This document shows, one piece after another, positions 1 through 40,387 of a stretch of DNA of 40,387 bases. Both the position numbers and the translations under genes were made by a program. The DNA lies in sequence record MH464253; one strand, 5' to 3'. The DNA comes from Shigella phage SFPH2. Under the pieces are notes generated by a model that did no database searches, was not told the origin of the DNA, and worked only from the letters and a program-made list of their open reading frames with translations. Positions within the stretch are counted from its first letter, which is position 1, and each line of letters starts with the position of its first letter.

Positions 1-909
1 GCGACCTTTAGCCCAGTACCCACCACCAACCACCCCGGTCCACGGCTTAGGTGGCACGACGCAGGGCTGGTAAACTGGGGCAATTCCTGCCAGAGAGAAA
101 CCACGCTGAGCCATCTTCTTGACCCAGAAGTCAGACAGGTGGACCATCTCAACGTCTGCCGCAGCGTTGCCTGCACCGTAGCGCTTAAGCTCGACCAGTT
201 GTGAGGACTGGATGACCAGCTCAAGCATCTTGATGCCTACGTGAACAGCCTCGGTCGGACTCCAAGTCCCCCACGCGTCAGCCAGTTGTCCCTGCTCAAG
301 CATAGACGCCTCGACTGCCTGCATGTAGGCCTTCTTGTAGCTTGCGCCAGCGCGTTTCTTCAGGTTCTCCGCGATGGTCTTCTTGAAGTGCTCCTGCTCC
401 TGCTCACGGATGCGACCAAAGCGGATTTCATCTTCCAGTGTGCGACCTATCGCGGATGCCATAGGAGTTATCGGAATGCCTTCAGGCTTGACCAGCTTGC
501 TGAGGATGACTTTCAGTATGATGACCGCAGCAGACTCCGCAGAGATTAGCAGAGAGCGGTCTTTGACAGCCTTCTCGTCAGTGCTCATCATGGTAAACGC
601 CACGCTTGGACGTGAGGTCGAGGACTTACCGTCCGGGCCTTCATGCCACTCACGCACAGCCTTAGCGATGGTCGGAACCAGTGTTTGCATCAGAGGTTTA
701 GCGACCTGATTGTCTGCCAGCTCCCCGCGCTCGGTCTGACGCTCAAGGTTCTTAATGAAACGTCGCTCACCTTCAGTGTATGCCTCATGCTCTAGCTGGA
801 GCTGTTTGACTGCGAGGTCTTGCCCGTAGTGGTCAGCCAGTACGTTGAAAGGTTCGATTGCATTCGACACATCAGAGAAGTCGTGTTTGTCAATTGAGAT
901 GACGCTCAT
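1..909 (-). CDS. gp1: DNA-directed RNA polymerase, N-terminal part (gene cut by window boundary; continues at 40387..38615)
   Basis: ATG at 909..907 with AAGGA 9 nt upstream; translation MSVISIDKHDFSD...FGRIREQEQEHFKK...PCVVPPKPWTGVVGGGYWAKGR is colinear with T7 RNAP N-terminus; frame runs off position 1 with a complete codon. Confidence 0.93.
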   Translation of the reverse strand, partial: MSVISIDKHDFSDVSNAIEPFNVLADHYGQDLAVKQLQLEHEAYTEGERRFIKNLERQTERGELADNQVAKPLMQTLVPTIAKAVREWHEGPDGKSSTSRPSVAFTMMSTDEKAVKDRSLLISAESAAVIILKVILSKLVKPEGIPITPMASAIGRTLEDEIRFGRIREQEQEHFKKTIAENLKKRAGASYKKAYMQAVEASMLEQGQLADAWGTWSPTEAVHVGIKMLELVIQSSQLVELKRYGAGNAAADVEMVHLSDFWVKKMAQRGFSLAGIAPVYQPCVVPPKPWTGVVGGGYWAKGR

Positions 910-984
910 ACTTAAAGTCCTTATAACTGTTGTCTTATCACTAAAGTCTTTCACTTCAGTCCTGACTTAGAGTCTTTCGACCTT

Positions 985-1007
985 GAGTCCTTTAGTGATA
1001 GTTTAGT
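985..1007 (-). promoter_or_regulatory. Phage-promoter-like element upstream of gene 1 (ACTAAACTATCACTAAAGGACTC); variant of the consensus, also half of a 10-bp inverted repeat
   Basis: 17 of 19 upstream positions match the phage promoter consensus but TATAGGG is replaced by TAAAGGA; ATCACTAAAG (plus 944-953 region) pairs with CTTTAGTGAT (988-997). Confidence 0.35.
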
Positions 1008-1011
1008 CCAA

Positions 1012-1338
1012 CTACTTGCATATCAGTGGGTTAGCGTGTAGATGACTGAAGTCACCGCGTGTAGTGTGCTTGATGTCTGACCGCTGGTCTATTGCCCTCC
1101 AGCCGGAGACCAGAAGTTTACCATCGTCAGTGCGAGGTCGTCCACCATACGCCAGACACATCAGCTCGGCCTTATGGCCCTCGGCCCGGAGTCTTGCTTG
1201 CAGCACCCGGTCGCGCTCCTGCTGTTGACGAATGGTGTGACTTGAGGTCCCGTGACGGTAGCCTGTAGCCAGTGCTGAAAGCAGGTTAAGGTCTGCGTCC
1301 AGCGCATGAACCAGATTAATCCCATATGACTTGCTCAT
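1012..1338 (-). CDS. Hypothetical protein, 108 aa, between kinase and RNAP
   Basis: Minus-strand ORF with ATG start overlapping upstream stop (TAATG); no recognisable homolog from memory. Confidence 0.45.
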   Translation of the reverse strand: MSKSYGINLVHALDADLNLLSALATGYRHGTSSHTIRQQQERDRVLQARLRAEGHKAELMCLAYGGRPRTDDGKLLVSGWRAIDQRSDIKHTTRGDFSHLHANPLICK

Positions 1339-1628
1339 TACAGTTTACTCCCTAAGGTTGCGATGTCCCAGACGTTTGCGAGGTTGCGCATGAATCGTCC
1401 GTTCGGTTGTCTTACAGTCCAGCGCCCAAGTGATACATACTGGAAGCGGTAGACTTTACGTGCCTTGATGATGTCCTTCGTGATTACTGCGAGTATTGAC
1501 CCGTAGCCGATGACCAGAAGTATCCAGCCCATTACAGAGACCCTCGCTTGATTGCATCCAGAAGACCCCAAGCTATCAGAAAGATGACCGGAGATAAGCA
1601 CACCCAGTACCCGATGTTCATAGTTCAC
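1338..1628 (-). CDS. Hypothetical protein, 96 aa (GTG start in track); contains hydrophobic segment WILLVIGYGSILAVI; may instead be two short ORFs (30 aa + 64 aa)
   Basis: Track start is GTG; an ATG with AGGTGA SD at ~1620 opens a 30-codon hydrophobic ORF whose TAA overlaps an internal ATG of this frame. Confidence 0.3.
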   Translation of the reverse strand: MNYEHRVLGVLISGHLSDSLGSSGCNQARVSVMGWILLVIGYGSILAVITKDIIKARKVYRFQYVSLGRWTVRQPNGRFMRNLANVWDIATLGSKL

Positions 1629-1688
1629 CTGCCTATATGTTGTGAGAAATAACCTTTGAGACCACTAGATGTAGTGGCCTCTCGTCTA

Positions 1689-2423
1689 TCACTCAGCTAT
1701 TGCGTTCAGCCTGCCTTGCAGCTCGTCTTGATGGTCTGCCTGAGTCCAAGACACTGGGTCTGTGATTATCAGTCGCCCGTTGTTATCAACCATCACATTA
1801 GCGCGGTGTGTGTCGAATGATGCCAGCCCGTAGAAGAAACTGTTAATCTTCTTAGCAGTCTGCGCAAGGTCCTTGATATACTGGGCCTCGACGTGTGCAA
1901 ACTCAGCCCGTGCGTCTTGGTCCAGCCACCAGCTCAGGGCCTCAGACGGTTGCTCGCAATGGTCTATTATCGCGTTGACTACACGCCACGACACGTTTAA
2001 GACTCGCTGCTCGTAGGTCTCACCATCCCGGCAGTAGTCACCGCCGATGTCATTCAGTGAGCGGTACTTATCCATAGCCACCATGTAGGCCCTGCTGAAG
2101 CGCTTGACCAGATGGATGACCGGAAGCCCAGCCAGACCCTCGTTCTCTCGGCAGAAGGCCGCATATGCAGCGCCTGAGTCATCCTTCTTAAAGCCTACCT
2201 TGATTGCATATCCCGGCAGGTCCTCATGCTCAAAGGCAGCGGCGAAATGTCCAAGGCCTAACAGCTTGTAACCATGTTCCCGCGCCAGTATCTCAAAGGC
2301 TCCCCAGCGAGGTTGACCAGCTATGCCAGCGCTAGAGTCTTCAATCTTGTAGCACTCCTCGCAGATGATAGCGTGGAGCTGAGACATCAGGTTATTCATG
2401 ATTACTTTATCGTGTGCGTTCAT
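1689..2423 (-). CDS. gp0.7: Serine/threonine protein kinase (T7 gp0.7-type kinase domain only)
   Basis: LGLGHFAAAF...AIKVGFKKDDSGAAYAAFCR...ITDPVS blocks match T7 gp0.7 kinase domain; ATG at 2423 (MNAHDK) has AAGGAAAC SD, the track start at 2456 is TTG; about 115 residues shorter than T7 gp0.7. Confidence 0.85.
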   Translation of the reverse strand: MNAHDKVIMNNLMSQLHAIICEECYKIEDSSAGIAGQPRWGAFEILAREHGYKLLGLGHFAAAFEHEDLPGYAIKVGFKKDDSGAAYAAFCRENEGLAGLPVIHLVKRFSRAYMVAMDKYRSLNDIGGDYCRDGETYEQRVLNVSWRVVNAIIDHCEQPSEALSWWLDQDARAEFAHVEAQYIKDLAQTAKKINSFFYGLASFDTHRANVMVDNNGRLIITDPVSWTQADHQDELQGRLNAIAE

Positions 2424-2454
2424 TACGTGTGTTTCCTTCTTGTGGTTAAGTGAC

Positions 2455-2495
2455 AATCAGTCAGGCCACCAGCATGGATGACCTGTAGTCTGGCA
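2455..2495 (-). promoter_or_regulatory. Conserved RNA hairpin A (candidate RNase III processing site)
   Basis: Minus-strand transcript CAGGUCAUCCA..UGGUGGCCUG, stem closed by G-U wobbles; member of a 5-copy family. Confidence 0.5.
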
Positions 2496-2515
2496 CTCGT
2501 CTACAGCGCTAGGCC

Positions 2516-2863
2516 CTAGACCTCCACCGCGATGGTCGTCATCTTGGTTACAGTAAGTCCGCCAGCCAGCTCGACTGCATAGCGTATCGCCTCTTCTTTG
2601 GACTTAAAGTCCTTACCAGCAAGGTGGTATGTGTCCCCTGTTATTACCTTAGATGGACTGCGACTTACCGCAATAGCGTTTTCCATGGCAAGCTCACCAC
2701 GGCTATACTGAGTAAACCAGCGCTTCACCGAACTCGTCCCCACCCCGAACTTTTGGGCTGTTTCCGTCACCCTATCCATAACGCCCTCAGGTAGAGAGGT
2801 GTAGTATTCAACAACGTTGAGTTTAAATGCTAACGAGAATACATTGCGAGTTTTAGCAGTCAT
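2516..2863 (-). CDS. Early protein with putative N-terminal helix-turn-helix (115 aa)
   Basis: ETAQKFGVGTSSVKRWFTQY resembles transposase/sigma-type HTH (A..GVS..T..RW); SD GAAGGAAAG upstream. Confidence 0.6.
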   Translation of the reverse strand: MTAKTRNVFSLAFKLNVVEYYTSLPEGVMDRVTETAQKFGVGTSSVKRWFTQYSRGELAMENAIAVSRSPSKVITGDTYHLAGKDFKSKEEAIRYAVELAGGLTVTKMTTIAVEV

Positions 2864-2884
2864 TATTCTTTCCTTCTATATTTG

Positions 2885-2940
2885 TCAAGTGGTAATCACT
2901 CAGGCCACCATGTAGATGACCTGTAGTTTAACACTCAGTA
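2885..2940 (-). promoter_or_regulatory. Conserved RNA hairpin B (candidate RNase III processing site)
   Basis: CAGGUCAUC-UACAU-GGUGGCCUG with two G-U wobbles, same flanks as hairpins A, C, D. Confidence 0.5.
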
Positions 2941-3060
2941 CCCGCCTGTCAGCGTTATGGTTAGCGCATGGTGGTTAGCCGTGTAGCAGGCCCCGCGCTT
3001 CATCAGCTCGACGAGACCATCATAGAACGCCTGCTCGCTGCTGTAGCTTATCGTGTACAT
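2935..3060 (-). CDS. Small hypothetical ORF (41 aa)
   Basis: ATG overlapping upstream stop (TGATG); MYTISYSSEQAFYDGLVELMKRGACYTANHHALTITLTGGY; below track length cutoff. Confidence 0.3.
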   Translation of the reverse strand: MYTISYSSEQAFYDGLVELMKRGACYTANHHALTITLTGGY

Positions 3061-3263
3061 CAGTAGAACCTCCTTGCGTACTTGAGGAAAGCGCCATCAC
3101 GCAGAATCTCCCAGTCTCCCCAGCTCAGGCTATAGCTATGCGGAAGTTTGAACTCCTTGTTAACGTGTATGCTTGACCGTATGGTCACAAACTTGGAGTC
3201 GCCCACGGTCTCAATATCAACCGTTATCCACGGCTTGATGTGATTAGGGTATGAGTTAATCAT
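3060..3263 (-). CDS. Hypothetical early protein (67 aa, 0.4 position)
   Basis: ATG at 3263 (MINSYPNH) directly after SAMase stop with GGGAGGTGG SD; track start at 3296 lies inside SAMase. Confidence 0.5.
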   Translation of the reverse strand: MINSYPNHIKPWITVDIETVGDSKFVTIRSSIHVNKEFKLPHSYSLSWGDWEILRDGAFLKYARRFY

Positions 3264-3264
3264 C

Positions 3265-3717
3265 TTACACCACCTCCCAGAACCGACCTTCAGCATCTTT
3301 CGTGAAGCATTCGCCCTTTGGTGCCTCGACTTGCTGGAATGCCCCGTTCAGACGTGTGGTCTTGTAGCCATCCAGACCTTTGCAGAACATCAGGCCAGCC
3401 GTGTGAGTCTGAGACTTGTAGACCATCACGCAGTCTTGCTCAAAGTCATTGCAGGCCAGCCGCGCAACGTTGATAGCCTGAGCTTTGGACTCACAGCGCA
3501 CACGATATGTTCTCTCCTCAGTGGCGACCTCTTGCCCTTCCTCGCGGTAGCATCCTGTAAGCCCAGTGCATTCGAGCACACCGTAGTAGTCTGGCTCAGC
3601 TTGTAGCAGTGCCTTAAGGTCTAACTGACGGCCCATGTTCACTATGTCTGACAGTCCAGCACGAGCGGCTGACACGAGCACATAGAAGACGTTAGCTGGT
3701 TCGTTAGTGTAAATCAT
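3265..3717 (-). CDS. gp0.3: S-adenosyl-L-methionine hydrolase/lyase (T3 gene 0.3-type SAMase, anti-restriction)
   Basis: MIYTNEPANVFYVLVSA...TGCYRE...VRC.SKAQAINVARLACN..EQDCVMVYKSQTHTAGL matches T3 SAMase as recalled, near-identical length (150 aa). Confidence 0.88.
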   Translation of the reverse strand: MIYTNEPANVFYVLVSAARAGLSDIVNMGRQLDLKALLQAEPDYYGVLECTGLTGCYREEGQEVATEERTYRVRCESKAQAINVARLACNDFEQDCVMVYKSQTHTAGLMFCKGLDGYKTTRLNGAFQQVEAPKGECFTKDAEGRFWEVV

Positions 3718-3931
3718 GATGTGTATCCTTTAAGTGTGAGTGATTATCATAAAGAGACCTGAGGCGCTCATCTTGAGCCTGACCCGCAGTAGCCAACAAG
3801 TCTCTTGAGTTAATCGCTTACTATCGGCGCACATTAAGAGTTATCCAGATTGTTAAAGAGCATTCGCTTGGCTGTCGTCGCCTCGCTAGCCTGTTTCAGT
3901 GTTAGGCTTCACTGTCGTTTCGATGTGGTTC

Positions 3932-3961
3932 ATACTACTTTAAGTCGTTACTGCTTGTCAA
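3932..3961 (-). promoter_or_regulatory. Candidate host sigma70 promoter (TTGACA-N18-TAGTAT), rightward/sense
   Basis: Hexamers read on minus strand upstream of the early genes. Confidence 0.3.
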
Positions 3962-4076
3962 CTACTTTCTTTCTGTCGGTTGCCTGTTTTTCGTATGTCT
4001 TACAGGCTGACTACTTAACCGGACCGACCCGGCGTCTTCACTATCCGGTTGTTGCCGTGTCGTGTTGACGGAAGCT

Positions 4077-4105
4077 ATTAAACCAAAAGTCAGACCTACT
4101 GTCAA
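4077..4105 (-). promoter_or_regulatory. Candidate host sigma70 early promoter (TTGACA-N17-TTTAAT), rightward/sense
   Basis: Perfect -35 and 17-bp spacer on minus strand, ~360 bp upstream of SAMase. Confidence 0.4.
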
Positions 4106-4168
4106 CAACTATTTATCATGGTAATTTATACAGTAGTCCAATGACTATATAATAACGACTACAGATGA

Positions 4169-4196
4169 TTGACTTTAAGTCTGGACTGTGGATAAT
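4169..4196 (+). promoter_or_regulatory. Candidate sigma70 promoter on the antisense strand (TTGACT-N16-GATAAT)
   Basis: TTGACTttaagtctggactgtgGATAAT on plus strand; closely resembles T7 A1 core (TTGACTtaaagtct...GATACT) but points opposite to all genes. Confidence 0.4.
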
Positions 4197-4199
4197 GAG

Positions 4200-4852
4200 A
4201 GTCCAGTTAGCAAGACACTAACTAATAACCCTAGTCAGCTATGGTCTCTGACTGCTAAACGGACCGGATGTGATAACCTGTGAGTCTAGACCTTAGGACT
4301 CTGATAAACTGAAGGTCGACATGGTGTCTATTGACTGTAGGTAGTGAGACTGTAGGTAGTCCCGTTACCAATGGATTGACTGTAGGTAGTGAGACTGAAG
4401 GTGATGACTCTAGGCTGATACAGATAGCGACTCAGGGACACAACATATAGTCCCGACCAATCGTCCCTACCACAAGATATAGGCCCTATCGGTCCAGACT
4501 TCGGGTCGACTTCGGGTCAAAGACTTGAGGTTTAGACCTTCGGTCTAGGGGTAGGGCCTTTGGTCGAGACTTAAAGAGGGCCTATGGGGAGACTTGAGGT
4601 TCTTGAACTGTGAGATGTGGTCTCAAACTTTTGGTCCAAAACTCATCGTCCCTACTGTAGGCCTCAGCCACTGTAGGTCAAGGACCGTAGGTCAGGCGAC
4701 ACTAGGGTAGACCAGTGAGTAGGATGACCCTAAGTGAGCTTCTCTTAAGGTGTTACCTAAAGTCCTTGACTACAGTAGCTAAGGTCAGTAGAGTAGCGTC
4801 AGCTATGAACTGACCTTAGGTCCGTCTTTCGTTGATTGTTACCATGATGGCG
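4200..4852. repeat. Repeat-rich non-coding terminal region (expected location of physical genome ends / terminal repeat / concatemer junction)
   Basis: No ORF of 60 codons or more on the coding strand; 22-bp perfect direct repeat TTGACTGTAGGTAGTGAGACTG at 4331-4352 and 4376-4397; recurring CTGTAGG, ATCGTCCCTAC, AGACTTGAGG, CTTCGGGTC motifs. Confidence 0.6.
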
Positions 4853-5011
4853 TTAATGACACTCAGACACCAGAGTACATACGAGAGTCTCGACCCACCC
4901 GACCCACTGACTTCCAGCAGTAACGCCAGCAGCAAGTAGAACAGCAGCAAGAAACCTGTATGTAGCTCTATTGGTCGCCAGAGCTTTAAGAACAGCTTTG
5001 GTCTTACCCAT
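4853..5011 (-). CDS. gp19.5: gp19.5-like small protein (52 aa)
   Basis: MGKTKAVLKALATNRATYRFLAAVLLAAGV... resembles T7 gp19.5 (..RVTYRFLVVLCAALGY..); AGGAGGT SD 7 nt upstream; lies downstream of the phiOR-position promoter. Confidence 0.65.
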   Translation of the reverse strand: MGKTKAVLKALATNRATYRFLAAVLLAAGVTAGSQWVGWVETLVCTLVSECH

Positions 5012-5185
5012 GCTACATACCTCCTGTCGCTTAGGGTCTACTTAAGTTATGAGGGTGTGATGATTACAATCACCCTCTCCATCGGTGCTAACCTTAGGTA
5101 AGAACTAAGGAGTCTGCCTCCTAAGGTCTTGCATAAAGTGTGCATATGCTTATTCATTGAGTCTTTACTATAAGTAACCGGGGGT

Positions 5186-5208
5186 CTTCCCTATAGTGAT
5201 AGTTAAGT
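5186..5208 (-). promoter_or_regulatory. Phage RNAP promoter (phiOR position): ACTTAACTATCACTATAGGGAAG
   Basis: Full consensus match between terminase large subunit and gene 19.5. Confidence 0.85.
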
Positions 5209-5301
5209 CCCTTTCCCTTTAGAATCATTAAATTACGAGAGATACCTAACGCACTACTTACTGCTTATACATGCAGATTTCATGCGTAGGTATTCATTAG
5301 G

Positions 5302-7065
5302 TTAGTGGAACTTGACGTAGGACCCTAAGCCTAAGTCATCATCTGTATTGAACTGGACCCGGACCCCATTGTCCCAATAGTCAGTCTCGATGGACTTAAA
5401 GCCTTTCCGAGGGTCTTCCATCTGTTCCTCAAGCCACTCTTCTGTTACTTCACGCTGTCCCTTGACGGCATCCTTCGCCATAGACTCTACGAAGAACTGT
5501 ACACCGATAGCCAGAGCATCAAGTCGGTCGTCATGAGCCAAGGCTCCACGTTCACGGCTGATACGGGTCATCTGGTAGAACAGAGAGTAGATAGGGTTAC
5601 GGACACCATCCTTATCGGCAGCAGTCTGGTAGTCAGACACAATGGTCGAGGAGTTCACGATGAGTCGGTGAGACCCCATGATAGGCTCCAGAACGTCGCA
5701 GATGCGCAGCTCCTTCTGACCCTTACTCTTGACCTCGGTAACTGCTGCCGGGTGAATACGGGCCGCTACAGGCTTGAAGAGTTCGAGATACATACCGTCA
5801 CCGAAGTTACCTTCAATCACGTACTCGTTGACCTTCCACTTACGACCAATCTTAGCCAGAGCCTCCAGCGTAGAGTCCTCATAGCCACCACGCATACCAC
5901 CCGCTTCCATCACGAAGATGTAGCCGTTGAGCTGGTACAGAACCGCATACCCGGTCTCATCCTTACCTCGACCACTTGGGTCAATGACCAGAATCTTCTG
6001 GGTGTACGAACTGAAGGCAGAACCTACAGTCTGATACGTATGGTAGGAATCGCCCATGAGTCCCACGTTAGGAACGTCATCACGCTTGTTCTGAAGGTTC
6101 GGCAGCCACTGGTATACCATAGGGCTAGACTCAGGGTCCAAGTCCGCTACGATAAGGTCACGCAGCTTCAGAGGGTATTTCTCGGCGTCCCCTAGGTTGG
6201 GGTTCAGCATGAACTGTAGGGCGAAGCCCGCCTTACCATAAGACAGCTCACGCTCCTTCAGGTCCTCATCGTCGAAGCGAACCTCATCGGTCGGTCTCCA
6301 GTAGTATCCCTCAGGGTCAGACTCCAGCTCGGCCTGAAGCATAGGAGCCAGACGGTCTCCGTAAGACTTCCAGTCCTTCTCATCACGTGGGTAGCGGGCA
6401 GGCCAGATGGTAGTTGAGTAACCACGACCCTCAAGCTGTCGATACAGGGTCATCTCGGTCTGAGGAGTACCCAGATAGATAACCGTACCACCCGGCTTCA
6501 GGATTGCGTCGAACTCTTTCACCAGCTCTGACAGTCTGTCACGTGCCGCCTGAGTAGCGGAGTTACCGGGGACCTCTACGTCATCGGCAATCAGGATGTC
6601 AGCACGGCTACCAGTTAACTGACCAGTGATACCAACGGACTTAACCGAGGGAGAGTGGTCAGGCTTGGCAGGCCCTACGTCAAAGCTGATTACTGCGTCT
6701 CGCTGCCCCTGCTTAGGCTTCAACTCTTGGAGCTGAGGCATGAGGTCGATGATACGCTTGATGAAGATTGAGTTCGCATCGGCTCGTTCCTTTGAGGCCG
6801 ACACAATCATGAACTTCAAGTCCGGGTTATTCCATAGCTTCCAGACCACGAAGGCACACGTAATGAAGGACTTCCCGATACCACGGAATGCCTGCAAGAT
6901 GAAGCGCCTGTTGTCCCCAGCCGATAGCTTCTTCGCCATGTCAATCTGACAGCGAGTCGGAACAGGAAGTGACAGAGCTTTCCACAGAACGAACAGGAAG
7001 AACACGAAGTCTGACTTCATACGGGCAGTCATAAGCGCCTGACGCGCTGCTAAGTCTTGACTCAA
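5302..7065 (-). CDS. gp19: Terminase large subunit (DNA maturase B)
   Basis: 587 aa; Walker A-like GIGKS, colinear with T7 gp19 (586 aa). Confidence 0.95.
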
Positions 7066-7511
7066 GGTTTCACCTCCTTCTCTTGCTGCAAGGCCCTGAT
7101 GGTCCCCTGCAAGGCCTTAATCCATTCGTCGCCTTTCAGTCCGATGGCGATAAGACGCTTAGCATCTCGCTCGTCAAGGTCGGCGTAGCCATCAACGAGG
7201 CATCGACCGTCACTCTGGACCGTTCCACTGGTAGGCTGGACTCTGATGCGCAGCCGCTTGTTATCGCGGTTAAGGTCAGCAATAATCCTATCAGTAGAGC
7301 CTTCCAGCTCGGACATCTTGTCTTGGTATTCTTTTGCAATACGTGACACCTCTCGCTGTACCGAAGTGCGCGTTCTGTCCTCTGCCTGTAGTTTAGTGAT
7401 GTACTCATCGTTTACCTTCGCCTCCCACTTTGTGTCCGCTACCCAGTAGCCTGAACAGAACAGGAGTCCTGCCACCAACCACGGGAGCGCTTTACGTAAA
7501 AGTTCGAGCAT
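7062..7511 (-). CDS. gp18.5: i-spanin (Rz-like, gp18.5)
   Basis: [19 protein letters not shown]-terminal TMD, ...[21 protein letters not shown]...DERDAKR matches T7 gp18.5. Confidence 0.9.
7136..7408 (-). CDS. gp18.7: o-spanin (Rz1-like lipoprotein) embedded in +1 frame of gp18.5; true start probably internal (TTG before KNTKTR)
   Basis: Embedded ORF with signal-like [17 protein letters not shown] followed by Cys (lipobox-like). Confidence 0.55.
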   Translation of the reverse strand: MSTSLNYRQRTERALRYSERCHVLQKNTKTRCPSWKALLIGLLLTLTAITSGCASESSLPVERSRVTVDASLMATPTLTSEMLSVLSPSD

Positions 7512-7560
7512 AGTTGCCCTCCTGTTTTAAAAGAATTCACGTAGAGTCACCTACGTTAGT

Positions 7561-7615
7561 GTTAATCATGAAGGCCACCCACTACATGTAGTAGATGACC
7601 TTGAGTCTAACACTT
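7561..7615 (-). promoter_or_regulatory. Conserved RNA hairpin C (R18.5-position candidate RNase III site)
   Basis: GGUCAUCUACUAC-AU-GUAGUGGGUGGCC, 13-bp stem with three G-U wobbles; flanks AGACUCAAGG / CCUUCAUGAUUAAC. Confidence 0.55.
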
Positions 7616-7877
7616 ACTGTACACCATACCCGGTGTCATTGTCCTCAGTAGCTGAGAGCACCTTATCGTACTCCCTGTTCAACGCCTCCATGTCAGCTAA
7701 CTGTTTCTCATCCACAGACACCTTGCTGAGTACAAAGTTGTGGCGAGCTAGCAGCTTCTCGATAGCGTTGTAAAGCTGAGGTGAACGCTTGGTGTCATCC
7801 CGCAGGTCTTGCAGCATGAGTCTAGCACGTTCAGTGTCCAGCATTAACAGGAACTTCTCTAAGTCCATCTGCGTCAT
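7614..7877 (-). CDS. gp18: Terminase small subunit (DNA maturase A)
   Basis: 87 aa; ...RSPQLYNAIEKLLARHN.VLSK matches T7 gp18. Confidence 0.9.
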   Translation of the reverse strand: MTQMDLEKFLLMLDTERARLMLQDLRDDTKRSPQLYNAIEKLLARHNFVLSKVSVDEKQLADMEALNREYDKVLSATEDNDTGYGVQ

Positions 7878-8068
7878 GTCTTACCTCCGCTCTTAATCGT
7901 CTTGTAAATCAGTACGCCAATCTGCACCACGGTATACGCGATAGCAGCGACGTAGAACCATTCGTTGAGTGTTAACCCAAAGAAGAACCGACTGGCACCA
8001 TCAGCCGCAGCGGTCCCGACGATAGGCGAGGCTTTGAGGACCTCATTCTTGAAGTCGAACTCAATCAT
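7874..8068 (-). CDS. gp17.5: Holin (class II, gp17.5)
   Basis: ...FFFGLTLNEWFYVAAIAYTVVQIG... near-identical to T7 gp17.5 core. Confidence 0.92.
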   Translation of the reverse strand: MIEFDFKNEVLKASPIVGTAAADGASRFFFGLTLNEWFYVAAIAYTVVQIGVLIYKTIKSGGKT

Positions 8069-8114
8069 ACTACCTCCATTGTTAAACGGGTCGTCCTTGA
8101 CCCAAAGTTATCGG

Positions 8115-10622
<2,508 letters not shown>

Positions 10623-10662
10623 TTAAGTGTTGAATTAAATGGGAGCCTATGGTAGCACTCCC

Positions 10663-10685
10663 GTTTCCTATAGTGATAGTTTAGT
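10663..10685 (-). promoter_or_regulatory. Phage RNAP promoter (phi17 position): ACTAAACTATCACTATAGGAAAC
   Basis: Consensus match overlapping gp16 stop, upstream of tail fibre. Confidence 0.85.
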
Positions 10686-13600
10686 CCTTGATGTGAATAC
10701 CTTGTTCCTCAAAGGTTCCCAGTAGGAGCTTCTGAGTAATCGGGTCGTTCGGGACTAGCTCGCGGAAAGTGTTATACATCCCGGTCATGTAGTCTCGTTC
10801 GTTCACTCTGGTATCAGCCTTCAAGTATCCAGCCAAGTTGTAGGCCGAAGCACCAACGTTAGCGGCGTATCCAAAAGCAGGAACCTGCTCAAGGAAGTTA
10901 CCGACCACATTCATCACCGGGTCACTCTTCGCAGCGCCATAGGTAATAGCACGTTCAGGTTTCTCGGTAGGTGAGCGCGGAAGGATTGACGAGCGGAGCA
11001 TCTTAGTGTCCTCATACCCAGCGATTCCACCCAGAATGTTGGCTACCCCAAGAGGACCACCTAAGTGGGAGCTACGGGACAGAGCCGCATAGCCAATCAT
11101 TGTCGGGTTAAGGGCTTGCTTCAGATACTCACGGTCACGACCGTCCTGCATAGCGTAGGCCTTGATGTGCGCCTGAGCCATGTAGTACATTCCAGCCAGA
11201 CCCATAGACATAACCGTTGATAGTGCAGCGTCCATCGCTCGGTTGTTCTTGGTGGCATTGTAGAAGGTACGCATGGTTCGACCGTTGATGGACTTGATAA
11301 CGAAGTTCTTAAACTGCAAGACAGTCTTCGCCATCGGTCCATACGCCTTGGCATCCATGTTGCTCAGCTTGTGCGGACGAATCATGGTCTCGTCAGCGAT
11401 GGCATCACCCATACGCCAGAGGTCCATAGCCCTTGGGTCCTGACTGAACGCCTTCTTATCCTTGATGGTGTACTTCCCGTCTGGGCCACGAGTCACTGAC
11501 TCACGGATGAGGGACTTAATGCCCTTCCACTGCTCGTCCGAAATACCAGCGGTCTTCAACCAGCGGTCATCAAACTTACGCTTACTTCCAGTCAGGCTGT
11601 GCTCCACGATGTCAGACAGGAAGCCTTGACGTCCAGCATCCAGCAGGTAGTTCGTCGTGCCGTTCAGGACCTTCGTAAACGGAGAGCGGACCGCAAGTTC
11701 ACCAGTGTAATACTTGGCAGAACCCAAAGCCGTAGCTGCTGGTTTACTCAAGGCACTGTACGCCCGCAGGCGGTCTATGACATCCTGTTTTGACGGACGG
11801 ATTGAGTCGTCCAGTTCCTTACCGAAGATAACATTGTGCAGGTCCTTAATCTCTGATGCCCCTACCTTCTTGTTACGGAAGGCTAGGTCACGGAACATAG
11901 GTACTCCATGTAGCAATGCACGAACGTTACCACGAGCCAGCATACCACCAATCTCCGTTAAATTCTGAACACCCATGTAGGCATTCTTAGCGAAGAAGGA
12001 CAGGTCTGTCATTGTGCGCATCACTGTAGCAAAGGCAGCATCGTCTGCACCATCACGTCGAGCACGACCAGTCAGAATCTTCAGGGTGTCACGCAGTGTT
12101 GAGACTTCACCCTTCAGTTTACCGTCATCACCAGCACGGTTCATCAGGGTCTCTACTGCGTCCTTCATCTCCTTCGTGGTCTTACCTGTCCCAGCCATGA
12201 TAGCAATGTCCCCATTGACTCGACGGTTGTACGCCGGGACAATCTTATCCATGTCCCACTCACGGAGGCTGTTCACACTGAACGGTTGACCGTTTGGCAG
12301 GATGATAGACATATCGCTATCGAACAGGTTACGGGCCTCAAGGAAGTTGTTGTTCTCCAGACCCACCAGACCGTTGATGTTCTCTTCCATGACAGACGAG
12401 CGCTCGAATAGGTCGGTGTGAGAGATACCGTAAGCCTTATCGTTGGCGTACTTCTCGACCGCAGCCGCGAGTCCTTCTGGAGTCAGATTAGGGTCAGCTT
12501 CCATCAAGGCCTCATCCACCCGCGCTTTGACCTCAGGTCTTGACGCATAGCTCGTTAGCCAAGACTTCTTGATTGCCTCCTGTAGCGCCTCAGGGCTTCC
12601 AAGCTCCTTGATGTACAGCTCCTTCATCTGGTTGCTGTAGACGTGAGGAACGTATGTCCCCTTGAAGCGGCTGCCGGGGAAGATAGACTTAGCGTCCACC
12701 CGACCGAACATCGCGGGGTTCTCCATCATCTCACGCTTGGCGTCGAACTGGTTCTTCAGCAGGTCGTAGACCTTCAGTTCGCCCGGAGTAAGCTCAGACT
12801 TCAGGTTTCCACTTCCGTCCTCGATAGCCAGAGCTACACGCTGGTAGATGTCCTGACGGAAAGCCCCTGTGTCCCGGTTGAAGTTGGTCTGGAAGTACGG
12901 GTCCTTCAGAGCCTCAGTCACCGCATCGTCGATGTCGTTGTAGAACCGATGGTCCACTGCACGAAGTCGCTCGAATACGTCTGACGCTGTAGTCCCAATC
13001 TTCCCGCTCGCACCCGACTGCATACCTGTAGGGGAACGCACCAAGTCAGCGGCAAGTCCGCGAATCTCAGGGTTCTCAGACCTCAAGAGTTTCAAGCCAA
13101 TCTCGGTAAGTCCACCAAGGTTTACACCAGCAGCAGCACGCTCAGGCTCAATCACCTCGTCGAAGACTTGGCGTGTCTTAGGGTTCAGAGGGTTCTCACC
13201 AATCAGGATTGAGCCATCTTCCAGTCGAACACTTCCCGGCTCGTTCGGAACGTCAGCAAACTTAACGCCTTGGTGACTGAAGGTCTGCTCTCCTTCACGG
13301 ATTGGTAGACGCGACAGGTCCTGACCGTCAACGTTACGAGCAGTCTCACGTGCCTCAAGACGTGTAGCTGGACCAGCGAACTCATTGGTAGACTTTCCAA
13401 GAGCCTTGCCAAGAGCGTCACCGATAGCAGTCATGCCACCACCGAAGAGCGCACCGCCCATAATTGCCTCAGACACGTGAGCATCGCCACCAGCAACAGA
13501 GGTACGAGCAATCTCAGACGCGCCAGCCAACGCACCAGACTGAGCAGCCACGGTGAACATCTTGTTAACCAGCTTACCGCCTTTACCTACCTGTCCGGCA

Positions 13601-14577
13601 ATAGGAACATAGGTCAGTGGGTCCACTCCAGCGCCAATCACACCAGCCGCAAGTTGAGCGCCAGTCCCGGCCTTAGCCTTCTCAGCGTCTAACTTCTGGT
13701 TCTCCAGCGCCAAGTTAATCAGCTCGGTCAGATTCTGAGGCGAACCACCAGTGATTACTCCGTAATACTGAGGAAGTACCCCAGCGTTACGAATCTGGTC
13801 TAACTCCTCGCGGGACCACTTGTGGTTATTCCAGCGGGTAGGGTTAAACACATCGCCAATGACATCGAGCGAGTCCTCAGTCTGACCAGCGCGGACAGCC
13901 ACGCCCACCAGAGAGTTCTTCACTTCAGCCTCAGCAGCTCCGCCGAAGCCGAACCATGTAGAGCGGTCAGCTCTTTGGTCCAGCGTCTCGCCAGTTGACT
14001 TATAGAACATCTCTCCGAAAGACTCGTTAGGAGCCTCAGGTTCCTGACCTTCGATGTTCATACCAGTAACGCCCGGAAGGTTCTCTCCAAGAGCGACTTT
14101 AGGTTTAGCCTTCAAGCCCTCCGTGAGAGCGTCGAAGACGTTAGCGCTTACTGGTGGGGTCTTTGGGGTGATGCCTCCAGCACCACTTAAGGCGCGAGAG
14201 ACTCCGAGCTTGTAGACCTCAGGGTCATACCGGGAACCAGTCTCGTGGTAGCCGATAGCCTCAGACAGAGAGGCGAGGACATCAGGGTTCGTCAGGTCGA
14301 TACTTTGGGACGCTGGAATGCCAGTGGCAGCCACAACAGAGTCGATGTAAGACTGAGTGTCGTTCTCGCTAGGTGGTGCCCATCGGTTGATAATCTTCTC
14401 GATTGAGTCGTAGCCTTGGCGACCGTAGGACATCAGGTTCTTCGCCAGAGCGCGGACGCCAGAGTCAGGAGTGTCGAACGTTACGAAAGACCCATCGTCT
14501 CCTGTAGCTCCTTCCCACTGGTCTTTGGAAACACGAATGTTCCCGATGTTATTGTTGCGAATACCACGAGTCGCCAT
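10681..14577 (-). CDS. gp16: Internal virion (core) protein D, gp16-type, with divergent N-terminal ~190 aa
   Basis: 1298 aa; from ...TWFGFGGAAEAEV... onward colinear with T7 gp16 (PATRLEARETARN, SPTGMQSGASGK, ARRVNGDIAIMAGTGKTTKE); N-terminus lacks the T7 lytic-transglycosylase motifs as recalled. Confidence 0.92.
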   Translation of the reverse strand: MATRGIRNNNIGNIRVSKDQWEGATGDDGSFVTFDTPDSGVRALAKNLMSYGRQGYDSIEKIINRWAPPSENDTQSYIDSVVAATGIPASQSIDLTNPDVLASLSEAIGYHETGSRYDPEVYKLGVSRALSGAGGITPKTPPVSANVFDALTEGLKAKPKVALGENLPGVTGMNIEGQEPEAPNESFGEMFYKSTGETLDQRADRSTWFGFGGAAEAEVKNSLVGVAVRAGQTEDSLDVIGDVFNPTRWNNHKWSREELDQIRNAGVLPQYYGVITGGSPQNLTELINLALENQKLDAEKAKAGTGAQLAAGVIGAGVDPLTYVPIAGQVGKGGKLVNKMFTVAAQSGALAGASEIARTSVAGGDAHVSEAIMGGALFGGGMTAIGDALGKALGKSTNEFAGPATRLEARETARNVDGQDLSRLPIREGEQTFSHQGVKFADVPNEPGSVRLEDGSILIGENPLNPKTRQVFDEVIEPERAAAGVNLGGLTEIGLKLLRSENPEIRGLAADLVRSPTGMQSGASGKIGTTASDVFERLRAVDHRFYNDIDDAVTEALKDPYFQTNFNRDTGAFRQDIYQRVALAIEDGSGNLKSELTPGELKVYDLLKNQFDAKREMMENPAMFGRVDAKSIFPGSRFKGTYVPHVYSNQMKELYIKELGSPEALQEAIKKSWLTSYASRPEVKARVDEALMEADPNLTPEGLAAAVEKYANDKAYGISHTDLFERSSVMEENINGLVGLENNNFLEARNLFDSDMSIILPNGQPFSVNSLREWDMDKIVPAYNRRVNGDIAIMAGTGKTTKEMKDAVETLMNRAGDDGKLKGEVSTLRDTLKILTGRARRDGADDAAFATVMRTMTDLSFFAKNAYMGVQNLTEIGGMLARGNVRALLHGVPMFRDLAFRNKKVGASEIKDLHNVIFGKELDDSIRPSKQDVIDRLRAYSALSKPAATALGSAKYYTGELAVRSPFTKVLNGTTNYLLDAGRQGFLSDIVEHSLTGSKRKFDDRWLKTAGISDEQWKGIKSLIRESVTRGPDGKYTIKDKKAFSQDPRAMDLWRMGDAIADETMIRPHKLSNMDAKAYGPMAKTVLQFKNFVIKSINGRTMRTFYNATKNNRAMDAALSTVMSMGLAGMYYMAQAHIKAYAMQDGRDREYLKQALNPTMIGYAALSRSSHLGGPLGVANILGGIAGYEDTKMLRSSILPRSPTEKPERAITYGAAKSDPVMNVVGNFLEQVPAFGYAANVGASAYNLAGYLKADTRVNERDYMTGMYNTFRELVPNDPITQKLLLGTFEEQGIHIKD

Positions 14578-14582
14578 TGTTA

Positions 14583-16865
14583 TTACTCCTTACCGATTAA
14601 GGTGTTTGCGATACCCTCCAGCGAGACATCACCGTACAGACCACCGCGTTTCTGGATGTTACCTTCACGCTCGGCTCGACGCTTATCACCAGCCGCTTTA
14701 GTCTCGACAATGCGAGCGCGGGTATTGGCTTTACGTTCAGCTTCAGCGTAGGCTTTATCCTCAGCTTGCTTCTGCTGTTCACGGTACAGTTTGCCCACCA
14801 GTTCCTTATCGTAGCGAATACGAATGGTCCCAGTGGCGTCTTGCAGGAAGACCGAGCCGTTCTGCTCAACTACAGAGAGCTGAGAGTTCACGACCCAAGG
14901 GTTAGTTTTGATTAGTTGCTTGCGAGCTGTGTCGATAATGTCTCGACCAACCTGCCACGACTCAGGGTTATCCCCGACCATAAGTTGATGTTTGGACACC
15001 ATGCCGATGGACTTACCGTCCTGACCATCATCATTAAAAGTCACGGTGTTCTCGTTCAGCCACTTCTGAGTGTTCTGGGTAGCTGCATCGGCGTTACCTG
15101 TGCGGTAATACCATGAGTCCCATACCTTACGAGCACTTGCGTCCAGACTCGTCGGGAGACGCGAGAGGTCCTTGTTCTTCGAGTCGTTCTTCAGCTCCTG
15201 CCACGCCTTGTCAGACTCAATGCGCATCTCACGGGACTGACTTGCAGCCTGTTTGTCAGCGTCAATCATAGTCTGAGGGTCCAGACCCATCTTGTCCATC
15301 TGCTCGAAAGTCGTGAACAATTGGGCCTGCTCAGGGTAGAGGGCCGCGAAGCTGGAAGGGTCCTGAGTGTAGACCTTACGCAGGGACTCGAAGCGCTGCA
15401 TCTTGTCTGGGTCGTATTGACCACGGATGACAGCAGCTTGCCACTCACCAGCAGCATCCTGAGTCAGCGTCTGGAAGGCGTTACGGAACGGGCCATTGTT
15501 GGTATCAGCTCGCAGCAGCGCTACCTTCTGAGCATCCTTAGCAGCCTGAGGTATATCCATCTGGTCAATCTGCTGGAGTTTACCCATGGCGTAGTTGTTC
15601 ATGTCCGAACGCTTGAACTCACCAGTGGCCTCGGATACCGGGAGGTCCTCATAGTTGGTGGACACGTTTTCGCCAGCCAGTCGTCTCTGATACACTTGGT
15701 CGATGACCAACTGCTTATTCTGAGTCTGGATGAGCTTAGTGTTCTCCTTAGCCTGCTCAGCGGACTTGCGCTTCACGGACTCTAAGAGGCTGGCCTCGGC
15801 ATTGATGAGCATCTGACGTTGTGGTGTCATTTCCTCACCCGGCTGAAGCTGGTTGTTCTGAGCCTTGAGTTTCTGGATTTGAGCCAGACCAATGGTCGGG
15901 TCATCCTGAAGTAGTGCAGACTGAACTCCCAGAGACAAGTCTTCCTGATACTTCGCTACCAGCTTATACTCGGTTCCTTGCGCCTCGACCACAGCAGCGT
16001 TGAAGACCTCAGGCCCAACAATCTCCTCAATCGTGGCGTCCACCCCGTTAAGGGTGATACGTTCCTGTCGAATCTGCTGGAGGAAGTTAGCGCCACCGGA
16101 CTTCTGGATTGCATCCCGTACCGTCTGTGTGATTACTTCAGTCGCCCTTTGGTCAGACGGAATGGCAGCAGTGGTCAGCCCATCGCGAAGATACGCCATG
16201 AAAGACTTGCCTGCCTCAGGTGAGCGCATCAGGTCCCCATCATTCAGGAACGAGTTCAGCTCTACACGGGTGTTCAGCATAGCAGTATTCTCTGACTGCT
16301 TAGAGAAATACTTATTGAACGACCCGTAGATGGCTATGTTTCGGTCCGTGATGTCTGCGTTAAATCCACGCTGGAAGTGCTCATCATTGGGGTTAATACC
16401 AGCCTCGTCAGCATAAGACTTAGCGGCATCCTGAAGTCGCTGGTGGCGGTACTCCTCCATTTCCTGACGGGTGCGGAACTCACCGTTCTGAATCTTGACG
16501 TTAATCTCATCGTCTACCGCATAGGCAGCGTTTCGACCAGTCTTGACTTTCAGTGCCTCCATTGCATACGGGTCGTCCTGATACAGCAGAGTACCATTCT
16601 GGATAGCCTCACGCCTTTGCTGGGGAGTCAGCTTACGGATAATCTCGTTAGACCGCTCGTCACCAAGGTTCTTGGACTTCTCTTGGAACTGCTTGTACAG
16701 ACCTGTGCCCGACTCAACGAAGTTAGTGAGCGCACGGGCAAGACCGGAGTCACCAGTCTGCCCCTGAATGTTCGCCGCCTGATAGTCCACACTGATAGCT
16801 TTGCCCGGAGCGCGACCACGGCCCATAGTCCGGTTAGCTAAAGCTGATTCGATATTACTAGCCAT
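14583..16865 (-). CDS. gp15: Internal virion (core) protein C
   Basis: 760 aa; DERSNEIIRKLTPQQRREAIQNGTLLYQDDPYAMEALKVKTGRNAAY matches T7 gp15. Confidence 0.93.
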   Translation of the reverse strand: MASNIESALANRTMGRGRAPGKAISVDYQAANIQGQTGDSGLARALTNFVESGTGLYKQFQEKSKNLGDERSNEIIRKLTPQQRREAIQNGTLLYQDDPYAMEALKVKTGRNAAYAVDDEINVKIQNGEFRTRQEMEEYRHQRLQDAAKSYADEAGINPNDEHFQRGFNADITDRNIAIYGSFNKYFSKQSENTAMLNTRVELNSFLNDGDLMRSPEAGKSFMAYLRDGLTTAAIPSDQRATEVITQTVRDAIQKSGGANFLQQIRQERITLNGVDATIEEIVGPEVFNAAVVEAQGTEYKLVAKYQEDLSLGVQSALLQDDPTIGLAQIQKLKAQNNQLQPGEEMTPQRQMLINAEASLLESVKRKSAEQAKENTKLIQTQNKQLVIDQVYQRRLAGENVSTNYEDLPVSEATGEFKRSDMNNYAMGKLQQIDQMDIPQAAKDAQKVALLRADTNNGPFRNAFQTLTQDAAGEWQAAVIRGQYDPDKMQRFESLRKVYTQDPSSFAALYPEQAQLFTTFEQMDKMGLDPQTMIDADKQAASQSREMRIESDKAWQELKNDSKNKDLSRLPTSLDASARKVWDSWYYRTGNADAATQNTQKWLNENTVTFNDDGQDGKSIGMVSKHQLMVGDNPESWQVGRDIIDTARKQLIKTNPWVVNSQLSVVEQNGSVFLQDATGTIRIRYDKELVGKLYREQQKQAEDKAYAEAERKANTRARIVETKAAGDKRRAEREGNIQKRGGLYGDVSLEGIANTLIGKE

Positions 16866-16876
16866 TGGTCCTCCTG

Positions 16877-17464
16877 TTAGCTGTGACCTGTAGGTGTGCC
16901 TTTAGCAGCACTAATTGGAGCAGCACCGCCAGACGGCTTAGCGCCAGAGATAGAGCTACCCATAGCGTAACCCTGCATACCAGCAGAGGTGACGTTAAGT
17001 GCATGAGCCAGAGGGCTGGTCTTGATGATTTTAGCCTGACCCTTGATGGCAGACTTGGTGTTCTCGATGTTGGCAATACGGTTCCCGAAGATAGCCGCAT
17101 AATCGCGGTTGTAACTTTCGGTGATGCCAGCACGTTCTTTCACAGTGTCTCCTTCCACTGAGCGCTCAATGCGTTTCATGGAGTTTCCTTCAAGACCGGA
17201 CTCAGCCACTGCTGCACGGACCATGCCCTGATTGCGAATACCGTTCAGGGTTGTCTCTGTCAGCTCAGCGACCTGTTGCTCTTTAAGGTCTCGCTCCTGC
17301 ATCGTCAGGTTGGCGTCAGAGTAGTTCATCTGCTTAATCATCTCCTGAGCCTGTCTGTTCTGAGCGTCGATGGCAGCACCCTCAGCCTTGGCCTGTTGAG
17401 ATGCGGACATAGTGGCCCCGGCTACAGCCAGTATACCCATTCCGATACTTACGGGTTCACACAT
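16877..17464 (-). CDS. gp14: Internal virion (core) protein B
   Basis: 195 aa; size and composition match T7 gp14 (196 aa, starts MCW/MCE, Ala/Gln-rich). Confidence 0.85.
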   Translation of the reverse strand: MCEPVSIGMGILAVAGATMSASQQAKAEGAAIDAQNRQAQEMIKQMNYSDANLTMQERDLKEQQVAELTETTLNGIRNQGMVRAAVAESGLEGNSMKRIERSVEGDTVKERAGITESYNRDYAAIFGNRIANIENTKSAIKGQAKIIKTSPLAHALNVTSAGMQGYAMGSSISGAKPSGGAAPISAAKGTPTGHS

Positions 17465-17919
17465 ACGTCCTCCTTAGAGATTGTGAATAGTTGAAAACGC
17501 TCACCTGTTACCGGACTAATAGTCACCTCAGGGTGAAACTTAGCTCCCAGCAACCGCAAGAATTTAATGTGAGACTTGTTGCCTGACCACACGTAGTTCC
17601 AGATGGTCCCGTATTGGTCTAACATTAAGTCCCTGTACTCAGAGATGCGCTGAATGAACTCACGCTTGTCTTTAGGACGTAACCTTTCGACAAGACTTGA
17701 AGTCAGGAACCACACGTTATCTCCTTGGTTCCCTCCATAGGCAAACACTTCGCCTACGCCATTCGTCAAAACCACAGATGACGGAGTTAGGTGACTGAGC
17801 ATTCTGTCTGTCAGACCCTTGGTCGACCCGAAGTTTGCCATGCACTCATTAACGTCATCCTGTGAGAGATGTCCCAATAGGTAGTGAACATCTGGTTCAG
17901 TAGCCTTACGAATATACAT
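17449..17919 (-). CDS. gp13: gp13-position virion assembly/internal protein
   Basis: 156 aa ORF between phi13-position promoter and gp14; assigned by synteny. Confidence 0.7.
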   Translation of the reverse strand: MYIRKATEPDVHYLLGHLSQDDVNECMANFGSTKGLTDRMLSHLTPSSVVLTNGVGEVFAYGGNQGDNVWFLTSSLVERLRPKDKREFIQRISEYRDLMLDQYGTIWNYVWSGNKSHIKFLRLLGAKFHPEVTISPVTGERFQLFTISKEDVCVNP

Positions 17920-17947
17920 AAAGTCTCCTATAACTTAAAGGGCCTAT

Positions 17948-17970
17948 AGTCCCTATAGTGATAGTTAAGT
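17948..17970 (-). promoter_or_regulatory. Phage RNAP promoter (phi13 position): ACTTAACTATCACTATAGGGACT
   Basis: Consensus match between gp12 and gp13. Confidence 0.85.
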
Positions 17971-17994
17971 TGAAACTATAGGCCATTCAATTAG

Positions 17995-20364
17995 TTAGAT
18001 AGCTTTGGCTTTACGGGCATATGAAGCCTCCCAGCCGCAACCAACGATGGACACTGGGGTCGGATAGTCTGACTCAAGGATTAACCGAGTGTGCAGAGCA
18101 TCTCCGTTCATTGGGAACCTGAACTGACCGTCACCAATGTTAACCTGACCGATGTCCTGTAGACCCAGCTTGTAGCCATTCAGAGTGTTCAGGAACTCAC
18201 GGTGCTGGTTGACAACTCGCATCACCAGAGCACCAGTTCGCTGATAGTTCACCCAAGCGCGGCGAAGCTGTAGTCGACCGGAGTCTTCCGTCACCGTCCC
18301 GTTCTGGTCTTCATACTTAATGAGGAACCGAGAGAAGGCGTAGGTGAACTTATAGACGCGACCAAGGAACACTGTCTTGCCTGACCAGTCCCCCTTCACA
18401 GTCACCCACCGAGTGCTGGACCATACGGTATCCGGCAGTTGGACGAATCGCCCACTGGAGTCTACCATTACGTACTTCCCTGCTGGTGGGAAAACTCCAC
18501 CATAAGCAGCGCCAACGTCGAATGACGAGGTGTATGTGTTAGGGTTAAACGCGTTAGTCGGAATGACCATAGTGGTTTTGCCATCAAGATGCAGGCGGTA
18601 GGGTTCGCCAGCGATGTCCACAGTCTCCTTGATGAACTCCAGCTTCTCCAAGTCCACGCCATAGCCATGCTTACGCACGATGTACATAGCGGACCCGATA
18701 CAGGCTGATGCCATAATCTGCTCGCCCTGCTCCAGCTCCCAGTGTGACCACGAGGCTTGAAGCTGTACGCCATCCTTGAAGAGGAACTTGTAGATGAACA
18801 GCTTGTTCGGAGCGCCCTCAGTCGACACGGTGATGAAGTTCTCAGTAGAGGACCCTTGGATGTCGAATACTCCATTAGGAATATAAGACAGCACATGCCC
18901 GGTCGTATCGTCTGCGTCCTTCACGTCTGTAACGTCAGCCACCGCAAAGTAACGGTTAATGCTGGTGAACGAGCCGCGAGGGGCAGCGAAGAAGACTGAA
19001 CGTCCAATGGCAAACGGTCGAGCATTATCACTAACAGCGAACTCAGAGCCTACATCAAGTTGGATGGACTTGGCTGTCAGCACCCCGGAGCTGGTCATCA
19101 CGAACTGCACCTCGTCAGACCACAGTAGTAGCTGTTCTGCGAATGGTACAGCATACTTCAGGATTGAGATTCGAGGGTGACTCACAGCCACGTCAATCGG
19201 GTCATCATCACTGAGGGTCGCCACGCTCTTAGGGAAGAACGCAAAGTATCCAGCAGACCGGGACATAATGACGTTCTCGCCGGAGAGGAACCCTAAGCGG
19301 TTACGATAGAAGAACACATCGTTAATCGTAGAGTTCACGAAGCTAGGCATCGGGTTGGTCTCATCGTTACCAGCACCACGCTCAGTCCAGTCTAGGGTCT
19401 GGAACCTAAAGTTACCATCTGCCTGTCTGACCAGAGCGTGTGGCATGGTGGAAGCGTCAAAGCCTGTTATGGTCCCCGGCTCCACAGTCTCACGCCAAGT
19501 CTTCTTCGCAGAGTCATACTTCACGAAATACTCATCGGCTGAGCTGTTGGTCTCTCCCTGAATACGGATTATGTATCCTTCAGGTGCTGCCAGAGGTAGC
19601 TTACTGATAGTCTGAACGGTGTCAAGGACTGCGTTGATTAGCTGGTTAGCGTAGCCATCTTCGGTCTCCACCGAGTTGATGGTGGTCCCTGCTGGTGCTT
19701 TAATCTCAATGTAGCCAGACCCAAGGGTGAACGTGTAGTTCGGATAGGCCACGACAAGCAGGTCCACTAACGCCTTGCCGATAGCCTGAGCGTCGACTTT
19801 AGGTGGGTCATCCTTGGCGTTATCTCCCGGAGGAAGCTGGTGCTCAACCTTTGTCCCGCCATTGATTCCTACCTTCAGCAATCTACCGTACTGACCACCA
19901 CGAAGGTTAATCAGTGCGCGGTTCTTCATGTTGTAAGTAGGGTTTGCCTTAGTTGTCCCCTGAGCCACCACAGTGCGGCGATTCACTACGAACGTGTAGT
20001 CAGCTACTGTAATGACCCGGATGTCGTCACGCGGCTTGGAAGTGTTCACGTAGTCCGTTACACCTGAGACAGCGTACTGGTTCCCCTCAAGGTCAAAGAC
20101 CATGATTTCCTTTCCTGTGAAGACGATGTAATACTGCTCGTTCTCGTCCCTGTTAATCAGATGGAACTTAGCGTTGTTCGGGATGACCCAGTTCACTGCT
20201 GAAAGTCTTTTCTTCCAGACGGTCGGTGGTCGCTTCTGAAGCCCGTCACTCTCGGATGACCAGCCGTTAATCTGCTGTTCACCTTGGTCAGAGAACCTCA
20301 GGATGTCCGGCTGTTGGCTAATGCCACCCTTCAGGTTCTTGATTGATTGCGTGTAAAGTGGCAT
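17995..20364 (-). CDS. gp12: Tail tubular protein B
   Basis: 789 aa; QSIKNLKGGISQQPDILR...HLINRDE.EQYY.VFTG...LRRAWVNY match T7 gp12. Confidence 0.95.
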   Translation of the reverse strand: MPLYTQSIKNLKGGISQQPDILRFSDQGEQQINGWSSESDGLQKRPPTVWKKRLSAVNWVIPNNAKFHLINRDENEQYYIVFTGKEIMVFDLEGNQYAVSGVTDYVNTSKPRDDIRVITVADYTFVVNRRTVVAQGTTKANPTYNMKNRALINLRGGQYGRLLKVGINGGTKVEHQLPPGDNAKDDPPKVDAQAIGKALVDLLVVAYPNYTFTLGSGYIEIKAPAGTTINSVETEDGYANQLINAVLDTVQTISKLPLAAPEGYIIRIQGETNSSADEYFVKYDSAKKTWRETVEPGTITGFDASTMPHALVRQADGNFRFQTLDWTERGAGNDETNPMPSFVNSTINDVFFYRNRLGFLSGENVIMSRSAGYFAFFPKSVATLSDDDPIDVAVSHPRISILKYAVPFAEQLLLWSDEVQFVMTSSGVLTAKSIQLDVGSEFAVSDNARPFAIGRSVFFAAPRGSFTSINRYFAVADVTDVKDADDTTGHVLSYIPNGVFDIQGSSTENFITVSTEGAPNKLFIYKFLFKDGVQLQASWSHWELEQGEQIMASACIGSAMYIVRKHGYGVDLEKLEFIKETVDIAGEPYRLHLDGKTTMVIPTNAFNPNTYTSSFDVGAAYGGVFPPAGKYVMVDSSGRFVQLPDTVWSSTRWVTVKGDWSGKTVFLGRVYKFTYAFSRFLIKYEDQNGTVTEDSGRLQLRRAWVNYQRTGALVMRVVNQHREFLNTLNGYKLGLQDIGQVNIGDGQFRFPMNGDALHTRLILESDYPTPVSIVGCGWEASYARKAKAI

Positions 20365-20375
20365 ATCACCTCCTA

Positions 20376-20942
20376 TTAGTCTCGACCGATGTCAGACATC
20401 ATGTTGTAGCGCCCGGTGTCCATCTCGTACTCCATCACCTGCTGGTACAGCTCTGCTTCCTGCTCCCGCAGATAGGCTTCAGACTCTGGGCTTCCGAAGA
20501 ACTTAGCGTTGAACTCACGGCTTGCCTTGGTAACGATGTAGTCCCGGAAGACCACAGGCATCTCTGAGAACGGCTTCATCTCCACCAGCTCGACTGTAAT
20601 CGGTCCAGTGAATGTTGTCGACTGAGTGCTGAGGTCATAGAGATAGCCACCCATATTACTGTAGTAGCTGGTAGCACCAGCAGTCATGACACGGAGGTAA
20701 GACGGGAGGAATCGAATCCTTTGGTCTTGGACATCCGGTGTTAGGACAGCGGCCTCGTTGATGTTAAAGTTCCAGCCTTTAGCTTGGACCTGACGATTGA
20801 CTCGATGTAGGATGCGCTGAGCGTTCGATACGTCTGCGTTACCTTCATCAAGCTGTAGGACTGCTGGTTCACCGATAGCAGCCAGCATATCGTTAACAGC
20901 ATCCAAGTCGTCATTAGCGTTAAGCGGAATGTATTGAGCCAT
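20376..20942 (-). CDS. gp11: Tail tubular protein A
   Basis: 188 aa; AVNDMLAAIGEP...GW.FNI.E...IVTKASR.FN..FFG.PE matches T7 gp11. Confidence 0.93.
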   Translation of the reverse strand: MAQYIPLNANDDLDAVNDMLAAIGEPAVLQLDEGNADVSNAQRILHRVNRQVQAKGWNFNINEAAVLTPDVQDQRIRFLPSYLRVMTAGATSYYSNMGGYLYDLSTQSTTFTGPITVELVEMKPFSEMPVVFRDYIVTKASREFNAKFFGSPESEAYLREQEAELYQQVMEYEMDTGRYNMMSDIGRD

Positions 20943-20956
20943 AGGCCCTCCTTAAG

Positions 20957-20996
20957 CAAAAAACCCCTCAAGCACCCGAAGGCACCCAAGGGGTTT
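20957..20996 (-). terminator. Intrinsic terminator (Tphi-like) after capsid gene
   Basis: Minus-strand AACCCCTTGGGTGCCTTCGGGTGCTTGAGGGGTTTTTTGC: GC-rich stem with G-U wobbles then U6; close to recalled T7 Tphi. Confidence 0.8.
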
Positions 20997-20999
20997 CAA

Positions 21000-21290
21000 T
21001 TAGTTTGTGAAAGATACGTTGAAGGAACGCACAGGCGAACCGTCATACCCAACAATCACCAGACCTTCCACGCCAGAGGTGGCCTTGAAGTAGAGACTGT
21101 TGGTTCTACGGGAGTAGCTAACACCATCAGGCGTAGTCACCTCAAGCAGCGACCAATCGGTCACGTCTGAAAGCTCAGGGAAGTCAACCTTCAAGCTGGT
21201 TCCCACCGTAGAACTGTATGTCTCTAAGGTAGGACCCTCTGTAGAGAGGGCCTTAAAGGTCGTTAGCCCGCTGACGCTGCTGTGAAAACC
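21000..21290 (-). CDS. gp10B: Capsid 10B C-terminal extension read in -1 frame from slippery GGTTTTC (minor capsid protein via programmed frameshift)
   Basis: -1 frame open from the GGUUUUC heptamer (plus 21284-21290) across the 10A stop for 94 codons to TAA at 21000. Confidence 0.6.
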   Translation of the reverse strand, partial: GFHSSVSGLTTFKALSTEGPTLETYSSTVGTSLKVDFPELSDVTDWSLLEVTTPDGVSYSRRTNSLYFKATSGVEGLVIVGYDGSPVRSFNVSFTN

Positions 21291-22312
21291 AGTGCGCCTG
21301 CCGCTTCTGGACGCAGACCGCCGTGACCCATAGCGTACTTACCGACAATCAGGTCGCCCTGAGCATCGACGTCGCGGTCACGTTCCAGCGCCAAGTCACG
21401 CAGCTTGACAGTACCAACAGCAGAACGGTGAGAGAACAGGCCCACAACGTTGTCCAGAGCAACCTTAACGGTAGAGCTGGAGGTCGCCGGGAATGCGTGT
21501 TTCTGACCAGAAGCAATGGAGATACCATCGTCACCACGGGTTTCGCCAGCACCACCCTGAGTCAGGTGAGGAACTTCAACCACAACGAAGCCCATTACGT
21601 TACGGATGTTGCCCGTCTCAGGGTCAATCAGCGCAGCGTAGTTAGCAGCGTTAGGCATCAGAGCCGCCAGAATCGCGGAGTAGTTGTCAGGGGTGGTGTA
21701 GAAGTAGCGGTCGCCAGCAGGCACGTAGTTGGAAGTCAGCTTCGCACGTGCGATGGTCAGTTGACCGATGATAGCTTCGCCCAGCTTGGCTGGAGTGTTC
21801 AGGTCGGCTTTTGCACCAACTTCCAGAACTGACGCCTTGCCCAGACCCGCGATGTTCTCGTCGGATGCAGCCGGGAGGTTACACAGAATCGCCATCTCAG
21901 CCAGTACAGCGCCATCAGCAGCGATAGCCAGAGCCTCACCGAGCTGGTTGGAATACTCGCCAGCCACGTCATAGTGGTTCATGGCGTCTTCGATGTCGAA
22001 AATCATCACGTCAGCGGTCAGCAGACCATCAATGGTGATAACCTTCTCAGTGTGTTTGATACCCTTGCGCTTATCGCTCAGGCGCTCACCGGGAGCAAGA
22101 TACACACCTGAGGTGCGACCCATTACCGGGAACTGTGCGGACTTACCGTTCTGAATGGTGCGGACAATATGTTTGTCAGCGGTAACAGAGCGGCGAGTGA
22201 AAGCTGTCAGGACTTCACCAGCGAAGACCTTAAGGAACAGTGCGAGCTGGTCTGCACTAGATTTGCCCTTACCTTGGTCTGCACCAATTTTCTGACCCGG
22301 AACGTTTGCCAT
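21263..22312 (-). CDS. gp10A: Major capsid protein 10A
   Basis: 349 aa; LALFLKVF.GEVLTAF.R.SVT...HTEKVITIDGLLTADV...DIEDAMNHYDV...ALMPNAANYAALIDPE...VGTVKLRDLALER match T7 gp10A. Confidence 0.97.
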   Translation of the reverse strand: MANVPGQKIGADQGKGKSSADQLALFLKVFAGEVLTAFTRRSVTADKHIVRTIQNGKSAQFPVMGRTSGVYLAPGERLSDKRKGIKHTEKVITIDGLLTADVMIFDIEDAMNHYDVAGEYSNQLGEALAIAADGAVLAEMAILCNLPAASDENIAGLGKASVLEVGAKADLNTPAKLGEAIIGQLTIARAKLTSNYVPAGDRYFYTTPDNYSAILAALMPNAANYAALIDPETGNIRNVMGFVVVEVPHLTQGGAGETRGDDGISIASGQKHAFPATSSSTVKVALDNVVGLFSHRSAVGTVKLRDLALERDRDVDAQGDLIVGKYAMGHGGLRPEAAGALVFTAASAG

Positions 22313-22409
22313 ATGATAATTCTCCTATTCGAATGAAAGAAATAAAGTTTAGTTACTTCGTTATGCCCAATCCGTATGGACTGAAGTTACAGGGAAACCT
22401 TGATCTTGG

Positions 22410-22432
22410 TCTCCCTATAGTGATAGTTTAGT
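22410..22432 (-). promoter_or_regulatory. Phage RNAP promoter (phi10 position): ACTAAACTATCACTATAGGGAGACC
   Basis: Full consensus; leader begins GGGAGACC and folds 5' stem-loop, SD GGAGA before capsid ATG. Confidence 0.9.
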
Positions 22433-22436
22433 CCTC

Positions 22437-23318
22437 TTACAGACTAGACGCTGCAACCTTAGCGCGTACCTCCATTGTGTACTTCGCGTCACGCAGGTAG
22501 CGTGGGTCACTCATTGCCTTGACCATATCAGCCTTGGAGCTGAAACCTTCGGTCTGGACCTTCGGCGTAGAAACCGCTGGCTTACCTTGAGTAGTCAGTG
22601 TACGCTGAGGTGCAACGCCACGGGTCTTACCGAGGTTACGACCAGCCAGATTCAGGATGGCCTTAGCGGTCGCAAGGTCCTTACGGATGATTGCAGACTC
22701 AAGGGCTTCCTTGGTTGACTTATCGTTCGCCTCAAGGTGTGACAGGATGCGGTTAAACTGCTCAGCCCCACCAGCGTAGCGAACCACACCAGCAGCGTAC
22801 TGCTCAGCCAGAGCTTCCTGACCACGGACGAATGAATCGACGAAACGCTTTGTGTAACCAGCTTCAGCCAGCTTAGCATAGGATGCCTCGGACAGCTCAC
22901 CTTTAGAGGCGTATTCGGCCTTAATAGCGGTGATGTCATCAGCAGTGACCTTGCCAGCCTCTACAGCAGCAGAAACCATGTCGTCGAAGGCAGCTTCGTT
23001 CTCGTTCAGAGCGGTGACACTTTCGGTCAGCTCTTTAGGAGTTTCACCCAGTTCGACAAACTCTTGGTCATCACCTTCGGTATCAGACTCATCGTCGTTA
23101 CCTTCGGTATCATCACCTTCAGTCTCTTCGACGTTATCGTCTTCTTCGGTAGCCTCTTCGTTCTCGGCTTCCAGTTGCTTGAAGGTAATAGCATCATCGC
23201 CATCGCGAACTGCTACGTCCTGTTCGAGCATAGACCGCTGGTGTTCGTTCAGGTCCTCAACGGAGCCAGTGATTGCATTAGGGCTAACGCCGAACTCGGC
23301 ATAAACTGATTGGGACAT
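22437..23318 (-). CDS. gp9: Capsid assembly scaffold protein
   Basis: 293 aa acidic protein; FGV...RDGDDAI, SYAKLAE.GYTK.F.DS..RGQEAL.EQY, KAMSDPRY match T7 gp9. Confidence 0.93.
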   Translation of the reverse strand: MSQSVYAEFGVSPNAITGSVEDLNEHQRSMLEQDVAVRDGDDAITFKQLEAENEEATEEDDNVEETEGDDTEGNDDESDTEGDDQEFVELGETPKELTESVTALNENEAAFDDMVSAAVEAGKVTADDITAIKAEYASKGELSEASYAKLAEAGYTKRFVDSFVRGQEALAEQYAAGVVRYAGGAEQFNRILSHLEANDKSTKEALESAIIRKDLATAKAILNLAGRNLGKTRGVAPQRTLTTQGKPAVSTPKVQTEGFSSKADMVKAMSDPRYLRDAKYTMEVRAKVAASSL

Positions 23319-23405
23319 TGAGTCGTTCTCCTTTGGTAGTTAATAGGTTACGGGACAGAGTATGGTAGCTCCCAGTGGCACACTCGCGGTGAATGTGTGT
23401 CCCGT

Positions 23406-23428
23406 TGTTCCTATAGTGATAGTTAAGC
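23406..23428 (-). promoter_or_regulatory. Phage RNAP promoter (phi9 position): CTTAACTATCACTATAGGAACAA
   Basis: Consensus match overlapping portal 3' end. Confidence 0.85.
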
Positions 23429-24991
23429 CTGAGCCATATCCTCACCAGCCCCTTGACCAACAGCAGCGCCCATGTTCGCACCAGCAGCACCAGCACCTTG
23501 GACTACTGCATTTTGGGACGACTGCTCAGCCATGCGCTGAATCTTCTCGTCCTGCGTCAGGAGTAGACCGGATGTGTCGATACCCAGAGCGTTGAGAAGT
23601 CTCAGCTTAAGGGTAGGTAAGTTAATGTCCGGGTCCTGAGCCAGAGGCTGAAGTCCAGTCATCATGTTCACCGCCTGAGTCAGCTTCTCCAAGTCCTGAC
23701 CACGACCCAACGCTTCCAGACCAGTGGAGACCGTAGGCTCTACCGCTTCTTTCGGAAGGTCGGGAATCATGCCAGCGGACTGAAGCTGGTTTAACAGCAC
23801 ACGGACCAGAGGCAACTGCATCTCCTGAGACTGCACAGAGTACACGCCACCTAAGGTCGCCTCCAGTTCGCCAGCAACATAACGAATCTCTTCAGCAGTC
23901 ACTCGCTCAGCATTACGCTGAACAGCACTATTAAGAAGGAAGGCCCAGCCTAGACGTTGCTCGATAGCGTCAGCCACCGACTTAGCAATCGTAAAGTCCT
24001 GACCTTTCGTCAGTTGCAGGAAGTTGATGTCCTCTACTCGACCCGCCACGAACTCACCTGTAGCCGCCTTGTTCAGACGTCGAGGTTGCGTGATACCGTT
24101 CGGGTTAACGAGGCCCACCACTTTGGAGGCTACCTTAGCCATTTTGGTGATAGCTTCTGTAATCGTCTCCAGCGAGTTCAGGTCTCCCAGATATTCCTCG
24201 CAGTAAGAACGACCATAGTCTTCACCATCCAGTCGAACCATTCGTACCGGGATGTAAGGACAGGCATTCAGCGGGTAGGAACCATCGGTCCCTTTCACCT
24301 CTATGCCCTCCACTTCCTCATATCGCAGGTACTCATCGTCCTGACGATAGATGTGCGTGTAGACTTCAAGCTCGGTGTCCGGCTCGTAGTCATCAGCGTT
24401 TAGCTGAGACTTAACGTCTTCCGGCAGTGCGCTGTAAGCCACCTTGTCTAGGGTGACAATCTGGAGCACGTTACCGAACGCATCACGCTGGACCACATAG
24501 GAGACCAGACGATACATGCGCATAGGACTATAGGTCCCTTGCTCAGGTTCAGGAACGTACAGTAGACAGTTGCCTGCGACGATAAGTTGCTTAAGGGCCT
24601 CGAACAGCGGGACACGGAAACTGTTAGTCTCCATGTAGGCCATCAGGACACGCTCGACCATAGCCAGACCCTCATCAACACGGGCAGCAGCCTCAGAGTC
24701 TTGACTCAGGGCCTTTGCCTCATATTCAGAGACGGTAAGTCTCATCCACGGGGCTTGTGGGAACAGGGCCAGCATCAGCTTGGCAGCGAGGTTGTTCAGA
24801 CAGCGAGCGCCCACCGCCTGCCACGGAGTCGTATACTCGGTTGAGGAGTTGTCAGACTCTTTCGGAAACAGCGACGGTATGGTGACAGCAGCGCAGTTCT
24901 GAGCACGGGTCTCATACGGCTGTCGTCCGTTCTTCAGTCGGTCATAGACCGCTTTGGCTCCTTCAGCAGCGAAGCCTTCACGTTCAGCCAT
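23423..24991 (-). CDS. gp8: Portal (head-tail connector) protein
   Basis: 522 aa; RLKN.R.PYETRAQNCA..TIPSLFPK.SDN.ST.Y.TPWQAVGAR and downstream blocks match T7 gp8. Confidence 0.96.
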   Translation of the reverse strand: MAEREGFAAEGAKAVYDRLKNGRQPYETRAQNCAAVTIPSLFPKESDNSSTEYTTPWQAVGARCLNNLAAKLMLALFPQAPWMRLTVSEYEAKALSQDSEAAARVDEGLAMVERVLMAYMETNSFRVPLFEALKQLIVAGNCLLYVPEPEQGTYSPMRMYRLVSYVVQRDAFGNVLQIVTLDKVAYSALPEDVKSQLNADDYEPDTELEVYTHIYRQDDEYLRYEEVEGIEVKGTDGSYPLNACPYIPVRMVRLDGEDYGRSYCEEYLGDLNSLETITEAITKMAKVASKVVGLVNPNGITQPRRLNKAATGEFVAGRVEDINFLQLTKGQDFTIAKSVADAIEQRLGWAFLLNSAVQRNAERVTAEEIRYVAGELEATLGGVYSVQSQEMQLPLVRVLLNQLQSAGMIPDLPKEAVEPTVSTGLEALGRGQDLEKLTQAVNMMTGLQPLAQDPDINLPTLKLRLLNALGIDTSGLLLTQDEKIQRMAEQSSQNAVVQGAGAAGANMGAAVGQGAGEDMAQA

Positions 24992-25005
24992 TTGTCACCT
25001 CCTGC

Positions 25006-25257
25006 TTAAATTGAGATACCGCCACCGGATGTGCGAGAGACCTGAAGTCCACGCTTACCAGTTGACTTGACCTTCTTCTTATCGGTCTCGGTCACATCGG
25101 TCTCAACGTCAGTCACTTGGTCCTGAGGCACTTCTACCGGAGCAGCAGCTACCTGAACGTCCTGAGCTTTAGGCTGAGGAGCAGAGGGTCCCAGACCAAC
25201 TGTGTTCAGTGCGCCACCGACAACTTTCTTAAAGGCTTTACTAATGGATTTACCCAC
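25006..25257 (-). CDS. gp7.3: gp7.3-like virion protein
   Basis: 83 aa, MGK..K..KKV start and C-terminal SGGGISI as in recalled T7 gp7.3. Confidence 0.7.
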   Translation of the reverse strand: MGKSISKAFKKVVGGALNTVGLGPSAPQPKAQDVQVAAAPVEVPQDQVTDVETDVTETDKKKVKSTGKRGLQVSRTSGGGISI

Positions 25258-25651
25258 GGTTAATCTCCTTGGTTGTAACGATGTCTACTGGCCCATTGTG
25301 CTTGACACGGGACCACCAGTTAAGACCCCATCGTCTGCACTCTCCGTCAATAATGTGTCTGACAGTCTCAAGAACCTTGCGGGAGGACTGCGAGTCACTA
25401 CGGATAGCGAGAATGGAAAGGTCAAGACCGGGAGTCTTTCGATGCCAAGACGATGAGGCCAGCATGTAGAGGTAGGCCACTGGCTTACACTCATCATCGT
25501 AGATTGTGTACTCCTCACCTTCAAGCTCATCAGCCATACGAAATGTATGTTGTTTGAACTCAGAGAATGAGGCGAAGTCAGACTGTCCGTCTTCCCAGAG
25601 GCGTTCAGCAGCCATGCGGCGACCGTCGCTTGAGTTTCGGTAGTGGAGCAT
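25250..25651 (-). CDS. gp7-position protein (133 aa)
   Basis: Synteny and identical length to T7 gp7; sequence not independently recognised. Confidence 0.55.
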   Translation of the reverse strand: MLHYRNSSDGRRMAAERLWEDGQSDFASFSEFKQHTFRMADELEGEEYTIYDDECKPVAYLYMLASSSWHRKTPGLDLSILAIRSDSQSSRKVLETVRHIIDGECRRWGLNWWSRVKHNGPVDIVTTKEINRG

Positions 25652-25655
25652 AGTC

Positions 25656-25880
25656 TTACCCCATGTTCACGCCGGAAGCTCGCATAGCGCGACTCACGGA
25701 CGATTTATCTTTCGGTGCAGACTCCTTCTTGACTTTCAGGTCTGAAATACCTTTGGTCTCTTTGGTGTCTGCGTCAGCCTCTGCCCCGATGTCGACACTG
25801 GCTACTTCCTCGCTCAGAGGTGCAGGCTCAGGTGCAGCGGTCGATGGCTTCGGAGTGCTAATCTTCGGGCTGAAACACAT
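25656..25880 (-). CDS. gp6.7: gp6.7-like virion protein
   Basis: 74 aa starting MCFSPKI as recalled for T7 gp6.7. Confidence 0.7.
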   Translation of the reverse strand: MCFSPKISTPKPSTAAPEPAPLSEEVASVDIGAEADADTKETKGISDLKVKKESAPKDKSSVSRAMRASGVNMG

Positions 25881-25889
25881 AGTCCCTCC

Positions 25890-26162
25890 TTAGTCGAACT
25901 GAATGTTGTCCTTCAGGTTCTGACGCTTAGCCAGCGCAGAGTCCACAGACTCCGAGGCATAGCCCAGACCAGCGATGAACCCAGCAATATAGGCATCACT
26001 GTAGCCAGCAGCCTTCAGGTCACGGATTGTCCCACAACGGGATACATACCGCTCGTTGAACAGAACGTGAAGGAATTGGATAGCGGACTCGGAGAATGCA
26101 GGGACCTTAAGTCTCTCGTCGAGTTGCTGATTAACAATATCATCAATGGCTTTCAGGCCCAT
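25890..26162 (-). CDS. gp6.5-position hypothetical protein (90 aa)
   Basis: First ORF after phi6.5-position promoter; SD GAGGAG upstream. Confidence 0.6.
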   Translation of the reverse strand: MGLKAIDDIVNQQLDERLKVPAFSESAIQFLHVLFNERYVSRCGTIRDLKAAGYSDAYIAGFIAGLGYASESVDSALAKRQNLKDNIQFD

Positions 26163-26224
26163 CTTAAAGTCTCCTCTTAAAGTATTAACTTAAGTTTATC
26201 TTATAGTCATAACTTAGGTCCTAA

Positions 26225-26247
26225 AGTCCCTATAGTGATAGTTTAGT
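26225..26247 (-). promoter_or_regulatory. Phage RNAP promoter (phi6.5 position): ACTAAACTATCACTATAGGGACT
   Basis: Full consensus in the gp6/gp6.5 intergenic region; preceded by GGGCC-loop-GGCCC hairpin (plus 26346-26363). Confidence 0.88.
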
Positions 26248-26369
26248 GTTTCACCCATGGGTAGCTGTAGGTCGATAGGTTATGACTATCGGTTAAACTC
26301 AATGCTTAGGACGGTTTGTCCCACTGAACGTGTACAGTAAGTAAAGGGCCAGAAGTCCGGCCCAATACA

Positions 26370-27239
26370 CTACATGGAGGGTGTCCACAGAATGACCTCC
26401 TTGGACTTAGGGTCGTAGTCAGATGCCCGACAGATGCGAGCGACCTGAGCTTGGACCAGTAGTTCCTGTTCGGTCATCCCGGCTTTAGCAGCCAGAGTCA
26501 CCATGCAGTCCCACAACGTCTGGTCTTCGCGCTTCGGATACTTCTTCCACTCTACCTTGAGCTGACCTTTGTTCTTACCAGTCTTCAGCTCGCGGGTCTC
26601 TTGCACGAAGTAGTACGGCTCGTCAAGGAAAGCACGGGTAGTGTCCTCACCGTACCCCGGAATACCGCCGTAACCATCCGTCATGTCACCCTTGATGGTC
26701 TGCTCCATGTGCCAGTAATCTGCCTCGGCAGTCGTGTGGCTCAGGATTTCACCAGTGGTTAACCAGAAGAACTCACAGTTCGGGATAGTCTTGAAGTCCT
26801 TATCACAGGACACCAGCACCGCATGGTCGCAGCCCACAATCTGAGGGCGCGTACCAATGATTCCCATACAGTCATCTCCCTCAAGCGTTGGCTTCAGGAA
26901 GCTGTTGAACCGTGGGTCAGCCATCACTTCAGCTACGAACTTCTTGTATCCTACAGGCTTTCGAGAACCTTTACGGTTGGCCTTATAGGTGGGAAGTACG
27001 TCCTTGCGCCAGTTGGCGTCATCGGTGAAGCACATCACAATCTTAGCGTCTTTCCACGCCTTGCGCTTCTTGACGATTTCAGCGATGGTGTTCTCAAGGA
27101 TACGACGGGCTTTCTCGTGGTCGCAGATAAGGGTCCAGATGTCGTCGCCCCAGTCAGTCTCATCTTCAGCCGCAGCCATAGAGGAGAAGACAAGATAGTC
27201 GCCATCAAGCACCAGAGCTATCTTCTTCTCAGAACCCAT
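26370..27239 (-). CDS. gp6: 5'-3' exonuclease
   Basis: 289 aa; DGD.LVF...CDH.KAR.ILE, NWRK...YKANRK..KPVGY, LEGDD.MG.I, SCDKDFKTIPNC.F.W.TTG, KGD.TDGY.GI.G, TLWDC...AKAGMTE match T7 gp6. Confidence 0.95.
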   Translation of the reverse strand: MGSEKKIALVLDGDYLVFSSMAAAEDETDWGDDIWTLICDHEKARRILENTIAEIVKKRKAWKDAKIVMCFTDDANWRKDVLPTYKANRKGSRKPVGYKKFVAEVMADPRFNSFLKPTLEGDDCMGIIGTRPQIVGCDHAVLVSCDKDFKTIPNCEFFWLTTGEILSHTTAEADYWHMEQTIKGDMTDGYGGIPGYGEDTTRAFLDEPYYFVQETRELKTGKNKGQLKVEWKKYPKREDQTLWDCMVTLAAKAGMTEQELLVQAQVARICRASDYDPKSKEVILWTPSM

Positions 27240-27678
27240 CGTCCAGACCTCCCGTAGCCATAGTGACCGTAGCTGGCATCAAGGAAACTTTAGGCTCCTC
27301 AATACGTTCCAGAGTTACCTCAGGCTTCAGCCATTTGTTGGCGAACTCATGGGCCATGTCATTGTCCTCTGAGTTGAGGTGTGACATCAGGCTCCAGAAG
27401 TTTGAAGACATCTCGGTCTCCTTCTCAACCGGGCGATATACGCCCCAGTCATTTACCTCTGAGCCGTAGCTGTCGCCCCACATACCACTGGCTACGATGG
27501 TCAGGCCGATGAACGGACGCCACTCGTAAGCCTCAGAGGGAGACTCGGCGTATGACTCAACGTCCTTCTCGGTCAGGGTGTATGACCAAGATGCGTAGAA
27601 CTCAGCGTACTTTCGGTGCTCCTTCTCGCACTCGCCCATTTCAAGGACCAGCTCTTTCAGACTTTCAGGTATCTTCAT
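27229..27678 (-). CDS. Acidic, aromatic-rich hypothetical protein (149 aa) at the gp5.9 locus
   Basis: ATG at 27678 in ATGA overlap with gp5.7 stop, GGAGG SD; about 29 Asp/Glu vs 13 Lys/Arg, many Trp/Tyr; track start at 27732 lies inside gp5.7. Confidence 0.6.
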   Translation of the reverse strand: MKIPESLKELVLEMGECEKEHRKYAEFYASWSYTLTEKDVESYAESPSEAYEWRPFIGLTIVASGMWGDSYGSEVNDWGVYRPVEKETEMSSNFWSLMSHLNSEDNDMAHEFANKWLKPEVTLERIEEPKVSLMPATVTMATGGLDDGF

Positions 27679-27884
27679 AGACAGCCTCCGTGTTGATTCA
27701 GGAACTTGGTGCCAGCAGCGGTAATCTCCCACGCACCGTTGTTACGCCCATCCATAGACAGGCAGCTTAGATGTCCACGACTCGCAGCCTCAGCCACAAG
27801 TGCAGCGTTGTTGCGCACATAGTTGGACTGAAAGGTCTTCGGGCAGGACTTAAGGGCCGCTAGGACCCGTAAGTATTCACTCAT
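27675..27884 (-). CDS. gp5.7: gp5.7 protein
   Basis: 69 aa; MSEYLRVLAALKSCPKTFQSNYVRNNAALVAEAASRGH.SCL...GRN.GAWEITA.GT.FL...GGC near-identical to T7 gp5.7. Confidence 0.92.
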   Translation of the reverse strand: MSEYLRVLAALKSCPKTFQSNYVRNNAALVAEAASRGHLSCLSMDGRNNGAWEITAAGTKFLNQHGGCL

Positions 27885-28165
27885 TGCTTGACCTCGAATC
27901 GCAGGTTGGATACTCCGAACTGGTCATCACCAAAGGCGTCTACCAGCTCTTCCTTGACGGTCTTCTTGACGGCAATTTCAAGGGCAGACTCAGGACCTGA
28001 CTCGATTGCTGTTTTGACCAGAGCCAACTGAAGTCCATCCAGCTTCTCACCCTCAGCATAGGCTTTAGTCATCTCAGCAAGCTGACGACACCTTGTCTCT
28101 TCTTCCTTTGAGCTAACAACCATCTTCAGGTCAAAACTCACACGAATACGTTTAGTAATAGCCAT
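27881..28165 (-). CDS. gp5.5-position protein (94 aa)
   Basis: Synteny and size similar to T7 gp5.5 (H-NS-binding protein); sequence only weakly recalled. Confidence 0.55.
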   Translation of the reverse strand: MAITKRIRVSFDLKMVVSSKEEETRCRQLAEMTKAYAEGEKLDGLQLALVKTAIESGPESALEIAVKKTVKEELVDAFGDDQFGVSNLRFEVKQ

Positions 28166-28170
28166 TAGTG

Positions 28171-28653
28171 TTACTCCTGTTTAAATTGTCCGTACTTCTT
28201 GTCAGACGTTAAGTTTATACACATAGAGGTCTTGACTCTAACCTCTTCAGTGAACGGTATAAGCCAGAGGCAATCCTGATAAACAACCGCTAGTAGGTCG
28301 ATGTCTCCCGGACTGTAAGTTGGCTTACCGCATCCTCCCAGCCTTACCTGTATGCTATTACAGTTCTTCAGCTTCGTTCCGGTCTTGACCTGAACCCTAG
28401 TAAGGGTCCCGTCTATATCGACCACCAAGTCTGCCTTTGACTGCGTGAATGCTGGGAGGAATACTTGATGCCCTTTGGCTGTCAGCCTATAGCTTACATA
28501 TAGCTCACTAGCAGCACCAGTGAAGTGCTGGGACTTTCCGTCAATGGCATTCTTTCCACGTTGGTCCAATCTTACCCTCCGTATCAAGTTCACACTTGAA
28601 GTTATAGAAGCGTCCGACCTCACGCATAGCCTCTTGAGCAATACGGACGACAT
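28171..28653 (-). CDS. Hypothetical protein overlapping DNA polymerase 3' end (160 aa); possible PD-(D/E)xK-like motif
   Basis: Only ATG (28653, SD AGGAGA) lies 113 nt inside gene 5 in another frame; SELYV...ADLVVDIDG...VQVK spacing resembles E..D..(E/Q)xK nuclease core. Confidence 0.45.
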   Translation of the reverse strand: MSSVLLKRLCVRSDASITSSVNLIRRVRLDQRGKNAIDGKSQHFTGAASELYVSYRLTAKGHQVFLPAFTQSKADLVVDIDGTLTRVQVKTGTKLKNCNSIQVRLGGCGKPTYSPGDIDLLAVVYQDCLWLIPFTEEVRVKTSMCINLTSDKKYGQFKQE

Positions 28654-30712
28654 CTTCTGCTATCTCCTGAGTACGACATGCAATCTGCAATTCATCGTGA
28701 ATCCAAGCCATTAGCGCAAAGTCACCGTCCCATCCGTTACCATAGCCAGCCTCTTCAAGTTTCTTCTCAGTCAGTACCATCCAGTGCTTACATACCACCG
28801 CACCGTCACCCTGAAGTAAGGCGTTAAGTGCTGAGTGTGGAGACCGGATGTGGATACGTCTACCGTCCAGACCTTTAAGCCAGCGGCGTTTCCACTTCAC
28901 GATGTTCTCACCGTCTACCCACTTGGACTCGGAGATGAGCGTGTTTTGCACCGCCTCTCGCAGGTCCTTGATAGCTGGTGTACCCTCAATGAATTTCTTC
29001 ATCAGGGCGGAACCTTCCTTCTTACCACCGCCAACTATCAGCCCAATCTTCGCGGCCCCTGCACCATACAGGAACGCATAGATGAACGTCTTGGCGTTGT
29101 TACGGAAAGCATCGTGGTCGTGGTTAGACTTGTCGCGTGGGATGTTAGGTGCTAACCCGGCGTTGACCGCATTAGCCCAGTGGATGTCTCCATCGACCAC
29201 AGTCTTCGCATATTCACCACCATCGAACGGGGACGCACGGTTCCCCAGACAGCGGAGTTCAAGACCTGAGGCATCGACGCCCACCTGAATCCAAGGGTCA
29301 GGCTTACCAGCGTTCTGGTTCCACTTGGCACCGAAAGCGCTACGGCATATTTCACCCCAAGGAGCACCGTTAGCCGGGACCTGAGCCATGTTCGGGGAAC
29401 TGTGAGTCGCACGTCCGGTTACAGCACCACAGGGGTTAATCGACCCGTGCATCCTTCCGTCAGGACCCACAAGTCGAAGCCATGCGTTCTTACCTTCAGC
29501 CGCCTGACCAATGCGCTTCTGGACCACCAGATACTCACGGACCAGCTCTACGCAAGCCTGAGCTTCTGGGTCTGCCAGCTTAACGTGCTCCAGAGTTTCG
29601 TCATCACACTTAGGCTTCCCTGTATCCGTGAACTCAGTAGGCTCCCAGCCCCGGTCCATCAGAACCTTAGCTAAGTGGTCGCCACTACCCGGATTAAACT
29701 CAACGAAGGTAATCGGTGTGAACGGTGCGCCTTCCATCGTATCTCGTGAGTCTCGTTCGCAAGGCTCCAGACCTAAGCGCTGAGCTTTGTTCTTCGGCTT
29801 CTTGAAGATTGCCCCTACCTTCGGGTAGATGACTCGCGGGTATTTCGGCAGGTCTACCCCGGTTCGTGGGTGCTTGAAGAACTCTTTGCCACCCTTAGGT
29901 GAATACCAACTACCGAACGTCGACCGCAGCTTATCCAAAAGCTCAGCACGTTTGACTGATAGCTCACGATACAAGCCCTCGACTATCTCCGAGTTCATCG
30001 GGTAGCCGTTACGTTCCATCTTAGCGCATGTCCACGCAGCATCATGTTCGAGACGCAGTGCGTACACAGCCTCAAGTCCGGCCTCAGGAGACCCAAAGTA
30101 GAACTTGTCAGTCAGGAACTTCTTGAACAAGGCCAAAGTGACCACAACGTCTTGGACGTTATAGTCCAGCATCTCTTGGCTTGGGAATAACCACTCGTCA
30201 CCAGCCTTATATTCGATACCTTCTGCCTTGCACTTGGCAATGTAATCGGTCTTGTACTCACCCTTCATCTCACCGAGACGGTAGCCCCATGCTTCAAGAG
30301 ACTGTCGTCCCATCATCTTAGGGGGGAGACGACCAGCTTTCACAGCACCCATGTCCGAGAACTTAATGTTCGGGTACATCAGGCGGCCCATGACAAGTGT
30401 GTCAATCATCTTGTGCTTCGGGAAGTTGAAACGTTTACCGAAATACTTACGCTTCAGGATGTCAATAGCCGGGACGTCATAGTTAATCCCGTTATGGAAG
30501 ACCAGAAGCCCATGCGGCGTGGCTGCAATCTCTTCTACCTTCTGCACATACTCTTTGAAGCCGCCGACGATACCTACCATCGGAGCTACCCCATACTTCA
30601 GGGTCTCATTCGACTCGGCGTTAATCAGGACCCCACAGTGGAACTGAGAGACGGTATCAAGAAGACCGTTGGTCTCGATGTCCGAACCCCAGATATTCTG
30701 TAAGTCAATCAT
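28541..30712 (-). CDS. gp5: DNA polymerase (family A, T7 gp5-type)
   Basis: 723 aa; DIE.N.LL, FHNG..YDVPA, YNVQDVVVT, HPRTG..LPKYP, IFKKPKNKAQR, GVDASGLELRC, AKTFIYAFLYGAG, WIHDE.Q..CRT, ends TWKECH as T7 ends WAICH. Confidence 0.97.
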   Translation of the reverse strand: MIDLQNIWGSDIETNGLLDTVSQFHCGVLINAESNETLKYGVAPMVGIVGGFKEYVQKVEEIAATPHGLLVFHNGINYDVPAIDILKRKYFGKRFNFPKHKMIDTLVMGRLMYPNIKFSDMGAVKAGRLPPKMMGRQSLEAWGYRLGEMKGEYKTDYIAKCKAEGIEYKAGDEWLFPSQEMLDYNVQDVVVTLALFKKFLTDKFYFGSPEAGLEAVYALRLEHDAAWTCAKMERNGYPMNSEIVEGLYRELSVKRAELLDKLRSTFGSWYSPKGGKEFFKHPRTGVDLPKYPRVIYPKVGAIFKKPKNKAQRLGLEPCERDSRDTMEGAPFTPITFVEFNPGSGDHLAKVLMDRGWEPTEFTDTGKPKCDDETLEHVKLADPEAQACVELVREYLVVQKRIGQAAEGKNAWLRLVGPDGRMHGSINPCGAVTGRATHSSPNMAQVPANGAPWGEICRSAFGAKWNQNAGKPDPWIQVGVDASGLELRCLGNRASPFDGGEYAKTVVDGDIHWANAVNAGLAPNIPRDKSNHDHDAFRNNAKTFIYAFLYGAGAAKIGLIVGGGKKEGSALMKKFIEGTPAIKDLREAVQNTLISESKWVDGENIVKWKRRWLKGLDGRRIHIRSPHSALNALLQGDGAVVCKHWMVLTEKKLEEAGYGNGWDGDFALMAWIHDELQIACRTQEIAEDVVRIAQEAMREVGRFYNFKCELDTEGKIGPTWKECH

Positions 30713-30724
30713 AATGTCTCCTAT

Positions 30725-30768
30725 AGTCTAATCATAAAGGCCACTCGAAGTGAATGGCCTTGAGTCTA
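30725..30768 (-). promoter_or_regulatory. Conserved RNA hairpin E directly downstream of promoter (transcript 5' stem-loop / candidate RNase III site)
   Basis: GGCCAUUC-ACUUC-GAGUGGCC with G-U wobble, flanks AGACUCAAGG / CCUUUAUGAUUAG as in hairpins C and D. Confidence 0.5.
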
Positions 30769-30788
30769 TCCTACAGTGATAGTTAAGC
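30766..30788 (-). promoter_or_regulatory. Phage RNAP promoter variant upstream of DNA polymerase: CTTAACTATCACTGTAGGATAGA
   Basis: Consensus with one substitution (TGTAGG for TATAGG). Confidence 0.7.
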
Positions 30789-31316
30789 CTTAGGTGGAGT
30801 CATGTCCGGGACCAATGGCTCTATGGTCTCCATAGGTTCAACTACAGGACTCGCGCCAGATGATACGCGCACTTCTGGGTAGCTTTGTTCCATGCTACTG
30901 ACTGGAACCGCTGGTCCTTCAGGATGTTGCTCAACACTGTAGCTTCGTGGTGATACCACTTCGCCAGCGAAAGGTGATACTTGGACTTTAACTTCTCGCA
31001 CAACCTCTTTAACATCTTGGTGCTCCTCGAATGGGTAATAGGACAGAACGTCACCTTCCAGCTTGAACCCTACGAGGCCCATCTGGTCGAGACGCTGAGT
31101 GATTTGATACTTCGTGCTGTCAACCTCTTGGTCTCCCAAGTTGCCACGCAGCGTCCCAATGTCAATCGACCCTTGGACCATAGCCGTAGAGATGAACAGC
31201 AGCGCCCTGCCCAGAGTTCGACCAGTGCAGCGAGAGGTGAAGACTTCAAGGCCCTCCTTCGGGCCAAGCTCAAGTTGCAATTCGGTCAGGGTCTTACCGT
31301 TGATTAAGTTTCGCAT
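30783..31316 (-). CDS. Hypothetical protein (177 aa) between primase-helicase and DNA polymerase; Pro/Val/Ser-rich C-terminal tail
   Basis: ATG at 31316 (MRNLINGK) with AGGAGA SD; track start at 31382 is inside gene 4. Confidence 0.6.
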   Translation of the reverse strand: MRNLINGKTLTELQLELGPKEGLEVFTSRCTGRTLGRALLFISTAMVQGSIDIGTLRGNLGDQEVDSTKYQITQRLDQMGLVGFKLEGDVLSYYPFEEHQDVKEVVREVKVQVSPFAGEVVSPRSYSVEQHPEGPAVPVSSMEQSYPEVRVSSGASPVVEPMETIEPLVPDMTPPKA

Positions 31317-31360
31317 TATCCACTCTCCTCTTAAGTGCTGCTTCAAGCCTAGCCTCAGGA

Positions 31361-33067
<1,707 letters not shown>

Positions 33068-33114
33068 TCACTCCTTAGTCAATAGTGCGAACAAAGGGAC
33101 AAGACTCATGGTCT

Positions 33115-33137
33115 CATCCCTAAGGTGATAGTTTAGC
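33115..33137 (-). promoter_or_regulatory. Phage RNAP promoter variant upstream of primase-helicase: GCTAAACTATCACCTTAGGGATG
   Basis: Consensus with 2 substitutions; transcript starts with GGGAUGAGAC-CAUGA-GUCUUGUCCC stem-loop. Confidence 0.65.
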
Positions 33138-33345
33138 TGAAGAAGCCTTTCAGTTGCTCGGCTTTCTTGTCAAGACCTTTGGCACGTAGGCCAGCGTCCA
33201 GAGACTTGATGCGCAGACTATCCGCTTCCGCAGCAGCCGCTTCCGCACCTTTAGCCGCAGCAGATGCGACTTTTCGTTCCACACTCGCAGCACGAGCATA
33301 GCCACGCACAACCAGACGACCCAGAAATTCAATAAACTTAATCAT
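33133..33345 (-). CDS. Hypothetical protein (70 aa), Ala-rich
   Basis: ATG with AAGGAG SD 7 nt upstream, immediately after amidase gene. Confidence 0.55.
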   Translation of the reverse strand: MIKFIEFLGRLVVRGYARAASVERKVASAAAKGAEAAAAEADSLRIKSLDAGLRAKGLDKKAEQLKGFFS

Positions 33346-33359
33346 GTTAGTGCTCCTTG

Positions 33360-33818
33360 TTAGCCTCGGTCGGAAGTGACCAGTTCGTTAGTATTCAGCC
33401 AGCGCTGCAAGTCAAAACTTGGGCAAGCCTTTGGTGCTACATCGTGGTGGGCCTTGATGTCTGCCTGAGGGTACAGTGCCTTCAGTTCAGCCAGCTTGTT
33501 TCGTAGAGCGCTCATCTGAGCAGGAGTGAAGTTGGCTTCAAACTTGCCCTTGGCGTCAATTCCACCTACAAGGCAGACGCCTACTGACCGGGAGTTCCAG
33601 TCCTTAACGTGGGACCCTACTACATCGACCGGGCGGCCTTCTTCCACAGTGCCATCACGCTTGATGACGAAGTGATAGCCTACGTCCAGCCAGCCCTGCT
33701 GCTTGTGCCACATGCGGATAGTGTCTACCCCGATGTCCTGAGACGGTTTGGTCGCACTACAATGGACGAAGATTGCGTCAGTTACTGTACGCGGTTTGAA
33801 CTGAACCTTACTTACCAT
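33360..33818 (-). CDS. gp3.5: N-acetylmuramoyl-L-alanine amidase (T7 lysozyme, RNAP inhibitor)
   Basis: 152 aa; VQFK.R..TDAIFVHCSATKPSQ..GV..IR.WHK.QGWLDVGYHF.IKRDGTVE.GR, GVCLVGGID.KGKF.ANFTPAQM, HH.VAPKACPSFDL.RW...NELVTSDRG match T7 gp3.5. Confidence 0.97.
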   Translation of the reverse strand: MVSKVQFKPRTVTDAIFVHCSATKPSQDIGVDTIRMWHKQQGWLDVGYHFVIKRDGTVEEGRPVDVVGSHVKDWNSRSVGVCLVGGIDAKGKFEANFTPAQMSALRNKLAELKALYPQADIKAHHDVAPKACPSFDLQRWLNTNELVTSDRG

Positions 33819-34032
33819 TGTACACCACCAGCTCGACGATTACGAGATTCAGGTGAGACTTGAAGCGCTCGCTAACGGTCGTGTGCATCTGGAGGCGCTT
33901 ATGGTTGAAGACATGCGAGTTGCTAATCTTCACGTACACTTCGTCCGGTCGACCATGCACGATGAACGCGTAGCCCACCGGGATTTTATCAATGGTCAGT
34001 CGCTCGCGGACTACCTGCACTTCTTTAGTCAT
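33808..34032 (-). CDS. Hypothetical protein (74 aa) inserted between endonuclease I and amidase
   Basis: ATG overlapping gp3 stop with AAGGAG SD 7 nt upstream; no equivalent gene recalled in T7. Confidence 0.5.
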   Translation of the reverse strand: MTKEVQVVRERLTIDKIPVGYAFIVHGRPDEVYVKISNSHVFNHKRLQMHTTVSERFKSHLNLVIVELVVYNGK

Positions 34033-34481
34033 TTCTTAGCTCCTTTCTTCGGGATGAGTATACCTGAGGGCAGACGCACAGTCGCCTCTTTCAGCCACTC
34101 AACCGGGATAAACTTGTCGGCAAACTTAAAGCCGTTCTTTTCGCACCATGCGCCATACGTGGTCGGGGACCCTTTGTACAGCTTGGAGCGGGAGGACGAG
34201 AACACGAACCGGATGTCCAGCTCAGGGTGTTGCTCGCGCACCAGCATATGCTTCTTACGGTCCTCACTGTCGAAGATACCTTTGGTCTCGACGATGATTC
34301 CGTTCGGAAGGATGAAGTCTGGTGTGTACTTGTGGTCGGAAGCCGGAATCACATAGTTGATATAATGGCTTTCGTACTCCGCTTTGACGCCGTTCTGCTC
34401 CAGCCACTGCTGGTTCTTGGCCTCAAGTCCAGAGCGGTAGGCACCCACAGAGTGCCCCCGTTTTGGTGTCCATGCAGCCAC
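34029..34481 (-). CDS. gp3: Endonuclease I (Holliday-junction resolvase)
   Basis: 150 aa; FRSGLE, YVIPAS.H.YTPDF.LPNGI.VETKG, DRKKH.L.REQHPELDIR.VFSSSR.KLYKGSPT.YG..CEK.G.KFADK.IP.EW.KE match T7 gp3. Confidence 0.96.
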   Translation of the reverse strand: MAAWTPKRGHSVGAYRSGLEAKNQQWLEQNGVKAEYESHYINYVIPASDHKYTPDFILPNGIIVETKGIFDSEDRKKHMLVREQHPELDIRFVFSSSRSKLYKGSPTTYGAWCEKNGFKFADKFIPVEWLKEATVRLPSGILIPKKGAKK

Positions 34482-34483
34482 GA

Positions 34484-35182
34484 TTAGAAGTCGTAATCGC
34501 CACCGGACTCAGAGTCATCACCACCCTCGGCATCTTCACCGAAGTCGTCAGACCCGAAGTCACCGTCAGTAGACGCTTTGTAGCCACCGGAGCCGATGTC
34601 TTCATCGTCACCCCAGCCACCATCGCCACCAGTGCCATCGCCGGACCACTCTTTCAGTTCGACCAGCAGGCAGGACTCCAGTTGCAGCTTCACGCTAGCA
34701 CCAGTCGCAGCGTTCCACTTGAACGGCAGGACTTTGAACTTGACCTTCAGCTTAGACCCTGAGCCAATATTCGGGACGTCACGGATGAGTTTAGCATCGG
34801 TGTCGTAGAACCGTAATACGATAGGCTCGGACTTGCCGTCTTTCAAGTAGGACGCAAAGCATTTGAACTTCAGGGTAACAGTGCCGTCACCGTTCTCAAT
34901 CCACGGCATGTCGCCTTCACGTGGTTCGATAGGCTTCTTGCCACGCTGAACCTGAGGCGGGTTCTTCTCGTGGTCTGCGAGTGCTTTTGCATACGCATCG
35001 TCGTGAATCTTCTGCAAGACATCAATCATCTTGCGGACCTTCGGGTCGCTCAGGTCGAATGTCAGGTTGACTTTATGCTCACCGCGCTCGTTGTACTTGG
35101 TGTCTGCTTTGTTAAGCCATGCGTAAGGCTCAACGATACCAGCTACCGGAGTGGTGAAAGTCTTCAGTTGCTCTTTAGCCAT
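34484..35182 (-). CDS. gp2.5: Single-stranded DNA-binding protein
   Basis: 232 aa (same as T7 gp2.5); EPYA, ANPP.V.RGKKP..P.EGDMP...NGDGT.T.KFKC.AS, IGSGSKLKVK..L.P.KWN...GASVKLQLES..LVEL, acidic C-tail ending DF. Confidence 0.96.
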   Translation of the reverse strand: MAKEQLKTFTTPVAGIVEPYAWLNKADTKYNERGEHKVNLTFDLSDPKVRKMIDVLQKIHDDAYAKALADHEKNPPQVQRGKKPIEPREGDMPWIENGDGTVTLKFKCFASYLKDGKSEPIVLRFYDTDAKLIRDVPNIGSGSKLKVKFKVLPFKWNAATGASVKLQLESCLLVELKEWSGDGTGGDGGWGDDEDIGSGGYKASTDGDFGSDDFGEDAEGGDDSESGGDYDF

Positions 35183-35211
35183 CGGTGTAAATCTCCTAGT
35201 TAAAGTTAAGG

Positions 35212-35234
35212 TGTTCCTAAAGTGATAGTTTAGT
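35212..35234 (-). promoter_or_regulatory. Phage RNAP promoter variant (phi2.5 position): ACTAAACTATCACTTTAGGAACA
   Basis: Consensus with one substitution, overlapping gp2 stop, upstream of SSB. Confidence 0.7.
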
Positions 35235-35394
35235 CGTGCAGCTCAGGTCGGATGCGGCCTACCACGAAACCAGCATCTTCATACTCCTGAGACTTTAGGG
35301 TCGCCTCGTCCAGAGACTTGGCGTATACCGGGACCTCAAAGGACTGAACGCGACCCTCAAGCTCCACGATGTACTTCTTTTCTTCAAGGCTCAT
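35230..35394 (-). CDS. gp2: Inhibitor of host RNA polymerase (T7 gp2-like)
   Basis: [34 protein letters not shown] matches T7 gp2 [35 protein letters not shown]; ATG at 35394 preferred over track GTG at 35412. Confidence 0.85.
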
Positions 35395-35472
35395 AGCCCT
35401 CTCCCCTTCCACAGGTTATACATTTCGAGATAGTCTGTGTTACCTGTCCTCTCGAACATCATCTCGCACCAT

Positions 35473-35780
35473 TCACTCGGAGTCATGACTACCAGCCTTA
35501 CTCTGAGCTACCATACGAGCACCGAAGAACTCGACTTTCTCTGCATCGTAAAGACCATCATCTTTAGCGCCAGCTTTACGCAGACCCAAGGTCCGCTGGG
35601 CGGCTCGACGCCATATTGCCTTGAACGCATTGCCTTCCGCGAAGTTCATACCAAGAGCTTCGATGATGTCGTTGCACTCAGCGATGTACTCAGGTCGACC
35701 GGGGGTAGTGGTGCTCTTTATGTGGACCTGATAGTAGTCAGCAGAACCGCCAGTGTAGATAGGCTGTTCATTTTAGTCAT
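35473..35780 (-). pseudogene. Apparent frameshifted gene: SD-ATG (35780) opens a 20-codon frame, while ~100 protein-like codons continue in the adjacent frame to TGA at 35473
   Basis: AAGGAGG 5 nt before ATG ACT AAA ATG...TAA; other frame reads NEQPIYTGGSADYYQVHIK...AIWRRAAQRTLGLRKAG...SHDSE; one extra A in the A4 run (plus 35771-35774) would fuse them. Confidence 0.4.
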
Positions 35781-36033
35781 TGACCACCTCCTTCACAAAC
35801 TCAATGAACAGACGAACGCGAGGCCACTTGGTGTAGACCACAGGTACGCTGGTCTCACGCTTCTGGCGAGCCTCTTCAGCTTTGCCCGGAGTAATCAGAG
35901 CGAAGACTGTAGGTGACAGCTTAATGGCCTTCCCGAAGTAGCCCAGCTTCTCGTTGCGCTTAATGCAAGCGAACGGGTTGTGGGACAGATGGAAGGTATT
36001 GGAATAACGGTTGAACATTAAGTTCTTAAACAT
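35773..36033 (-). CDS. Hypothetical protein (86 aa, gene 1.6 position)
   Basis: ATG with AAGGAGG SD 7 nt upstream. Confidence 0.65.
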   Translation of the reverse strand: MFKNLMFNRYSNTFHLSHNPFACIKRNEKLGYFGKAIKLSPTVFALITPGKAEEARQKRETSVPVVYTKWPRVRLFIEFVKEVVND

Positions 36034-36061
36034 GGTCGGCCTCCTTAGGTCGAAGTTATTG

Positions 36062-36084
36062 TTGTCCTATAGTGATAGCTTAGT
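36062..36084 (-). promoter_or_regulatory. Phage RNAP promoter (phi1.5/1.6 position): CTAAGCTATCACTATAGGACAAC
   Basis: Consensus match after ligase and early terminator. Confidence 0.8.
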
Positions 36085-36172
36085 CGTCTAGGCACTCCCC
36101 TACCAGCCACGTAAGGCCGTAGACCAGCAGGCATGACAACAAGAAAACTAATGTAATATAGAGCATAAGCAT
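36080..36172 (-). CDS. Small hydrophobic ORF (30 aa, gene 1.4 position)
   Basis: GGAGGA SD 8 nt before ATG; MLMLYITLVFLLSCLLVYGLTWLVGECLDD; below track cutoff. Confidence 0.35.
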   Translation of the reverse strand: MLMLYITLVFLLSCLLVYGLTWLVGECLDD

Positions 36173-36193
36173 GAGTATGGTCCTCCAGAATGC

Positions 36194-36224
36194 GAAAAGA
36201 CCCAGCAGTACGAAGACCACTGGG
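36194..36224 (-). terminator. Candidate intrinsic early terminator (TE position, after ligase)
   Basis: CCCAGUGG-ucuucgua-CUGCUGGG stem (with G-U pairs) followed by UCUUUUCG. Confidence 0.55.
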
Positions 36225-36235
36225 TTGACGTTTAG

Positions 36236-37276
36236 TTAACTCTTAACGGTTGGATTGTCTTCAGTTCCACGCCAGCACTTGAAGCTGGGATGACGAAGGG
36301 ATCCATCTGGGAACCGCTCCATGAAGAGGACTTCACACTGCCAGCCGTTGAAGAACTCCTCACCTTCTGGGTACTCTTTTACCGCTGCGGTGAACTCGTC
36401 CTTCTGTGTTTCAGTCAGACCACAGGCGTTAACCACCATGCCATCCTCCAGCAGAACCTCGAAGCCGATGACCTTACCTTCGTTGGCCTTACCCGGAGTC
36501 CCCCACACGAGGCCACACACGGTCCCGTCTACGGTCTCCTCAGGCTTCATCTTCCACATGCCTGACTTCTTGCCACGCTTGTACTTACCCAGCGGGTCCT
36601 TGACTACCAGACCCTCGTGTCCTTCCAGACGCTTCTCTTCGTACAGGGAGTTGAGCGACTCAAGGTCATAGACCGTGTGTGACTCAGACAGAACCCAGTC
36701 GATTTCCGGGAAGTATTTCTGGAGGAGAGGGACGATAGCTTCGGCCTTCAGGCGAGTGACGCTATGGATAGGACCTTCGGCTTTCGGGTCGTTGATGACG
36801 TTAAGGTCGATGACCCCGTAGACGATTACCTTGATGTGTTCTGGGTCCAGTCTGAATGGTGTAGTCTTTGACTTCAGGTCCCAGTCACCATCGTGGAAGT
36901 CGTAGTTCTTAGACTTGACGTACTTCGTTCGGATAAGACCGGATGATGTGTTGAAGTCCACACCCTTGACCATCACCTCGCCATCAATCATCAGGCCAGA
37001 TACTTCATGTCCTGCTTGCTTCAGGAACCATCGCCAGTCGGACGCACGGCACGCTCCGATGTCCTGACCAACTGTTGACAAATGGTCTAAGGCCGGAAGC
37101 GTCTTAGACTCACGGCTTAACCATTCAGTTCGCCCATCAGGGAAGACAGGAATATTCAACCGCACACCGTCATACTTCACTTCAGCTTCCAGCGACCCGG
37201 CAGCTTCCAGTGCTTTCTTAACGCCAGACTCAGAGTAATCTACAGCGCGGTGCGGGTTAGTTTTGATAGTTGTCAT
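36236..37276 (-). CDS. gp1.3: ATP-dependent DNA ligase
   Basis: 346 aa; IKTNP..AV...ES..KKAL, adenylation motif KYDGVR, MIDGEVMVKGVDFNTSSGL.RTK, FPEI.W, EGHEGLVVKDP...YKRGKKSG.WKMKPE, DGSLRHPSF match T7 ligase. Confidence 0.96.
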   Translation of the reverse strand: MTTIKTNPHRAVDYSESGVKKALEAAGSLEAEVKYDGVRLNIPVFPDGRTEWLSRESKTLPALDHLSTVGQDIGACRASDWRWFLKQAGHEVSGLMIDGEVMVKGVDFNTSSGLIRTKYVKSKNYDFHDGDWDLKSKTTPFRLDPEHIKVIVYGVIDLNVINDPKAEGPIHSVTRLKAEAIVPLLQKYFPEIDWVLSESHTVYDLESLNSLYEEKRLEGHEGLVVKDPLGKYKRGKKSGMWKMKPEETVDGTVCGLVWGTPGKANEGKVIGFEVLLEDGMVVNACGLTETQKDEFTAAVKEYPEGEEFFNGWQCEVLFMERFPDGSLRHPSFKCWRGTEDNPTVKS

Positions 37277-37293
37277 CGTTAATGTCTCCAGAA

Positions 37294-37581
37294 TTAAAGG
37301 AATCGACCAGTGTAGTCGTTGAACTGTTTGTTAAACCAAGTGGCAACCGCTACGGTCTGCACATCTTCGTCATGAATATTCGGGTACTCCGTGAAGTCCT
37401 TCTCGATGAGGACCTCTTTCGTATGGCTGTGGACTATAACCGCCCGGACGCAGTGCCTGTTCATCATTGGGTCGAACCAAGTGCTTACCACTGCGTTATA
37501 GTCGGTCTCGGACTGCCAGTTGTGAATAGCTCTGCGGAGGGTGTTCAGGTTTCCACTATGCGCTCTTGAGAACATGCCCAT
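37294..37581 (-). CDS. gp1.2: gp1.2-like protein (host dGTPase inhibitor in T7)
   Basis: 95 aa; SGNL, HDEDV and W..W features similar to recalled T7 gp1.2; synteny after gene 1.1. Confidence 0.7.
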   Translation of the reverse strand: MGMFSRAHSGNLNTLRRAIHNWQSETDYNAVVSTWFDPMMNRHCVRAVIVHSHTKEVLIEKDFTEYPNIHDEDVQTVAVATWFNKQFNDYTGRFL

Positions 37582-37584
37582 GTT

Positions 37585-37764
37585 TTACGCTCCTACGAAA
37601 TACTTCTCTTGGTTAACCAGCGAGTCTTTACCTTCAGCGTTACGGAAAGCACCCTTGACACCACCGCCACGCTTGGTCTTGTTCAGCTTGCGTCCCTTCG
37701 GAATGTAGCCTTCAGTCTGCTGACGTTCACGGATGCGCTCGAAGTTGATAGTGTTCTGATACAT
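37585..37764 (-). CDS. gp1.1: gp1.1-like small basic protein (59 aa)
   Basis: MYQNTINFERIRERQQTEGYIPKGRKLNKTKRGGG...; KGRKLNKTKR identical to T7 gp1.1 motif; AGGAG SD; below track cutoff. Confidence 0.75.
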   Translation of the reverse strand: MYQNTINFERIRERQQTEGYIPKGRKLNKTKRGGGVKGAFRNAEGKDSLVNQEKYFVGA

Positions 37765-37792
37765 GGTGTAGCTCCTGAGTGAATTGGTTAGG

Positions 37793-37838
37793 GTTAATCA
37801 TGAAGGCCACGACTTTGAGTCATGACCTTGAGTCTAAT
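37793..37838 (-). promoter_or_regulatory. Conserved RNA hairpin D (R1.1-position candidate RNase III site) at 5' end of phi1.1 transcript
   Basis: AAGGUCAUGACU-caa-AGUCGUGGCCUU: 12-bp stem with two G-U wobbles, 3-nt loop. Confidence 0.55.
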
Positions 37839-37857
37839 CCTATAGTGATAGTTTAGA
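37835..37857 (-). promoter_or_regulatory. Phage RNAP promoter (phi1.1 position): CTAAACTATCACTATAGGATTAG
   Basis: Consensus match upstream of gene 1.1, overlapping the stop of the 156-aa ORF. Confidence 0.85.
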
Positions 37858-38323
37858 TGACGACGCGAGGTCTTACCCGAACGAATGCCTGAAGCGCTCG
37901 CTCTCGTTCGGCCTCTTCTCCGTATACTTTAACTTGCTCATAGTCGTACTGGATTCGACCGTCGATGTCGCTAAGTCGATACTCAAAATCCTTCTGAGAG
38001 CCATCCGTGTGGTGCTGGTGGATAGTCAGCTCCCGCTCGGTCCGACTCGTGGTGAAGTGAGTCACTGTCTTGCCACATGGCCCCGGCCCGGTCTTGAACT
38101 CAGTCGGCTGATAGAGGCCATTGAACAGCGCCCTGAACTTCAGGCCTACCATACGCTTCACAGTCACAGGCTCTGGCGGCGTTAAGCGTCTGCGCTCGGA
38201 TTCAGCAAGTTTATCCTTCAGCCTCTCGTTGTCCTTGTCACGGACCTCTACGGCTCGCTCCAAGTATGCCGCCTTCATGCTCAACTCTTTGATTTGCGCT
38301 TTAAGTTTTGACTTACCGAACAT
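37853..38323 (-). CDS. Hypothetical protein (156 aa), predicted N-terminal coiled coil, inserted between gene 1 and phi1.1
   Basis: ATG with GAGG SD; KLKAQIKELSMKAAYLERAVEVRDKDNERLKDKLAESERRRL heptad-like N-terminus. Confidence 0.6.
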   Translation of the reverse strand: MFGKSKLKAQIKELSMKAAYLERAVEVRDKDNERLKDKLAESERRRLTPPEPVTVKRMVGLKFRALFNGLYQPTEFKTGPGPCGKTVTHFTTSRTERELTIHQHHTDGSQKDFEYRLSDIDGRIQYDYEQVKVYGEEAERERALQAFVRVRPRVVI

Positions 38324-38401
38324 ATGGTTAACCTCTTCTGCGTTGAATTAAAGTGTACACTGCTAAGAAGGCCAGCCATAAGGCCAGCCACTGAAGGTCC
38401 G

Positions 38402-38602
38402 TCATTTCGTCACAGCCTCGGTCAAGGCCTGTTCGTGTGACTTCTCAACCTGCTGCACCAGCCATTTGAATGGGACGTTAAGCTGCTTTGACATCTCGGT
38501 TGGAATGACCGTGGTCTTTACCAGACCCTTGCCATTATGTTCGGCCACGGTCACGATTTGAGTACCGCCTTTAACGCCAGTTTGCTTGTGTGCGAATTTC
38601 AT
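38402..38602 (-). CDS. Hypothetical protein (66 aa) immediately after RNAP
   Basis: ATG-start ORF 10 nt after RNAP stop. Confidence 0.55.
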   Translation of the reverse strand: MKFAHKQTGVKGGTQIVTVAEHNGKGLVKTTVIPTEMSKQLNVPFKWLVQQVEKSHEQALTEAVTK

Positions 38603-38614
38603 GTAGGTGCCTCC

Positions 38615-40387
38615 TTAGGCGAATGCAAAGTCAGATAGCAGAATGTCTTCGATGTTCAGTTTACCGCGCTTCGGCAGCTCAGGCAATTTGTCGCGCTGGC
38701 TCTCATGAAGCTGGTCCTCGAACTGCTCGTAGAAGTCTTGCAGAACATCGTTGTCTCGGTAGGTCTCGACCATCGTCTCACGGACTCCCTTGAACAGGAA
38801 CTCAGCGTCTGCCGGGATGGTCCCAAAGCTGTCGTGAATCACCGCGAAGGACATCACGCCATACTTGCGGTGGGTATGGACTACAGTCTTCCTCAGGTGA
38901 CTGCCATCCTGTGAGTGTACAAAGTTAGGGCTGATACCGGACTCCTGCTTGTGCTTGTCCAGCTCTTTCTTCGACCCTTTGTTGACTGTCGGTTGCAGGT
39001 TGAACGACCCAAGGAACAGGAGGTTCAGCCGTGTGGTGTCTTTCTTGCGGTATTCCTGCCAGACCGGGAACCCATCAGGTGTTACCCAGTGTACCGGAAG
39101 GCAAGGCTTCAGGATTTCGCCAGTCTTCTTGTCCTTCACTTCAGCAGCCAGTAGCTTGGCAGCGCCTTGAAGCCACTTCATCGCGTCAACCGCAGCAACT
39201 ACGGTCACACTCACGGCGTCCCATATCATCTTAGCCATGAAGCGAGACGCTTGGCTTGGGTCGGTGAACATTGCGCCTTTACCGCTGTCAATCGCTGGCA
39301 TCACGGTGTCCTCAAACACTTGGTCCGCGAACCCGTATTCTTTCGACCCGTAGGCCAGAGTCATGACCGAGCGTTTAGTGACCGAGCGTGACATCCCGTA
39401 GGTCAGCCACTGTCGAGCCAGCTCACGGGTCCCAAGGACCAGACGCTCAGTAATCTCGCCTGTCTTCTTGTCCTCAAAGGTCTTCATTTCGTTGTCGCTC
39501 CCGTTGACCAGCAGTTCCTTGAGCTGTTCTTCCACCCGGTCGGACACAATGCGGTAGATGTCTTGGACCTTCCCGCTTGGCGTCAGGTTTACCGCATGTC
39601 CACCAACGTGGTCACGGAGCATAGCGCTGAAGTGCTGAATCCCGGAGCAGGACCCATCGAACGCGATAGGCAGTGAGCAGGAGTAACTCAGCCCGTGGTG
39701 CATGACTCCAGCATACTCAAAGCAGAACGCTAGGAAGCAGAACGGAGAGTCTAACCGGCCCCACCAATCAATGCTGTCCATCGGATTCTTTGCTGCTGAG
39801 AGGATGTTGTCGTGGTTGTCTTCGACCCACTTGATGCGCTCCTCAAAGGTGACTTTATCGACACCCGCGCAGTTTGCACCATGTACCTTCAGCCATTTGA
39901 AGCCGTCCGCACCGATTGGTTTACCGACCGCCAGAGTCAGCAGGCCCTTCTGCATATCGTTGCCTTGAGGGTTGAACATCGGGACAGCGTACACTCGGCC
40001 CCGCCAGTCCATGTTGTACGGGAACCAGATGGCCTTAAACTGAGAGAACTTGTTAGCCTGTGAGACGATGAAGCTCAGGGACAAGCGGCGCGACTGTCGG
40101 GCCTTCTCGCGTCGATAGATGCCAGCCGCAGACTTCTTCCAAGCCTTAAGCTCCTCCTCGGTCTCACCCGCATAGTCTTCAGGCTTCAGTGGCTCCATCT
40201 GAGGGATGTCAGCGATAGGCGTGTTATTCAGCTTCTCGACCATGTTCACCACTTCCAGCACCTTCTTGTTTACCTTCCAAGGAGTCTGCTGAATGATGTT
40301 CACTGCCTCTACCACTTCAGGCATGTACACGTCTTCGTAGCGCTGGACCGCAGCCTTAGACCCTAAGCGAATCAGTGGTAGAGGTCT
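38615..40387 (-). CDS. gp1: DNA-directed RNA polymerase, C-terminal part (continuation of 909..1 across the circular junction)
   Basis: Frame open to window edge; ...RYEDVYMPEV, FPYNMDWRGRVYAV.MFNPQGNDM.KGLLTLA, SPFCFLAFCFEYAGV.HHGLSY, GIQHFSAMLRD, SVMTLAYGSKE, HDSFGT, ends DFAFA as T7 RNAP. Confidence 0.97.
   Translation of the reverse strand, partial: RPLPLIRLGSKAAVQRYEDVYMPEVVEAVNIIQQTPWKVNKKVLEVVNMVEKLNNTPIADIPQMEPLKPEDYAGETEEELKAWKKSAAGIYRREKARQSRRLSLSFIVSQANKFSQFKAIWFPYNMDWRGRVYAVPMFNPQGNDMQKGLLTLAVGKPIGADGFKWLKVHGANCAGVDKVTFEERIKWVEDNHDNILSAAKNPMDSIDWWGRLDSPFCFLAFCFEYAGVMHHGLSYSCSLPIAFDGSCSGIQHFSAMLRDHVGGHAVNLTPSGKVQDIYRIVSDRVEEQLKELLVNGSDNEMKTFEDKKTGEITERLVLGTRELARQWLTYGMSRSVTKRSVMTLAYGSKEYGFADQVFEDTVMPAIDSGKGAMFTDPSQASRFMAKMIWDAVSVTVVAAVDAMKWLQGAAKLLAAEVKDKKTGEILKPCLPVHWVTPDGFPVWQEYRKKDTTRLNLLFLGSFNLQPTVNKGSKKELDKHKQESGISPNFVHSQDGSHLRKTVVHTHRKYGVMSFAVIHDSFGTIPADAEFLFKGVRETMVETYRDNDVLQDFYEQFEDQLHESQRDKLPELPKRGKLNIEDILLSDFAFA

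What the first reader, a model, noticed from the sequence alone, without database searches (positions are those of the whole stretch)
37853..38602. Two-gene insertion between RNAP and the phi1.1 promoter (66-aa and 156-aa coiled-coil proteins)
In T7 the phi1.1 promoters follow gene 1 closely; here two ORFs are inserted (38402..38602 and 37853..38323). The 156-aa protein has a long heptad-like N-terminus and a Gly/Pro/Thr-rich C-terminal half. Being made with RNAP in the early-to-middle switch, these are candidates for host-takeover or anti-defence functions. The gap between them holds a tandem GGCTGGCCTT repeat (about 38355-38385).
Basis: partly seen in the sequence, partly recalled or inferred. 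Interest (0 to 1): 0.55.

Follow-up and report, generated by a model that had tools for sequence, protein, structure and literature searches.

The report
Small early genes after phage RNAP
Just downstream of the RNA-polymerase gene of this K1F-like (Kayfunavirus) phage lie three real small genes of unknown function: a genus-wide 66-aa protein, an overlooked 25-aa membrane peptide hidden in the supposed "gap", and a member of the already catalogued T3 gp1.05 family. The finding is genuine but mostly ordinary.

Summary
The window is a complete Kayfunavirus genome, apparently Shigella phage SFPH2, with its genes on the minus strand. Both ORFs are real, have ribosome-binding sites and are under purifying selection. 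The 156-aa protein belongs to the known T3 gene 1.05 family (Pfam PF25755, 92.6 bits). It has a leucine-zipper-like helix, a conserved six-stranded beta domain with no solved structural analogue, and a C-terminal helix. It is not Gly/Pro/Thr-rich. It is a variable cassette: the type species K1F and about half of sampled relatives lack it exactly. The 66-aa protein is found in essentially all Kayfunavirus records (219), has a generic three-strand, two-helix fold, and has no annotated function. The "gap with a tandem repeat" is not a gap. It holds a 25-codon gene (38328..38405, minus strand) that overlaps the 66-aa stop by ATGA and encodes a single-pass membrane peptide, MTDLQWLALWLAFLAVYTLIQRRRG. 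This ORF is intact in all 18 genomes examined (pN/pS 0.31 against about 1 in the other frames) and is annotated in only two records. The repeat is simply the codons W-L-A repeated. In other phages the gp1.05 domain is often fused to an N-terminal membrane anchor. No function is established. An early, dispensable, membrane-proximal host-interaction role is the best guess. The family and both named ORFs are already in databases, and interest is low to moderate.

The parts
38615..40387 (-). 3' part of gene 1 (T7-type RNA polymerase). The gene is split by the window ends, and its first ~304 codons lie at 912..1 (-).
   Evidence: Annotated as RNA polymerase in relatives.
38610..38617 (-). RNAP stop codon TAA embedded in the Shine-Dalgarno sequence (TAAGGAGG) of the 66-aa ORF, 12 nt before its ATG.
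   Evidence: Sequence. The same arrangement is seen in most relatives.
38402..38602 (-). p66: a 66-aa basic protein (phrog_8082, no Pfam match) and a core gene of the genus Kayfunavirus. The AF2 fold is three antiparallel strands plus two helices.
   Evidence: pN/pS 0.29.
38328..38405 (-). Overlooked 25-codon gene encoding MTDLQWLALWLAFLAVYTLIQRRRG, a single hydrophobic helix with a C-terminal RRR. Its ATG overlaps the p66 stop (ATGA), and its stop lies 4 nt before the gp1.05 ATG.
   Evidence: Annotated only in phages GA2A and IMM-002.
38368..38390 (-). Tandem 12-bp repeat (x1.9), equal to codons W-L-A-L / W-L-A-F of the 25-aa peptide. It is absent in the other main allele (LLALWLGAL).
   Evidence: The small hairpin it can form shows no covariation.
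37853..38323 (-). gp1.05: a 156-aa member of Pfam PF25755 (Phage_T3_1_05) and phrog_8103. It is a variable cassette within the genus.
38183..38320 (-). gp1.05 residues 2-47: a long helix with a leucine-zipper-like heptad and the fastest-evolving part of the protein (mean pairwise identity 43%, pN/pS 0.64).
37925..38167 (-). gp1.05 residues 53-133: the conserved six-stranded beta domain (the PF25755 core). G79, C83, Q103 and F113 are invariant. F76, G81, G84, V87, D107, G108, K111, Y115, G122 and R123 are nearly invariant.
   Evidence: No solved analogue was found.
37877..37921 (-). gp1.05 residues 135-149: C-terminal helix.
37835..37857 (-). Phage promoter phi1.1 (-17..+6) overlapping the gp1.05 stop codon, as phi1.1 does in T3.
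   Evidence: Annotated in EcoDS1 and T3.
37803..37829 (-). R1.1-type (RNase III-like) hairpin AAGGUCAUGACUCAAAGUCGUGGCCUU just downstream of the promoter.
   Evidence: z-score -2.3. Conserved in relatives. T3 annotates R1.1 at the equivalent place.
37585..37764 (-). The true gp1.1 homologue (Pfam PF08200).
37294..37581 (-). gp1.2 (dGTPase inhibitor family, PF10922).

Best explanation
The locus is a compact module of three small genes appended to the RNA-polymerase gene of a Kayfunavirus. All three are translationally linked and co-transcribed with gene 1.

(1) p66 is a basic protein with three strands and two helices, found in essentially every member of the genus.
(2) The second gene is a 25-aa single-pass inner-membrane micro-protein. 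The positive-inside rule predicts N-out/C-in topology. Its start codon overlaps the p66 stop (ATGA), so it is probably translated by termination-reinitiation.
(3) gp1.05 is a member of the T3 gene 1.05 family (PF25755). It consists of a probably dimerising coiled coil, a conserved all-beta domain and a C-terminal helix.

gp1.05 is a dispensable cassette that is gained or lost precisely between the micro-ORF stop and the phi1.1 promoter.

Shown: gene reality, conservation, family membership, architecture and polymorphism (about 0.9).

Inferred (about 0.35): these are early, non-essential host-interaction proteins that act at or near the cytoplasmic face of the inner membrane. On this view the PF25755 domain uses its conserved loop residues (C83, Q103, D107, K111, Y115, R123) to bind a host factor. 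The domain would be brought to the membrane in different lineages by a fused TM anchor, an amphipathic N-terminus, or possibly the separate TM peptide.
For: Gene reality:
- ORFs and ribosome-binding sites.
- pN/pS is 0.29 for p66, 0.31 for the mini-ORF (against 1.13 and 0.95 in the other two frames), and 0.24, 0.64 and 0.38 for the gp1.05 beta domain, coil and C-terminus.
- The mini-ORF is intact, always 25 codons, and starts in an ATGA/GTGA overlap in 16 loci plus Kosakonia phage Kc166A and K1F.

Family:
- PF25755 scores 92.6 bits against a cut-off of 27.
- EcoDS1 annotates the homologue as gp1.05.
- T3 has the same 3' arrangement, with phi1.1 overlapping the gene end followed by R1.1.

Structure: AF2 pLDDT is 94.4 for gp1.05 and 91.3 for p66.

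Membrane theme:
- 37 of 113 family representatives carry an N-terminal TM helix ahead of the coil or domain.
- Fused TM+coil+domain proteins sit directly after gene 1 in Erwinia phage pEp_SNUABM_03 and Berlinvirus BP12A.

Accessory nature:
- K1F lacks gp1.05 precisely.
- In a spread sample of 60 of 215 records, 33 lack it and 16 clearly carry it.
- Mosaicism: locus L016 has p66 at 98% identity but gp1.05 at 52%.
- T7 has none of the three genes.

Co-transcription: no phage promoter match between gene 1 and gp1.05, and no sigma-70-type promoter or convincing minus-strand terminator there.
Against: - No functional evidence of any kind exists. Pfam, PHROGs, NCBIfam and PADLOC give no function. 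Full-text search found gp1.05 only in annotation tables.
- Membrane proximity is not universal. 59 of 113 representatives are short, largely domain-only proteins. Coil+domain forms without a TM anchor and without an upstream mini-ORF occur in Elunavirus, Ningirsuvirus and some Berlinvirus.
- The mini-ORF persists without gp1.05 in K1F-like genomes, so it is not simply the gp1.05 anchor.
- Expression of the three proteins was not measured.
Confidence: 0.55

Rival explanations
1. p66 and/or gp1.05 would be anti-defence proteins, inhibitors of a bacterial immune system, made early alongside the RNAP.
For: The genes are placed to be co-transcribed with gene 1. gp1.05 shows presence/absence polymorphism and mosaic exchange within the genus. 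The coil is under relaxed constraint. The neighbouring genes (gp1.2, and gp0.3 or gp0.7 in the T7 group) are classical host-interaction genes (established knowledge).
Against: No similarity to any characterised protein was found. pN/pS is below 1 everywhere, so there is no arms-race signature. p66 is highly conserved and universal in the genus, which is unlike most host-specific counter-defence genes.
Confidence: 0.2
2. This is the split-gene reading. The 25-aa TM peptide would be the detached membrane anchor of gp1.05, and the two would reconstitute the TM+coil+domain protein that other Studiervirinae encode as a single chain.
For: The order TM, then a basic stretch, then coil, then domain is the same as in the fused homologues. 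The peptide ORF ends 4-5 nt before the gp1.05 ATG. Pectobacterium phage Q19 has TM+coil and the domain separated by a single in-frame stop.
Against: K1F and about half of sampled Kayfunaviruses keep p66 and the peptide but lack gp1.05. The peptide is start-stop coupled to p66, not to gp1.05. The frame offset between the peptide ORF and gp1.05 varies between 4 and 5 nt. Coil+domain proteins exist elsewhere without any such peptide.
Confidence: 0.12
3. This is the membrane-function reading. The peptide, possibly with p66, would act on the inner membrane early in infection. It might exclude superinfecting phage DNA or modulate a host membrane protein, as small bacterial TM regulators do.
For: The peptide has a single TM helix with a positive C-terminus, kept under purifying selection. 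It co-occurs strictly with p66: 219 records match p66, and 215 match a 191-nt K1F query that covers the p66 end, the peptide ORF and phi1.1. It is placed to be co-transcribed with gene 1.
Against: Nothing beyond composition and position supports this. The peptide has no homologues of known function.
Confidence: 0.1
4. The 78 nt between the two ORFs would be non-coding and carry a functional tandem repeat or hairpin, such as an RNase III site, an attenuator or an origin element.
For: The repeat exists and can form an 8-bp hairpin in this phage. T3 places its primary origin between gene 1 and gene 1.05.
Against: The fold is no more stable than shuffled sequence (z-score -0.27). Only 6 pairs are shared among relatives, with no compensatory change and a positive covariation term. 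The repeat is missing from the second allele, while the ORF, its length and its hydrophobic profile are kept. Substitutions are codon-like, with pN/pS 0.31 in frame against about 1 out of frame. No terminator was called there.
Confidence: 0.03

Closest known systems
Phage T3 gene 1.05 protein (Pfam PF25755 Phage_T3_1_05; also phiYeO3-12 1.05, EcoDS1 gp1.05, Erwinia phage L1 gp1.05)
   Same: The beta domain is homologous, sharing the F-K-x-G-x-G-P-C-G-K, H-T-D-G and G-R motifs. The genome position is the same, directly after gene 1, with the phi1.1 promoter overlapping the 3' end and an R1.1 hairpin following.
   Different: T3 gp1.05 is 90 aa, essentially domain only with a short amphipathic N-terminus. 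It has its own phi1.05 promoter, and the primary origin overlaps its start. Here there is a 50-residue coiled coil and a C-terminal helix, no upstream phage promoter, and two extra genes between gene 1 and gp1.05.
TM-anchored gp1.05 homologues (for example Salmonella Berlinvirus BP12A gp06, 189 aa, and Erwinia phage pEp_SNUABM_03 gp47, 193 aa)
   Same: They have the same coil plus PF25755 domain and the same position directly after gene 1.
   Different: They carry an N-terminal transmembrane helix in the same polypeptide. In this window the only TM segment is a separate 25-aa ORF upstream.
K1F gp06 / EcoDS1 'gp1.1' (phrog_8082), the p66 family
   Same: They are orthologues of the 66-aa ORF (about 79-80% identity) in the same position after gene 1, followed by the same 25-codon ORF.
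   Different: The 'gp1.1' label in those records is a misnomer. p66 does not match Pfam PF08200, and the true gp1.1 homologue is 37585..37764. K1F lacks gp1.05.
Small bacterial and phage single-pass membrane proteins (for example the regulators MgrB, AcrZ and MgtS, or type I toxins such as Ibs and TisB). This resemblance is recalled from general knowledge, not tested here.
   Same: The size (25 aa) and one hydrophobic helix with a short charged tail are similar.
   Different: There is no sequence relationship. No partner, toxicity or regulation is known.
T7 early accessory proteins of the gene 1-1.3 region (gp1.1, gp1.2)
   Same: They are small, non-essential class I/II genes clustered around gene 1. 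Non-essentiality of the T7 genes is established knowledge.
   Different: T7 has nothing between gene 1 and phi1.1A/B. There is no homology to p66, the peptide or gp1.05.

Membership tests
Pfam PF25755 Phage_T3_1_05 (T3 gene 1.05 protein family) | HMM match above the curated gathering score | tested here: met
   92.6 bits against a cut-off of 27, E 1.5e-26, residues 58-128 covering profile positions 2-73 of 73. All 52 domain-level relatives also match.
Pfam PF25755 Phage_T3_1_05 (T3 gene 1.05 protein family) | Conserved motifs of the domain (G-x-G-P-C-G-K, Q-x-H-T-D-G, F-x-Y, G-R) | tested here: met
   G79, C83, Q103 and F113 are invariant. G81, G84, D107, G108, K111, Y115, G122 and R123 are conserved in at least 90% of 68 sequences.
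Pfam PF25755 Phage_T3_1_05 (T3 gene 1.05 protein family) | Genomic position: downstream of gene 1, upstream of gene 1.1, with phi1.1 overlapping the 3' end | tested here: met
Pfam PF25755 Phage_T3_1_05 (T3 gene 1.05 protein family) | Own phage promoter (phi1.05) directly upstream, as in T3, phiYeO3-12 and AP5 | tested here: not met
   No CACTATAGG-type site (<=1 mismatch) lies between 37860 and 38615. This is a feature of the T3 group, not of the protein family.
T7 gp1.1 (Pfam PF08200), the label given to p66 in the K1F and EcoDS1 records | Match to the Phage_1_1 profile | tested here: not met
   p66 has no Pfam hit at E<=1. The 59-aa ORF 37585..37764 does match PF08200 (E 5.6e-11).
'Microtubule-binding protein', the label given to gp1.05 in several GenBank records | Significant similarity to a microtubule-binding domain | tested here: not met
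   Only sub-threshold coiled-coil noise was found (ERM_helical E 0.29, TMF_DNA_bd E 0.9). PDB profile hits are generic coiled coils with E>=0.02.
P-loop NTPase (the sequence GPGPCGKT fits Walker A GxxxxGK[ST]) | Invariant Walker A Lys/Thr within an alpha/beta three-layer fold that also has a Walker B motif | tested here: not met
   K85 and T86 are not conserved across the family (variants GPCGL, GPCRR and GPCGQ). The motif is a loop between two strands of an all-beta domain of about 80 residues.
DUF2842, the label given to the 25-aa ORF in phage IMM-002 | Match to the Pfam model | tested here: not met
   No DUF2842 hit at E<=10 for four peptide variants. The only hit is a sub-threshold DUF5325 match (E 0.06-0.09).
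Single-pass small membrane protein (generic class) | One hydrophobic stretch long enough to span the bilayer, flanked by charged residues | tested here: met
   Residues 6-20 are uninterrupted and hydrophobic (WLALWLAFLAVYTLI), with D3 at the N-terminus and RRR at the C-terminus. The pattern is kept in all variants.
Single-pass small membrane protein (generic class) | Actual translation and membrane insertion | not testable with these tools
   This needs Ribo-seq or mass spectrometry, plus fractionation or reporter fusions.
Known anti-defence proteins | Homology to a characterised inhibitor, or a measured counter-defence phenotype | not tested
   No anti-defence library was available. PADLOC (a library of defence proteins) gave nothing. 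No phenotype data were found.

The most novel reading that the evidence does not exclude
p66, the 25-aa membrane peptide and gp1.05 would together form a previously unrecognised membrane-targeted early module of Autographiviridae. The PF25755 domain would be a structurally new fold with no PDB analogue and a conserved Cys/Gln/Asp/Lys/Tyr/Arg surface. It would be delivered to the inner membrane by interchangeable means (fused TM anchor, amphipathic helix or separate micro-protein) to neutralise a membrane-associated host factor or defence system. On this reading the micro-protein would be one of the smallest conserved phage membrane proteins known.
Probability: 0.2. Interest if true: 0.6.

Novelty: already known. 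Interest (0 to 1): 0.3.

Why it matters
This is a clean-up of a much-copied annotation. The 156-aa ORF should be called gp1.05 family (PF25755), not "microtubule-binding protein". The 66-aa ORF is not gp1.1. A conserved 25-codon membrane-peptide gene is missing from most of the Kayfunavirus records inspected, including the type species K1F.

It also makes gp1.05 more tractable. The family is widespread: 565 phage records match a relative at E<=1e-5. It has no known function or solved structure. This work shows that it is naturally dispensable, with isogenic-like plus and minus genomes in the wild. It also shows that the protein is often membrane-anchored. These two facts suggest simple experiments. 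None of this changes how T7-like phages are understood unless a function is found.

Tried and rejected
- Profile searches against PDB sequences found nothing.
- NCBIfam and PADLOC gave no meaningful hit, and PHROGs gave only families of unknown function.
- A Walker-A reading of GPGPCGKT was rejected.
- Matches to Bacteroidetes repeat proteins (P0263, P0302, P0306) are motif-level coincidences with 'PGPCGGTITETWT' repeats.
- An RNA-structure or terminator reading of the tandem repeat was rejected.
- A p66-peptide or peptide-gp1.05 fusion by frameshift is considered unlikely. There is no conserved slippery site, and the offset to gp1.05 varies between 4 and 5 nt.
- tblastn with the 25-aa peptide was too insensitive to count occurrences.
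- The search for related loci with three distant coil-type homologues returned nothing.
- The literature search found no functional study.
- The third large protein-database search was deliberately not used, because no outstanding question depended on it.
Full report
IDENTITY OF THE WINDOW

The 66-aa ORF is 100% identical to HOT79_gp49 of Shigella phage SFPH2, found on a 40,387-bp contig. The SFPH2 paper reports a 40,387-bp genome with 50 ORFs (PMC6302001). Megablast of the region hits 219 phage records, nearly all Kayfunavirus (K1F-like Studiervirinae), at 82-97% identity. All genes run on the minus strand. The sequence is a circular permutation opened inside gene 1: RNAP codons 1 to about 304 lie at 912..1 and the rest at 40387..38615.

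CHECK OF THE OBSERVATION

Both ORFs exist at the stated coordinates. The RNAP stop codon (38615-38617) is embedded in the TAAGGAGG Shine-Dalgarno sequence of the 66-aa ORF. The 156-aa ORF has an AGAGG site 8 nt upstream of its ATG.

The window carries 11 copies of a phage promoter with consensus GACTAAACTATCACTATAGGAA. One copy (37835..37857) overlaps the stop codon of the 156-aa ORF. It is followed by a stable hairpin, AAGGUCAUGACUCAAAGUCGUGGCCUU, at 37803..37829 (z-score -2.3). T3 annotates phi1.1 and RNase III site R1.1 in just this arrangement at the end of its gene 1.05.

No promoter match (<=1 mismatch) lies between gene 1 and the 156-aa ORF. No sigma-70-type promoter or convincing minus-strand terminator was called there either. 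The ORFs are therefore placed to be co-transcribed with gene 1; this is inferred, not measured.

THE 156-aa PROTEIN IS gp1.05

It matches Pfam PF25755 (Phage_T3_1_05) at 92.6 bits against a gathering score of 27, and phrog_8103 at E 5e-61. The EcoDS1 orthologue (83% identical) is annotated gp1.05.

An exhaustive HMMER search of 1.84 billion representatives found 116 clusters at E<=1e-3. After three spurious repeat proteins were dropped, the remaining 113 have three architectures:
- 59 short forms, largely domain-only (75-130 aa, the T3 type).
- 37 forms with an N-terminal transmembrane helix ahead of a coiled coil and/or the domain.
- 17 long forms with a coil but no TM helix, as here.

None is fused to any other domain. 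tblastn shows the family across Autographiviridae. 287 phage records match this query, and 565 match a distant relative at E<=1e-5. The genera include Teetrevirus (T3), Berlinvirus, Elunavirus, Pektosvirus, Pifdecavirus and Melnykvirinae.

AF2 with a 68-sequence alignment gives a confident model (pLDDT 94.4). It has a helix over residues 2-47, six antiparallel strands over 53-133, and a helix over 135-149. The N-terminal helix has a leucine-zipper-like register: d positions L7, L14, L21, L35 and a positions I11, A18, V25, N32, L39.

The "Gly/Pro/Thr-rich C-terminal half" does not hold. G+P+T is 21% and the region is a folded beta domain. The invariant residues G79, C83, Q103 and F113 and the nearly invariant D107, G108, K111, Y115, G122 and R123 lie largely in or next to the loops between strands 2 and 3 and between strands 4 and 5.

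GPGPCGKT fits the Walker A pattern, but K and T vary in the family and the fold is all-beta. A P-loop reading is therefore rejected.

gp1.05 IS A VARIABLE CASSETTE

The type species K1F has the 66-aa gene, but the next 25-codon ORF is followed directly by the phi1.1 promoter (...AGAGGTTAACCTAAACTATCACTATAGG...). gp1.05 is therefore absent exactly.

I used the K1F junction as a query and sampled 60 of the 215 matching records evenly down the ranking. Of these, 33 are contiguous like K1F and 16 are interrupted by an insert of roughly 470 nt, meaning gp1.05 is present. The remaining 11 match only in part, and several of those are annotated with gp1.05. In agreement, p66 is found in 219 records but full-length gp1.05 in only 84.

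Among 15 related loci, RNAP is 90-99% identical and gp1.1 is 95-100% identical to the window. p66 ranges over 55-98% and gp1.05 over 52-100%, and the two vary independently. For example, L016 has p66 at 98% and gp1.05 at 52%. Within gp1.05 the coil is the variable part (mean pairwise identity 43%, pN/pS 0.64) and the beta domain is constrained (82%, pN/pS 0.24). No region shows pN/pS above 1.

THE 66-aa PROTEIN

p66 (phrog_8082) has no Pfam, NCBIfam, PADLOC or PDB sequence match. It is highly conserved (mean column identity 80% across 24 sequences) and has pN/pS 0.29. It is present in 217 of 219 records at full length.

K1F and EcoDS1 call this protein "gp1.1", but the true gp1.1 homologue (PF08200, E 5.6e-11) is the 59-aa ORF at 37585..37764.

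THE "GAP" IS A THIRD GENE

The spacing between the two ORFs is 78-79 nt in all 16 aligned loci, and the differences between loci look codon-like. An ORF of exactly 25 codons starts in an ATGA (once GTGA) overlap with the p66 stop and ends 4-5 nt before the gp1.05 ATG. In the window it lies at 38328..38405 and encodes MTDLQWLALWLAFLAVYTLIQRRRG.

The ORF is intact in all 16 loci, in the divergent Kosakonia phage Kc166A (MSDSLWLVIWLALLVVYIIRQRRRG) and in K1F. pN/pS is 0.31 in this frame, and 0.33 when the part overlapping the gp1.05 Shine-Dalgarno sequence is excluded. It is 1.13 and 0.95 in the other two frames, both of which carry stops in most sequences.

The peptide is one hydrophobic helix with an acidic N-terminus and an RRR C-terminus. 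The positive-inside rule (established knowledge) predicts an N-out/C-in single-pass membrane protein.

The tandem repeat (12 bp x1.9 at 38368-38390) is simply W-L-A-L/W-L-A-F. The second common allele (LLALWLGAL) lacks the repeat. The hairpin the repeat can form is no more stable than shuffled sequence (z-score -0.27). Only six pairs are shared among relatives, with no covariation.

The ORF is annotated in phage GA2A (YP_009324944.1, hypothetical) and in IMM-002, where it is labelled "DUF2842", a label Pfam does not support. It is not annotated in K1F, EcoDS1, yong1, KKP_3263, SH4 or Kc166A.

HOW IT MIGHT WORK

Shown: three real genes that are tightly packed and placed to be co-transcribed with gene 1. 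Two of them (p66 and the peptide) always travel together. The third (gp1.05) is dispensable in nature.

Inferred: an early accessory function at or near the inner membrane. The main hint is architectural. About a third of family representatives fuse the PF25755 domain, through a coiled coil, to an N-terminal TM helix. Such fused proteins occupy the same slot after gene 1 in Berlinvirus BP12A and Erwinia phage pEp_SNUABM_03. T3 and Elunavirus versions begin with short amphipathic sequences (hydrophobic moment about 0.5).

I considered that the 25-aa peptide is the detached anchor of gp1.05. That idea is weakened for three reasons. The peptide persists where gp1.05 is absent. It is coupled to p66 rather than to gp1.05. 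Coil-type gp1.05 occurs elsewhere without any such peptide, preceded instead by a phage promoter.

Anti-defence, superinfection exclusion and modulation of a host membrane protein all remain possible. Nothing here discriminates among them.

COMPARISON AND NOVELTY

The locus is a member of known, catalogued families (PF25755/phrog_8103 and phrog_8082) in a published genome. The literature holds no functional data on any of them.

Beyond the databases, this analysis adds four things:
- The demonstration that the "intergenic" stretch is a conserved micro-protein gene.
- The three-architecture picture of the gp1.05 family.
- The natural presence/absence polymorphism of gp1.05.
- The correction of several misleading annotations.

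VERDICT

The feature is already known as sequence, and its function is unknown. Interest is 0.3.

Noticed in passing
window 1..912 and 38615..40387 (-): The window is a circular permutation of the linear phage genome, opened inside gene 1. The RNAP N-terminus (MSVISIDKHDF...) is at 912..1 and the remainder at 40387..38615, so the gene is split by the window ends.
   Followed up: yes
window ~980..1012 (-): A phage-promoter-like site (GGACTAAACTATCACTAAAGGA, one mismatch in the CACTATAGG core) followed by GACTCAAGGTCG lies about 70 nt upstream of the gene 1 start. T7 has no phage promoter there. If it is active, the phage's own RNAP could also transcribe gene 1 and the three small genes.
   Followed up: partly
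L030 (K1F NC_007456) 1175..1290: The type species K1F lacks gp1.05 exactly. The 25-codon ORF stop is followed at once by the phi1.1 promoter. About 33 of 60 sampled Kayfunavirus records share this arrangement.
   Followed up: yes
L001 (EcoDS1) 1801..2031; also L010: Some relatives carry an additional small ORF (a 76-codon CDS in EcoDS1, annotated 'unknown product') inserted between gene 1 and p66. This suggests the region just after gene 1 is a hot spot for small cassettes.
   Followed up: no
L021 (Pectobacterium phage Q19) 940..1500: Here a TM+coil ORF (orf07, 86 aa) and an unannotated PF25755 domain are in the same frame, separated by a single stop codon. This could be a nonsense mutation, a sequencing error or readthrough.
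   Followed up: partly
window 37294..37581 (-) and related loci: gp1.2 (dGTPase inhibitor family) of this phage finds no tblastn match in 9 of 15 related loci, although gp1.1 next to it is 95-100% identical. gp1.2 therefore seems to exist as unrelated or very divergent alleles within the genus.
   Followed up: no
L002 (Shigella phage ESh23, ON528733.1): The closest database record (97% identical) is annotated on the wrong strand with 'nonfunctional ... due to mutation' features such as 'Phage exonuclease' lying over this region. This is an annotation artefact.
   Followed up: no
window 17943..17960 and 26220..26237 (-): Two promoters are each followed immediately by a second, overlapping promoter-core-like copy (CACTATAGGGACTATAGG and CACTATAGGGACTTTAGG).
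   Followed up: no
proteins P0263, P0302, P0306: Large Bacteroidetes-type repeat proteins match gp1.05 residues ~50-100 seven times through a repeated 'FSATPGPCGGTITETWTATD' motif. This is probably a motif-level coincidence with the GPGPCGKTVTHFT hairpin.
   Followed up: partly
window 37803..37829, 30728..30778 and 980..997 (-): The sequence pair GACTCAAGGTC ... GTGGCCTT(T/C)ATGATT recurs downstream of several promoters. It resembles T7-group RNase III processing sites.
   Followed up: partly
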